Part shown: positions 1 to 57,774 of the stretch, piece after piece
Position numbering within the stretch: position 1 is the first letter of the stretch
How the letters are laid out: the number at the start of each line of letters is the position of its first letter
Origin: Ferruginibacter sp.
GTDB taxonomy: Bacteria; Bacteroidota; Bacteroidia; Chitinophagales; Chitinophagaceae
Direction of reading: 5' to 3'
Assembly (NCBI GenBank): GCA_031422055.1
Contig: JANOPU010000073.1
Location: 1 to 57,774 of the forward strand
DNA: 57,774 nt
Notes under the pieces: model-generated
Seen by the model: the letters and a program-made list of their open reading frames with translations, nothing else
What the model was told of the DNA's origin: nothing
The model's database searches: none
Translations under genes and position numbers: made by a program

Positions 1-806
1 AACTTGAAAGCGGTGTCTTTCTCCTGTTCCCGATCCTTGTATGTGATCAGAAATTGAATTTCAAATCCTTCCTCTTTTAATTCCTTTTTATAGATACTTC
101 GCATAAAATGCAGGATGGAACCTTTGTATGCTTTTTGCCTTGCCAATTCCCAGGTGTTTTTTTGTTCATTATTTGTTGTAGTCATTTCCTCGAACAAGGG
201 ATAACCTGTATAAAGACTTACCTGTGTTTCATAAGCGTGGGCAAAAGAGTCCAGTGTGTATTTGATATGATAACCAAGTGCTTTGTTCTCTAACAGCAAA
301 GGTTCAGATGCCATAACCTTTAACCTGTTCTTCTTTTTTGAAAAATAAAATTTTAATACTTCCGGGTTTGTAATGGTACATGACGCACTGTTCGTTGTTT
401 TTCCAATAAAGTTTTCTAAAAAAAAATTGCCGTATTTTTTCCAGCCATCTTTTACTTCTGTAGTTGACACTATTGCAACGGCTTCCATTTCCTTTTCTTT
501 TGGCTTTAATTCAAAATAAAGGTTTCGGTTCTCGGCATCGGATGAAGTAATTCGTTTGCTTTCTGTAGTAAAACCGGTAAATGTTATTACCAGTTCGTAT
601 CCTCCGGCTGGCAGTTGTAAATTGAATTTACCTTCCGCATTTGTTGTTGTTCCAATGGTGGTATTTTGAGCAAATACAGAAGCTCCCTGTAAAGGCTGGT
701 TCGATTCTTTATTGAATACTGTTCCGCTGATATAAAAATCATTTGACTGTGAAGAGCCAATGATTGTAAGAAAAGAAAAGAATACAACAATAAATATTTT
801 CTTCAT
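1..806 (-). CDS. Secreted protein with carboxypeptidase-regulatory-like (CarbopepD_reg_2) N-terminal domain; runs off the left edge
   Basis: Not in the ORF track because it is truncated. Manual translation from ATG at 806: MKKIFIVVFFSFLTIIGSSQSNDFYISGTVFNKESNQPLQGASVFAQNTTIGTTTNAEGKFNLQLPAGGYELVITFTGF..., open to position 1. Signal peptide plus typical 'G.V...PL.GASV...GT.TN.EG.F.L' pattern. Confidence 0.85.
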   Translation of the reverse strand, partial: MKKIFIVVFFSFLTIIGSSQSNDFYISGTVFNKESNQPLQGASVFAQNTTIGTTTNAEGKFNLQLPAGGYELVITFTGFTTESKRITSSDAENRNLYFELKPKEKEMEAVAIVSTTEVKDGWKKYGNFFLENFIGKTTNSASCTITNPEVLKFYFSKKKNRLKVMASEPLLLENKALGYHIKYTLDSFAHAYETQVSLYTGYPLFEEMTTTNNEQKNTWELARQKAYKGSILHFMRSIYKKELKEEGFEIQFLITYKDREQEKDTAFK

Positions 807-845
807 GGTTGTGTACAAAGATTTGATGTAGGGGGCGAAAATACA

Positions 846-1823
846 TCAATGATTGTTAAGTTTTTGTTGCAATGCCCGGCAGGTTGTTTTAATTGTCTGA
901 TCCAGGCTGTTGTATTGAAACGAGGGGAAATATTTTTTTAATTTACTATTATCAAACTGAACTTTTGCCATGGCAGTTGCCGCAGTTTCTTTAGTAAGCA
1001 AAGGATCTGAATTAGTAAATTTACTTTTAACCGATTCCCATCTCCACATGAAAGAAGCAAGAAACGGTGTTACTTTTTTTGCTGGACGTTTTTTATTGAA
1101 TGCATCTGCAATCTGATCAAATATTTCTTTATAACTTTTATTTTCTGCGCTAAGAATAAACCTTTCAGATGATATCTTCGATTCCATCAGTAATATCATG
1201 GCCCTGGCTACATCTTTTACATCAACAAATCCTGTAGTACCTTCCGTATACCATGGAAATTCATTGTAAACAGATTTGAAAATTTTGATAGAACTATCTT
1301 CCCAGTTTCCGTCACCCAAAATAATTGTTGGGTTTACGATAACCGCATTCAATCCCTCGGAAATTCCACGCCATACTTCCATCTCACCCATGAATTTGCT
1401 TTGGCCATACTTACTGTTACTGGTTTCTTCGGTCCATTGCATATTCTCGTTGATCGTTTCATGCTTTCTGATACGCCCAAGTGCTGCTACAGAACTCACA
1501 TGCAACATTTTTTTAACCCCCGCATCCAGTGCAGCATTTACAATATTAGCCGTTCCCTCAACATTTATTTTATATAATTGATCTACCTGCCCCGGAGCAA
1601 AAGATACTTTTCCTGCACAGTGATATAATTCATCAATCCCATCCATTGCCTCCGCTAATTCTATCACATCCAGAATATCACATTTTAATAATCTCAAACC
1701 CTTACAAGCCATATCATCGAGAGGGGTTTTATTGTATATTGCCGTTACTTCTTTACCAGCCGAAAGCAATTGTATGATCAGCTCCTTTCCCAATAAACCT
1801 GCTCCCCCGGTAACTAAAATCAT
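846..1823 (-). CDS. NAD-dependent epimerase/dehydratase (extended SDR)
   Basis: MILVTGGAGLLG Rossmann motif, YGQSK catalytic YxxxK, HVSSVAA. ATG at 1823 preferred over TTG at 1871. Confidence 0.9.
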   Translation of the reverse strand: MILVTGGAGLLGKELIIQLLSAGKEVTAIYNKTPLDDMACKGLRLLKCDILDVIELAEAMDGIDELYHCAGKVSFAPGQVDQLYKINVEGTANIVNAALDAGVKKMLHVSSVAALGRIRKHETINENMQWTEETSNSKYGQSKFMGEMEVWRGISEGLNAVIVNPTIILGDGNWEDSSIKIFKSVYNEFPWYTEGTTGFVDVKDVARAMILLMESKISSERFILSAENKSYKEIFDQIADAFNKKRPAKKVTPFLASFMWRWESVKSKFTNSDPLLTKETAATAMAKVQFDNSKLKKYFPSFQYNSLDQTIKTTCRALQQKLNNH

Positions 1824-1969
1824 AAAAATATTTTTGCAAAGATAGAAGAATGTATTGCGCCATAGAAACAAGAATAGATTTAAGGAGGCTACTAAAAAAA
1901 TACGAGTGACTTTTATTTACTTTTAAATGAATAGATAATTACTACTTTTAGTAAAATAAAATTTATTGA

Positions 1970-3058
1970 ATGCTGATAAAATTTTTTTTCATTTGGATCA
2001 TTAGTGCTGCTTTTGCTCCTATTTGCAAAGCACAAGAGGTATTGTATGAAAAAAAGAACGGGCAGATCATACTAACACAAACCGGTGCTTCCTATTTTGC
2101 CAAGCTTCCGCTTCGTTGTGCAGAAAAAGAATTTCCATATAAAACTGGTATTACGTTTGATGATTCATCATTGGTTACAAAACCTAAAAATTATCATCCG
2201 GCATTTTTCGGATGTTTCGACTGGCACAGCAGTGTTCATGGTCACTGGATGCTTGTTAGGTTATTGAAATTATATCCGGGTATTTATGAGGAACAACAAA
2301 TCAGGCAACTCTTGCATAATCATTTTACCAAAGAAAATATTAACCAGGAGCTCCGGTTATTCAAATCAAAAGATAATAAAAGTTTTGAACGTACTTATGG
2401 GTGGGCCTGGTTGTTGCAACTTCAAAATGAATTGCTTGGCTGGAATGACCCGGATGCAGGAAAATGGGCAGCAGCATTACAACCATTGGCAACTGAATTA
2501 AGCAAACTAACCATTGCATATCTGGATAAACTTGTTTACCCAATACGAGTGGGCGAACACAGCAATCTTGCTTTTGGATTAAGCATGATGTATGATTATG
2601 CATTTGAACAAAAAGACAGCACTTTATTAAAAGCTATTAAAGCATCAGCCATTCGGTTTTATGCTTCTGATAAAAATTGTCCTTTTAACTGGGAACCCGG
2701 TGGAAGCGATTTTCTTAGCCCTTGTCTGGAAGAGGCAAACCTGATGAGAAAGGTTTTGCAAAAAAAACAATTTGGCAACTGGTTAAAACAATTCATGCCG
2801 GCTTTGTTTGCTAGTAAATTGAAAATAGAACCCGGCAAAGTTAAAGACAGAACAGACGGAAAATTAGTGCACCTCGATGGCTTGAATTTAAGCAGGGCCT
2901 GGTGCCTGAAGGGAATTGCATTAGCTATAAATAACATGCATCTATTTCAAATAGCCAATGAACACCTGGAAGCCGCATTGCCACAGATAGCCAGTGGTAA
3001 TTATGCCGGAGAACACTGGCTGGCATCATTTGCTGTTTATGCATTAACCAGTCATTAA
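1970..3058 (+). CDS. DUF2891 family protein with signal peptide
   Basis: HPAFFGCFDWHSSVHGHW, FERTYGWAWLLQL, EPGGSDFLSPCLEEA, HLDGLNLSRAW and Y.GEHWLASFA motifs. Confidence 0.85.
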   Translation: MLIKFFFIWIISAAFAPICKAQEVLYEKKNGQIILTQTGASYFAKLPLRCAEKEFPYKTGITFDDSSLVTKPKNYHPAFFGCFDWHSSVHGHWMLVRLLKLYPGIYEEQQIRQLLHNHFTKENINQELRLFKSKDNKSFERTYGWAWLLQLQNELLGWNDPDAGKWAAALQPLATELSKLTIAYLDKLVYPIRVGEHSNLAFGLSMMYDYAFEQKDSTLLKAIKASAIRFYASDKNCPFNWEPGGSDFLSPCLEEANLMRKVLQKKQFGNWLKQFMPALFASKLKIEPGKVKDRTDGKLVHLDGLNLSRAWCLKGIALAINNMHLFQIANEHLEAALPQIASGNYAGEHWLASFAVYALTSH

Positions 3059-3150
3059 ATATCGTTTGTTTTAGACATGACCCAAATGCACAAAAATTTT
3101 GTTATACAATATTTTTTCATTCTTGCATTTGTGGCTAAAAAAGTAAATTA

Positions 3151-3993
3151 TTAATATTGATAAAACCCTTTCCCTGTTTTTTTACCCAATTCTCCTTTTG
3201 AAACTTTTTCAATTTGTATGGCCGAGGGCTTAAATCGAACTTCGCTTTTAAAAGCATCGTATAAACTTTGTGAAACAGCCAGGTTGATATCCATACCGAT
3301 CAGGTCCATTAGTTTAAAGGGGCCCATTTTAAATCCGGAAGCTTCCATGATCTCATCAACATTTTCAAAAGTTGCTATGTTTTGTTCAACCAGCTTCATT
3401 GCTTCCAGATAATAATGCCTGGCAACACGATTCACGATAAACCCCGGGGCGTCTTTACAAAATACCGGAGTCTTATTCATTTTTATACAAACCGCCATTA
3501 ACTCATCAGTTGCTTTATCAGCAGTGTGTTCTCCTTTAACTACTTCAACGAGCTTCATGATCTGTGCCGGATTGAAAAAATGCATTCCTGCAACACGGTT
3601 TGGATTTATTATACTTTTTTGCAGTTCAGTAATTGAAAGTGATGAAGTATTACTGGCGAAAATGCATTCAGATGAATTTATTTCAGCTAGTTTATTAAAC
3701 AAATTAATCTTAACATCAATGATCTCTACTATTGCTTCAATTACAAGATCAGCTTTGCAATCAGACAATAATGAAGAGAATAATATGCGATCAAGTATTT
3801 CTTTGCTTTCTTCCGGAGAAATTTTTTGTTTTACTAAAAGGAATTCAAGGTTCTTAATGATCCCATTTTTAGCTTTGCTTAATACCAGCTCATTGGTATC
3901 GAATAATATAACATTAAAACCGCTTTGAGCAGCAGCCATGGCTATTCCGCTACCCATTGTGCCGGCACCGGCTACAACTATTTTTTTTATCAT
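3151..3993 (-). CDS. 3-hydroxyacyl(butyryl)-CoA dehydrogenase
   Basis: GAGTMGSGIA, ASNTSSL, GMHFFNPA, PGFIVNR and MGPF.L.D.IG.D motifs. Confidence 0.92.
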   Translation of the reverse strand: MIKKIVVAGAGTMGSGIAMAAAQSGFNVILFDTNELVLSKAKNGIIKNLEFLLVKQKISPEESKEILDRILFSSLLSDCKADLVIEAIVEIIDVKINLFNKLAEINSSECIFASNTSSLSITELQKSIINPNRVAGMHFFNPAQIMKLVEVVKGEHTADKATDELMAVCIKMNKTPVFCKDAPGFIVNRVARHYYLEAMKLVEQNIATFENVDEIMEASGFKMGPFKLMDLIGMDINLAVSQSLYDAFKSEVRFKPSAIQIEKVSKGELGKKTGKGFYQY

Positions 3994-4012
3994 GTAGCAA
4001 AAATAAACGTTT

Positions 4013-4052
4013 AAAAAGAGATGACATCTTTGCTGTCTAAAGATGTCATCTC
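4013..4052 (-). terminator. Intrinsic terminator after the ompA-like gene
   Basis: Perfect 14-bp IR gagatgacatcttt (4018-4031) / aaagatgtcatctc (4039-4052), followed by a T5 tract on the minus strand. Confidence 0.8.
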
Positions 4053-4060
4053 CACAATTT

Positions 4061-4780
4061 TTAATTCTTACCTGCTTCCTGTTTTGCTTCTGCTTTCATT
4101 TTTTCATTGGCAGTGATCACAAACTGAACGCGCCTGTTTAATGCCCTGTTTGCATCGCTGTCATTGGGCACTTTGGGCTGGCTTTCACCATACCAACGGG
4201 TGATCAACCTTGATGAAGTTACTCCTGCAGATCTTAAATAATCACCCACTGCATCTGCCCTTCTTTGAGAAAGACCCATATTGTATGTATCTGTTCCCAC
4301 ATCATCGGTATGGCCTTCGATCAGGATATTTGTTTCGGGATATTCGGAAAATATTTTTTGTAATTTATTGAGCGCCAGTTTGGAATTACTATTGATATTA
4401 TATTTATTGGTTTCAAAATATACACCGGCTTTGGTTCCATCCGGATTGTTCTCATCGAAGGTAACATCGATCCCTTCCCCAACTCTTTCAACTTTTGCAC
4501 CTGGTAATTCTGTTTTTATTTTTTCTGCCTGCTTATCCATTTTATTTCCAATGATACCTCCGGCAGCACCACCAACTGCGGCTCCTAAAATAGCTCCGAG
4601 TGCTGTATTATTTTTATTCCCTACATTATTACCGATCACACCACCAATCACCGCACCTGCAGCAGCACCAACTACTACACCTTTATCCCTATTGCTAGTT
4701 TTTCTTACAGTTTCACAACTGCTGATTAATACCATGAACGATGCTGCAACTAAAAACAGGTTTTTGCTTATATTTTTCAT
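4061..4780 (-). CDS. OmpA family lipoprotein with glycine zipper
   Basis: Lipobox ISSC, GAAAGAVIGG glycine zipper, EGHTD...LSQRRA...NRRV OmpA-C motifs. Confidence 0.92.
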   Translation of the reverse strand: MKNISKNLFLVAASFMVLISSCETVRKTSNRDKGVVVGAAAGAVIGGVIGNNVGNKNNTALGAILGAAVGGAAGGIIGNKMDKQAEKIKTELPGAKVERVGEGIDVTFDENNPDGTKAGVYFETNKYNINSNSKLALNKLQKIFSEYPETNILIEGHTDDVGTDTYNMGLSQRRADAVGDYLRSAGVTSSRLITRWYGESQPKVPNDSDANRALNRRVQFVITANEKMKAEAKQEAGKN

Positions 4781-4796
4781 ACTGCGTTATATTATG

Positions 4797-5288
4797 TTAG
4801 TTTCTTACAAAATTGTAAATAAATGATGCCGGTTTACCTTCGAAAGTTATATCGGACCTTAACTGCATATTATAGTTATCAAGTTTTAAAATCGTAAACC
4901 TGAATCCTCCACCATCATCGATATCTTTATACTTTTCATCTAATCTTTTAAATTGTAACAACTTGGGGTCCGCAGCAGTTGCTTCATAAACAGACCATCT
5001 TATATTTCTTTTAATAAAAGCACATTCATTGCCGTTTTTATTTATCGTATAAATTCCCAGGCTATTGCGATCATTAAAGCTCCAACTGCTTCCAATAAAA
5101 CAATTAAAATCTGCTTCATTAAAAAACGAAGCTTTGAATTTCTCTGGTATTTTTTCTGTAACAACTGTTTGTAATAGCCAGTTGCCATCAATTGTTTTTT
5201 TATAAGTACGGGCTTGTTTGGAAGATGAACAGGAAGCAAAGAGGCATGCAACCATTATTAGACTATATAATAAGTTAGCTTTTTTCAT
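4797..5288 (-). CDS. Lipocalin-like lipoprotein
   Basis: Lipobox FASC, IDGNWLL lipocalin N-terminal motif; 16 bp upstream of the ompA gene. Confidence 0.75.
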   Translation of the reverse strand: MKKANLLYSLIMVACLFASCSSSKQARTYKKTIDGNWLLQTVVTEKIPEKFKASFFNEADFNCFIGSSWSFNDRNSLGIYTINKNGNECAFIKRNIRWSVYEATAADPKLLQFKRLDEKYKDIDDGGGFRFTILKLDNYNMQLRSDITFEGKPASFIYNFVRN

Positions 5289-5425
5289 AACAGTGTTTTT
5301 GTTTTACTGCTATAAATTTTCAATTATCATGCCAACAAACATTTCATACCACAATACCTCAGCCTGTGTGCATACAAATTGTTTAAGAAGTTATATAAGG
5401 AATAACAATATCTAAGTTGGGAATA

Positions 5426-6460
5426 TTATATTGCTGCAGTAAATTGTTTTAAGAATCGCAGATCATTCTCACTAAACAAACGAAGGTCTTTTACCTGGTA
5501 ACTTAACATAGTGATACGTTCAATGCCCATACCAAATGCGAAGCCTGTATATTTATTACTATCGATACCGCAATTATCCAACACTGCCGGATGTACCATT
5601 CCACAACCAAGAATTTCTACCCAACCTGTTTTTTTACAAACATTACAACCATCTCCGCCACAAATCAGGCAACTGATATCCATTTCTGCACTTGGTTCTG
5701 TAAATGGAAAATAGGAAGGCCGGAACCTGATCTTTACTCTATCGCCAAACAATTCCTGAACGAAAAAGTAAAGCGTTTGTTTCAGATCTGCGAAGGATAC
5801 ATTTTCAGCTATGTATAACCCTTCTACCTGGTTAAAAAAGCAATGAGCTCTTGCACTAATGGTTTCATTACGATACACCCTTCCAGGGCAAATGATCCGA
5901 AGTGGTAAAATGCCTTTTTGCATTTCCCTTATCTGTACACTGCTTGTATGTGTACGCAATAACCAATCAGGATGCTGACTTACATAAAAAGTATCCTGCA
6001 TATCTCTGGCAGGATGATTTTCGGGAAGATTGAGTGCAGTAAAATTATGCCAGTCATCTTCTATTTCGGGGCCTTCTGCTACTGCAAAACCCAGCCGGTG
6101 AAAAATGGAAATGATTTTATTTTGTATGATACTTATCGGGTGCCTGCTTCCTAATGGTAAAGCATCTCCGGGAAGTGAAACATCAATAGTAGCTGAATTT
6201 TTTTCTGATGAACTAACGGTATATTTATTTTGAAAAGATTCAAATATTGCTTCGGTAAATAATTTGAACTCATTGAGTAACTGGCCGGCTTCCTTCTTTT
6301 TTTCAGGAGCAACCGTTTTCATTTCACCCATGATCGTTTTAACCAGCCCTTTTGTGCCAAGGTATTTTATTCTGAAAGCTTCCAGTTCTTCCTTGTTTGT
6401 AACAACAGTTTCACTGATCTCATTTTTAATTTTTTCTATCTGTGCCAACAAATTTTCCAT
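5426..6460 (-). CDS. pheS: Phenylalanine--tRNA ligase alpha subunit
   Basis: HPARDMQDTF, LRTHTS, RPSYFPFTEPS and GFAFGMGIER motifs. Confidence 0.98.
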   Translation of the reverse strand: MENLLAQIEKIKNEISETVVTNKEELEAFRIKYLGTKGLVKTIMGEMKTVAPEKKKEAGQLLNEFKLFTEAIFESFQNKYTVSSSEKNSATIDVSLPGDALPLGSRHPISIIQNKIISIFHRLGFAVAEGPEIEDDWHNFTALNLPENHPARDMQDTFYVSQHPDWLLRTHTSSVQIREMQKGILPLRIICPGRVYRNETISARAHCFFNQVEGLYIAENVSFADLKQTLYFFVQELFGDRVKIRFRPSYFPFTEPSAEMDISCLICGGDGCNVCKKTGWVEILGCGMVHPAVLDNCGIDSNKYTGFAFGMGIERITMLSYQVKDLRLFSENDLRFLKQFTAAI

Positions 6461-6625
6461 GTGGCAAAGATAAGCTTATGTAAGAAAGTTGGTATGGAGC
6501 CGGGTATAAAACAACAGTCTATTTTGAAAAAACAGAAAAATGCCTGTTCAATGCAGAAACTTAGGAATTTTTTGGGAAGTATTTATCGAATTATATTCTA
6601 TTTTTAACCTCTAAAATTTATAATT

Positions 6626-7393
6626 ATGTCATTATTCAAATCCGGTAACCCCACTTTATCAGAAAACAGATTTCGGGATACTGTTTTAGCCGATGTATTA
6701 GTTCATGAAAATGCTATGACATTAAAAGGCACACTGAATAAGTTTGGCTTTTTATTTTTAATGGTATTGGGTACCGCATTTTATTCCTGGAAAGAATTTG
6801 CAGATGGTGGAAATGTTGTTCCATTAATATGGACAGGTGCATTGGGCGGCCTGGTAGTTGCCATTGTTTTGGTATTTAAAAAAGAATGGGCTCCTTTCCT
6901 TGCTCCCTTATATGCTTTACTGGAAGGATTATTTATTGGAGCAATCTCATCTATGTATAATGCTGCCTTTGCAGAAAAAGCACCAAACCTTATCATCAAT
7001 GCCGTTGGATTGACATTTGGTGTTGCTATTGCCATGTATCTTTTGTACAGTTTCCGGATCATTAAAGCAACAGAAAAATTCAAATCTATTGTTATCACAG
7101 CAACTGTTGGTATTGCTATTTTTTATGTATTGGTTATGCTCTTGCGTATGTTTGGCTTTGACAATATGCCTTTTCTTCATGAGGGCAGTGTATTCGGAAT
7201 ACTTTTTTCTTTGTTTGTTGTTTCCATAGCTGCACTCAATCTTATTTTAGATTTTGATATGATAGAAAAAGGGGCTGAAATGGGAGCGCCAAAATATATG
7301 GAGTGGTACGGAGCTTTTGGTTTATTGGTAACGATCGTTTGGTTATATCTTGAAATACTTAGGCTGCTGTCAAAGATCAGCGGGAGAAAGTAA
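6626..7393 (+). CDS. Bax inhibitor-1/YccA family membrane protein
   Basis: SGNP N-terminus, about 7 TM helices, LILDFD.IE.G...GAPKYMEWYGAFGLLVTIVWLYLEILRLL. Confidence 0.9.
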   Translation: MSLFKSGNPTLSENRFRDTVLADVLVHENAMTLKGTLNKFGFLFLMVLGTAFYSWKEFADGGNVVPLIWTGALGGLVVAIVLVFKKEWAPFLAPLYALLEGLFIGAISSMYNAAFAEKAPNLIINAVGLTFGVAIAMYLLYSFRIIKATEKFKSIVITATVGIAIFYVLVMLLRMFGFDNMPFLHEGSVFGILFSLFVVSIAALNLILDFDMIEKGAEMGAPKYMEWYGAFGLLVTIVWLYLEILRLLSKISGRK

Positions 7394-7433
7394 AGCTTAT
7401 AGCCATTAGCTAATAGCTATAAGCCAGGATAGT

Positions 7434-7826
7434 TTACAACTCTTGTAACAGATTTTTTACCTTGCTCCGGATTAGGTCCCTTACCTTATTAAATTCTTCG
7501 GGTTCCATATTTTTCGGATCGGGAATTTCCCAGTCAACAAATTTTTTTGTAGGCATCCATGGACAAGCATCCCCGCAACCCATGGTTACCACTGCATCAA
7601 AAGGGGCATACTTTTTTACTTGCTCTAAACTTTTACTGTCATGCTTGCTCAGATCATAACCCAATTCCTTCATGGCAGCAATGGCTTTGGGGTTTACTAT
7701 TCCGGATGGTTTGCTACCGGCACTGTAGGCTTCAATATTTGAGCCGCCGAGCATTTTTGCAAAAGCCTGGCTCATCTGGCTTCGGTTGCTGTTTTCGATG
7801 CAGACAAAAAGTATTTTCTTTTTCAT
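7434..7826 (-). CDS. arsC: Arsenate reductase, LMW-PTP/thioredoxin type
   Basis: P-loop CIENSNRSQ, GCGDACP resolving cysteines, W.IPDP; last gene of the ars cluster. Confidence 0.88.
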   Translation of the reverse strand: MKKKILFVCIENSNRSQMSQAFAKMLGGSNIEAYSAGSKPSGIVNPKAIAAMKELGYDLSKHDSKSLEQVKKYAPFDAVVTMGCGDACPWMPTKKFVDWEIPDPKNMEPEEFNKVRDLIRSKVKNLLQEL

Positions 7827-7855
7827 TATTTTTAATAGTTAGAATAATATACTTC

Positions 7856-8734
7856 TTAGCAACAACCACTTTCGGGTTCACAACAATTCCTTTCATCTTT
7901 TTCAGATCTGCCTGGCTGGTTTGCTGGTTTTTCTGCATAAACAGTGATGCTGGTAATTTTTGTATTCCCGTTTTTATATGCAATTATCTCCTCAGTACTT
8001 AAATAATTTGCCAGGATATTGTCCGGAATAAGAATGGATTTATCTTTTTGCAGTTGAATATTATTAAAACCAACCGTTTCAATTATTTCAAGATATACTT
8101 GTCTTTGAATAGCGCCAGAAACGCAGCCAGCATAGAGTTCTGCCACTTCTTTCCATTTGGCCGGTAATTCTCCTTCCAGTACAATATCAGAAATGGAAAA
8201 GTGGCCTCCGGGTTTCAATACCCTGAATATTTCACTGATCACTTTGTGTTTATTGGGTACTAAATTCAATACACAGTTGCTTACAATTACATCCGCATAA
8301 TTCGATGTTACCGGCATATCATCAATATCACCCAATCTGAATTCGACATTATTAAATTTTAGCTTTTCTGCATTAGCCCTTGCTTTTGCAATCATTGCTT
8401 CCGTAAAATCTATACCCAGTACTTTTCCGTTTTCACCAACAGATCTCCGGGCAATGAACGCATCGTTACCTGCGCCACTGCCAAGGTCAATTACGGTATC
8501 GCCTTCTTTAATAATTGCAAATTCTGTTGGTAAACCACAACCCAGACCCAGGTCGGCATCAGGATTATAGCCTTCCAGTTTTGAGTAATCATCAGCCATA
8601 ATATTGTAGACTTCATCTCCGCAACAGGCAGCTGTGGCTCCACAACAGGAACCAGCATTTTGCTCTTTACTTTGTTCAGCTATATCAGCGTACTTTTTTT
8701 TTACGAGTTCTTTCATTTGAAGTTCATTATTCAT
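7856..8734 (-). CDS. arsM: Arsenite S-adenosylmethionine methyltransferase
   Basis: SCCG, LGLGCGLP, DLGSGAG, SNCVLNL and GCVSGA motifs; C-terminal CC pairs. Confidence 0.92.
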   Translation of the reverse strand: MNNELQMKELVKKKYADIAEQSKEQNAGSCCGATAACCGDEVYNIMADDYSKLEGYNPDADLGLGCGLPTEFAIIKEGDTVIDLGSGAGNDAFIARRSVGENGKVLGIDFTEAMIAKARANAEKLKFNNVEFRLGDIDDMPVTSNYADVIVSNCVLNLVPNKHKVISEIFRVLKPGGHFSISDIVLEGELPAKWKEVAELYAGCVSGAIQRQVYLEIIETVGFNNIQLQKDKSILIPDNILANYLSTEEIIAYKNGNTKITSITVYAEKPANQPGRSEKDERNCCEPESGCC

Positions 8735-8758
8735 GGTATATTATTTTTATTGTTATTA

Positions 8759-9006
8759 ACCTGAGTTCGGGATAATATGTTTTATAAATTGTTAGTTACT
8801 AATTGGTTGTTGTTCTCTACTTTTTTTCTTGACAAAAAAAGTAGCAAAAAAATCAAGGCAGGAACGATTACAGCCCGTTCCTGCCGTATCACTTTAATCA
8901 ACTTTTGCACTACTGTAGCTTCAACATTTGTTCTTTACTCTTAGATTCAAAGCACTTCAATTAATAGTAATCAATTTTCAGTTTGTTACTTAACCCGAAC
9001 TCAGGT
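8759..9006. mobile_element. MITE copy 1 (248 bp, IS982-like ends)
   Basis: TIR ACCTGAGTTCGGG / CCCGAACTCAGGT; 5-bp flanking duplication TATTA (8754-8758 and 9007-9011); colinear homologue at 15126-15459; no transposase. Confidence 0.85.
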
Positions 9007-9017
9007 TATTAATTATT

Positions 9018-9353
9018 TCAACAACATGATTTTTCGTTCTGAACTTTAAGTTTATTGAACAAAAAACTGAACTCTCCCATAAATTTTTCAAAGGATTTCC
9101 AGTTGATACAATAGCAACTTCTTGGTCCGTCTACATTTCCATTTATCAGACCGGCATTTTTCAATTCTTTCAGGTGCTGGCTTACGGTACTTTGAGCAAG
9201 AGGCAATATTTTTACAATCTCACCACAAATACACTCATTTCGTTGAGCCAGTACTTTTAAAATTGCAATACGAGCGGGATGCGCCATTGCTTTGGCAAAT
9301 GCTGCGAGTTCCTGTTCTTTTTGAGTAAATTCTTCTTTTTTATGAATAGCCAT
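9018..9353 (-). CDS. arsR: ArsR/SmtB family repressor
   Basis: [27 protein letters not shown] helix-turn-helix, C-terminal CC; heads the arsM-arsC genes. Confidence 0.92.
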
Positions 9354-9368
9354 AGTTTTTAATCTTAT

Positions 9369-9384
9369 ATCGCAAATATACGAT
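9369..9384 (-). promoter_or_regulatory. Probable ArsR operator overlapping the -7 promoter element
   Basis: ATCG-caaatata-CGAT dyad 16 bp upstream of arsR; it contains TATATTTG (TAnnTTTG) on the minus strand. Confidence 0.6.
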
Positions 9385-9490
9385 TTAATAAATTACTGCA
9401 AAATAAAATTTCATTTATTGACCATTTATTAAAATTCAGGTATTTAAAAGCATAAAAACACTTAAATTGTACGTCTAAAATGAATTATAC

Positions 9491-12328
9491 ATGAAAAAAA
9501 TTTTTTTACTGTTAGTACCCTTTCTGATCTGTTCTGCCTGTTTTACATATGGTCAAACCAAATTGATTGAAAAAATTTCAAAGAAGGGCGATGAGATAAT
9601 AATCCCTTATGAAAAATATGTATTGCCAAATGGACTTACGTTGGTGATCCATGAAGACCACAGTGACCCACTTGTACACGTTGATGTGACCTATCACGTG
9701 GGTTCTGCCAGGGAAGAGATCGGGAAATCGGGTTTTGCACATTTTTTCGAACATATGATGTTTCAGGGCAGCGACAACGTAGCTGATGAACAACATTTCA
9801 AGATTGTATCTGAAGCAGGCGGTACCATGAACGGAAGTACTAATCTTGATCGTACCAATTATTATCAGACGGTACCATCTAATCAACTTGAAAAAATGTT
9901 GTGGTTGGAAGCTGACCGTATGGGATACCTGTTAGATGCCGTTACACAAAAGAAATTTGAGATACAACGCAGTACGGTAAAAAATGAGCGTGGCCAGAAT
10001 TACGATAACCGTCCTTATGGCCTTGCCGGAGAGTTTACCAGTAAGAATTTATATCCTTACGGCCACCCATACAGTTGGTTAACGATCGGGTATGTTGAAG
10101 ATCTTAACAGGGTGGATGTGCAGGACCTGAAAAACTTTTTCATGCGTTGGTATGGCCCAAACAATGCAACAATAACCATTGGTGGTGATGTTAAGCCTGC
10201 TGAAATAGTAAAATTAGTTGAAAAATATTTTGGACCTATTCCAAAAGGACCTGATGTTACCAAAACTATTTTACCTGCTGTAACACTTAATGCTGACCGA
10301 TATGTATCTTATACGGATAACTATGCTAAAATTCCTATGCTAATGAAAAGTTATCCAACGGTACCAAACTATCATAAGGATATGGGTGCATTGGCCTGCC
10401 TTGCACAAATAATCGGTCAGGGAAAAAATTCTGTATTATATCAACAGCTTGTAAAAACCCAAACTGCATTACAGGCTAATAGTAACAGCCGCTTATCGGA
10501 GTTGTCAGGCGAATTCTCGATACAGATAACACCATTGCCCGGAAAATCATTGAGCGCAATGGATAGCATGTTTAAAGAAGCATTAATAGCTTTCGAAAAA
10601 CGCGGCATTACGGATGATGATATTCAAAAATTCAAAGGAGGAATTGAAGCACAATATATAAATGGATTACAATCTGTTTCGGGTAAGGTTTCGCAATTAG
10701 CTGCATTTCAAACTTTCACAGGCAATCCAAATACCATTGGCAAAATGCTTGAGACCTATCGTTCTGTTACCAGTGAGGATGTATTACGTGCTTACAATAC
10801 TTACATAAAAAATAAAAATTGTGTAACGGTGAGTGTATTAACAAAAGGACAAACCCGGTTAGCAGCGATGCCTGACAATTATAAAATTGATTCAAATAAT
10901 TACAGGCGGCCTGATTATGGTTATACCGGGCTTGCTTATAATAAACCTGTCGATAATTTTGACCGGTCAAAAATACCTGGTAATGGCCCCAATCCTGTTA
11001 TAAAAGTTCCTGCATTCTGGAAGAAAAATTTACCTAATGGAATAAAAATGATTGGTGCCGAGAATACAGAAATCCCTACAGTTACCATTCAGATCACGAT
11101 CCCCGGTGGTCATTTAGCTGAAATTGCTGACACCAGTAAAATGGGAATTGCCGAAATGACTGCTAATATGTTAGGCGAAGACACAAAAAATTACACAGCA
11201 GAACAAATGGGTGTTGCTTTACAAAAACTTGGTAGTAATATTTCAGTAAATTCCGGCTTAGATGGTATCAGATTTACGGTGCAATCACTGAAAAAGAATA
11301 TTGACAAAACATTGAAGTTATTGGAGGAGCGGATGTTACAACCAAATTTTACAGAGAATGCATTTACAAGGTTACAAAAACAGGCAATGGAAGGATTTAA
11401 ACAAGCTAAATCTCAACCTGCAACTATTGCCAACAATGTTTATGACAAAATAATGTATGGCAGTAATAATATTCTTGGACTAAGTGAAAACGGTTCTGAA
11501 AATACTATAAAGCATCTATCCCTTACAGATGTACAGAATTATTATAACAATTTGATGACCTCACAGAATGCCAGAGTTGTAATTGTTGGTGACATAAAAG
11601 AAAATGAAATATTACCTTACCTCAGTTTTCTGAATAAATTACCCAATAAAAAAACAGATCTGCAAAAACCTACTGCAGCAGTTTCAGTAAACAAGACTGT
11701 TATTTATTTGGTAGACGTGCCAAAAGCTGCACAGACTGAATTTCGTATAGGAAAAGTAACGGATCTAAAATATGATGCTACCGGAGAATATTTTAAAGCG
11801 GGGCTGGTCAATTATATTTTCGGAGGCAATTTTAATAGCCGTATCAATATTAATTTAAGAGAAGACAAAGGCTGGACCTATGGTGCACGTTCTTCTTTTT
11901 CTGGAGATCATTATACCGGAGATTTCACTTTCAGTTCAGGCATTAGGGCAGATGCAACAGATAGTGCCCTTGCAGAATTTGTAAAAGAAATCAAGAACTA
12001 TTCAGAAAAAGGTATCACGCAGGAAGAACTAACATTTTTAAAGAGTTCTCTTGGACAAAGAGATGCTTTATTATATGAAACCGGTGCTCAGAAAGCAGGA
12101 TTTATAGGACGGATACAGGAATATAATCTAGCTGATAATTTTGCTGATGCCCAAAACATAGTCTTAAAGAATATTACAAAGAATGAAATGGATGCTTTAG
12201 CAAAAAAATGGCTAACCATGGATAAGATGACAATTTTATTGGTAGGTGATAAGTCTAAGATTCTTTCCGGATTGGAAAAAACAGGATATGAAATTATCGA
12301 GTTGGATGTTGATGGAAACAGAAAATAA
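9491..12328 (+). CDS. M16 family (pitrilysin/PqqL-like) zinc peptidase, secreted
   Basis: HFFEH inverted zincin motif, NGST..DRTNY, two-half architecture, LREDKGWTYG, signal peptide. Confidence 0.92.
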   Translation: MKKIFLLLVPFLICSACFTYGQTKLIEKISKKGDEIIIPYEKYVLPNGLTLVIHEDHSDPLVHVDVTYHVGSAREEIGKSGFAHFFEHMMFQGSDNVADEQHFKIVSEAGGTMNGSTNLDRTNYYQTVPSNQLEKMLWLEADRMGYLLDAVTQKKFEIQRSTVKNERGQNYDNRPYGLAGEFTSKNLYPYGHPYSWLTIGYVEDLNRVDVQDLKNFFMRWYGPNNATITIGGDVKPAEIVKLVEKYFGPIPKGPDVTKTILPAVTLNADRYVSYTDNYAKIPMLMKSYPTVPNYHKDMGALACLAQIIGQGKNSVLYQQLVKTQTALQANSNSRLSELSGEFSIQITPLPGKSLSAMDSMFKEALIAFEKRGITDDDIQKFKGGIEAQYINGLQSVSGKVSQLAAFQTFTGNPNTIGKMLETYRSVTSEDVLRAYNTYIKNKNCVTVSVLTKGQTRLAAMPDNYKIDSNNYRRPDYGYTGLAYNKPVDNFDRSKIPGNGPNPVIKVPAFWKKNLPNGIKMIGAENTEIPTVTIQITIPGGHLAEIADTSKMGIAEMTANMLGEDTKNYTAEQMGVALQKLGSNISVNSGLDGIRFTVQSLKKNIDKTLKLLEERMLQPNFTENAFTRLQKQAMEGFKQAKSQPATIANNVYDKIMYGSNNILGLSENGSENTIKHLSLTDVQNYYNNLMTSQNARVVIVGDIKENEILPYLSFLNKLPNKKTDLQKPTAAVSVNKTVIYLVDVPKAAQTEFRIGKVTDLKYDATGEYFKAGLVNYIFGGNFNSRININLREDKGWTYGARSSFSGDHYTGDFTFSSGIRADATDSALAEFVKEIKNYSEKGITQEELTFLKSSLGQRDALLYETGAQKAGFIGRIQEYNLADNFADAQNIVLKNITKNEMDALAKKWLTMDKMTILLVGDKSKILSGLEKTGYEIIELDVDGNRK

Positions 12329-12417
12329 GTTTTGATAGTTTATAAAAAGGTTTAGAGGGTTTAGATTTTAAGCTCCTAAACCTTCTATAACATTTTTTTT
12401 AAAAATAGCTTTAAAAA

Positions 12418-13209
12418 CTATCCCCTGCCGTCCAGTAAATTTCCTAATCCGCCCAGAATACTTCCTTCTTCTTTACGTTTGTATGTTCCGTATTGCATGA
12501 TACGTCCTGCCAGTCGACTTATAGGTAAAGATTGTAACCACACTTTTCCGGGGCCCTGCAGTTTGGCAAAGAACAATCCTTCGCCACCAAACATCCAGTT
12601 CTTAATTCCACGTATGAATTCAATATCAAAGTCTACTCCGGCAGTATAAGCAACTACACAACCTGTATCAACCTTTAAAATTTCACCTGGCTGTAATTCT
12701 TTTTCTACAACATATCCTCCTGCGTGTGCAAATGCCAGGCCATCACCTTCCAGTTTTTCCATGATAAAGCCTTCACCTCCGAATATACCTGTACCCAATC
12801 TTTTTTGAAACTCAATACCAATACTAACCCCTTTTGCTGCACACAAGAAAGCATCTTTCTGAGCTATGATCTTTCCACCTAACTGTTTCAGGTCAAATGC
12901 AATGATCTTACCAGTGTAGGGAGCAGCAAAACTGACCTTTTTTTTCCCTTGTCCTGTATTGGTAAATGCTGTCATAAACAAACTCTCGCCAACCAGTACA
13001 CGCTTACCGGCACTGAATAATTTTCCTAATATACTGTTATCCTGTTGCTGGCTGCCATCCCCAAAAATGGTATGCATTTCAATTCCATTGTCCATCATCA
13101 TAAAAGCACCGCTTTCTGCAATGGCTGTTTCATTAGGGTCAAGCTCTATTTCTACAAACTGGAGTTCTTCTCCATAGACCTTGTAATCGATTTCGTGATT
13201 TGTTCTCAT
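12418..13209 (-). CDS. TIGR00266/AIM24 family protein
   Basis: AESGAFMMM, GESLFMT, QKDAFLCAAKG and repeated FGGEG motifs; ATG at 13209 (MRTNHEIDY). Confidence 0.88.
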   Translation of the reverse strand: MRTNHEIDYKVYGEELQFVEIELDPNETAIAESGAFMMMDNGIEMHTIFGDGSQQQDNSILGKLFSAGKRVLVGESLFMTAFTNTGQGKKKVSFAAPYTGKIIAFDLKQLGGKIIAQKDAFLCAAKGVSIGIEFQKRLGTGIFGGEGFIMEKLEGDGLAFAHAGGYVVEKELQPGEILKVDTGCVVAYTAGVDFDIEFIRGIKNWMFGGEGLFFAKLQGPGKVWLQSLPISRLAGRIMQYGTYKRKEEGSILGGLGNLLDGRG

Positions 13210-13322
13210 GTTATTTTTTTTGCAAAATAATTCTTTTGGACAATTACAGTATATCAATTTTATAAACGGGAATATCTGCTTTCAAAAGGGTTAAAACTCC
13301 GGCCCAGAGTTTGGAGCCGTCA

Positions 13323-13358
13323 ATCAATAGCCCCGGCATTAAAGCCAGGGCTATTGAT
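13323..13358. repeat. REP-like palindrome or terminator
   Basis: atcaatagccc-cggc-attaaa-gcca-gggctattgat; 11-bp perfect outer arms. Confidence 0.55.
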
Positions 13359-13395
13359 AAAATGTTTTGAAGGACTTCAGTTCTGTATCTTTTAA

Positions 13396-13989
13396 TTATA
13401 ATTTTACAATCATACTCATTCCATTGCCGGTTGCACCTATCTGTACCATATCTATCATTTTATATAATTTTTTTCCATGTTTGTTATGCAAGGTAAACAT
13501 AACGCCATCCAATAGCAACAATGCAGCTCCCTGCAGAATGACACTTTCCCCGTATCCTTTAAGTTTTTGTCGGTTTTTAGTTGTGCTTTTCGCTCTTTCC
13601 TTCAGGTAGAATCCGGATGCTATATAACCTAAATCCAAACCAGCATTGAATAAATAAGTTTTTTCAACTCCGGCATGTTTCCTCAATGATTCCATAAGCG
13701 ACATCCCGTCTTTGTTTTTTGCACCCATGTAACCCAAAGCTGCAATCCCAAGATTGATGCCGCCCCACATTACATTCATCTGGTGAAAATAACGGCTTGT
13801 TCCTGTAGTTTGTCCTGTAGCTATAGCACTGTAGATCACATTTGCGGCAGACCAACCGGCAAGAACTTTCATGCCATTTTTAGTGATCTTATTTTTTTGC
13901 CTGTTATATGCATTCAAATCAGGTTGAGACTGGCTAAATGCATTCGACGTTGAAATTGTAATTGCTGTAAGTAAAATTAATTTTTTCAT
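13396..13989 (-). CDS. Hypothetical exported/membrane protein (DUF6992-like)
   Basis: Signal peptide; GM.VL.GW, YFHQMN..W..INL.IA and GYG.SVILQG..LL..D pattern. Confidence 0.65.
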   Translation of the reverse strand: MKKLILLTAITISTSNAFSQSQPDLNAYNRQKNKITKNGMKVLAGWSAANVIYSAIATGQTTGTSRYFHQMNVMWGGINLGIAALGYMGAKNKDGMSLMESLRKHAGVEKTYLFNAGLDLGYIASGFYLKERAKSTTKNRQKLKGYGESVILQGAALLLLDGVMFTLHNKHGKKLYKMIDMVQIGATGNGMSMIVKL

Positions 13990-14075
13990 AATTTGTTTAA
14001 CGAATTAGTCTGCTATTAAGTTCACTGAAAATAAATATTTAACGCTGGCTTTATTAGTAACATACATGATCTATA

Positions 14076-14251
14076 TCACAATAATTTTATCCATTTTACA
14101 TATTCGTCGCTCCCTTTTGGTGAAGTTTTACAAAAAGCTTATAGTCTTTTCCTTCTTTATACATAAAATCATCATCTGAAAGGATTGCATGCACCTGCAT
14201 TACCTTACTTTTTATTTCATCCTTTGTTCATTTAAGTTCTAACTTGTCCAT
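14076..14251 (-). pseudogene. CsbD-like stress protein pseudogene
   Basis: MDKLELK*TKDEIKSKVMQVHAILSDDDFMYKEGKDYKLFVKLHQK, then a frameshift to KGSDEYVKWIKLL*. Resembles the CsbD pattern (KG.WNE.KGK.KQ....LTDDDL...EGK). Confidence 0.7.
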
Positions 14252-14385
14252 AACTGTAGTTTTAAAATTTGAATACTGATTTCTTTAATATTTATTACTG
14301 CTATACCAGTTACTATTATTAAATAAATGCCACCCTTTTCGTGAGCAGCATCATTAAACTATAAGAATATTTATAAGTTTTATTG

Positions 14386-14841
14386 TTATTCTTTCTTGTC
14401 GTCATCCTTTAGATGATCCTTTTCTTTATTTAGAAAATTGCCATTAGCATCAAAGAAATAATCTTCGTCACCTATTTCCACTTCATAGGTAACATTGCCA
14501 TTCGCGGCTGTTATCTTTACAAAATCATTCATTTTTTTTCCTGGAAATTTCTTTGTTGCAAAATCACTAATGTTTTTTGGTAAGGATGAAACCGGTATCT
14601 CAACTTCTGTTTGAACAAGTGTTCCATTTGCTTCAAATAACAGCGAGGTTTCGTCATTGTTGATTTTAAAGGAAACTTCAAATTTCCCCTCTTCTTTTTC
14701 CCAATCTTTTTCGATTACATTTGGATACATAGTAGCAAATTTATTCTTTATCTCTGCCGGAACAGCAGCTTCTTTTAATTTTTGTGCGGTTACAGTGAAT
14801 CCGCAAATAAGAATAACCAGAGAGAACCAAAAAATTTTCAT
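14386..14841 (-). CDS. PepSY-like (BLIP-like) periplasmic protein
   Basis: Signal peptide; two repeats 'VPAEIK..F...YP...WEKE...FEVSF' and 'LPKNI..F...FPG...YEVEI....FFDANGNFL'. Confidence 0.8.
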   Translation of the reverse strand: MKIFWFSLVILICGFTVTAQKLKEAAVPAEIKNKFATMYPNVIEKDWEKEEGKFEVSFKINNDETSLLFEANGTLVQTEVEIPVSSLPKNISDFATKKFPGKKMNDFVKITAANGNVTYEVEIGDEDYFFDANGNFLNKEKDHLKDDDKKE

Positions 14842-14880
14842 GATGATTGTTTTAAATTTATAATTGAAAAAAAATATTTA

Positions 14881-14915
14881 GTAAAACTATCCCCCGATTC
14901 TGGAGAAATATTGTA
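14881..14915 (-). promoter_or_regulatory. Conserved promoter box upstream of the PepSY-like gene
   Basis: Minus strand TACAatATTTCTCCAGAAT-N7-TAGTTTTAC; near-identical copy with the same spacing at 16340-16374. Confidence 0.65.
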
Positions 14916-15018
14916 GCACTTAATATTGAATTTACAATCGAATTATGTTTAAATGCAATATACAATATTATAACGCGTTGTGCTATTAACCTTGTCAAAT
15001 CATTTTTAATACTATGCC

Positions 15019-15066
15019 TTCGACAAGCTCATGCTGACAGCTTTCTGTCATGTTTAGCTTGTCGAA
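15019..15066. repeat. REP-like inverted doublet (TTCGACAAGCT...TGAC / GTCA...AGCTTGTCGAA)
   Basis: 11-bp perfect outer arms (15019-15029 / 15056-15066) and inner tgacag/ctgtca arms. Confidence 0.7.
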
Positions 15067-15125
15067 ACATAGACAGAAAGCGGCTTAAGACTTTAAATCT
15101 ATTTTTAATACCGATTATACTAATA

Positions 15126-15459
15126 ACCTGAGTTCGGGATAAGATATTTTATAAGTTGTTAGATACTAATTACTTGTTGTTCTCAACTTTTTTCTTAACA
15201 AAAAAAGTACTCCCGAGTTCCGCTGCGCTCTTCGGGATGTTCCAAAAAAAGTCAAGGCAGGAACCCCGCCCGAACGTGCCGTTCGGTACGGGCGGGGATT
15301 ACAGCCTCCCGAAATAATCGGGACAAGCTGTTCCTGCCATATAACTGTAATCATCTTTTGTACTACTGTAGCTTCCGCATTGGTTCTTTACTCTTAATTT
15401 CATAACACTCCAATTAATAGAAAACAAATTTATCTTCGTTTCTTATCCCGAACTCAGGT
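15126..15459. mobile_element. MITE copy 2 (334 bp) carrying three nested palindromic inserts
   Basis: Perfect 19-bp TIR ACCTGAGTTCGGGATAAGA; TSD TAATA (15121-15125 and 15460-15464); extra segments 15211-15242, 15265-15296 and 15307-15328 relative to copy 1. Confidence 0.88.
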
Positions 15460-15508
15460 TAATAATATGATTACAAATGAACTTTTCATTTGAATTTATT
15501 AAAGCAGT

Positions 15509-16327
15509 TTATTTCCCCAAACAATAATTCAGATAAATACCTGCGCTGTGTCCGTTGTATGTTGGGACGAATTGAATTTTCTTTTTCCATATAGGCCATT
15601 TATTCCGGTGCGATAAATAAGCAAGGTTAGCGGATAAAATACCTATGCCTGCACCGGTAATAACATCTGTTATCCAGTGCCTATTATTTAAAATACGCAT
15701 TGCTCCTACACTTGTCGCCACAAGGTATCCCCCAATAGCCAGCAGTGGATATTTTTTACCATATTCCCTCCTTAAAAATTCTGCTGAAAGAAATGCCTGA
15801 GCAGTATGCCCCGATGGAAAAGCATAATAGTTGCTTCCATCCGGGCGTAACACATGCGAGTATTTTTTTAAAGGAACAACTATTGCATTCATTATTAATT
15901 CCGATTTTATAAGTAGGGCTGTCTGATTCCATATATCATGTTTTCCTTTTAAGCCAAAAGCATTCATTGCATAAACAGCGGCAATCGGCGCAAACTGTAA
16001 ATAATCGTCGGCCTTTGTTCTAAAATTACAGATATGTTCATTTCGGTCTTCCCTAACCTCATATTTATTTATGAATCCATCATCATCATTATTATAAATT
16101 CCCAAAATAATAAGGGGTATTGCTACACAGGCACTTTTAATAAAAGCCTTATTCCTAAATGCGAAATCCCCTGAATACTTTTTGATTTCGATTAATTTTA
16201 TTTGTTGCATACCCTGTAATAGGCTGTCGCTGACCTTATTTTTTTCCTGGCCTAAAGATTCCTGAGCCCCACCGGCAGCTAAGGCAGATACTAATACTAC
16301 AAGTAGTAATGATTGCCTGCACATCAT
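15509..16327 (-). CDS. PAP2 family phosphatase
   Basis: K......RPD, FPSGHT and R.LNNRHW.TDV motifs. Confidence 0.88.
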   Translation of the reverse strand: MMCRQSLLLVVLVSALAAGGAQESLGQEKNKVSDSLLQGMQQIKLIEIKKYSGDFAFRNKAFIKSACVAIPLIILGIYNNDDDGFINKYEVREDRNEHICNFRTKADDYLQFAPIAAVYAMNAFGLKGKHDIWNQTALLIKSELIMNAIVVPLKKYSHVLRPDGSNYYAFPSGHTAQAFLSAEFLRREYGKKYPLLAIGGYLVATSVGAMRILNNRHWITDVITGAGIGILSANLAYLSHRNKWPIWKKKIQFVPTYNGHSAGIYLNYCLGK

Positions 16328-16339
16328 ATTCTTTTTTCT

Positions 16340-16374
16340 ATAAACCTACCATCCAATTCTGGAGAAATCCTGTA
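16340..16374 (-). promoter_or_regulatory. Conserved promoter box upstream of the PAP2 gene
   Basis: Minus strand TACAggATTTCTCCAGAAT-N7-TAGGTTTAT; matches 14881-14915. Confidence 0.65.
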
Positions 16375-16416
16375 TGTGAAATAAGTTAGACTGCTGTATA
16401 CAGCAAATAACAGGAG

Positions 16417-17667
16417 TTAACTAAAGTTTACCAGGAAAGTATGCATTTCATTTTTTGTGGTATAATTCATTTGCCAGCCATTAATATCGCATATTTTTTT
16501 ACTGATGGAAAGGCCCAGGCCCAGTGATGCAGAAGAAGGATTTCCTTTTTTGAAACGTTCAAACAGTTGATTGGGGTTAACTGTAAGAGGCTTGCCGGTA
16601 TTTGAAATAACAAGTGATCTTCCCTGTAATTCAATCTTAATCTTTCCCTGATAAATATTATGTTTTATAGCGTTGTCAATGAGGTTCGACAAGAGTATTT
16701 CTATATGTGGCCTGCTGGCATTTACAGTAATGTCTTTTCCCATTATATTATCAACTTCCAGTTTTGTAGCAACTATAAAATCATCGAAATGTAGTAATTG
16801 TTTTTCCAGTGCTTCGGCTATTGATATATTTTCCTTTTGAACAAAATGGTTATTACCAATTTTTGTAAGTAATAATAATGCATTGTTAAGTTTTGAAATG
16901 CGTTGTACAGAAGTATAAGCAGATTTGATCTGTGCAGCCTGCTCTTCATTTAAATTTTCTGATTGCAGGAATAATTCCAGTTTTGCCTGAATTACAGAAA
17001 GAGGTGTTTGCATTTCATGTGAAGCATTTTCAATAAATTCTTTTTGAGACTGGTAATCAGCATTGGCTTTCTCTGTCAGTTTTTCAATTGATACATTTAG
17101 TTCTGAAAACTCCGTGATATTGGACGATAATAGTTTAATTGATTTATTTTTTTGTAGTGCAAAATTCTTTATTGATTCCAAATTATAATAAAAGGGCCTC
17201 CAGATATTTCGTAAAATGAGCCTGTTCAGCAGGTACAGGCTTATTAAAAGTAAAAGGATAGCTGTTATAATTGTAAAAGCAATTGAATTATAGTAATCGT
17301 GTGGTTCCAGAATGATTTGCCTCAGTATAATTCGGTAGGTTTTACCATGAATGTTTTCAATGGCATCCAGCTGCCTAAAAGGCTCAACGTCGTTCTCCAC
17401 CGGATCAAACATAACAGTATCATTAACTATAAGTCTGTTTACCTGAAACAGTTCCAATGCTGATATTTCAATAACAGGTGGTAATTCAATTACATCGTTG
17501 TTGTTTTTTATTTGTTCTGCAATACGGGTTTTATTATGGACTAACTTTTCGGTAATTTCATTTTTAGTAATGTTGGTGAGTATATAATAGAGTAATGTAC
17601 CAACTAAAATAAGCAGTATGGCAGTGAAAAGAAAATAGTATCTATTTGTTTTTTGCAATAACCTCAT
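16417..17667 (-). CDS. Sensor histidine kinase (HisKA + HATPase)
   Basis: Two TM helices, H-box ASHEMQTPL, N-box NLIDNAIKHN, G-box GLGLSI. Confidence 0.93.
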   Translation of the reverse strand: MRLLQKTNRYYFLFTAILLILVGTLLYYILTNITKNEITEKLVHNKTRIAEQIKNNNDVIELPPVIEISALELFQVNRLIVNDTVMFDPVENDVEPFRQLDAIENIHGKTYRIILRQIILEPHDYYNSIAFTIITAILLLLISLYLLNRLILRNIWRPFYYNLESIKNFALQKNKSIKLLSSNITEFSELNVSIEKLTEKANADYQSQKEFIENASHEMQTPLSVIQAKLELFLQSENLNEEQAAQIKSAYTSVQRISKLNNALLLLTKIGNNHFVQKENISIAEALEKQLLHFDDFIVATKLEVDNIMGKDITVNASRPHIEILLSNLIDNAIKHNIYQGKIKIELQGRSLVISNTGKPLTVNPNQLFERFKKGNPSSASLGLGLSISKKICDINGWQMNYTTKNEMHTFLVNFS

Positions 17668-18341
17668 GATTCAGTAAATTTATAGCCAACTCCATACACA
17701 GTTTTAAGATAATCAGTTCCGCCTTCCTGCAATATTTTTTTCCTGAGATTTTTTATGTGGGTATAAACAAAGTCAAAGTTATCTGCCAGGTCAATATTAT
17801 CACCCCACAAATGTTCGGCAATAGCGTCTTTAGTAAGGACCCTGTTTTTATTTGTAATAAAGTAAAGCAGCAGGTCATATTCTTTTTTCGTGAGATTAAG
17901 TGGTTTATTATTAACAATAGCCTGCTTTGAAGCTGTATCTATTTCAACTTCGTTGTGTATGATGTGGCTGTTTCCATGAAAATATTTGCGTCTGATGATA
18001 GCATTGATCCTTGAATTCAGTTCGGATAAATGAAAGGGTTTGGTAATGTAGTCATCTGCACCCAAGTCGAGTCCTGTTAATTTATCATCCAAAGAATTTT
18101 TTGCAGAAACAATAAGAATACCAGTATCAGGATTTGAATTCCTGAGCAGTTTGATGAGGTCAAGTCCATTTCCATCGGGTAGGGTGATATCCAGTATAAC
18201 GATATTATATTGATAAAGTAACAATTTATCCTCTGCTTTCAACCAAGTATCTGCTTCTTCGCAAATAAATCCTTGTTTCCTTAGGTAGCCTGAAATAGAT
18301 TCAAGCAGTTGTTGTTCATCTTCAACAATAAGGATCTTCAT
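17664..18341 (-). CDS. OmpR-family response regulator
   Basis: ILIVEDE, LDITLPDGNG, GADDYITKPF, winged helix TVYGVGY; overlaps the kinase start (ATGA). Confidence 0.95.
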   Translation of the reverse strand: MKILIVEDEQQLLESISGYLRKQGFICEEADTWLKAEDKLLLYQYNIVILDITLPDGNGLDLIKLLRNSNPDTGILIVSAKNSLDDKLTGLDLGADDYITKPFHLSELNSRINAIIRRKYFHGNSHIIHNEVEIDTASKQAIVNNKPLNLTKKEYDLLLYFITNKNRVLTKDAIAEHLWGDNIDLADNFDFVYTHIKNLRKKILQEGGTDYLKTVYGVGYKFTES

Positions 18342-18436
18342 CTTACAAATTTAGATGGAAATCTAACAATAGAAACTGTTGAAATATTGAAGCCCGAATC
18401 TTTGGTAAAGTTTAAACCTTTGCCAAAGATTAGAAG

Positions 18437-21400
18437 TTATTTTTTCTTCAGCAATCCATTCCATACTTTTTTCCCCTGGATCCTTCTTACTAAATACATA
18501 ATACCTACAAAGATGAAAAAGAATGGCCCGGCAAAACCAAGTAATCCTATGTATTTGGAACCGTAAAATTTTTCCATCGGGCGACGTAACCTTTCAGAAA
18601 TAATGTACATACTTGGTACCATTATCAATGTAAGGAAGAAAGCGAATATTAAACCGAAGATCATTGTCCAGCTTAAAGGCCCCCAGAATACCACACTATC
18701 CCCACCAAAGAATATATGCGGATTCAAATGTTGAAAGAAGGAGACAAAGTCAATATTAAACCCAACAGCCAAAGGCAGCAGGCCGAGTATGGTTGCAATG
18801 GCAGTAAGCATTACCGGTATGATACGAATTTTTCCGGCCTCAATCGCGGCATCTTTAGTACGTATTCCTCTGCCACGTAATTCATCAGTAAATTCAATTA
18901 ATAAAATTCCGTTCTTAATTACGATACCTGCTAAAGCAATAATACCTACACCCAACATGATGGTTGCAATTGTCATACCTGTAAAAGCATAGCCCAGTAA
19001 TACACCTATGATACTGAAAAATATTTCTGTGATAACAATAAACGGTTTACTGATACTGTTGAACTGCAACACCAATATCATAAAAATGATACCCAAAGCA
19101 ATCAACAATGCCATTCCCAAGAAAGATTGGGTCTCTTTTTCCTGTTCGCTTTGTCCGCTTAGTTTCAGGGTAACATCAGACGGTACTTTATTTTTTGTTT
19201 TAAAATCATCCAGCTTTATTTGCAATTCAGCATTTACTTTACCTACCATGGTAGGATCCAGTACGTTGCTTTGTAACTGTATAGTACGTTTTACATTTTT
19301 ACGTTTTACTGCACCCGTTGCAGTTGTATAATCAACAGTAGCCAGTGCACTGATAGGAATACTCTTTACCCGCATCGTATTCATATCCATGAAAGTGATA
19401 CGCATATTCATGAGATCAGTAATACTATTTCTTACCAAATCGGTAGTGCGCAACTGTATTTTATATTCGTCTTCACCATCTTTTAATTTGCTTACCTCTT
19501 TACCAAATAATGCTGTACGGATCTCCATCCCAATTTGCCCGGTACTGATGCCTTCCATCATAGCTTTTTCCCTGTCTACATTGATAGTTATTTCCGGGCT
19601 GTTCAGATCAACATCCATTTGCAGGTTTTCAATACCAATAACCTGGTTAGTATCCATATAATGTGACAAATCGCTGGCAACTTTTGCAATACTCTCAAAA
19701 TTATCTCCCTGTACTTCAATATTAACCGGAGGGTCTGTAGGTGGCCCGCCATCTTCCTGTGCCACTTCAATGCTGGCACCGGGAATTCCTTTCATCTGCC
19801 TGCGTATTTCATCCTTGAATGGCATGGTCTTCTTCCCTTCCCGTTTATCAAACTCAACAAAAGATACCTGTATGCGGCCCAGGTTCGGTTGTACGCTCCT
19901 GTTATTATCTCTTGGATTATTGGCGCTAACTGCTACATTGGTAATTATACTTTCAACAATACCACCGGGTTGTTCAGGCAATTCTTTTTGTAAAATTTTT
20001 TGTACCCTTCCTTCCAGTAGATGAGTAATACTATCAGTGAATTTGATATCAGTACCAACAGGTAATTTTATATATACGTATATAAAATTAGGATCGCCGC
20101 TGGGGAAGAAAGTAGATTTGTTACCACGTGCCATCAACAATAATATAGAAATGAAAAACAATAAAAATAAAGATGTGAAAGCCCAAACAGGCCTCCAGCC
20201 AACCAAAATCCATTTTAATAATTTTTCATACCGGTTCATTAAAGCAGGCAAAACTCTTTTTTGAAAAGCATGAATAGCTCCGTTCAATACATAAGCGTTG
20301 AATACCATCAGCAGTGCCATCATTAAAAGAAAATTAGCCGTGCCATGCATACCTGCCAAATGCAAAAAAACACCTACTATTGCAAAAAGGACGAACCATT
20401 TATTTGTCCAGATAGCCTTTTTGGGTTTTTCATACTCCTTTCCTTCCGGCTTCATAAAACTAACCGCAAAAACCGGGTTAAAAATAAATGCAACAATGAG
20501 CGAAGCTGCTAATGTCAGTATCAACATTACAGGCAGATAAATCATAAACTTCCCTATCAGCCCTTTCCATAAAAGTAACGGGAAGAAAGGCGCCAGTGTT
20601 GTTGCAGTGCCTGCCAATACCGGTATAAATACTTCGCCGGCTGCTTCCTTGGCACTTCGTACAATAGGTATTTTTCCATTTTTATAAATACGGTGTGTAT
20701 TTTCTATTACCACAATTGCATCATCTACAATAATTCCCAATCCAAGTAATAATGCAAACAGCACAATAAAATTCAAAGTAACTGTTGTTCCAATAATACT
20801 ATCTGCCAAAGGCAAGAACATAAAGGCTACGAATACACTCAATGGAACACTTAACGCCACGAAAAAGGCATTCGTAACACCCATAAAGAACATAAGGATT
20901 AAGAGTACCAGCACAAAACCAATAATGATCGTATTAACCAATTCATTAAAAGAGGTTTTGGTTGCTTTACTCAGATCACCTGTAATAACTACTTTTAAAT
21001 CTTTAGGCAGCTCTTCTTTTTCCTTCATTTCTGCCACAATATTTTTTATTTTATCTGCTGCATTGATGAGGTTTTCTCCGGCACGCTTGACAATATTTAG
21101 CGTAACAACATTTTTTCCATCCAAACGGGCATAACTTTCTTTTTCTTTAATGGTATCTTTCAGTTCGGCTATATCTTTTAAATAAACAGTAGCACCTTGT
21201 GCACTGCTTCGTACAACAATATTATTAAGGTTTAATGCACTGGTAAATTGACCCTTTATCTTTATAGTACGTTTCATGTCACCAACTTCAATCATTCCTC
21301 CGGTAATATCCCTGTTCTCTCTACTGATAGCATTTTCAATATCCATAAAGCTTACCCTGGCCTGGCTCATTTTGTATAGATCGACATTTACCTGTATCTC

Positions 21401-21988
21401 ACGTTCAGGTGCACCCACAATTTCTGCCCTGGTTATTTCGCTAAGTTCTTCAAAACGGCCCTGCATTTTATCGGCATACTGTTTTAGTTTAATGCCATCA
21501 TAATCGCCACTAACGTTTACAAACATGATAGGCATTTCGCTGAAAGCAAACTCGGCCACACTAGGTTCTGAAGTCAAATCATCCGGCAAATCAGTTTTTG
21601 CCTTATCAATGGCATCTTTTACTTTTTGCTTAGCTACTTCTGTTTTTACATCCGTATCAAACTCAGTTACGATCAAGCTATAATCTGCCTGGGATGTACT
21701 GGTTATTTTTTTAACCTTGGCTCCACTGATACCTTTCAATTGTTTTTCAATGGGCCGGGTTACCAAATTCTCAATATCTTTTGGCGAGTTACCTGCATAA
21801 ACAGTAACAATAGAAATGGTAGGTACAACAATATCCGGGAACTGTTCCTTTGGCATGTTGTTGAACTTCATAAGCCCATAAACAGATATCAGTACTGCTA
21901 TTATGTAAATCGCTGTACGGTTGTCAACAGACCAGCTTGTAGGAGAAAACTCTTTAAACTTTTCTTTCACGCCTTCAATAAAATTCAT
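18437..21988 (-). CDS. RND efflux permease (AcrB/AcrD/AcrF family)
   Basis: GIIVDDAIVVIEN, GIVIKNGILLIEF and R..PVMLTA motifs; 1183 aa. Confidence 0.95.
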   Translation of the reverse strand: MNFIEGVKEKFKEFSPTSWSVDNRTAIYIIAVLISVYGLMKFNNMPKEQFPDIVVPTISIVTVYAGNSPKDIENLVTRPIEKQLKGISGAKVKKITSTSQADYSLIVTEFDTDVKTEVAKQKVKDAIDKAKTDLPDDLTSEPSVAEFAFSEMPIMFVNVSGDYDGIKLKQYADKMQGRFEELSEITRAEIVGAPEREIQVNVDLYKMSQARVSFMDIENAISRENRDITGGMIEVGDMKRTIKIKGQFTSALNLNNIVVRSSAQGATVYLKDIAELKDTIKEKESYARLDGKNVVTLNIVKRAGENLINAADKIKNIVAEMKEKEELPKDLKVVITGDLSKATKTSFNELVNTIIIGFVLVLLILMFFMGVTNAFFVALSVPLSVFVAFMFLPLADSIIGTTVTLNFIVLFALLLGLGIIVDDAIVVIENTHRIYKNGKIPIVRSAKEAAGEVFIPVLAGTATTLAPFFPLLLWKGLIGKFMIYLPVMLILTLAASLIVAFIFNPVFAVSFMKPEGKEYEKPKKAIWTNKWFVLFAIVGVFLHLAGMHGTANFLLMMALLMVFNAYVLNGAIHAFQKRVLPALMNRYEKLLKWILVGWRPVWAFTSLFLLFFISILLLMARGNKSTFFPSGDPNFIYVYIKLPVGTDIKFTDSITHLLEGRVQKILQKELPEQPGGIVESIITNVAVSANNPRDNNRSVQPNLGRIQVSFVEFDKREGKKTMPFKDEIRRQMKGIPGASIEVAQEDGGPPTDPPVNIEVQGDNFESIAKVASDLSHYMDTNQVIGIENLQMDVDLNSPEITINVDREKAMMEGISTGQIGMEIRTALFGKEVSKLKDGEDEYKIQLRTTDLVRNSITDLMNMRITFMDMNTMRVKSIPISALATVDYTTATGAVKRKNVKRTIQLQSNVLDPTMVGKVNAELQIKLDDFKTKNKVPSDVTLKLSGQSEQEKETQSFLGMALLIALGIIFMILVLQFNSISKPFIVITEIFFSIIGVLLGYAFTGMTIATIMLGVGIIALAGIVIKNGILLIEFTDELRGRGIRTKDAAIEAGKIRIIPVMLTAIATILGLLPLAVGFNIDFVSFFQHLNPHIFFGGDSVVFWGPLSWTMIFGLIFAFFLTLIMVPSMYIISERLRRPMEKFYGSKYIGLLGFAGPFFFIFVGIMYLVRRIQGKKVWNGLLKKK

Positions 21989-22150
21989 ATGTTTTTATTT
22001 TGCCCACTCTGTTTCTCCGGCAAGAGAATAAAAGAAGGTGATTAAGTTTTATTATTTCATACCCGGTATTAAGTTACTATGCAGGTTTATTGTTGATAAT
22101 TTTTCCTGAGGAAAGAATGCTACAATTCTATACTTCACCAGATTCACATT

Positions 22151-23383
22151 TTAATTTACTGTTGTAGTGATCATTTGACCCTCATACAAATTTTGGAATC
22201 CTTCCGTTACCAAATCATCACCTGCTTTAAGGCCGGATTTTATTTCAACATTTTCGCCATACACTTCCCCAATGGTTATAATGATCCTGTGTGCCATTGA
22301 TTTGCCGTTAGTGCTTTTTGTTAATACATAAACATATTTACCTGTTTCATCCGATTGCAACACATTCACAGGAATAACAATGGCATTAGGCGCTTCATAA
22401 TCCAATATTTTTACAATAGCAGATTGACTAGGTTTTAATGTAGCATCATAAGGAATTTTTGCTTCGGCAATAAAACCTCTTTGTATCGGGTCAATCGACT
22501 GGCTTATTAAAGAAATGGTGCTGTTTACTTTTTTATTTGCATCCGGAATTGTTATTTCTACCACAGAGCCATTACGTATTCTGGTTATATAATTTTCCGG
22601 CACATTTGTAATTACTTTTAAAGAGGAAGTATTTACTATTTTTATCTGCGGACCCATTGCAGTCATCCCTGTAAAAGTTTCTCCTATCTTAATATTAACT
22701 ATATCAGCCACCCCACTAACATCGCTGAATACATTACTTGTTTTTGCCTGTTCTACAGCAAGCTGAACCTGTTCGTTTGTTGATTTCAGTTGATTTTCGA
22801 GCGCTTCAACATTTGTTTTGAAAGTGATCAGTTGTACTTCGGTACCTATACCCTGTTCCCATAAATTTTTCTGCCGTTGGTAAAGGTTTTTTGCAAAAGC
22901 CAACTGAGTTTTGATTCCTTCCAGTTGTTGCCTGGCTGCTATTATCTGTTGCTGCATAATGGCATCATCGAGTTTCAGAAGTAACTGCCCTTTCTTAACC
23001 ATTTGGCCTCTTGTTACAAATATTGCTTTTACCTGTCCACCCATACCGCGTGGAGATATATAAGAAATATTATCAGCATCAACCTGTCCTTTCAAATCAA
23101 TAAAATGTTTAAAATCCTGTGTGGTTACCGGGGTAACTGAGACTAATTTTATCTTAGCAGCATTGGCTGTATTGCTATCCAGTTTCTCCAGTTCAGCCTG
23201 TAATTTTCTGATCTCTTCTTCAGTTTTTACCTGAGTAGCTTTAAGCTTTTCGAGTGCAGTTTTTTTATCCGTAATACCGGCAGATTCATCTGTAGAACTG
23301 ATACCGCAGGATTCAATAAGAAGAAACAGTATTGCTGCAATTGATATTTTAGTAATTTTTTTCATTTCTGTTTTGTTGATCAT
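22151..23383 (-). CDS. RND periplasmic adaptor (MFP)
   Basis: Lipobox-like ESC, G.V.KGQLL.KLD biotinyl/lipoyl-like motif, helical hairpin, GL..GD.LVTEG. Confidence 0.92.
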   Translation of the reverse strand: MINKTEMKKITKISIAAILFLLIESCGISSTDESAGITDKKTALEKLKATQVKTEEEIRKLQAELEKLDSNTANAAKIKLVSVTPVTTQDFKHFIDLKGQVDADNISYISPRGMGGQVKAIFVTRGQMVKKGQLLLKLDDAIMQQQIIAARQQLEGIKTQLAFAKNLYQRQKNLWEQGIGTEVQLITFKTNVEALENQLKSTNEQVQLAVEQAKTSNVFSDVSGVADIVNIKIGETFTGMTAMGPQIKIVNTSSLKVITNVPENYITRIRNGSVVEITIPDANKKVNSTISLISQSIDPIQRGFIAEAKIPYDATLKPSQSAIVKILDYEAPNAIVIPVNVLQSDETGKYVYVLTKSTNGKSMAHRIIITIGEVYGENVEIKSGLKAGDDLVTEGFQNLYEGQMITTTVN

Positions 23384-23389
23384 AATTTT

Positions 23390-24751
23390 TTAGAATTTAC
23401 CTGTAGCTTTTAAGAAATCGACTTTTGCGATGATGGCATCATATAAAGCAGTGATATAATTAGTTTGTGCTGTTTTAAGATCTAATTGAGCTGTATTGAT
23501 CTCTGTTGCCGAACCTGTACCGATCTCATATTTTTTTTTGGTCTGACCATATACTTTTTCTGCCAGTGCCATATTTTTTTTCTGATAATCCATCGTTGCA
23601 ATAGCTACCATGAAATTATTTTTTGCGCTTTCAATTTCCCGATCAATAGTAATTTTTAATGCTTCTGTTTTGTTTTGTGTTTTTTGCAACTCAAGTTTTG
23701 CTTTCTGTATCCTTGCTCTCATAGCTAACCCGTTAAAAATGGGAACCTGCATTTGAATGCCGAGATAAGATGCGGTAAACCAATCTCCTCTTCCAATAAA
23801 ATCAAATTTATTTCTTTGGGCTTGCTTGTTATAGCTGCCTACCAATGAAAAAGTTGGAATCTGCAATAACTTATACCGCCTTACATTTAGGCCATTTAGC
23901 TTATTGGTAACTTCAAAAATCTGAAAGTCTTTTCGCTGGCTATAATTAAACTGGCTGGCTTCTAATACTCCTTCTTTGATTTTATTGTCGCTTAGAGTAT
24001 CTGTTAAAACTAAACTGTCAAGAATCGGCATACCAATTAATAACTTTAATCCGGAATAGCCATTTTTGATCGTGTTCTCTGCTTTAAGTTTTTCTGTCTG
24101 CAGATTAGCGATCTGTACTGCGAGCTTATCGATATCTAATTTTTCAGTAAATCCATTATCATACATCACTTTAACGTCATGGCTTAATTTTTCAAGGCGG
24201 ATGATATTCTCATCCAGTAACTCAATTTGCAATTTGCTTGTAACAAGCAAGAAGTATATTTTATACACATTTGCTTTAATATTCTCTTCGGTCAGTTCTG
24301 CTATATTCTCTTGTAATTTTATGGTTCCATCTCGTGCTTTGAGCGCAATAAATACCTGGCCATCAAAAATGATCTGGCTTAATGTTACCCCTGCAATAGC
24401 ATTCCATTTTGTACCAAATTGTACAGGGGTAAATGTACCTTCAGGCTGACCTGTAATTATGCCGGGTATGAGCGTTACTGGAATATCAAGATAATGTGTA
24501 AGCGTGCTGAAGCCATTTATCTGAGGCAAAGCAATTGATGTGATTTCTTTATTGGTTTGCTTTTGAATTGATATATCCAGCAAAGCATTTTTTATTTCTA
24601 CTGAATGTGCTTTAGCATAATCGACTGCCTGTTGTGCAGAAAATTTATTAGCCTGTTGTGCAATTATTTTTGTTGACAAACACATCAGTACTAAAAACAG
24701 CAGGCTATAATCCCTTAATTTTTTCATCACACTTATTTTTATTCTTACCAT
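23390..24751 (-). CDS. TolC family outer membrane efflux protein
   Basis: Signal peptide, two OEP-like repeats, C-terminal KATGKF; the start may be the second Met. Confidence 0.9.
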   Translation of the reverse strand: MVRIKISVMKKLRDYSLLFLVLMCLSTKIIAQQANKFSAQQAVDYAKAHSVEIKNALLDISIQKQTNKEITSIALPQINGFSTLTHYLDIPVTLIPGIITGQPEGTFTPVQFGTKWNAIAGVTLSQIIFDGQVFIALKARDGTIKLQENIAELTEENIKANVYKIYFLLVTSKLQIELLDENIIRLEKLSHDVKVMYDNGFTEKLDIDKLAVQIANLQTEKLKAENTIKNGYSGLKLLIGMPILDSLVLTDTLSDNKIKEGVLEASQFNYSQRKDFQIFEVTNKLNGLNVRRYKLLQIPTFSLVGSYNKQAQRNKFDFIGRGDWFTASYLGIQMQVPIFNGLAMRARIQKAKLELQKTQNKTEALKITIDREIESAKNNFMVAIATMDYQKKNMALAEKVYGQTKKKYEIGTGSATEINTAQLDLKTAQTNYITALYDAIIAKVDFLKATGKF

Positions 24752-25383
24752 TATATTTTTATCAGTTTTGCTTTATGATCCATATATTTCAATACCATTT
24801 TGTAGCCTTTTAATGTTACCATCCCAAAAAGATAATGAGTAATTATTTCCGCTTCAATTTCAAGGAGGCTGTGTTTTAAACTGCGTTGAAATTCAGGATT
24901 AAAAGGAATGAACATAGTTTCCACACGGTATCTAGCCAGAATGTCTATTACAATTTCCGGTCGGAATAATTCCTCTTTGATTCCCCTTTCAAGATTTTGC
25001 CTGCAAACATTATACAGGTACTCGTTTTTATGTTTCTGAAATTTCTGAAACGCGACAGGATGGTATTTCTGCATATCGAATAAGATAGACGGATTCATCG
25101 ATTTATACATTTTCACTACCATTTCCATAACGAGGAAAATTTCATGAACTGCATTGTCAGCTTTTTCCCTGTCGAGATTACAAGTGCATTGATTGGTATC
25201 AATTACATCTTCTACAACAACTTCAATTAATTCGTCTTTATCCTTAAAGTAATTGTAAATGGTTTTCTTACTCATACCAACGCTGGCAGCTATGTCATCC
25301 ATACTTACACTGCGAATGCTGTATTGCATCACCAGGTCGTGAGCTGCTTTCTGTATCCTTTGTTTTATATCTATATCTGTCAT
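24751..25383 (-). CDS. TetR/AcrR family regulator
   Basis: SMDDIAASVGMSKKTIYNYFKDKDEL helix-turn-helix; heads the efflux operon. Confidence 0.93.
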   Translation of the reverse strand: MTDIDIKQRIQKAAHDLVMQYSIRSVSMDDIAASVGMSKKTIYNYFKDKDELIEVVVEDVIDTNQCTCNLDREKADNAVHEIFLVMEMVVKMYKSMNPSILFDMQKYHPVAFQKFQKHKNEYLYNVCRQNLERGIKEELFRPEIVIDILARYRVETMFIPFNPEFQRSLKHSLLEIEAEIITHYLFGMVTLKGYKMVLKYMDHKAKLIKI

Positions 25384-25402
25384 AATTGGAGTGCAAAACT
25401 AA

Positions 25403-25430
25403 GGAAACTTTTAATGTAACCAAAGTTTCC
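25403..25430. promoter_or_regulatory. Probable TetR operator
   Basis: 9-bp IR ggaaacttt-N10-aaagtttcc next to the -7 element TAGTTTTG upstream of tetR. Confidence 0.65.
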
Positions 25431-25596
25431 ATCACTTTTTTTTACCATTCGTAACAATTTTTGGAAGAAGTTTCATTGGTTTATGCTGAACAATTTGTTC
25501 CATTTCTCTATCAATTGAGCATGTCAAACGTTTTGAACGCTAATAATTTATACTGTTATATTCATTAAAGTATCTTTGAGCAATAAACATTTTCTC

Positions 25597-26232
25597 ATGA
25601 AAACAGCATTTCATTATAAAAAACTGCTACAATGGTTTTTGCAGGGTCTGTTGGTTCTTGCACCAATTACAATCACATTATATGCACTGTATGCGGTAAT
25701 AACAACGATAGACGGCTGGATTCCTCTATTTACCTATGTAGATGATAAAGGGGTTGTTCATGTACAGAATTATGGTGTAGGCCTCATCATTATTCTTACT
25801 GTTATCATTTTGATCGGTTATTTCAGTTCATTTTTCATTACCGGCCGCATCATTAGTTTTTTGGATAAGTTCATGGAAAAAACACCCGGGATCAAACATA
25901 TTTATTCTACTACAAGAGATTTTTTTGAGGCATTTGCCGGCGACAAAAAAAAATTCACACAAAATGTATTAGCCAATGTTGATGATAATGATGTGTGGAG
26001 GCTTGGTTTTGTAACAAGGAACGATATGTCAGATTTTGGGTTAAAAGATTATGTATCTGTTTATATACCTATGGCATATTCTGTAGCAGGAAATGTATAT
26101 ATCCTGCCCAGATCGAGGGTAAAGCCGATTACGAACATCAACAGTGCACAAACCATGAAATTTGCAGTAAGTGGCGGTGTAACTGATATTGATGAAGATG
26201 TTACCATTCAAACTGATACTATTAAATCATAA
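25597..26232 (+). CDS. DUF502 membrane protein
   Basis: FLQGLLVLAPI.IT, P.IK.IY, LGFVT and MKFAVSGG motifs. Confidence 0.85.
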   Translation: MKTAFHYKKLLQWFLQGLLVLAPITITLYALYAVITTIDGWIPLFTYVDDKGVVHVQNYGVGLIIILTVIILIGYFSSFFITGRIISFLDKFMEKTPGIKHIYSTTRDFFEAFAGDKKKFTQNVLANVDDNDVWRLGFVTRNDMSDFGLKDYVSVYIPMAYSVAGNVYILPRSRVKPITNINSAQTMKFAVSGGVTDIDEDVTIQTDTIKS

Positions 26233-26291
26233 AGGCAGGTTCTGTTTTAAACAAAATAATTACTGTAATTTTCGTTTACAAATAGTTTTAA

Positions 26292-27260
26292 ATGAAGCGA
26301 ATATTTTTCCTGGTAATAGCCTGCAGCATCACAACAAATTGTTTTTGCTGGGGATTTTATGCACATAGGAAAATAAATTACTTTGCTGCTTTTTTGCTGC
26401 CTCCGGAAATGATGGTATTGTATAAACCAAACCTTGAATTTATTGCTGAACACGCCATAGATCCTGATAAACGCCGTTATGCAATACCGGAAGAAGGGCC
26501 ACGTCATTATATAGATATTGATCGCTATGGCGAATACCCTTATAAATCACTGCCACGAAAATGGCAGGATGCCGTTGCAAAATTTTCTGAAGATACTTTG
26601 ATGCAACATGGAATCGTTCCGTGGCATGTACAGGTAATGTTGCAAAGGCTTACAAACGCATTCAGGGAAAAAAATTTTAGTAAGATCATGAAGAACAGTG
26701 CGGAGATCGGGCATTATATTTCAGATGCACATGTGCCTTTACACACAAGCAGTAATCACAATGGCCAATTGACCAATCAGAAAGGCATACATGGATTTTG
26801 GGAAAGCAGGGTGCCGGAATTACTGGCCGAAAGGCAATTTGATTTTTTTATTGGTAAAGCAGTTTATATAAAAGATCCCGGAGAGTTCATCTGGGCCCGT
26901 GTGTTGGAAAGTGCCAAAGCAAGTGACAGTGTATTGTTATTTGAAAGAGAGTTGACAAAATCATTTCCGGATGATCAGAAATATTCATTCGAACAAAGAA
27001 ATAATGTGATCATCAGGCAATATTCATCTGCATTTACCATTGCTTATAATAATAAACTGGATGGAATGATTGAAAGGCGGATGAGGCAATCTATATCTTC
27101 TGTAGCATCTTTCTGGTACACCGCCTGGGTAAATGCCGGACAACCTGACCTTAAAGGTCTCATTGAACAAAAATTATCAGAAAAAGACCTCAAAGAATTT
27201 GAAGAGTTGAACAGTAAATGGAATAATGCGGGGAAAATGATGGGAAGGCAGGAAGAGTAG
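26292..27260 (+). CDS. S1/P1 nuclease / Zn-dependent phospholipase C family protein
   Basis: Signal peptide then WGFYAH; HYIDID; HYISDAHVPLH; HGFWES. Confidence 0.85.
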   Translation: MKRIFFLVIACSITTNCFCWGFYAHRKINYFAAFLLPPEMMVLYKPNLEFIAEHAIDPDKRRYAIPEEGPRHYIDIDRYGEYPYKSLPRKWQDAVAKFSEDTLMQHGIVPWHVQVMLQRLTNAFREKNFSKIMKNSAEIGHYISDAHVPLHTSSNHNGQLTNQKGIHGFWESRVPELLAERQFDFFIGKAVYIKDPGEFIWARVLESAKASDSVLLFERELTKSFPDDQKYSFEQRNNVIIRQYSSAFTIAYNNKLDGMIERRMRQSISSVASFWYTAWVNAGQPDLKGLIEQKLSEKDLKEFEELNSKWNNAGKMMGRQEE

Positions 27261-27410
27261 CATTATAGTTTTTATCCCACCTTTTTCGTTGTGTGCATTT
27301 TACAAAACTTTATCTTTTAAAAAATTAACAAAGTGTTTTGTTGAATATTTATTTTAATTTGTACCTCCTAACATTAAACACCTGCATTTTTAAAAATTAA
27401 AATTTTTTTT

Positions 27411-29732
27411 ATGAAACGCATGAACCTGATACTATTTTTTTGTTCATTTTTCACAATGAACTCAATAGCCCAAACAACAATCATTCCATATGGTTCATCC
27501 TGGAAATACCTGGATAATGGAACAAACCAGGGTACTACCTGGAGAACGACAGCCTTTAATGATGCTGCCTGGGCAAGCGGTAATGCGCAACTGGGTTATG
27601 GCGATGGTGATGAAACAACCGTTGTAAGTTTTGGCCCAAATACCAGCTCAAAATACATCACTACTTATTTCAGAAAAACAATTTCAATTCCTGATATAAG
27701 CCTTTATTCCGGCTTTACACTAAACTTAAAACGCGATGACGGCGCAGTTGTTTATATAAACGGAACAGAACGTTTCAGAACCAATATGCCTACAGGTACT
27801 ATTTCAAATACAACCAGAGCCTCAACAGCTGCCAGCGATGATGGAAATACAACACAGGTTAGAGCAATTTTACTTTCTCAAATGGTACAGGGCACCAATG
27901 TGATTGCTGTAGAAATGCACCAGAATATAAAAACCAGTTCCGATCTTTCTTTTGATCTTGAATTGATAGGAAACATTGCAGGGCAGGTAACAGCAACGCT
28001 TACCCGCGGACCTTATATGAACAGTGCCACCCAAACCGGCGTTGTTATCCGCTGGAGATCAAATGTTGCTACAAACAGTAAAGTGAATTTTGGTACGACT
28101 GCCGGAAGTTTAACACAGTCTGTTACGGATAATATTTCTACAACAGAACATATTGTAACGCTTACCGGTCTTACAGCAAATACACAATATTATTATTCAA
28201 TTGGTTCTACCACCCAAACATTACAGGGTGATGCCAATAATTATTTCAGAACAATGCCAATCGTTGGCAGCACACAAAAAGTAAGGGTAATGGCCATGGG
28301 CGATATGGGCAATAATTCTACTAACCAGGTGAATGTACGCAATGCTTACAGTGCTTTTAACGGAACCAATTATACCGATATCTGGATGCTGATGGGCGAC
28401 AATGCTTATAACAGCGGTACCGATGCAGAATTTCAAACAAACTTCTATAATATTTACCAGGGCTCTCTTACTAAAAATCATGTACTTTGGCCAAGCCCCG
28501 GAAATCATGACTATGCTGGCAGTTCCGCACGACAGGCAGACCATGCCATTCCATATTTTGATATGTTCACTTTACCTAAACTGGGAGAAGCCGGTGGTGT
28601 TGCATCCAATACCGAGGCTTTTTATTCTTACAATTATGCCAACGTACATTTTGTAGCGCTCGATTCATACGGATGGGAGGCTGGTAATACCAGGCTTTAC
28701 GACACTTTAGGCCCACAGGCTGTATGGCTGAAGCAAGACCTTGCTGCCAACACACAGAAGTGGACTGTTGTGTATTTTCACCACCCACCATATACAAAAG
28801 GTTCTCATAATTCGGATACAGAATCGGAATTAATCAATATGCGGAACAATGTTGTTAGAATTTTGGAAAGATATAATGTTGATTTGGTTTTGAACGGACA
28901 CAGTCATAGTTACGAAAGAAGTTTCTTAATAAATGGTCATTATGGTTTAGAAACTACTTTTAGTCCTGCAGCTCATGCATTAAGTTCTGCCAGTGCCCTT
29001 TATAATGGAACTGCAAACTCATGCCTGTATGTAAAAAATGCTGCTGATGTACGTAAAGGAATTGTGTTTGCTATTGTTGGGTCAGCGGGACAACTTGGTG
29101 GCAGCACTTCAGGATATCCGCACAATGCTATGTATTATTCAAATGTTACTAATGGTGGTGCACTATTTTTTGAAATTGAGAATAACCGTCTGGATGCCAA
29201 ATGGATCGGGTCTGATGGGGTGATCAGAGATAATTTCACCATGATGAAAGACGTAAATGTTACAACAAATATCACGATCAACGCAGGTGACAATGTTAAT
29301 TTAACTGCATCCTGGATAGGAACGTATAATTGGTCTACAACCGAAACGGCTAAAACAATTAATGTAAGCCCTGCTGTTAATTCAACATACACTGTTACTG
29401 ATGCCAATAATTGTATAACAGATGTATTCAATATTACAGTGAATACGCCATTAACTAAAACCGCTTCCGGAATTGAAAAAATTAAACCAACTCAACAGTT
29501 GAAATTGTATCCTTCGGTTGTACCGGGTGGTACGGCCATAAATATCACCGCTGGTAATTCAACAAATAAAATGAATTCGGTTGTATTTGATATTCAGGGC
29601 AAAGTGGTCAGGTCGTTTAATTTTAGCGGTTCAACCATTTTAAACACCATAGGTTTAAAAGCAGGCATGTACCGGATTAGATCTGTTGATAAGAACACTA
29701 TTTATAACAATAGTTTTATCATTTCACAGTAA
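27411..29732 (+). CDS. Secreted purple-acid-phosphatase-like metallophosphoesterase with T9SS-type C-terminal domain
   Basis: GDMG, GDNAY, GNHD, HHPPY and GHSHSYER motifs; FN3-like N-terminal domain; CTD 'LYP....FDIQGKVV...GL.AGMY.I'. Confidence 0.88.
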   Translation: MKRMNLILFFCSFFTMNSIAQTTIIPYGSSWKYLDNGTNQGTTWRTTAFNDAAWASGNAQLGYGDGDETTVVSFGPNTSSKYITTYFRKTISIPDISLYSGFTLNLKRDDGAVVYINGTERFRTNMPTGTISNTTRASTAASDDGNTTQVRAILLSQMVQGTNVIAVEMHQNIKTSSDLSFDLELIGNIAGQVTATLTRGPYMNSATQTGVVIRWRSNVATNSKVNFGTTAGSLTQSVTDNISTTEHIVTLTGLTANTQYYYSIGSTTQTLQGDANNYFRTMPIVGSTQKVRVMAMGDMGNNSTNQVNVRNAYSAFNGTNYTDIWMLMGDNAYNSGTDAEFQTNFYNIYQGSLTKNHVLWPSPGNHDYAGSSARQADHAIPYFDMFTLPKLGEAGGVASNTEAFYSYNYANVHFVALDSYGWEAGNTRLYDTLGPQAVWLKQDLAANTQKWTVVYFHHPPYTKGSHNSDTESELINMRNNVVRILERYNVDLVLNGHSHSYERSFLINGHYGLETTFSPAAHALSSASALYNGTANSCLYVKNAADVRKGIVFAIVGSAGQLGGSTSGYPHNAMYYSNVTNGGALFFEIENNRLDAKWIGSDGVIRDNFTMMKDVNVTTNITINAGDNVNLTASWIGTYNWSTTETAKTINVSPAVNSTYTVTDANNCITDVFNITVNTPLTKTASGIEKIKPTQQLKLYPSVVPGGTAINITAGNSTNKMNSVVFDIQGKVVRSFNFSGSTILNTIGLKAGMYRIRSVDKNTIYNNSFIISQ

Positions 29733-29748
29733 AAATTATTTATTTATT

Positions 29749-29785
29749 AAAAAGAGGCTGTCTCGTAAAGAGGCAGCCTCTTTTT
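29749..29785 (+). terminator. Intrinsic (likely bidirectional) terminator
   Basis: aaaaagaggctgtctc-gtaaa-gaggcagcctcttttt. Confidence 0.85.
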
Positions 29786-29838
29786 ATTTTCTAAAGCATC
29801 ATTCATATTTCATTATTTTTGCAGCTTAATTTTTTTAC

Positions 29839-30930
29839 ATGAGTGATGGTATAGGTTTAGGAATAAAAATCCACAATTTTAATGCAGGGCCTTCTGTTTT
29901 ACCTGAAACAGTTTTTCAACAGGCTGCAGCATCTGTGTTAAATTTTAATGATACCGGTTTATCCATTTTGGAGATCGGACACCGTACTCCCGAATTTACT
30001 GCTGTTATGGAAGAAGCCAGATCACTTGTAAAAGAACTCATGAATTTAGATACTGACCATGAAGTGCTTTTTTTACATGGTGGTGTATCAACTCAATTCA
30101 TGCAGGTTCCAATGAATATATTAGAAGCCAAAGAAACAGCTGCATTTGCAGATACGGGTGTTTGGAGCAGTAAAGCGATCAAAGAAGCTAAATTTTTCGG
30201 TAAGGTAGAAGTTGTTTGTTCATCCAAAGAAAAAAATTACAATTTCATTCCAAAAGATTTTGCCGTTCCCAATGATGCCAAATATTTTCACATCACTACT
30301 AACAATACTATCTACGGAACACAATGGCAACGAATTCCTAAAACCAGTATTCCACTTATAGCAGATATGAGCAGTGATATTTTCAGCAGGGTACTGGACT
30401 TTAATTCTTTTGATCTGATCTATGCAGGAGTACAAAAAAATTTAGGCCCAGCCGGAGCGAACCTTCTTATCATCAATAAAAATATTTTAGGAAAAATAAA
30501 ACGGCCAATACCTACGATCATGGATTACCGAAATCATATTCAGGAAGAGAGTATGCTAAATACACCTCCGGTATTTGCTGTTTATGTTTGTTTACTTACA
30601 CTACGTTGGTTAAAAAAACTCGGAGGCATAGCGGCCATTGAAAAGAAAAATGCAGAAAAAGCAGCTTTGCTTTATTCCGAAATTGACAACAACCCTTTAT
30701 TCACAGGAACTGTTGCGATTGAAGACAGAAGTAAAATGAATGTATGCTTTGTTATGAAAGATACTAATCTGGAAAAAGATTTCCTGGATTATACAATTTC
30801 ACGTGGAATCATAGGAATAAAAGGCCACCGGTCTGTTGGTGGCTTCAGGGCATCTTTATATAATGCATTGCCATTGAACAGTGTACAGGTATTGGTAAAC
30901 GCTATGCAAACATTTGTCAAAAATCATTAA
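29839..30930 (+). CDS. serC: Phosphoserine aminotransferase
   Basis: NFNAGPS, NNTIYGTQ, DMSSD, YAGVQKNLGPAG (PLP Lys), GHRSVGGFRASLYNA. Confidence 0.97.
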   Translation: MSDGIGLGIKIHNFNAGPSVLPETVFQQAAASVLNFNDTGLSILEIGHRTPEFTAVMEEARSLVKELMNLDTDHEVLFLHGGVSTQFMQVPMNILEAKETAAFADTGVWSSKAIKEAKFFGKVEVVCSSKEKNYNFIPKDFAVPNDAKYFHITTNNTIYGTQWQRIPKTSIPLIADMSSDIFSRVLDFNSFDLIYAGVQKNLGPAGANLLIINKNILGKIKRPIPTIMDYRNHIQEESMLNTPPVFAVYVCLLTLRWLKKLGGIAAIEKKNAEKAALLYSEIDNNPLFTGTVAIEDRSKMNVCFVMKDTNLEKDFLDYTISRGIIGIKGHRSVGGFRASLYNALPLNSVQVLVNAMQTFVKNH

Positions 30931-31007
30931 TAAATAAAATTGAATTATAAAAAAATAAGCTAGCCAGGTAAAGTTTATTTTTGTAATCAAAATTAATAAC
31001 AAGGCAC

Positions 31008-32237
31008 ATGATCACAATAACCCCTTTTAAAGCACTAAGGCCCGAAGCACAACATGCAAAGAGCGTAGCATCAAGGCCCTATGACGTTTTAAACAGTAAA
31101 GAGGCCAAGGTAGAAGCCCAGGGAAATCCAAATTCTTTTTTACACATTACAAAAAGCGAAATAGATCTGCCCGCAACAACAGATATACATGCACCGGTTG
31201 TTTATGAAAAGGCAAAAGAGAACCTGAAGGCTTTTATAAGCAGAAATATTTTATTCAGGGAAAACAAGCCCTGCTATTACATATACAAATTAACCATGAA
31301 CGGTAAAAGCCAGGCAGGATTAGTTTGTGGAAGTTCTGTTGACGATTATGAAAATGACCTGATAAAAAAACATGAATTCACCAGGCCTGAAAAAGAACAG
31401 GATAGGATCAATCATATTAAAATAACAGGAGCTCAAACAGGAAATGTTTTTTTAGCTTACAGAAATGTTCCTGAAATAGACACACTGATCAATAAGTGGA
31501 TCGCAGAAAAAAATCCGCAATATGATTTTACTGCAGCGGATAAGGTGCAACATAGTATATGGATCGTTAGCGATGACAATACGATCAAAAGCCTGACAAA
31601 CTATTTTAAAACCCTGGTACCCTTTACATATATTGCAGACGGCCATCATCGTGCTGCATCTGCAGCCAAGGTAAGAAATGAACTTGGGGCCGGGGCCACC
31701 TCAAATGCTGATTATTTTTTAACAACGTTGTTTCCTTCCAATCAGCTTCACATCATGGATTATAACCGTGTTATTAAAGATCTTAACGGCTTAAACACTA
31801 CAGAATTTATTAAAAAGCTGGATGAGAGATTCATCGTTGAAAAGAAAGAAAACGCTTACCGTCCTGAAACTATACATAATTTTAGCTTATATATTAAAGG
31901 CCAATGGTATAAATTAACCTCCAGGCCGGGTACCTATAAAGAGGACCCTATTGGTATTTTGGATATAAGCATTCTTCAAGAAAATATACTGGAACCCTTA
32001 CTCGGGATCATTGATCAAAGAACTGACAAAAGAATAGATTTTGTTGGTGGCATTCGTGGACTGGAAGAACTTGAAAATCGTGTAAATAGTGGTGAAATGG
32101 AATTGGCAATCAGTTTATTTCCGGTAAGCATTGAACAATTATTTAATGTTGCAGACAGTGGGACAGTAATGCCGCCAAAAAGCACATGGTTTGAACCAAA
32201 ATTAAGAGATGGGTTACTCACTCATTTAATAGATTGA
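31008..32237 (+). CDS. DUF1015 family protein
   Basis: PYDV, IKKHE.T, YIADGHHR and MPPKSTWFEPKLR.G motifs. Confidence 0.92.
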   Translation: MITITPFKALRPEAQHAKSVASRPYDVLNSKEAKVEAQGNPNSFLHITKSEIDLPATTDIHAPVVYEKAKENLKAFISRNILFRENKPCYYIYKLTMNGKSQAGLVCGSSVDDYENDLIKKHEFTRPEKEQDRINHIKITGAQTGNVFLAYRNVPEIDTLINKWIAEKNPQYDFTAADKVQHSIWIVSDDNTIKSLTNYFKTLVPFTYIADGHHRAASAAKVRNELGAGATSNADYFLTTLFPSNQLHIMDYNRVIKDLNGLNTTEFIKKLDERFIVEKKENAYRPETIHNFSLYIKGQWYKLTSRPGTYKEDPIGILDISILQENILEPLLGIIDQRTDKRIDFVGGIRGLEELENRVNSGEMELAISLFPVSIEQLFNVADSGTVMPPKSTWFEPKLRDGLLTHLID

Positions 32238-32259
32238 AAATTTTTTAAATGAATTTATG

Positions 32260-32289
32260 AGAGGTGCTGTTATCAGCGCCTCTTTTTTT
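32260..32289 (+). terminator. Intrinsic terminator after DUF1015
   Basis: agaggtgctg-ttat-cagcgcctct followed by a T run. Confidence 0.75.
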
Positions 32290-32302
32290 ATCTTTACTTA
32301 CG

Positions 32303-33307
32303 ATGAAAAATATTTTGACCCTCATTTTAATAATTTTAGTAACACAATTCTGTTCTGCACAATCGCTTGATGCTAAACAGTTACACGAAACTGCAAAAAC
32401 TTTTATGAAGCAGGGAGACTATCCCAATGCTATACTTGTACTTAATCGAGCCATTCAACTTGATCCGCAAAATATTGCTATTAATAAGGATCTGGCATTA
32501 AATTATTATTTACAGAAAGATAATAACAAAGCATTGGAAATTATTTTACCTGTATTGGAAAGAACGGATGCAGATGATCAGAGTTTTCATATAGCCGGCA
32601 ATATTTATAAGGAATTAAGCATGCAAAAAGAGTGTGAGAAAGTATATAAAAAAGGTATTAAAAAAAATCCGGAAAGCGGTCTCTTATATAATGATTTGGG
32701 CGAATTGATGTTCTCCCAAAGAAATTATGATGCAATCAAACAATGGGAAAAAGGAATTGAGCTGGATCCTTCTTATTCAAAAAATTATTACAATGCAGCC
32801 AAGTATTATTTTTTAACAACAGATAAAGTATGGAGCATTTTATATGGAGAAATATTTATCAATATAGATCCTATAGGAAACAAAACGCCCGAGGTAAAAG
32901 AAATGTTACTGGAGAGTTATAAAAAATTATTTTCTGATGTTAACCTCGAACAAAACTATAAAGAAAAAAATAATTTCGTGCGTGCATTTTTACAAAGCAT
33001 GAATAAACAAACATCCCTGGCATCCTTGGGTATAAATAATGAATCACTTGCTATGATCCGTATACGTTTTATATTAGACTGGAATACCGGAAATAATGCT
33101 AAATTTCCTTTCCATTTGTTTGAGTATCAGAAGCAATTAATACAGGAAGGTATGTTTGATGCATATAATCAATGGATCTTTGGGTCGGCCCAAAACCTGG
33201 CTGCTTTTCAAAACTGGACAAATACTCATAGTACTGAGTATAGTTCATTCAGTAATTTTCAAAAAGGGAAAATTTTTAAACTCCCTTCCGGACAGTATTA
33301 CCACTAA
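32303..33307 (+). CDS. Tetratricopeptide repeat protein, exported
   Basis: Signal peptide from MKNILTL; TPR-like repeats (AI.LDP, GI..NP, GIELDP). Confidence 0.85.
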   Translation: MKNILTLILIILVTQFCSAQSLDAKQLHETAKTFMKQGDYPNAILVLNRAIQLDPQNIAINKDLALNYYLQKDNNKALEIILPVLERTDADDQSFHIAGNIYKELSMQKECEKVYKKGIKKNPESGLLYNDLGELMFSQRNYDAIKQWEKGIELDPSYSKNYYNAAKYYFLTTDKVWSILYGEIFINIDPIGNKTPEVKEMLLESYKKLFSDVNLEQNYKEKNNFVRAFLQSMNKQTSLASLGINNESLAMIRIRFILDWNTGNNAKFPFHLFEYQKQLIQEGMFDAYNQWIFGSAQNLAAFQNWTNTHSTEYSSFSNFQKGKIFKLPSGQYYH

Positions 33308-33462
33308 ACATATTACCGGTATTTTTATTTTACCCCTCTTATAACTATGGATGGCTTTTTTTATTTAACTTAGAAGCTGTTTAAAAATAGTTCCGTAGAT
33401 TTTGTATGCGCCGTAAAGTTTCATTTTTAGACAGCTTCTTAGTTATCATTAAAAAGAAAATC

Positions 33463-33741
33463 ATGGAAGAACAACGGGATGATAAATTATGGCAATTAGC
33501 TAAAAAAAGGGCCGATTTTCAACGTAGCCTTGCATCTTATTTTATAGTTGTGGCGTTTTTGTGGATCTTATGGTGGTTTACTGATGGACGCCATGGAGGT
33601 AATGACGGAATCCCCTGGCCGGCATGGGTTATGGTTGGATGGGGTATTGGCCTGCTGTTTCAATATCTGAATGCATATGGCGGCAGTAAAAAAGACCTTG
33701 TAGAAAAAGAGTACGAGAAACTGAAAAATAAAAATCTTTAA
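33463..33741 (+). CDS. 2TM domain-containing protein
   Basis: AKKRA.F...L..Y, WP.W.M.GWGIGL and EKEYEKL pattern. Confidence 0.8.
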   Translation: MEEQRDDKLWQLAKKRADFQRSLASYFIVVAFLWILWWFTDGRHGGNDGIPWPAWVMVGWGIGLLFQYLNAYGGSKKDLVEKEYEKLKNKNL

Positions 33742-33844
33742 AAATAACCGTATAGGCGTTAAGGCGCTAAGAAAATACTTGCTAATATAAACTTAACGTC
33801 TTCGTGCGTTAGTGGTTAATTTCTTTTTAACGTAACGATTGTAT

Positions 33845-35632
33845 ATGAATGATAATTCAAGGATTTTTGATTTTTTGTATGACCAGCTTGAAAGGTTTCC
33901 CCAGGAAGATATGCTGGCGGAAAAAAAAGACGCTAAGTGGATTACATACAGCACAAAAACCGTTGCAGACACTATAAATAAATTAAGTGCCGGTTTATTA
34001 AAAATAGGATTAAGTGGACATGATATGACCGTGGAGCAACAGGATAAAATCGCTATCATATCGAACAACCGTCCCGAATGGCTGATGCTGGATATGGCTT
34101 GTCAGCAAATTGGTGTTACCCTTTGCCCCATTTATCCCACTACTAATGTAAATGAATTAGAATTTATATTTAATGATGCTACCATTAAATATGTTTTTAT
34201 CAGTGGCCAGGATATTTTAGAAAAAGTTAACAATAACCGTAACAGAACTCCTTCATTAATTAATATTTACAGTTTTGATGAATTACCGGGAACTGATAAT
34301 TGGAAAACACTTTTTGAAACAATTGAACCCGGTTTTTATGAAAAGCTGGCTGATCTCAAAAACAAAATTAAAGCGGAACATTGTGCAACTATTATTTACA
34401 CTTCAGGTACAACAGGTACGCCAAAAGGGGTAATGCTCAGCCACCGGAATCTGGTAAGCAATGTAATCAACGCAAAAAAAACATTCCCTTTCTATGACAA
34501 TCCAAAAGCCCGGGCATTGAGTTTTCTTCCATTGAATCATATTTTTGAACGAATGGCTTCTTATATATATATATCTACCGGAATTTCTATTTACTATGCT
34601 GAAAGCCTGGATACTATTGGTGAAAATTTAAAAGAAATAAAACCTAATATATTTACAACAGTGCCCAGGCTTTTAGAAAAAGTATATGAAAAGATCATGT
34701 CAAAGGGTTCTGAATTAACCGGAATTAAAAGAAAACTTTTTGATTGGGCCGTATCATTAGGAGAGAATTATGACAATATACAATCAGGCGGACTAGCCTA
34801 TAATTTACAATTATCATTGGCCAACAAACTGATCTTTAATAAATGGAGAGAAGGTTTGGGCAACAATGTAGAATGTATCATCACTGGCGGGGCAGCTTGC
34901 CAGGTACGCTTGTTACGAATTTTTAATGCAGCAAAGATTCCAATTTTTGAAGGATACGGGCCAACTGAAAACAGTCCGGTTATCAGCGTAAACTGTAAAA
35001 AGAAAGGTGGAACAAAATTCGGGACTGTTGGATTGGTTGTGGAAGGCCAGGAAGTTAAGATTGAACCGGATGGTGAGATCTGCGTTAAAGGGCCCAGTGT
35101 AATGATGGGTTATTACAAAAAACCGGAATTAACAGCAGAGGCAATTATAAACGGATGGCTTCATACAGGTGATATTGGAATTTTTGAAGATGGTAAATAT
35201 TTAAAAATAACAGACCGTAAAAAAGAATTGTTTAAAACCAGTGGCGGCAAATATGTAGCCCCTCAGGCTATAGAAAATAAGTTGAGGGAATCACCTTTTG
35301 TAGAACAGGTGATGGTGGTTGGTGCTGATCAGAAATTTGTAGGTGCCTTAATTATTCCCTCTATGCCTAACCTGAAAGAATGGATGCGTCTGAAAGGAAT
35401 CAGTTTTGTTACAAATGAAGATGCGGTTCACAATCCTAAAGTACTTGAACTTTATAAAGAACTAATAGAGTCTTTCAACAAATTCTTTAACCATGTTGAA
35501 CAAATAAAAAAATTCGAATTATTACCAAACGAATGGAGTATTGATACTGGTGAAATGACACCCAAGCTCAGTATGAAACGTAAAGTAATTATGGAAAAGT
35601 ATAAAAAAGCGGTGGACAGAATTTACAGTTAA
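33845..35632 (+). CDS. Long-chain fatty acid--CoA ligase
   Basis: YTSGTTGTPKGVMLSH, EGYGPTE, GWLHTGDIG, DRKKELFKTSGGKYVAP. Confidence 0.93.
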   Translation: MNDNSRIFDFLYDQLERFPQEDMLAEKKDAKWITYSTKTVADTINKLSAGLLKIGLSGHDMTVEQQDKIAIISNNRPEWLMLDMACQQIGVTLCPIYPTTNVNELEFIFNDATIKYVFISGQDILEKVNNNRNRTPSLINIYSFDELPGTDNWKTLFETIEPGFYEKLADLKNKIKAEHCATIIYTSGTTGTPKGVMLSHRNLVSNVINAKKTFPFYDNPKARALSFLPLNHIFERMASYIYISTGISIYYAESLDTIGENLKEIKPNIFTTVPRLLEKVYEKIMSKGSELTGIKRKLFDWAVSLGENYDNIQSGGLAYNLQLSLANKLIFNKWREGLGNNVECIITGGAACQVRLLRIFNAAKIPIFEGYGPTENSPVISVNCKKKGGTKFGTVGLVVEGQEVKIEPDGEICVKGPSVMMGYYKKPELTAEAIINGWLHTGDIGIFEDGKYLKITDRKKELFKTSGGKYVAPQAIENKLRESPFVEQVMVVGADQKFVGALIIPSMPNLKEWMRLKGISFVTNEDAVHNPKVLELYKELIESFNKFFNHVEQIKKFELLPNEWSIDTGEMTPKLSMKRKVIMEKYKKAVDRIYS

Positions 35633-35864
35633 TAAACCATTCTCCTCCTGTTACTGAAAAACAAAAAGCCGGAAAATTTAAAAGAAAACCTCTCAAACTT
35701 TCTCGGCTGTTATTTTGCTGCTTTGGGCATTTTCCTGATTCAAGATAAGTAATGCAATACTGTTTTTCATAAGAGCAAAGGCATAGAAATATCAGAAATC
35801 AAAGTAGGTAATTCATAGTTTTTATTATCGTTAAATATTATAAGTAATCTCTTTATTCTAATTA

Positions 35865-36236
35865 TCAAACTGAAGTAAGTATTCCGGGTATAAGCTCAAA
35901 GTCTTTTGACTTATCTATAAAATGTGAAGCACCTAATTTTTTACATAATTTTTTGTAATAATCATTCGAAAGGTTGCTGCACATAACCACTTTAATTTCC
36001 GGGTATTCTTTTACAATGAACTTCAATAAGTCAATTCCGTTTTCCCCCGATAACTGGATATCTAATAAAACGATATCGGTTTTCTTTTTAGCCAGTATAT
36101 CAAAAGCTTCTTTTTGCCCTGTTGCGGTTAATATATTTTTAATAGTTTGGTGGCCTTTCAATATATCCACCAACCGTTCAATAATTATCAGGGAATCATC
36201 AACAATTAAGAGCGTATTATCTGATAACTTCTCCAT
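35865..36236 (-). CDS. Stand-alone receiver-domain response regulator
   Basis: LIVDDS, LLDIQL.G.NG, FIDK; no output domain. Confidence 0.85.
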   Translation of the reverse strand: MEKLSDNTLLIVDDSLIIIERLVDILKGHQTIKNILTATGQKEAFDILAKKKTDIVLLDIQLSGENGIDLLKFIVKEYPEIKVVMCSNLSNDYYKKLCKKLGASHFIDKSKDFELIPGILTSV

Positions 36237-36304
36237 CTTAATTTAATTGAGACAATGCAATGTAAGGTTTGTATAACCAGCATTTCGTAGAGTACAGCGT
36301 AGTT

Positions 36305-36330
36305 ATAATGTAGTATTAAAACTACATTAT
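36305..36330. promoter_or_regulatory. 10-bp inverted repeat between the two response regulator genes
   Basis: ataatgtagt-N6-actacattat; AT-rich, so more like a binding site than a terminator. Confidence 0.4.
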
Positions 36331-36339
36331 GATAAAACA

Positions 36340-36969
36340 TTAAATGAGATTAGATTCAATGGCATATTTGGTAAGGTCAGAGTTTGTTTTAAGATTCATT
36401 TTTGTCATTATTCTTGCCCGGTAAGTACTGATCGTAGTTACGCTCAATGAGAGTATGTCTGCAATTTCAGAAACAGATTTACCAATGGCCAGTTGTTTCA
36501 TAACATCAAACTCCCTGTCTGATAGTAATTCGTGAGCCTGTTTGGCTGAATCCGAATAGAAATTTGTAGCCAGTTTTTCTGCAACAGATGCTGAAATATA
36601 TTTTTTTCCTAAGAGAACAGTTTGTACCGCTTTTACAAGTTCTTCGGAAGCGGACCCTTTATTAAGATAACCGGAGGCTCCGGCTTTTAAAACCCTTAAT
36701 GCATAATGTTCTTCCGGATGAATACTTAAAATGAGTACCGGAAGGTCAGGGTTGATATGCTTGATCTGTTGCAAAGCATCCAAACCACTTCTACCAGGCA
36801 TTGATAAGTCGCTTACCACTACATCCCATTTAGCATTCATTATTTTTTTTATCATTTCCTCCGCATCTGGCACATCTTCAATATGTGCAGTAGGAAATTG
36901 CTCTAATAATATTTGTTTTAACCCTTTTCTTACCACTATATGATCGTCTGCAATTAATATATGTAACAT
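36340..36969 (-). CDS. NarL/LuxR-family response regulator
   Basis: IADDH.VVRKG, DLSMPG, LSDREF.V...LSVTTISTYRARIM.K. Confidence 0.94.
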   Translation of the reverse strand: MLHILIADDHIVVRKGLKQILLEQFPTAHIEDVPDAEEMIKKIMNAKWDVVVSDLSMPGRSGLDALQQIKHINPDLPVLILSIHPEEHYALRVLKAGASGYLNKGSASEELVKAVQTVLLGKKYISASVAEKLATNFYSDSAKQAHELLSDREFDVMKQLAIGKSVSEIADILSLSVTTISTYRARIMTKMNLKTNSDLTKYAIESNLI

Positions 36970-36978
36970 ATTATCAGT

Positions 36979-39900
36979 TTAAGGGTTAATAATATTGTTT
37001 AACAAAGGAACAGAAATTAATACTAATGTACCCTCTCCCGGGCTGGTTTTAATTTCATACTTCCCCCCGATCAGGTTTACTCGTTCTATAATACCGCGTA
37101 ATCCAAGTGTTTTTTTACTGATAATATCATTTTCAATAAACCCAATTCCGTTATCCTGAAAATTTAAGTGAAGGATATTATCAGCTATATAAATGGATGT
37201 GTTAATAGTTTTTGCATCTGCATGTCTGGCCACATTGGTTAACAATTCCTGGTATATCCTGAATAAAGCTGTAATTATATCAGGCTTTAGAATTATTTGA
37301 TCGATATTACCTGTGAAATTAACTTTAATATCTGATCGTTTTTCAAATTCCTCACTTTGCCATTCAAGTGCGGCTATTAAACCCAGATCATCTAAAATAC
37401 TGGGCCTGAGTTCTGTTGCAATTTTTCGAACAGTTTTTATGGTTGTATCAATCAAATTTAATGTTCCGGATATTTTTTCATTAACCATTTGATCTTCCGA
37501 TTTTAGCTTTCGATTTATCCACGACAAGTCCATTTTAAGCCCGGTAAGCTGTTGCCCGAGTTCATCGTGTATTTCTCTGGCAATATGGGTCCTTTCTTCT
37601 TCCCTGATATTTTGTGAATTGATATAAAGTTCCCGTAAAAGTTTACTATTGGCCTTTATTTCTTCTTCCCCATTTTTTCGCTCAGTTATATCAATGAAAC
37701 TGATAACTATTTCAAGTAATTCATTTTTATTATCAAATACGGGAAAGCCATTTACAACAAGCCATTTTATGTCGTTGGTTAGAGGACGGCTGACCCCACA
37801 CACAAAATTTTTAAATCCTTTCTTTTGAGCAGTTATCATATTTACCGGATATTCTTCGAGTGGCAATGCTGTATTATTTTCTCTTAAAAATTTCCATTCG
37901 GGATCAATAGCCAGTTTTCCCTTCATTTGATCTATACTTAAACCAAGTAATTCTGATGCCTTGGGGTTACTTTTAATTATGGAAGTGTCGGGAGCATGAA
38001 TAACAACACCGGCATCCAGATTATCTAATAACCCCCGATACCTTTCTTCACTTTCTTGCAATTCTTTTGCAGCTTTTTTGCTTTCTGTTATATCCCGAAT
38101 TGTAGCAACCATTGTTATTGGTTCATCTTTATCATTATATTTAAGGCTTCCTATTCCATGAATCCATCGTTCCTCCTTATCATTTATGCGGACTATTTTA
38201 TATTCTTTGTCGAATGGAGTTTTTTTACCGATCACTTCCTCAATAAAGTAATCGTTTATTGATTTACGCCAATCTGGATGTATTAAAATTGTCCCGTTTT
38301 CATAAGACCTATCAAAATCAGCATCAATTCCAAATATCTCATCCAGAATTTCAGAACTAGTCCAACTGCCTGTAGTAATATCCAAAGTATATGTTCCGAG
38401 GTTAGCAATGGCTTGGGTTTCTCTTAGAAATTTTTCTCTTTCTATTTGTTCAATCGCTGCTTTTTTGTTTTCAGAAATATCCCTTGCAAAACAGGCTACA
38501 CCCGAAATATTTTCGCCACTGAAGATTGGATGAATACTTACTTCAAATACAGTAAAACTATCTGCTCCTTCTCCCTGGAATTCTACAAATATTGTTTCCC
38601 CCCCTAATCCTTTTTCATATAAATCTTTCCAATGCTGAATGTATCCTTCAGAGAAATAATCTGTCCTTAGAATTTTGTCTCCTGGTTTTATTGATAAACC
38701 GAATTTGTCATGTATATGTTTGATAAAAGTTGAGTTGCCAACTATGAGTTCAAAATCAGTGTTCACACACCATAAAAGATCATTGGTGCTATTGATCAGT
38801 GCTTTATTATCCCTGTACTCTTTTTCTAAGTCGAATTTAGTTTTTTTAAGTTCAGAAATATCACGAACAAATGCAAGGAAACGTTCACCAGAAATGAATT
38901 TAGCGGTAACCTCCACATCCAATAATGTTCCATCCTTCCTCTGCATTCTTCTTTCTGCTCTTGCCACTTTGTTATTTGCCATTTCTGAAAAATGGAAAGG
39001 ATCCTTTTTTATATCATCCGCTAATACAAGATCATAAATAGTCATACCTAATAATTCACTTTCCGAATACCTTGTCATTTTTATCCCACTCGGATTAATG
39101 ATAATAAATTTTCCTGATCTATCTGCAATAAAAATACCATCGCTTGCCTGTTCTACTAAAGTGCGGTATTTTTCCTCACTTACTTTTAAAGCCTCTTCAG
39201 CTAGTTTACGTGCAGAAATATCTCTTACAAAACCGATCAGCGTATTTAATAAGGTCATCTTTGAATTAACCTCAACAAAAACAAATGTTCCGTCTTTTTT
39301 TAAAAATCTTCTTTCATGCAACAAGCTTCCGCCTTGTAACAGTTCATCAAAACGAAAAGGATTTGCTTGAATATCTTCATGAGGAATAAATTGCTCTGCA
39401 TGTTTGCCAATCATAAAATCAATATCATAACCACCCATTCGGGCAATACTTTGATTTACTTCAAGTATTACACCCTTCAAGTCGGTGATGATGATCCCGT
39501 CAGATGCCTGTTCAATTAATGAACGGTATTTTATTTCTCTTTCCTTTACTAAAAGTTCTCCTTTTTTATTTGCTGTAATATCAATAACAGAAGCCATCCA
39601 ATGTGTTTTGCTATTTAAGTCCATGTGCTCAATAGATATTAGTATATAGACTAATTCGCCTTTCAGTGTTTCAATTTCTATTTCATAATTATTCAAATGG
39701 CCTTCAGCTTTCAATATTTCTTCGATATAATTGCTGACTGCTGCTCTTTTTTCAGGATTTATCTTGCTGATCAATCCAGAGTTATCAGAAAGTTTACCAA
39801 TTAGTTCTTCTCTGGTGGATTCCAATATAGATGCATACGTTTCATTAATATCAATGAATTTGAAATCGCTGTCAAATATGGCAAACCCCATTACTTTTGA

Positions 39901-40866
39901 TTGAAATGCCCTTGAAAATTTTTCTTCACTTTCTTTCAATTGCCTGGTTCTTTCTTTAACAAGCAGATCCAGTTTCATGGGCCTTCGGGACACATTATAA
40001 ACAAACAAGCTGCCTAAAAAAGCTAATAATAACCCTAGAATGGCGAGTAAAATAATATCTTCAAATCCGGAATATGTTTTTACCGGAATAACTGAGAGTT
40101 TCCATTCACCATTGGGTACATTTACAGAAACATTTTCACTATCCAAAAACTGAACCTGGTGCTGTATATAAAACTCTTCTTTTTTAGTATCCAGATTTAT
40201 TTTTGAAAGTTGATAGTAATACCCGGAATTGCCTGTACTATCTATGCCGGCAGTTCTTAATAAAGTGAGTAATTTTATAACGACCGCAGAAAATCCCCAG
40301 AATTTATTATTTCTGAATACTGGCAACCTTCCCACAACTCCCATTCCTCCCTGTTTTAATTCAAACGGACCTGCAAAATATATTTCTCCTTTTTCAATAG
40401 CCTTGTATGCCTCTTTATTCCTGGCAGAGTCTTTCAGTATATCATAACCAATAACTTTTTCGTTACCCTTTAAAGGATACACATATCGTATAACACCGCC
40501 AGGCACCAATTGCAATGCATCAATATCATTCGTAGCATTCAGGATCTGCGAAGCAATTGAATCGAAATTTTTTACGGAACCGTCGTTTTGAACAAAGAAA
40601 GAAAGAGTTCTGGTAGCAGATAAACTGAGAACAAGTGACTCCTGTAATCTTAGCCTGGCATTATTAGCAACTGTTAATGCTTCTTCCTTTTTGTACTGTT
40701 TCCTGTTACTGTATCGCTGGTAAATAATAGCGCCGAACAAAAAGGCAAGTATGAGAAAGCTAATAATTCCTATATAAGCCGATCGTTTCATAGAAACAAT
40801 AGGTCTATCTAAATAAATTGATGCACCTTTTTTCAGATCATACTGACTATTAAATTCTGTACCCAT
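36979..40866 (-). CDS. CHASE + multi-PAS sensor histidine kinase (HisKA_3)
   Basis: TM-CHASE (YPL.GNE..IG.D; AGPFEL.QGG)-TM, about six PAS domains, REEER.HIAREIHDELGQ.L, RPSILDDLGL, QELLTNVARHA. Confidence 0.92.
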   Translation of the reverse strand: MGTEFNSQYDLKKGASIYLDRPIVSMKRSAYIGIISFLILAFLFGAIIYQRYSNRKQYKKEEALTVANNARLRLQESLVLSLSATRTLSFFVQNDGSVKNFDSIASQILNATNDIDALQLVPGGVIRYVYPLKGNEKVIGYDILKDSARNKEAYKAIEKGEIYFAGPFELKQGGMGVVGRLPVFRNNKFWGFSAVVIKLLTLLRTAGIDSTGNSGYYYQLSKINLDTKKEEFYIQHQVQFLDSENVSVNVPNGEWKLSVIPVKTYSGFEDIILLAILGLLLAFLGSLFVYNVSRRPMKLDLLVKERTRQLKESEEKFSRAFQSKVMGFAIFDSDFKFIDINETYASILESTREELIGKLSDNSGLISKINPEKRAAVSNYIEEILKAEGHLNNYEIEIETLKGELVYILISIEHMDLNSKTHWMASVIDITANKKGELLVKEREIKYRSLIEQASDGIIITDLKGVILEVNQSIARMGGYDIDFMIGKHAEQFIPHEDIQANPFRFDELLQGGSLLHERRFLKKDGTFVFVEVNSKMTLLNTLIGFVRDISARKLAEEALKVSEEKYRTLVEQASDGIFIADRSGKFIIINPSGIKMTRYSESELLGMTIYDLVLADDIKKDPFHFSEMANNKVARAERRMQRKDGTLLDVEVTAKFISGERFLAFVRDISELKKTKFDLEKEYRDNKALINSTNDLLWCVNTDFELIVGNSTFIKHIHDKFGLSIKPGDKILRTDYFSEGYIQHWKDLYEKGLGGETIFVEFQGEGADSFTVFEVSIHPIFSGENISGVACFARDISENKKAAIEQIEREKFLRETQAIANLGTYTLDITTGSWTSSEILDEIFGIDADFDRSYENGTILIHPDWRKSINDYFIEEVIGKKTPFDKEYKIVRINDKEERWIHGIGSLKYNDKDEPITMVATIRDITESKKAAKELQESEERYRGLLDNLDAGVVIHAPDTSIIKSNPKASELLGLSIDQMKGKLAIDPEWKFLRENNTALPLEEYPVNMITAQKKGFKNFVCGVSRPLTNDIKWLVVNGFPVFDNKNELLEIVISFIDITERKNGEEEIKANSKLLRELYINSQNIREEERTHIAREIHDELGQQLTGLKMDLSWINRKLKSEDQMVNEKISGTLNLIDTTIKTVRKIATELRPSILDDLGLIAALEWQSEEFEKRSDIKVNFTGNIDQIILKPDIITALFRIYQELLTNVARHADAKTINTSIYIADNILHLNFQDNGIGFIENDIISKKTLGLRGIIERVNLIGGKYEIKTSPGEGTLVLISVPLLNNIINP

Positions 40867-41099
40867 TTTATAATTAAAAGAAAATGATTAAGCCTCCGAT
40901 TATACCGAATATAAACAGTATTTAGTCCAAAGCAACTTTAGTTCGGTATAATGCCATCTAAGATTTCCACATAGTCCTTTGGACTACTTAATAAATCAAG
41001 ATGGTATTACACTTATAATTTACAACAAATAATAAGATTTATCTATTGTAGAGGGTGTTTTTTTTAATAAAGGTAATTTAATTAAAATCCGATAAGGAC

Positions 41100-41729
41100 T
41101 TATGAAAATGAAGACAACAGTTTTATTTCATTTCGGTATAAAATAACCTTCTTACTGTTCTCCAATTGTTTCAATAATCTGGATATCACCACCCTTGAAG
41201 TAGCTAATTCATCTGCAATAAGATGATGAGATGCTTTTATTACACTGGAGCCTGAAAGCCGCTGTTTTTCCTTTAAATAATCGATCAACCTTTCATCTAA
41301 TTTATGAAAAGCAATACTTTCTATGGATCTTAATAATTCAATAAAACGTTCATTGAAGCTACGCATGATGTAATTTTTCCAGCTGGGGTATTTGCAAAGC
41401 CATTCATCTAACTTAATATGTGGTATAGCTATTAATTCCACATTATCCTCTGCAATAGCTTTCACTTCACTTTTTTTGGCCTCAATGCAACAGCTATAAG
41501 CCATGGAACAGCTTTCACTGCTGGATAAATAATAAAGCAGGATCTCGTTTCCGTTTTCATCCAGGCGTAACACTTTTACTGTTCCTTTCAATATGATGGG
41601 CATCATGCGGATATACTTTCCGTAATCCATGATCAGGTCTCCTTCATTAAATTGCTGCCGGGTACCAAACTGCTGAATCTCCTGTAATAATTTGGGTTCA
41701 AATATTTGCTGAAGGTTTTCTATATTCAT
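41100..41729 (-). CDS. Crp/Fnr family transcriptional regulator
   Basis: cNMP-like domain with ESCSMAYSCC; HTH IADELATSRVVISRLLK. Confidence 0.92.
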   Translation of the reverse strand: MNIENLQQIFEPKLLQEIQQFGTRQQFNEGDLIMDYGKYIRMMPIILKGTVKVLRLDENGNEILLYYLSSSESCSMAYSCCIEAKKSEVKAIAEDNVELIAIPHIKLDEWLCKYPSWKNYIMRSFNERFIELLRSIESIAFHKLDERLIDYLKEKQRLSGSSVIKASHHLIADELATSRVVISRLLKQLENSKKVILYRNEIKLLSSFS

Positions 41730-41996
41730 TTTACTATTTAAAAATAATAGTTTATACCAATGTGATTTTTAAAATATGCCAATATTTAAAAAATCTTACA
41801 GTGGTTTATGCCGACCTGTGCCGATTTTACGGTATGGTATCAAACAAATGGTACAATGAGGCGAAGCCGATATTGGACTATATTGTTTGTCTAATCGGTA
41901 TTAAAACAAAATTACACAGAAACATTTCTATAATATTAAACTCACATTTTTATTTAATCCGTTTCTCCATCTTTCATAATTTTATGAAATAAATAT

Positions 41997-43685
41997 TTAT
42001 CGAAACTGGTAATCGACCCCGGTTACTTGCGTAAGCAATGTTTGCGGAGCATCTAAAATATCAGCATTTAACGGAACCGTTGGTGTAACCGGTGAATTGG
42101 CTGCCAGGTAATCCTGCATAACTGAATGAAGTGTATGATGTGTATTTTTCGCATTCGATACATTTCTCATCCTGCAAAGCATATCTGAAGGATCGCCATC
42201 CCTCTCGCAGGCGCAGATTTTATATAATTTATCCGGGACAAGTATTTCATCCCTAACCGAAATATCTTTCACTCGTTTACCTTTCTCGCCAAAAGCATTA
42301 AAAGTTATTTTCATTCCTTTAAACTTGATGAGCCATCCACCAAAACGTTCAGATGCATTTTTTGCAAATACATTATGCAATTCACTTTCTAACCATTCTT
42401 TGATCTGTTTTCCAGTAACAGTTCCTACTCTTACCGTACTATCCACCGGGAACATATCATAAATATATCCATCAGTTATGGGAATATTCCCGGTATGATC
42501 AGGAGTTACTCTGGGTGGACAAAAACGAAATCCATTTGACAACACAATATCCACTTCAGGCAGTTTCCATTTTATGGCATCCAGAATCATTGTATCTATG
42601 GGATTTTCTACCACAAAGTACCGATACAATGGTATAGTACTATATCCTGCTATAGAATAAATATTTTTTTCAAATGGCTTTTCATTTTCTTTTATTAAGG
42701 CTGTCATTTCCTTTGAAGGCTTATATTTAACTGCACTAACCTCCACCAATTCATATGTATCTTTTATCACTTGTCCATTTTGTATGGTAAGATCAAGTTT
42801 GCCAACAAATGAACCAAAGGCACCAGGTTCTACAACTTTACTGAATGTACATTGAATAGGTTTGCGAACTCTTTCATGTGTATCACCCCCAAGAATATAA
42901 TCAACTCCTTTGCATGCTTCCAAGTTTGCCAAATGAATTTGCTGCGATAAACCCAAATGAGCAACAATTAAAACATAAGCGCATTGCTCCTGATTGCGCA
43001 GCACATCAGCATAATGAGCAAGGTTTTCTTCAGGCTTTGTGTAAATGATCCCTTTGCTGTAATTAGGCGATTGTCTTAAAGGAACCAATGGATCTGTATA
43101 TCCTAAAAAACCAATTTTTACCCCTTTAATATTCCAGATATAATATGGGGGGAATATCAATTCTCCTTTTTTGTTATCACCCAGATCGTGATACATGTTT
43201 GCACAAACCTTTGGAGCGTTCAATGAGCCCAGTAATGTTTGCATGGCTTTTTTATAATAAATAACTTCCCAGTTTCCAGGGAGGTACAGGTCATAACCCA
43301 GTGCATTTAAAATGGGCACTATTGCTTTGCCTGTTGTTTTTACGGATAGTTCGCTGCCCTGAAACATATCACCGGTATCAATTAAAAAAGTATTTGTATT
43401 TTTTTTTCTTTCGTTTTCCAGATAAGTTGCTAAATGAGCATATCCGCCGGTTTTACGAAATACCGCTTTATCATTTTCCCAGAACAGTTCATCATGCGGA
43501 TGTACCTGACAGTGCACATCGGTAGTTTGTAAAATTGAAATGGTAAATGGTTTGCCATCAGAAGATATTATATCCTTATCATTATTTTCAATGGTTTCAG
43601 CAATAGAGCTTAAGGGTGCAGAAGCCAGTAATCCGGCTCCACCTAATGTACTTATCTTTTTTATAAAATCTCTTCTGTTGTTCAT
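41997..43685 (-). CDS. Tat-exported SoxB-like / 5'-nucleotidase-family dimetal hydrolase
   Basis: Tat motif NRRDFIKK; TDVH, DTGDMFQGS, PGNWE, GGDTHE and SNGFRF motifs; directly downstream of tsdA. Confidence 0.75.
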   Translation of the reverse strand: MNNRRDFIKKISTLGGAGLLASAPLSSIAETIENNDKDIISSDGKPFTISILQTTDVHCQVHPHDELFWENDKAVFRKTGGYAHLATYLENERKKNTNTFLIDTGDMFQGSELSVKTTGKAIVPILNALGYDLYLPGNWEVIYYKKAMQTLLGSLNAPKVCANMYHDLGDNKKGELIFPPYYIWNIKGVKIGFLGYTDPLVPLRQSPNYSKGIIYTKPEENLAHYADVLRNQEQCAYVLIVAHLGLSQQIHLANLEACKGVDYILGGDTHERVRKPIQCTFSKVVEPGAFGSFVGKLDLTIQNGQVIKDTYELVEVSAVKYKPSKEMTALIKENEKPFEKNIYSIAGYSTIPLYRYFVVENPIDTMILDAIKWKLPEVDIVLSNGFRFCPPRVTPDHTGNIPITDGYIYDMFPVDSTVRVGTVTGKQIKEWLESELHNVFAKNASERFGGWLIKFKGMKITFNAFGEKGKRVKDISVRDEILVPDKLYKICACERDGDPSDMLCRMRNVSNAKNTHHTLHSVMQDYLAANSPVTPTVPLNADILDAPQTLLTQVTGVDYQFR

Positions 43686-43716
43686 GTGGCTGGAATTAAT
43701 TTTTTTCAACTGATAC

Positions 43717-44790
43717 TTATTTTTGTTTTACCGTATCTTCTTTTTTCTTTTGTGCCTCAACGATTGGAATAAATGGCCCGTACTTATGTTGTTTTTCAGA
43801 AAAATTATCAGCATATGGACCAAAAGGATGGTCAACAGGTTTTTTTGATTTGTCGGGCCAGTCTTTTGGTGTATTGATGTGCGGCCTGTTTTGTTTGATA
43901 ACAAAAGCCGCAACATCCCATGCTTCCTCATCAGTTAACTGTGGGTTTTCATGGGTTACACCCTGCGGCATGTTATACTTAACATATTTTGCAAAGTTGC
44001 TGATCCTGTATAATCCGGCTCCATCATTAAAACTATTGTTTCCCCATAAAGCAGGAAAAGTATATTCTGTTTTATCCGCATTAAATGACCCTTCACCATT
44101 TAGCTGGTGGCAGCTCTGGCATTTTGCTGTATAAACTATCATTCCTTTTTCCGGGTCGGCAGCACGATCAAGAAAAGCAAGGTCTTTAAAACCCGAACCT
44201 GCTGCTTTTTTACCTTTTTCAACATTGGATCCAATATATTGTATATAGGAAACAATGGCAAACATCTCTTTGCCTGTAATATCTAATGCTTTACCATTCA
44301 GGCTTCGTTCAAAACAATCATTTACTCTTTTATAAATATTTTCTAACGATCCGCTTCTTGCCCTGAATTTCGGATAGAGGGATGCAACCGAACCATAGTT
44401 ATTTCCAAAAACGGTTGTGCCTGCCTGTAAGTGGCAATTCTGACAATTTAGCCCATTACTCAATTTTATCACAGTGCCGTTGGGTCCAAGGTATTTCGAT
44501 GTATGCACTATTAATTCTTTTCCATATTCCACCTGTTTCTTTTGCAAAGGATCAGTTATTGAAGCAATTTCAGGTGCTACCCACCAGGCAGCAGTATCCT
44601 TTTTTGCAACTTCATTTACCTTATCATTAGCAGGTATTTTTTCCAAAAGTTTTTCAGGTTGTTTTACATAGTACAAAATAAAAGGTACAGATACCAGCCC
44701 TATCACCAAAATCATAACTACAACCAAAAGTTTATTGATAATAGAAACAAGTCCCTGTGATATGTTATTTTCAACCTCTTCGTTTGGCAT
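43717..44790 (-). CDS. tsdA: Diheme thiosulfate dehydrogenase (TsdA) with N-terminal membrane anchor
   Basis: CQNCH and CQSCH heme motifs, active-site RVNDCFERSLNG, PALWG..SFNDGAG, NMP. Confidence 0.87.
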   Translation of the reverse strand: MPNEEVENNISQGLVSIINKLLVVVMILVIGLVSVPFILYYVKQPEKLLEKIPANDKVNEVAKKDTAAWWVAPEIASITDPLQKKQVEYGKELIVHTSKYLGPNGTVIKLSNGLNCQNCHLQAGTTVFGNNYGSVASLYPKFRARSGSLENIYKRVNDCFERSLNGKALDITGKEMFAIVSYIQYIGSNVEKGKKAAGSGFKDLAFLDRAADPEKGMIVYTAKCQSCHQLNGEGSFNADKTEYTFPALWGNNSFNDGAGLYRISNFAKYVKYNMPQGVTHENPQLTDEEAWDVAAFVIKQNRPHINTPKDWPDKSKKPVDHPFGPYADNFSEKQHKYGPFIPIVEAQKKKEDTVKQK

Positions 44791-44809
44791 AAAAGGATTC
44801 TGTAAAAAA

Positions 44810-45223
44810 TTAATGAGGTAACTTATCTTTTAATAATCCGTATAAATAGGTTCCAACAATTGCAAAAAGAAATACAATGGTCATTGACAAAAAACCATAC
44901 CCAATATTTACCACCATTGGCCCCGGGCAGGCACCACTCAGCGCCCATCCCAAACCAAAAATGGTACCACCTAAAATATACCGGATGAAAGATTTTTCTT
45001 TAGGATAAAATGTAATCGGGTTACCATGAAAATCCCTGATATTAAATTTCTTAATCAATGCAACTCCCAGAACACCCAATGTAACTGCAGTACCTATGAT
45101 ACCGTACATATGAAAAGCCTGGAAACGAAACATTTCCTGTATCCTGAACCATGAAATGGCTTCTGATTTTGCCATAACAATTCCGAAGACAATACCCAGT
45201 AAAAGGAATTTTATAAATTTCAT
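44810..45223 (-). CDS. YeeE/YedE family sulfur-compound transporter half (PmpA/B-like)
   Basis: GG.IFGLGWALSGACPGP motif, about 4 TM helices. Confidence 0.88.
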   Translation of the reverse strand: MKFIKFLLLGIVFGIVMAKSEAISWFRIQEMFRFQAFHMYGIIGTAVTLGVLGVALIKKFNIRDFHGNPITFYPKEKSFIRYILGGTIFGLGWALSGACPGPMVVNIGYGFLSMTIVFLFAIVGTYLYGLLKDKLPH

Positions 45224-45227
45224 TTGA

Positions 45228-45785
45228 TTAAAAAATTAAAGGAAGAATTAAAAAAGTCATAATTAAACCGCCAACAAAAAAACCGATCACTGCAATCAGG
45301 GAAGGCAATTGCAGGTCCGACAATCCGCTTATGGCATGGCCGGATGTGCAACCACCGGCATAACGGGAACCAAATCCAACCATAAGGCCACCAAATGCCA
45401 ATACCAAAAATCCTTTTATGGAAAGAACTGAATCCAAACTAAAAAGCTCAGCCGGTTGCAATGACGAAGGTGCTGCAATACCTAATTTAGACAGATCATT
45501 GATGGTTGCTGTTGAAATTTCAACAGGAATATCTGTTGATAAAAACTGTTTTGCAATAAACCCACCAACAATGGCGCCCACTAAAAAAACAAGATTCCAA
45601 AGCTGGGATTTCCATTTAAAATCAAAAAAAATAGTCTTTTTACCTAATCCGGCCGCAGCACAGATGGTTTTCAAATTGGAAGAAAAACCAAAAGACTGAC
45701 CGAAGTACAAAAGGAAAAACATGATAGCTGCTATCATCGTACCCGAAAACCACCACGACCATGTTTGTGTTATTAATTCTCTCAT
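45228..45785 (-). CDS. YeeE/YedE family sulfur-compound transporter half (PmpA/B-like)
   Basis: GG.MVGFGSRYAGGCTSGHAISG motif. Confidence 0.9.
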   Translation of the reverse strand: MRELITQTWSWWFSGTMIAAIMFFLLYFGQSFGFSSNLKTICAAAGLGKKTIFFDFKWKSQLWNLVFLVGAIVGGFIAKQFLSTDIPVEISTATINDLSKLGIAAPSSLQPAELFSLDSVLSIKGFLVLAFGGLMVGFGSRYAGGCTSGHAISGLSDLQLPSLIAVIGFFVGGLIMTFLILPLIF

Positions 45786-45795
45786 GAAATTTAAA

Positions 45796-46632
45796 TTATT
45801 TATTTAATTGAAATGAAATAATTGGTTTGAATAAATGATTGATGAGCTTTTCAGTTGCACTCTGATGAAAAATCCCACCTTTACCATGTGTACCGATACA
45901 AATTATATCCATATTGATCATTTGGTTAAAACGAATAACACCGTTCTCTACATCTTAATCATTTATTAAATGACATTCATAATTAGTAATATTATTCAAT
46001 GAGGAAAAATTTTTCATATTTGCTTCCACAGATATTTTTTCTATATCAACATTTCCGGAAGTGATCTGAAGCAGATGAAGTTTAGTATCAAAAGCATTTA
46101 TTAGTTTATACATCAAACTTAAATTTTCAGGTACAGGGTCACTGAAATTGTGCACTAATAGAATATTCTTAATTACAAGATCTGAACGGTCGCACATCAA
46201 TGATAACATGGGTATTCTTGATTTACGAGCTATTATTTGTGTTTCAGATCCTGATAGTTTTTCTTTAATACCCCACGCCCCTTTAGTGCCCATTACAATA
46301 ATATCAAACTGATGCTGTTCAGAGAAATTCAAAATAGCATCCGTTACTTTTCCCAAAACCAGATTGGTATGAATTTGATTACCATACAATGTTTTAAGAT
46401 TTGCTAATTTTCTTTCAGCGATCTCTTTTTGCTTGATCACAAAATTCACATCAATTTCTCCGCAGGTTTGAATGCTGCCGGTTGCATCCATTGTAACAGT
46501 ATCCGGTACGGTAAGTACATGTAAAAAATGAATATCAATGGCTGCTTTCTCTTCTAATTTTTTAACCATCAGGTAGGCAAATTCAGCCTGAACCGAAAAG
46601 TCTGTTGGGATCAATATTTTTAAACTACCCAT
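45796..46632 (-). pseudogene. Tandem-domain universal stress protein with an in-frame nonsense codon
   Basis: KILIPTDFS and IVMGTKG...GS. TAA at 45955-45957; the same frame continues 52 codons (DVENGVIRF...DIICIGTHGKGGIFHQSATEKLINHLFKPIISF) to a stop at 45796. Confidence 0.8.
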
Positions 46633-46652
46633 CTTTATTAAATATTTGCAGG

Positions 46653-47990
46653 TTAATTATTTGCCGTTCTTTTCAGATACACTTTGATAATTTTATTACT
46701 AGCTTTACTTTCTTTACCGGTATTATCCCAAAATATATTTTTATTACTGCTGTTGATTCCGCCTACAATATATCCAATGAGTATTTCATTTTTTTTAATA
46801 GCATTCAGATCAGCTATGCCTTCTTTATACATGTTAGCATCCGGCATAAAAATAAATTCAGCAGCAGCGCCTAAATATCCGGGCATTTGTATGGGCATAT
46901 AAGTTTCTTCAACCTTATCATTATTACGAGTAATTACGCTAATCGTTTTTGTAAAAGGAACATTCGTATTATTCACTATTTTACCGGTATTGCCGGGATA
47001 GTATTGTGCAATGCCGCCAAAAAAAACAGAATACATACTTGTTGTTGCTTTATCAAACATAGGTAATACCGCACTATGATAATGACTGAATTTTTGTTTA
47101 AACCTTTTATTCACTTTATAGGTTCCTCCAACAATATCAACGAAGTTAGTGAATGGCAGGTCTTCTTTATATTGAAATACACCGGAATACATAGTGTAAC
47201 CCAATTGATCATTTACAAAAACCTGCGGCACTAAATTATAATCCCGGCGATGGAGGTTGATGCTATCCTTTATTGCTGAGTAATTATTTATTACCGGGAA
47301 TTCATTTTCGTTGCCTAATAAAAATTTTCTGATCTCATTGGTATATTCCTGTGTAAAGCCGGGACCGTGATCCGGCCCCATTGGATTGTACACTCCGTCA
47401 AACTTTTGTCCACCGGCTAAAATAAATGTATCTCCTATCATACCAAGCCTGCCACCTGTTACCGCCATTCGTTCATCCCGAATCTGTACAATTGAATTAT
47501 TTACATCGTTTTTATTCATTATTGCATTGATCAATTCATCGACTTTAATTACTGTTAAATAAGGAAATGTTGTATGGTCATCAATAGTTTTGCTATATCC
47601 ATACCCTCCGGTTAACACAAGCCTGTTACCGGTCTGGTAAAACTCCAGATTGGTACTTTTTAATTGTTCTTTGATAGAAACAGGAAAATTTTCTACCGAT
47701 TGCTTCCATACTTTTTTTAAAACCGGATCAACTACGTAGATATATTTGTTTTGCCCTGCTTCATCAAAAGCTGCCCAAGGCTGTCTTCGGTGAAGGCCAT
47801 CTTTTCTACCGGCAACCAACAACCATTTTCCCTGCCAGGTTGCATAAGCAAAAGATTGCAAGGCAGGCAGGTTGGTTATTTCAACTTGCTCCAGACGTAT
47901 TGAAAAAGGTATTTTTTTTTCAGCCGTTTGTGCATCAGCGATTATTACTGTTAAATTGAAAACCAATACTAGTAAAAAATACTTTTTCAT
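46653..47990 (-). CDS. Uncharacterised exported protein (possible Kelch-like beta-propeller)
   Basis: Signal peptide; repeated hydrophobic-GG strands (LLVAG, VLTGGY, ILAGGQ, FFGGI, IVGGI); inside the sulfur operon. Confidence 0.75.
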   Translation of the reverse strand: MKKYFLLVLVFNLTVIIADAQTAEKKIPFSIRLEQVEITNLPALQSFAYATWQGKWLLVAGRKDGLHRRQPWAAFDEAGQNKYIYVVDPVLKKVWKQSVENFPVSIKEQLKSTNLEFYQTGNRLVLTGGYGYSKTIDDHTTFPYLTVIKVDELINAIMNKNDVNNSIVQIRDERMAVTGGRLGMIGDTFILAGGQKFDGVYNPMGPDHGPGFTQEYTNEIRKFLLGNENEFPVINNYSAIKDSINLHRRDYNLVPQVFVNDQLGYTMYSGVFQYKEDLPFTNFVDIVGGTYKVNKRFKQKFSHYHSAVLPMFDKATTSMYSVFFGGIAQYYPGNTGKIVNNTNVPFTKTISVITRNNDKVEETYMPIQMPGYLGAAAEFIFMPDANMYKEGIADLNAIKKNEILIGYIVGGINSSNKNIFWDNTGKESKASNKIIKVYLKRTANN

Positions 47991-48080
47991 CGGGCAAGCG
48001 TTTATTTTAATGGCTGATTGATTTTGATTTTTTTCCTGTTATTTAAAATTAAAAGCAATCTTTCGCCTGCATTTACTTAA

Positions 48081-49496
48081 TTATACTTTCATCACTTTAC
48101 TCTGACAAACAAAATTAGTCCTTGGTACTTTAGTATTACTTATTGCTTTAAATCCCCCTTCCACTTCAGTAAAATTTCTGTACCCTCTAGACTGTAATAT
48201 AGAAGCTGCGATCATGCTTCTGTAACCTCCTGCGCAATGGATAAAAAAATGTTCTTTGGGATTGATGTCTTTTATCCATTCATTAATATTAGCCAATGGT
48301 CTGTTATAAGCATCTTCAATGTGTTCAGCTGTATATTCTATTTCCTTACGAATATCTAAAATTTTGTCCTTCCTAATTTCCACTTCACCTGCAAATTGTT
48401 CTGCTGTGATCCTGTCTATCACATCAACTTCTTTACCGGCAGTCAGCCATGAATTAAAACCGCCTTTTAAATGTCCCAATAAATTATCGAAACCAACGCG
48501 ACTCAATCTTGTTACAGATTCTTCTTCCTTACCTTCATCTGTAACCAGCAACAATGGTTGTTTCACATCTACGATCAAAGCGCCAACCCAGGGTGCAAAA
48601 TCTCCATCCAAACCAATGCTTACTGATTGTGGTATAAACCCTTTGTAGAAATCTGTATTGGTCCTTGTATCTAATATTAAAGCATCCGTATTTTCTGCTG
48701 CTGCTTCAAATTCATCCGGAGTTAAAGCTCTCATGCCATTGTTTAAAACGGTATCAAAACTTTCAATTCCTTTTTTATTCATTGCCACGTTCAATCCAAA
48801 ATATGCCGGTGGCGGAAGTAATCCTTCTGTTACTGCTTTTACAAAAGATGTTTTGTCGGGTTGGTTTAATGCATAATTCATTCTCTTTTGATTACCCAGC
48901 GTATCAACAGTTTCTTTCATCATGTTTTTACCGCAGGCACTTCCGGCACCATGGGCGGGATAAACAATAACATCATCTGCCAGAGGCATGATCTTATTCA
49001 TTAAACTATCGTATAACAAACCGGCTAACGCTTCCTGTGTTATGTGAGCGGCTTTTTGTGCCAGGTCAGGACGGCCAACATCTCCCAAAAACAAGGTGTC
49101 GCCACTGAAGATGCAATGATCTTTTCCGGTTTCATCCTTTAACAGGTAAGTAGTACTTTCCATGGTATGGCCGGGTGTGTGCAGTACTTTGATTGTAATA
49201 TCACCAATTTTAAATTCTTCTCCGTCTTTTGCAGAAATAAAAGTGAACTCAGGTTTTGCATTGGGGCCATAAACAATTGCAGCACTGGTTTTCTTTGAAA
49301 GGTCTAAATGGCCGGATACAAAATCAGCATGAAAATGGGTTTCGAAAATGTATGTTAGTTTCACCCCGTCTTTTTGCAAACGATCTAAATATGGCTGTGT
49401 TTCACGAAGCGGGTCAATGATAGCAGCTTCCCCATTACTGGTAATGTAATATGCACCTTGTGCAAGGCAACCGGTATAAATTTGTTCAATGTTCAT
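48081..49496 (-). CDS. MBL-fold persulfide dioxygenase fused to two rhodanese domains (CstB-like)
   Basis: ETHFHADFVSGH, HTPGHT, GDTLF.GDVGRPDL, HGAGSACGK, C-terminal active rhodanese CAGGYRS. Confidence 0.88.
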   Translation of the reverse strand: MNIEQIYTGCLAQGAYYITSNGEAAIIDPLRETQPYLDRLQKDGVKLTYIFETHFHADFVSGHLDLSKKTSAAIVYGPNAKPEFTFISAKDGEEFKIGDITIKVLHTPGHTMESTTYLLKDETGKDHCIFSGDTLFLGDVGRPDLAQKAAHITQEALAGLLYDSLMNKIMPLADDVIVYPAHGAGSACGKNMMKETVDTLGNQKRMNYALNQPDKTSFVKAVTEGLLPPPAYFGLNVAMNKKGIESFDTVLNNGMRALTPDEFEAAAENTDALILDTRTNTDFYKGFIPQSVSIGLDGDFAPWVGALIVDVKQPLLLVTDEGKEEESVTRLSRVGFDNLLGHLKGGFNSWLTAGKEVDVIDRITAEQFAGEVEIRKDKILDIRKEIEYTAEHIEDAYNRPLANINEWIKDINPKEHFFIHCAGGYRSMIAASILQSRGYRNFTEVEGGFKAISNTKVPRTNFVCQSKVMKV

Positions 49497-49554
49497 GGTA
49501 TAATCTTTTTAATTATTTATTATGCAAAGTTGAGATATTGTTCAAACATGTTTG

Positions 49555-49568
49555 GTGACTTTTGTTGC
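49555..49568. promoter_or_regulatory. Candidate regulator box upstream of the PDO-rhodanese gene
   Basis: GTGAC-N4-GTTGC, starting 30 bp from the CAAA of the -7 element (49525). Confidence 0.5.
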
Positions 49569-49703
49569 TTTTGAGTATTTTATGAGATGACTATTTTAAT
49601 GTATTTCATCGCTTGTTAATACATTTATAACATCTGTTTTTTGAGAAAGGAGTAACATAAAACTCATTCATAATTATTCTATAAACAGGAATTGCAACTG
49701 TTA

Positions 49704-50519
49704 TTAATTCCCGCCGCCCGATGGGGAAAATACTTCTTTGACAATAATATAAATACCCATAACCAACACAAACCAGCCAAAAGCCTTTTTCAATTTTTCT
49801 CCGGGTATTTTTTTTGATAGCAGTATCCCAATAAAAATACCAACTACAGCAGAGGCTGTAAAACTTGCGAGTAATTTCCAATCGATGACCTCACTACCTT
49901 GAAGATCGCCAATAAACCCAATCAGTGATTTGGCAGCAATGATAAAGAGTGATGTGCCAACTGCCAGTTTCATTGGCATTCGAGCAAGCAATACCAAGGC
50001 AGGGATAATTAAGAATCCACCACCGGCTCCTACCAGGCCTGTAAGAATACCAACCAGAGCGCCTTCCAATAAGATCACCGGGTAGTTGTAGATCATAGGA
50101 GCTTTCTCATCAATCTCTTTTTTCTTTCCGGGCCTGATCATACTGACGGATGCGAGGATCATTACCACAGCAAAAAGTATCATCAATGCAATAGGTTTTG
50201 TAATGATAAAGCTGCCTATTGAAAAAAGTTCTTTAGGAATGATAGGCACCAGCCACATCCTGGTTGCATAAACAGCGGCAATGGATGGGATCCCGAAAAT
50301 TAAAACTGTTTTAAAATCCACCCGCTTTTGAATAGCGCTTTGTACGCCACCCACCAAAGCAGTAGAACCAACTATAAATAGAGAATAAGCTGTAGCCAAA
50401 ACAGGATTTATACCCATTACGTAAACTAAGATCGGAATCGTTAAAATAGAACCGCCGCTTCCGATAAGCCCCAGTGATACTCCAACCAGCGATGCTAAAA
50501 CATAACCTAATATTTCCAT
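49704..50519 (-). CDS. Sulfite exporter TauE/SafE family protein
   Basis: LGLIGSGGSILT.P, GLVGAGGGFLIIPAL and AVGTSL motifs. Confidence 0.92.
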   Translation of the reverse strand: MEILGYVLASLVGVSLGLIGSGGSILTIPILVYVMGINPVLATAYSLFIVGSTALVGGVQSAIQKRVDFKTVLIFGIPSIAAVYATRMWLVPIIPKELFSIGSFIITKPIALMILFAVVMILASVSMIRPGKKKEIDEKAPMIYNYPVILLEGALVGILTGLVGAGGGFLIIPALVLLARMPMKLAVGTSLFIIAAKSLIGFIGDLQGSEVIDWKLLASFTASAVVGIFIGILLSKKIPGEKLKKAFGWFVLVMGIYIIVKEVFSPSGGGN

Positions 50520-50572
50520 AATTACTTTTTTATAAAGAAATACAAAGATGTTATAAGAAAAGAATGATCCGT

Positions 50573-50586
50573 GTTACTTTGGTTAC
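50573..50586. promoter_or_regulatory. Candidate regulator box upstream of tauE
   Basis: GTTAC-N4-GTTAC, starting 30 bp from the CAAA of the -7 element (50543). Confidence 0.5.
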
Positions 50587-50680
50587 ATTCAAAATAATAA
50601 TCAAAAATAATAATACTACTATAACAATACCTGGCGAAGTAATCAGGTAAATTATCTGTAACCTGAAAGTTCAAGTAGTG

Positions 50681-50752
50681 TGGCCTCGCCAGGAATCGAA
50701 CCTGGGTCTGGAGCTTCGGAAACTCTTATACTATCCATTGTACTACGAGGCC
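50681..50752 (-). tRNA. tRNA-Arg (anticodon CCG)
   Basis: GGCCTCG acceptor stem pairs with CGAGGCC-A; anticodon loop TTCCGAA; T-arm CCAGG-TTCGATT-CCTGG; CCA not encoded. Confidence 0.93.
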
Positions 50753-50768
50753 AATAATCTTATAACTT

Positions 50769-50833
50769 AACTCTTTATACTATCCCCGTCCGAACGGTGT
50801 TCAGCCGGGCGGGCATTGTACTACGAGGCCAAT
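50769..50833 (-). pseudogene. Duplicated 5' half of tRNA-Arg interrupted by a 29-bp palindrome
   Basis: aactctttatactatc[cccgtccgaacggtgttcagccgggcggg]cattgtactacgaggccaat versus the intact aactcttatactatccattgtactacgaggccaat (50721-50755). Confidence 0.85.
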
Positions 50834-50954
50834 TAGAAAGATGCTGGATTACGGATATAAGCACTTTACTATTATATAGATCTAATTTGTATACTGGTAA
50901 TGATTAATTGAAACAACATATAATGACAGACCAATTATACCAGTAAACCAACCA

Positions 50955-51545
50955 CTACTTCCCAAATCCCTGGATATTGGTGCCAAATATCTTAACCGCA
51001 ATTGCCAGCAATATTACACCGAAAAATTTTCTTATAACGATCATGCCATTGGGACCTAGCATTCTTTCTATCCAACTCAATGATTTAAGTACCAAAAAAA
51101 TAAATACGCAGTTTATCAAAATGCCAATAAGAATATTTGCATCATTATAATTGGCCTTTAAACTCATAATGGTTGTTAACGTACCAGATCCGGCTATCAG
51201 AGGAAATGCAACCGGAACAACACTACCGCTTTTAGGATCGCTATCGGGCTTAAAAAATTCCATCCCCAATACCATTTCTAATCCAATAATAAAGATCACT
51301 ATGCTTCCTGCTACTGCAAATGATTTTACATCTAAACCCAGAACATTCAAGAATTGCTGACCTATCAATAAAAATAAGATCATCAATCCGCCAGAAGCAA
51401 GTGTAGCCTGGCCCGACCTTATTTTGCCTCCCATTTTTATACGCAAAGATGCCAGCACCGGGATATTCCCGATCATATCTATGATAGCAAAAAGAGTAAA
51501 AGTTATTGTAATTATTTCCTTTATTGATATGCCTTCGAAATTCAT
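50955..51545 (-). CDS. MarC family membrane protein
   Basis: LFAIID.IG.IP, SFAVAG, VP.AFPLIAG.G.LT and FG.ILLAIAV motifs. Confidence 0.9.
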   Translation of the reverse strand: MNFEGISIKEIITITFTLFAIIDMIGNIPVLASLRIKMGGKIRSGQATLASGGLMILFLLIGQQFLNVLGLDVKSFAVAGSIVIFIIGLEMVLGMEFFKPDSDPKSGSVVPVAFPLIAGSGTLTTIMSLKANYNDANILIGILINCVFIFLVLKSLSWIERMLGPNGMIVIRKFFGVILLAIAVKIFGTNIQGFGK

Positions 51546-51630
51546 ACATTCAATTTATGCAAATATAAACGTATGAAAGGATGCTTAAAAATGAAATATA
51601 ATTATTTCCATTTTATTCGGATGACGGAAT

Positions 51631-51834
51631 TTAGTTATTCTCTACAATGCCTGATAATAATTTTAATTCCTTTAAACACTTAATGCACAGGCAATCATTG
51701 TATTGCTTTTCAATAAATAAAGATTCCGCGTCAGACAATTGCACATCGTTACATTGGCATTGTGTGATGCTTCCTGCCTTACACTCAAAGACTATTCTAC
51801 AACGGGGACATTGCTTTTCTTCATGTTTGCACAT
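51631..51834 (-). CDS. Cysteine-rich CWC family small protein
   Basis: CPRC...FEC......CQC...YNDCLCIKCL; downstream of btuB. Confidence 0.8.
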   Translation of the reverse strand: MCKHEEKQCPRCRIVFECKAGSITQCQCNDVQLSDAESLFIEKQYNDCLCIKCLKELKLLSGIVENN

Positions 51835-51847
51835 AAGCAGATAATTG

Positions 51848-52028
51848 AACCGGGAAATAAAAAGGATCTTTTCAATTTCCCGGTTACTAATGAATTACCT
51901 CCTCAGCAAGCTGCAAGGTATCTAAAAACAAATTGCCGCAGATTCGCAGATTAGATTTTTTTGGTTGTATTAAATCTGTGAATCTGTGGCAATAAATATT
52001 TAATTCATTCCGCAACAAAGCTGCAAGG
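51848..52028. repeat. Cluster of intergenic repeats
   Basis: IR aaccgggaaat/atttcccggtt (51848-51885); 21-bp IR attgccgcagattcgcagatt/aatctgtgaatctgtggcaat (51932-51993); direct repeat aagctgcaagg (51908 and 52018). Confidence 0.7.
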
Positions 52029-52051
52029 AATTCTTTTTATTAAATAGTGTA

Positions 52052-53992
52052 CTAAAATTTCAACATAACTCCCGCCATAAAATTAAAGCGCCTGCTGTTA
52101 TATCCTCTTACTTCAAAATATTTTTCATCCGTAATATTCTTCAGGTCGGCATACAATTTAATGTTTTTTGTTACTACATAAGATGAATAAAGATTCCAGG
52201 TATAATATGCCGGCATTTCTATTGGTGCAGACGCATAAACCGCCTCGGCTCTTTTACTTATACTTTGAATACCAGTATTTATGATCCAGCCTTTAAGTAT
52301 CTCCAGATTAATATTTAAATTAATGGCTTGCCTGGGTCTGCGGTATAAATTAAAATAAGAGGTGTCTTTATTATTCTCATTAGTCTCAATATAGCCATCC
52401 ATGTTCGTATAATTGGCATTGAGCTGGATCTTACCAAAATCTATCATTGCTTCCAGTTCAATTCCTTTTACTTTTTGTTTATTGGCATTAATGTAATAGC
52501 TTTCATAGTTGGGTGGGCCGGCACTGAAGAATTCAATATTATCATTAACATCCCTGATAAAATATACAGCCCGAAGATTTACTTTTTCTTTTTTGTATTG
52601 AATACCGCCTTCATAACTGATAGATCTTTCAGGTTTAAGTTCGTTTATAGGGTTGCGATATTCAGAATAAACCTGGTACAATGAAGGTGCTTTGAATCCC
52701 GATGTAATGTTGGCAAATAATTTGATCTTTTTATTAAGATTATAAGACGGGTTAAAAGAAAAAGTAAATACATCTCCGTACTTATTAAAATTATTATACC
52801 GGCCACCTAACTCCAGGTTAAACCCTGCTATATCTTTCACCACAACTGAAGCATATACTCCAAACTGTTTAACTTTAGCACTATCACCCAATGCAGTTTT
52901 GAAAGGACCAAAGCTACTAAGTGACAAATAACTCTGATCGGTTGATTGTTGGCGATAATCTGTACCAACCAAAATATCAATATTTTTAGTTACAAATAAA
53001 TTACTGTACAGTTCCATAAAATGAGCCTTACCATTATAATTCCCCTGACTGAAATAAGAAAAAGCATTTTGGGGTACAGAGACAGAATCATCTAAGTATA
53101 TTCGTTCGGTTTGGTTGAAACTATAATTAAAATGTATCATACTTTTACCTAAAGTATAATCTATTCCAGCGCCTGCTAAAATATTTTTTGTGGTAAATGT
53201 ATAGTCAGCATCATCTGTAAACTGTCCGGCATCAGAATCAGCATTATAATGACTGTATTGTGCGTTTAACCGTACCAGTAAATTATTAGTAATTTTTTGA
53301 TCGATGTTTGCCCTGATAACATTTTCATTAAACGCATCTTTATCAAAATTACCAATCCCATTTTCATCATATGCTGAAGAAAACCCTTTATTGAATAATT
53401 TACTGTATTGAATACTATAATTGGTTTTATTCAAAGTACCATTGATACCGATTGATCCTTTAAAATTATTATAAGTACCGGCAGCAAGATTAGCTGTTAC
53501 TGAAAATTTTTGAGGTCCGCCTTTTTTAGTAATTACATTAATGACTCCTGCTATGGCATCGCTGCCATATAAAGTTGATTGACTCCCTTTCAATATCTCC
53601 ACCCTTTCAACCTGGTCAATTGAAATGAAATTCAGGTCAAAGGCACCACTGATTCCTGATACATCATACAAAGGAATTCCATCAATCAATATCAGTGTTT
53701 TGCCTGCACTGGCTCCCCGCATATACACATCCTGGTTTGTTCCCAGCGTATTTCCACTTCCGGTAACTGTAAAACCTGCCTGTGTGTGAAGCACCTCCGT
53801 TAACGTTTTACCAGCATTTCTTTCAAGTTCCTGTTGAGAAATTACCGTAAGGACTTTTCCCGTAAGTGATTGTTTGATTGGAAATTTTGTAGCGGTAACC
53901 ACTACTTCATCTAATTGTTTGGTACTGTCTTGTTGTGCGTACGCTTGACTGCTGATAATAATAGCAGTCAGCATAAAAAATTTCTTTTTCAT
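52052..53992 (-). CDS. btuB: TonB-dependent cobalamin receptor
   Basis: LDEVVVTA TonB box, ILIDGIP, ERVEILKGSQSTLYGSDAIAGVINVIT plug motif, C-terminal Phe; cobalamin riboswitch upstream. Confidence 0.88.
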   Translation of the reverse strand: MKKKFFMLTAIIISSQAYAQQDSTKQLDEVVVTATKFPIKQSLTGKVLTVISQQELERNAGKTLTEVLHTQAGFTVTGSGNTLGTNQDVYMRGASAGKTLILIDGIPLYDVSGISGAFDLNFISIDQVERVEILKGSQSTLYGSDAIAGVINVITKKGGPQKFSVTANLAAGTYNNFKGSIGINGTLNKTNYSIQYSKLFNKGFSSAYDENGIGNFDKDAFNENVIRANIDQKITNNLLVRLNAQYSHYNADSDAGQFTDDADYTFTTKNILAGAGIDYTLGKSMIHFNYSFNQTERIYLDDSVSVPQNAFSYFSQGNYNGKAHFMELYSNLFVTKNIDILVGTDYRQQSTDQSYLSLSSFGPFKTALGDSAKVKQFGVYASVVVKDIAGFNLELGGRYNNFNKYGDVFTFSFNPSYNLNKKIKLFANITSGFKAPSLYQVYSEYRNPINELKPERSISYEGGIQYKKEKVNLRAVYFIRDVNDNIEFFSAGPPNYESYYINANKQKVKGIELEAMIDFGKIQLNANYTNMDGYIETNENNKDTSYFNLYRRPRQAINLNINLEILKGWIINTGIQSISKRAEAVYASAPIEMPAYYTWNLYSSYVVTKNIKLYADLKNITDEKYFEVRGYNSRRFNFMAGVMLKF

Positions 53993-54129
53993 TTTTTGAA
54001 AATTTTTTTTGTGACTGCTTTCGTGGAAAATTGTAACTGTTGTAAACAGCAGTTACGGTGAAATATAAATGCCAATATAGCTTTTACATTCCTGCCTTTC
54101 GTCCCGAAAGCTTTGAATGATGTTAAGTA

Positions 54130-54325
54130 AACCTGGCAGGTCTTCTGGCTAGAGCGTTCACTTCACCTTCCCGTTATATTGCAACAGTGGTGTGAGAGAA
54201 GTTGCCTTTCTTTTCCTCCCTGATTGAGGGAAGTTGAGAAGAGCCGCTTTTACAGCTACGGGGATAGCGCCGGAATTTCACCGAACTTCCCTTTTAATTC
54301 CGAACATTCGGAAACCAAATTCGTT
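54130..54325 (-). ncRNA. Cobalamin riboswitch (boundaries approximate)
   Basis: Minus strand: aaaagggaa-gttcggtg-aaat-tccggcgct-atcccgtagctgtaa ... ccactg ... gggaagg ... agccagaagacctgcc (B12 box). Confidence 0.92.
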
Positions 54326-54467
54326 GCAAATGTATAAAGAATGGATTTGAATTTGCAAAAAATATTCATGGCTTAGAAACTATAGTTCAGGTTACCAAAG
54401 TTGTCAATCGTACTGTCCTCTGCCGTTGTTGGTCGCCTGACCAACAATATTAATTTGTGGAAAACAT

Positions 54468-54494
54468 AAAAGCCACCGATAAATAGTGGCTTTT
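54468..54494 (-). terminator. Intrinsic terminator
   Basis: aaaagccac-N9-gtggctttt, 30 bp after the stop of 54524..54910. Confidence 0.7.
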
Positions 54495-54523
54495 AAGAAA
54501 TATTTCTTTGTAATTATTTTATG

Positions 54524-54910
54524 TTACTCTCTGCACTTCTCTACAATTTTGTGAAAAATGTCATGTGCATCAGTGATCAGGACATTTAATTCGTCATCTA
54601 TGGATTTTTCCTTTACTGCAGCAGCTATAACAGAACATTTTTTTACCAGTTCATCAAGGGTAGTTTTAGTTAGTTCTGGTTTATAACCGGCTGGAATTTT
54701 AGATGACTGCCATGTTTTTGCAGCAATCAACATACTGTCAGCATTTTCACGCAAAGGTTTAAAATTTCCTTCTTCGGTAGGATGAAAAGAACTACTCATA
54801 AAAGAATGAAATTTTTTCATTTCAGGCCATGCCGTTTTGCTGCTCTGTGCAAAGCTCATAACGGGTAGCATTGCCAGGATGATAACAGCTAATCTTACAA
54901 TTGATTTCAT
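54524..54910 (-). CDS. Hypothetical exported helical protein
   Basis: Signal peptide ending SFA; W.EM..FH..M...FHP and HDIFHKIVEKC motifs. Confidence 0.7.
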   Translation of the reverse strand: MKSIVRLAVIILAMLPVMSFAQSSKTAWPEMKKFHSFMSSSFHPTEEGNFKPLRENADSMLIAAKTWQSSKIPAGYKPELTKTTLDELVKKCSVIAAAVKEKSIDDELNVLITDAHDIFHKIVEKCRE

Positions 54911-55013
54911 ATATTAATTTTTGCCAAAAGTAAACAATTATTCCTTTTTTATTAAATTCTTTTTAGCCGTATTTGCAACTTTTAAAGATCTAAAATAACT
55001 GTATCTTCAAAAA

Positions 55014-56348
55014 ATGGCTTCAAAATCAAAGTTGAACCTCTTCGACTTTACCATGATAATGGTAAGTTTTGTAATCGGAATGGGAATTTTCCGCACTCCG
55101 GTTAATGTTGCTGCTGCATCACCCACACCTGTAATCTTTTACGCTGCATGGATCTCGGGTGGATTGATTGCATTATGCGGCGCACTCACTTATGCTGAGA
55201 TTGGCAGCCGTTTCCCTGTTACCGGCGGATATTATAAAATATTCTCTTCTGCTTATCATCCATCCATCGCATTTGCTGTAAACTGTATTATTCTGATTTC
55301 CAATGCAGCATCCCTGGCCGGAGTTGCATTAATTGGTGCAGAATATATTATCAAAGTGGTCATGCCGGATGCTGCAAATACCCAGAATGTTCAGATCATG
55401 ATTGCCATTAGTTCTATATTACTCTTTTACAGCATAAATCTTTTAGGACTAAAAATGAGCGCCCGCACACAAAATGTATTAACGATTATCAAGATCAGCA
55501 TGATATTGTTGCTTATATCACCGCTTTTTTTTGCTGACATTCATCATGCAGCCTCTGTTACCGCTGCTACTATTGATCCAACATTAAAGGAATATATTAA
55601 AGCATTTGGAATTGGACTGGTAGCTGTTTCTTTTACTTATGGCGGATACCAGCAATCCATCAATTTTGGTGAAGAAGTTAAGGAGCCGGCCAAAAATATT
55701 CCCCGCGGGATATTCATAGGTATGTTTATCATTATATTATTATACCTCACTATCAATTACGCCTATATTAATATCATCGGATTTGAAAATCTGAAACATG
55801 CTACAGGTATTGCTGCATTAATGGCAAGCCACGTCTTTGGTACTGCTGCAGGAAATATTTTATCGGTATTTCTTTTTCTATCCGTACTTGCCTATGTAAA
55901 TGTATTATTGATGAGTAATCCCAGAGTTATGCAGGCCATGAGTGAAGAAGGAGTTTTACCAAAAAAATTCGGACAAAGAACTGTAAAAACAGAAGTATTA
56001 CTTACTTCACTCAGTGTATTTGCATCTATGTGTGCACTGATCGTTTTTTGGGCAAAAACGTTTGATGAGATATTAAGTTTCACCATTTTCCTCGATTGCT
56101 TTGGAATGGTTTTATCGGCTGCCACTATTTTTATCTTGCGAAAACGAACAGCTCACCTTGATGGTACGGGCATTTATAAAATGAAACTGTATCCGCTAAT
56201 GCCAGTATTATTCATAGCGGCATATGTTTTTGTAGCGATCAGTATATTCATTGATAAACCCGACACAGCCATAACAGGACTGGGTATATTGGGTGCATTC
56301 ATTGCTTTATATTTTATTGTAAAAGGGTTTACAAAAAATAAGGGTTAA
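55014..56348 (+). CDS. APC family amino acid permease
   Basis: VIGMGIF.TP, GAL.YAE.G.RFP.TGG.Y, F.YGGY....NFGEE; about 12 TM helices. Confidence 0.9.
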   Translation: MASKSKLNLFDFTMIMVSFVIGMGIFRTPVNVAAASPTPVIFYAAWISGGLIALCGALTYAEIGSRFPVTGGYYKIFSSAYHPSIAFAVNCIILISNAASLAGVALIGAEYIIKVVMPDAANTQNVQIMIAISSILLFYSINLLGLKMSARTQNVLTIIKISMILLLISPLFFADIHHAASVTAATIDPTLKEYIKAFGIGLVAVSFTYGGYQQSINFGEEVKEPAKNIPRGIFIGMFIIILLYLTINYAYINIIGFENLKHATGIAALMASHVFGTAAGNILSVFLFLSVLAYVNVLLMSNPRVMQAMSEEGVLPKKFGQRTVKTEVLLTSLSVFASMCALIVFWAKTFDEILSFTIFLDCFGMVLSAATIFILRKRTAHLDGTGIYKMKLYPLMPVLFIAAYVFVAISIFIDKPDTAITGLGILGAFIALYFIVKGFTKNKG

Positions 56349-56394
56349 AATTTTTGAAATACTCCGGTTTGCAGGCCGGAGATAAAAAATAAAA

Positions 56395-57576
56395 ATGGAT
56401 ATCTCTTACATCATCAATGAACTGGCGGAAGATCGTAAAGATTATTTTAATGCCATTGCCCCTCCCATCATTCAAACCAGTAATTTTTCATTTAAAACAG
56501 TTGATGCCATGCGTCATGCACTGGCAGATGAATATTCAACCTTTCTTTACAGCAGGGGGAATAATCCCACAGTTGATATCCTTTGTAAAAAATTAGCTGC
56601 TTTGGATGGCGCTGAAGATTGCCTTGTCTTTAATAGTGGAGCCGCTGCCATATTTGCATCTGTATTAGCCAATGTAAAAGCGGGTGATCATATAGTTAGT
56701 GTTGACAAACCGTATACCTGGGCACAAAAAATGTTCAATGATATCTTACCAAGGTTTGGAATTACAACTACATATGTTGATGGCCGTTATATTGAAAATT
56801 TTGAACGGGCCATTTTACCAAATACTACAGTGATATACCTGGAAAGCCCCAATAGCTGGGATTATGCTTTACAGGACCTCAAAGCCGTTGCTGAACTGGC
56901 ACGTGCTGAAAACCTGCCTGGCCGGCAGGCAGGTATTATTACAATTTGCGACAACAGTTATTGCACCCCCATTTATCAACGGCCATTTGAATTTGGAATT
57001 GATATAGTGATACAATCAGCCACAAAATATATCAGCGGCCATAGTGATACAATTGCCGGTGTACTCAGCGGCAGTAAACAAATGATCGAACGTATCTTCA
57101 AAAGTGAATACATGAATATCGGCAGTGGTATTCAACCATTCAATGCATGGTTACTGATCAGGGGATTAAGAACATTACCTGTAAGACTGGAACATATCAG
57201 CAAGTCAACAAAAAAAATAGTTGAGTTTTTAAAGCAGCATCCAAAAGTAGAAGAAGTGATCTTCCCTTTTGATGAAAGCTTTTCTCAATTTGAATTAGCG
57301 AAGCAACAAATGACTGGCGCATGTGGTTTACTCACTTTTATTATTAACGCTAATAGCTGTCGCCAGATTGAGATTTTTTGTGAAAAACTACAGCATATAT
57401 TAATGGCTGTAAGCTGGGGTGGACATGAAAGTCTTATTATTCCAAAAATTATAAGCATAAAACCAGAAGAATTTGACCCTGCCAATAAAGACCACCGGAT
57501 GCTTCGAATGTATGTTGGCCTTGAAGATCCTGTTTACCTGATCAATGACCTCGAACAGGCATTTTCAGTCTTATAA
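56395..57576 (+). CDS. PLP-dependent Cys/Met metabolism enzyme (cystathionine gamma-synthase/lyase family)
   Basis: YSRGNNPT, FNSGAAA, LESPN, DNSY, SATKYISGHSD (PLP Lys), SWGGHESL. Confidence 0.92.
   Translation: MDISYIINELAEDRKDYFNAIAPPIIQTSNFSFKTVDAMRHALADEYSTFLYSRGNNPTVDILCKKLAALDGAEDCLVFNSGAAAIFASVLANVKAGDHIVSVDKPYTWAQKMFNDILPRFGITTTYVDGRYIENFERAILPNTTVIYLESPNSWDYALQDLKAVAELARAENLPGRQAGIITICDNSYCTPIYQRPFEFGIDIVIQSATKYISGHSDTIAGVLSGSKQMIERIFKSEYMNIGSGIQPFNAWLLIRGLRTLPVRLEHISKSTKKIVEFLKQHPKVEEVIFPFDESFSQFELAKQQMTGACGLLTFIINANSCRQIEIFCEKLQHILMAVSWGGHESLIIPKIISIKPEEFDPANKDHRMLRMYVGLEDPVYLINDLEQAFSVL
56913..56933. repeat. 21-bp GC-rich palindrome in-frame within the PLP enzyme gene
   Basis: cctgcctggccggcaggcagg; reads N-LPGRQAG-I. 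Confidence 0.8.
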
Positions 57577-57672
57577 AAGATTGTTATGCAATTCTATATC
57601 AAAAACGGCCGTTAATTACCGTTTATAAAATTGAACCTCCTTTATTACATCAGGAAATTATATTTTTGCGCT

Positions 57673-57774
57673 ATGCTTAAATCAATGTGTACTGCTTTAC
57701 TATTCTGCTTAATATGCCAGGGTATTAACGCTCAGCAGAAATGGGATCTGAAATCTGTTGTTGAGTATGCTATG
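57673..57774 (+). CDS. Probable TolC family protein, N-terminus only
   Basis: MLKSMCTALLFCLICQGINAQQKWDLKSVVEYAM...; signal peptide plus W.L...VEYA; TATTTTTG -7 element just upstream. Confidence 0.6.
   Translation, partial: MLKSMCTALLFCLICQGINAQQKWDLKSVVEYAM

What the first reader, a model, noticed from the sequence alone, without database searches (positions are those of the whole stretch)
41100..50519. SoxYZ-less TsdA/SoxB-like/persulfide-dioxygenase sulfur cluster in a Bacteroidota genome
Seen: nine co-directional genes. From the hypothetical gene to the soxB-like gene the gaps are only 4-31 bp. Order: tauE, CstB-like PDO-rhodanese, unknown exported protein, usp, yeeE half x2, tsdA, soxB-like, crp/fnr. 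No soxYZ, soxAX, soxCD or sqr in the window. Established: S. aureus CstB turns persulfides into thiosulfate; TsdA interconverts thiosulfate and tetrathionate; canonical SoxB acts on SoxYZ-bound substrate; a TsdA+SoxB+sulfur-dioxygenase route to zero-valent sulfur was reported in Erythrobacter flavus. Inference: this is a compact carrier-independent sulfur loop (thiosulfate to tetrathionate, then sulfate plus sulfane sulfur, YeeE/TauE transport, cytoplasmic PDO) in a heterotrophic lineage not usually credited with thiosulfate oxidation.
Basis: partly seen in the sequence, partly recalled or inferred. Interest (0 to 1): 0.85.

Follow-up and report, generated by a model that had tools for sequence, protein, structure and literature searches.

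The report
Carrier-free thiosulfate-to-sulfur gene cluster, Bacteroidota
This Bacteroidota genome carries a thiosulfate dehydrogenase gene next to a close relative of the sulfur-releasing hydrolase shown by knockout in Erythrobacter flavus, and no genes for the usual SoxYZ carrier were found, so it likely turns thiosulfate into sulfate and elemental sulfur by a known but little-studied route, here likely switched on by its own Crp-type activator.

Summary
The nine-gene cluster is real. Two corrections: usp carries a premature stop, and there are probably two promoters. No soxY, soxZ, soxX, soxA, soxC or sqr was found in the assembly (100% complete, 341 contigs). TsdA keeps its catalytic residues. 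The 'SoxB' is not canonical SoxB: it scores 231 against a cut-off of 550, and a tree test rejects that grouping. It forms one clade (100/100) with the counterpart of E. flavus D0Y83_01365, the hydrolase whose knockout blocks sulfur formation. It lacks the catalytic His of nucleotidases. The clade was found in 17 of 400 phylum genomes: 15 with TsdA, none with SoxY. Zhang 2020 (Table S5) already lists SoxYZ-less TsdA+SoxB Bacteroidetes, and this scan reported the cluster three times on other DNA. Lack of sqr is peculiar to this genome; 16 of 23 relatives have it. Added here: a conserved GTRAC-N4-GTYAC operator at a fixed distance from the promoter, likely bound by the adjacent Crp/Fnr protein, for which I found no description. 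Verdict: variant of a known pathway, interest 0.42.

The parts
50573..50586 (-). Predicted operator (GTAAC-N4-GTTAC type, 1 mismatch), followed after 26 nt by TTTG, upstream of tauE
49704..50519 (-). TauE/SafE sulfite-exporter family membrane protein, 271 aa
   Evidence: PF01925 E 5.7e-42
49555..49568 (-). Second predicted operator, same 26-nt spacing to TTTG, upstream of pdo
48081..49496 (-). CstB-type persulfide dioxygenase-rhodanese fusion, 471 aa; H54-x-H56-x-D58, loop C188-G189, rhodanese C421, R383, R426
   Evidence: Pfam; full-length match to PDB 3tp9 (E 1e-64) and 3r2u (E 4e-57); residues compared with CstB C201/C408/R370/R413 of PMC12934615
46653..47990 (-). Exported protein of no Pfam family, predicted kelch-type beta-propeller; many homologues carry a T9SS sorting domain; likely a passenger
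   Evidence: (pLDDT 89.8)
45796..46632 (-). usp (two-domain universal stress protein) interrupted by TAA at codon 226 (ORF ends at 45955; frame continues to 45796)
45228..45785 (-). Half-size YeeE/YedE protein with the conserved Cys (GGCTSGH)
   Evidence: PF04143; translation
44810..45223 (-). Partner half-size YeeE/YedE protein (DUF6691) with the conserved Cys (GACPG)
   Evidence: PF04143, PF20398; translation
43717..44790 (-). TsdA dihaem thiosulfate dehydrogenase, N-terminal hydrophobic anchor; CxxCH at 116 and 224, catalytic Cys159, K271-x-N273-M274
   Evidence: PDB 4wq7 E 1.2e-40 with aligned residues
41997..43709 (-). Tat-exported SoxB-like dimetal hydrolase of the E. flavus D0Y83_01365 clade (likely start ATG at 43685); D64, H66, D114, N146, W147, H251, D276, H278, R395
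41752..41913 (.). About 160-bp multicopy repeat in the soxB-crp gap, where close relatives carry an OprD-family porin gene
   Evidence: 39 blastn hits of this gap in the genome, itself included; relatives
41100..41729 (-). Crp/Fnr-family regulator with a Cys cluster (ESCSMAYSCC) and an NtcA-like recognition helix (SRVVISR); likely activator of the operators

Best explanation
The cluster likely runs the Erythrobacter-type, carrier-free thiosulfate pathway: periplasmic TsdA would join two thiosulfates to tetrathionate, and the Tat-exported SoxB-like hydrolase would cleave sulfate from it, leaving sulfane or elemental sulfur. Further inferred steps: the two YeeE halves import that sulfane sulfur as thiol persulfide; the CstB-type dioxygenase-rhodanese oxidises it to thiosulfate; TauE exports the oxyanion, which can re-enter at TsdA; electrons from TsdA go to the cytochrome c respiratory chain (no tsdB was found). 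The Crp/Fnr protein likely activates two promoters, before tauE and before pdo, plus paralogues on contigs C33 and C204. Shown by my calls: gene identities, active-site residues, clade membership, linkage, failure to find Sox genes, and the operator motif. Inferred: every activity, the direction of TsdA, the transport substrates and the regulator-operator pairing. The physiological gain is likely supplementary energy plus disposal of reactive sulfur in a heterotroph, not lithoautotrophy.
For: (1) Published E. flavus 21-3 primers (PMC7608252 Table S2) locate a near-identical cluster copy in L085: 6 of 9 primer strings match, and the soxB and D0Y83_01360 junctions bracket L085:1917-3575. That gene is 40% identical to the window protein over 430 aa, E 5e-121, against 27% for Paracoccus SoxB. 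(2) Tree: the window's clade plus that gene has 100/100 support, apart from canonical SoxB; holding the Bacteroidota proteins with canonical SoxB is rejected, p-AU 1e-134 (53-row quick tree agrees). (3) In E. flavus the knockout of that gene accumulates tetrathionate and makes no elemental sulfur in liquid culture (PMC7608252 section 18). (4) GNWE replaces the nucleotidase GNHE in 120 of 120 close homologues, and the Arg of SoxB's RW/RF motif is kept (GFRFC in 120 of 120). (5) In the same 400 genomes: clade in 17, TsdA in 15 of those 17 against 38 of the other 383, SoxY in 0 of 17; SoxZ in 0 of 24. (6) The gene order hydrolase-dsrE-porin is shared by L085 and Bacteroidota relatives. (7) Half-size YedE1E2 imports zero-valent sulfur (PMC10812762); CstB makes thiosulfate using residues kept here (PMC12934615). 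(8) The operator-promoter spacing peaks at 26 nt: 55 hits against 7-16 at 11 of 12 other spacings and 23 at 27 nt, in 37 loci.
Against: No purified enzyme of this clade was found to have been assayed; the E. flavus evidence is genetic, and its soxB mutant still made some sulfur on plates. Two metal ligands differ from canonical SoxB (Asn146 for His, Asp276 for His). TsdA has the K-x-N-M haem-2 motif of the reduction-biased C. jejuni enzyme (PMC5146829), although the E. flavus-like TsdA has it too. In 5 of 23 relatives tsdA is unlinked and in 2 it was not found. This copy shows decay: broken usp, and no porin, DsrE or SQR. The L085 copy of the hydrolase has a premature stop and stands in for a sequence I could not fetch. 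Kin are not independent, so the co-occurrence counts overstate. No RNA data were available.
Confidence: 0.6

Rival explanations
1. Bound-substrate or repair model: the hydrolase does not attack free tetrathionate but strips sulfate from Cys-S-thiosulfonate adducts that tetrathionate forms on thiols (periplasmic DsrE, other proteins, or its own Cys397/501/512). The cluster then serves detoxification of polythionate and persulfide stress, with TsdA possibly running as a tetrathionate reductase.
For: Tetrathionate S-thiosulfonates SoxY in vitro, the adduct type that the Sox model gives SoxB as substrate (PMC5336275). A periplasmic DsrE sits near the hydrolase or tsdA in many relatives, including tsdA-only loci. 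ACERDGDP is kept in 113 of 120 and LCR in 118 of 120 close homologues. SQR is present in 16 of 23 relatives. TsdA has the C. jejuni-type Asn.
Against: The E. flavus D0Y83_01360 knockout, which is the DsrE gene by position, still forms sulfur. No DsrE was found in G000. The E. flavus-like hydrolase lacks those cysteines. Canonical SoxB hydrolyses free trithionate (as cited in PMC5336275).
Confidence: 0.25
2. The cluster is a decaying remnant in this genome and no longer works as a pathway.
For: usp nonsense codon; porin replaced by a repeat element; the osmC-sqr-dsrE block of G001 and G010 is missing; the clade was found in only 6 of 24 same-genus genomes.
Against: tsdA, the hydrolase, pdo, both yeeE genes, tauE and crp are intact with all key residues, and both operators are kept at the conserved spacing. 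G012 and G015 also lack the porin and DsrE at this locus.
Confidence: 0.08
3. The hydrolase is an ordinary periplasmic 5'-nucleotidase that happens to sit beside sulfur genes.
For: Most databases annotate it so; it has the nucleotidase-type Asn ligand; Foldseek ranks 3ive/3ivd almost level with SoxB; the TIGR04486 score is below cut-off.
Against: The catalytic His of GNHE is replaced by Trp in 120 of 120 homologues. It groups with SoxB and a second SoxB-like clade (98/96), away from UshA and the genome's own nucleotidase on C146. It is linked to tsdA across families, on plasmids and in L085.
Confidence: 0.05
4. A Sox system in an unassembled part of the genome serves this enzyme.
For: The assembly has 341 contigs, and a second sulfur cluster is cut by contig ends (tauE on C204, pdo on the 3.5-kb C33).
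Against: SoxY 0 of 17 and SoxZ 0 of 24 genomes with the clade, including single-contig genomes. SoxY in the phylum sample is confined to two families (43 of 86 and 3 of 3), one of which has a canonical sox cluster.
Confidence: 0.02

Closest known systems
Erythrobacter flavus 21-3 TsdA-'SoxB' (D0Y83_01365)-SdoA/B pathway (Zhang et al. 2020, PMC7608252)
   Same: TsdA plus a hydrolase of the same clade (40% identity; GNW, DTHE and GFR motifs; DYxFR C-terminus); no soxYZ found here, and the paper's pathway does not use it; hydrolase-dsrE-porin order in relatives.
   Different: No tsdB, no adjacent cbb3 oxidase genes and no second or third SoxB-like paralogue here. The dioxygenase here is CstB-type, predicted to yield thiosulfate, whereas sulfite is proposed for SdoA/B. 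The predicted regulator is Crp/Fnr. This genome has no DsrE or porin homologue by search.
Canonical SoxB thiosulfohydrolase (TIGR04486; PDB 2wdc, 4uwq)
   Same: Same fold (TM 0.82), Tat signal, Trp in place of the nucleotidase catalytic His, substrate Arg.
   Different: 23-27% identity, score 231 against cut-off 550, Asn and Asp in place of two His ligands, a separate clade, no SoxYZ/AX partner found.
TsdA of Allochromatium vinosum (PDB 4wq7) and Campylobacter jejuni
   Same: Two haems, catalytic Cys in the CFERS motif, distal Met.
   Different: N-terminal membrane anchor; Asn at the Lys208 position as in C. jejuni; no TsdB found.
Staphylococcus aureus CstB and CstA/TauE (cst operon)
   Same: PDO-RHD-rhodanese architecture, loop Cys-Gly, rhodanese Cys and two Arg; a TauE gene next door.
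   Different: No CstR, CstA or SQR here; coupled instead to periplasmic thiosulfate enzymes.
YedE1E2 / PmpAB half-size sulfur transporters
   Same: Two adjacent half-size YeeE genes, each with one conserved Cys, next to pdo.
   Different: Substrate untested here; Bacteroidota sequences.
NtcA/CRP class II activation
   Same: Recognition helix aligns with NtcA; GTA-N8-TAC-like palindrome centred 37 nt before the end of the TTTG promoter element.
   Different: Cys-rich sensor domain and sulfur target genes; no description found in two literature searches.

Membership tests
Canonical SoxB (TIGR04486) | Score above the curated cut-off | tested here: not met
   231 bits against 550
Canonical SoxB (TIGR04486) | Monophyly with SoxYZ-associated SoxB | tested here: not met
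   AU test p 1e-134
Canonical SoxB (TIGR04486) | Trp in place of the catalytic His, and the substrate Arg (Trp175, Arg416 of T. thermophilus; numbering recalled, paper not held) | tested here: met
   W147 and R395 align
Canonical SoxB (TIGR04486) | His ligands at the 174 and 297 positions (recalled numbering) | tested here: not met
   Asn146 and Asp276
Canonical SoxB (TIGR04486) | soxYZ and soxAX in the genome | tested here: not met
   assembly 100% complete but in 341 contigs
E. flavus D0Y83_01365-type SoxB-like hydrolase | Same clade as the knockout-tested gene | tested here: met
   100/100 support using the primer-anchored stand-in in L085
E. flavus D0Y83_01365-type SoxB-like hydrolase | Co-occurrence with TsdA without SoxYZ | tested here: met
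   15 of 17 with TsdA, 0 of 17 with SoxY
E. flavus D0Y83_01365-type SoxB-like hydrolase | Tetrathionate converted to sulfate plus zero-valent sulfur | not testable with these tools
   needs an assay or a knockout
5'-nucleotidase (UshA/CD73) | Catalytic His in GNHE | tested here: not met
   GNWE in 120 of 120, GNHE in 0 of 120
TsdA | Two CxxCH, catalytic Cys, distal Met | tested here: met
TsdA | Thiosulfate-oxidising direction in vivo | tested here: inconclusive
   K-x-N-M is shared by C. jejuni (reduction bias) and the E. flavus-like enzyme
CstB-type persulfide dioxygenase | HxHxD, loop Cys-Gly, rhodanese Cys with two Arg | tested here: met
   that 3r2u is S. aureus CstB is recalled
CstB-type persulfide dioxygenase | Thiosulfate as sole product | not testable with these tools
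   needs an assay
YedE1E2/PmpAB transporter | Two adjacent half-size genes, one conserved Cys each | tested here: met
Crp/Fnr class II activator regulon | Palindrome at a fixed distance from the promoter of target genes | tested here: met
   spacing peak at 26 nt; 7 of 11 relatives' tauE genes with the site against 48 of 2277 genome ORFs
Crp/Fnr class II activator regulon | Binding by this protein and sulfur sensing | not testable with these tools
   needs EMSA and a reporter

The most novel reading that the evidence does not exclude
The GNW/DTHE clade is a separate enzyme family: a carrier-independent, neutral-pH tetrathionate hydrolase. It is mostly annotated as 5'-nucleotidase and scores below the SoxB cut-off, so soxB surveys would miss it. 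With a thiosulfate-making CstB it would close a thiosulfate loop in common aerobic Bacteroidia, under a so far undescribed Cys-rich Crp/Fnr sulfane-sulfur sensor that activates from GTRAC-N4-GTYAC. That would add a new class of bacterial persulfide sensor and a candidate for the tetrathionate sink that TetH-free sediments lack.
Probability: 0.35. Interest if true: 0.68.

Novelty: new variant of a known kind. Interest (0 to 1): 0.42.

Why it matters
The E. flavus pathway rests on one strain's knockouts. Placing its hydrolase in a defined clade with clear sequence signatures gives cultivable Bacteroidota test hosts (for example the Runella slithyformis and Pontibacter akesuensis plasmids) and a marker for surveys. 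One sediment study found no TetH and invoked SoxB for tetrathionate turnover (PMC12345210). If common heterotrophic Bacteroidia hydrolyse tetrathionate, they contribute to sulfur turnover and acid formation in sediments and sludge. The operator makes the regulator directly testable. The basic observation, TsdA plus SoxB without soxYZ in Bacteroidetes, is already in print, which limits the surprise.

Tried and rejected
Canonical SoxB and 5'-nucleotidase readings: rejected. The 445-aa protein as a TetH-like hydrolase or core part: not supported. It is a predicted kelch propeller with no TetH among the listed matches, it was found in 16 of 400 other genomes, and only 4 of the 17 hydrolase-bearing genomes have it, unlinked. 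The dihaem cytochrome beside the hydrolase in one genus as a divergent TsdA: rejected, it matches dehydrogenase cytochrome subunits. Integration at tRNA-Arg: no 3' duplicate in the window and flat GC, so not supported. The sigma-70 promoter scan was at chance level, 40 against 42. DoxD: only weak partial DoxX-type matches. A primer scan of genome contigs gave one unrelated-looking match, not followed up. No RNA holder listed. The protein Atlas gave no answer. The SoxB structure papers were not held and one guessed id fetched an unrelated paper. Covariation between the Crp helix (RV or RE) and the operator: no clear pattern, several paralogues per genome. Rows dropped: L121 (wrong ORF) from the trees; the careful tree used 27 of the 53 rows; the 53-row careful run did not finish, so one search is the quick tree. 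No complex prediction was run because no binding is claimed.
Full report
Observation. The window is contig C73 of a 3.47-Mb assembly, rated 100% complete with 2.9% contamination, in 341 contigs. Names given to close homologues point to Ferruginibacter or Chitinophagaceae. Gaps are 207, 90, 20, 169, 4, 19, 7 (31 from the hydrolase's ATG) and 267 bp. The 169-bp gap exists because usp stops at codon 226, where two orthologues have AAA and continue to 278 aa. A Logan contig of run X2 matches this stretch with 0 differences. So the tight core is real, but it holds a broken gene.

What the genome lacks. Family searches found no SoxY, SoxZ, SoxC-family molybdoenzyme or DsrE, and no SoxX over cut-off. 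The only SoxA/TsdA-family gene is this one. The controls rang as expected, for example Thermus for SoxY and SoxZ. Paracoccus SoxX, Y, Z, A and C gave no tblastn hit, and three SQR proteins gave none either. Caveat: a second tauE and a second pdo lie at a contig end or on a 3.5-kb contig, so an sqr could be unassembled.

TsdA. It matches A. vinosum TsdA (E 1.2e-40) with both haem motifs, the catalytic Cys159 and the distal Met274. Asn273 replaces Lys208, as in the reduction-biased C. jejuni enzyme (PMC5146829, passages). The E. flavus-like TsdA has the same motif, so direction cannot be read from it. A census of CxxCH proteins showed no tsdB beside it.

The hydrolase. It has a Tat signal and scores 231 on TIGR04486 against a cut-off of 550. 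Its best sequence and fold matches are T. thermophilus SoxB, with a putative E. coli nucleotidase close behind. It has GNWE where nucleotidases have GNHE and canonical SoxB has HWE, keeps the Arg of SoxB's RW motif, and has Asp in place of one His ligand. GNWE, G[GAS]DTHE and GFRFC hold in 120 of the 120 best homologues (6018 matches in all). To see which E. flavus paralogue it resembles, I searched with primers from the supplement of PMC7608252. One of 11 metagenome loci, L085, matched 6 of 9 primer strings. The soxB and D0Y83_01360 primer sites bracket L085:1917-3575, which has a premature stop in that copy. This stand-in for the knockout-tested gene is 40% identical to the window protein over 430 aa; the D0Y83_01405 counterpart gives 24% and Paracoccus SoxB 27%. 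A 53-row quick tree and a 27-row careful tree both nest it inside the window's clade (100/100), apart from canonical SoxB and from two other SoxB-like clades. Grouping the Bacteroidota proteins with canonical SoxB is rejected (p-AU 1e-134). In E. flavus, loss of this gene raises tetrathionate and abolishes sulfur in liquid culture (section 18), with some residual sulfur on plates (discussion).

Distribution. Among 40 relatives, 7 carry the clade, 6 of them among 24 same-genus genomes. In an even draw of 400 phylum genomes, 17 carry it at 44% identity or more, all in the window's class. TsdA was found in 15 of these 17 and in 38 of the other 383. SoxY was found in 46 of the 400, none among the 17, all in two families, one with a canonical sox cluster. 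SoxZ was found in 0 of 24 carriers. Across 23 other carriers, tsdA is adjacent in 12, nearby in 4, elsewhere in 5 and not found in 2; one of those two loci is partly unreadable. The cluster also sits on Runella and Pontibacter plasmids. Relatives often add a periplasmic DsrE and a porin after the hydrolase, as L085 does, and 16 of 23 have SQR. This genome's copy is therefore a trimmed version. Kin are not independent, so these counts are descriptive.

Cytoplasmic half. The dioxygenase-rhodanese keeps counterparts of CstB C201-G202, C408, R370 and R413 (PMC12934615, abstract and passages), which predicts thiosulfate as product. The two YeeE halves each keep their Cys, as in YedE1E2, shown to import zero-valent sulfur (PMC10812762, passages; PMC11582611, passages). 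The 445-aa protein is a predicted kelch propeller of a family often carrying T9SS tails. Only 4 of the 17 carriers have it, unlinked.

Regulation. A palindrome noticed upstream of tauE and pdo in the window was then tested elsewhere. It is present at -50 to -90 in 7 of 11 relatives' tauE genes, against 48 of 2277 ORFs of this genome. After widening the pattern to GTRAC-N4-GTYAC, a change made after seeing relatives, its spacing to TTTG peaks at 26 nt: 55 hits against 7-16 at most other spacings and 23 at 27 nt, in 37 loci. Most of the 55 hits lie before tauE, pdo, yeeE, tsdA, porin, thioredoxin or osmC genes. In this genome, 4 of 6 best composite hits precede tauE or pdo genes, although the genome-wide count at 26 nt is not above other spacings. 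That TTTG is the Bacteroidota -7 element, and that this geometry equals class II activation, is recalled. The adjacent Crp is the only tblastn hit of its kind in the genome. Its helix aligns with NtcA. Homologues occur in 20 of 24 carrier genomes, and 19 of 30 fetched homologue loci have one of the cluster's genes within 1.5 kb. The pairing is inferred.

Prior art. PMC7608252 (passages, sections 16, 18, 20, supplement parts 1-2) describes the pathway and lists Hymenobacter sp. PAMC 26554 and Maribacter sp. T28 as TsdA+SoxB without soxYZ; which SoxB-like clade those two carry was not determined. PMC6704655 (passages) notes tsdA in Cecembia. PMC12345210 (passages) counts 8 MAGs with TsdA and SoxB alone. 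PMC5336275 (passages) cites trithionate hydrolysis by canonical SoxB. Searches listed no experimental study of the Bacteroidota cluster or of this regulator; the library lacks most subscription papers, figures were not visible, and bioRxiv supplements were closed. Three earlier notes of this scan reached the same filing on other genomes.

Verdict. The clade definition and the predicted Crp regulon are the additions. Interest 0.42.

Noticed in passing
window 50680-50752 and 50814-50830 (-): tRNA-Arg(CCG) lies 160 bp upstream of tauE, and an exact 17-nt copy of its 5' end sits 78 bp further upstream beside a 34-bp multicopy repeat; no 3' duplicate in the window.
   Followed up: partly
window 41752-41913 and 40899-41014: Two different multicopy intergenic repeats of about 160 and 115 bp (39 and 62 blastn hits of the gaps in the genome); many copies of the first lie at contig ends and may explain the fragmented assembly.
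   Followed up: partly
G000 C33:899-3161, C204:3807-4513, C322:7077-8917, C180:5565-7158: Further sulfur-related genes: a second pdo with peroxiredoxin, a second tauE cut by the contig end (both with the predicted operator), a third pdo behind an ArsR-like gene, and an MFS-rhodanese pair.
   Followed up: partly
L053:6604-13533 (Pontibacter akesuensis plasmid): Three SoxB-like genes from three different clades side by side, echoing the three paralogues reported for E. flavus.
   Followed up: partly
L104, L105, L106, L107: In four genomes with tsdA but without the hydrolase clade, a periplasmic DsrE gene follows tsdA closely, suggesting that DsrE partners TsdA rather than the hydrolase.
   Followed up: no
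L058, L061, L062, L063: In one genus the hydrolase lies apart from tsdA, between an unrelated dihaem cytochrome gene and an amidase, while tsdA sits with pdo, yeeE and porins elsewhere.
   Followed up: partly
L150, L152, L154, L162: In four genomes a homologue of the Crp regulator lies divergently next to sqr and near tauE.
   Followed up: partly
L113:5992-7419 (Sporosarcina plasmid): A second SoxB-like clade, apparently without signal peptide, beside a TusA/DsrE/pdo/tauE persulfide cluster in a firmicute; it also has Trp in place of the catalytic His.
   Followed up: no
L027 (G017): usp, yeeE, tsdA and the hydrolase are all split by frameshifts in this genome, more likely sequencing error than biology.
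   Followed up: no
window 56395-57576 (+) and 52052-53992 (-): A Cys/Met PLP-dependent enzyme and a TonB-dependent receptor lie within 7 kb of the cluster; no link was tested.
   Followed up: no
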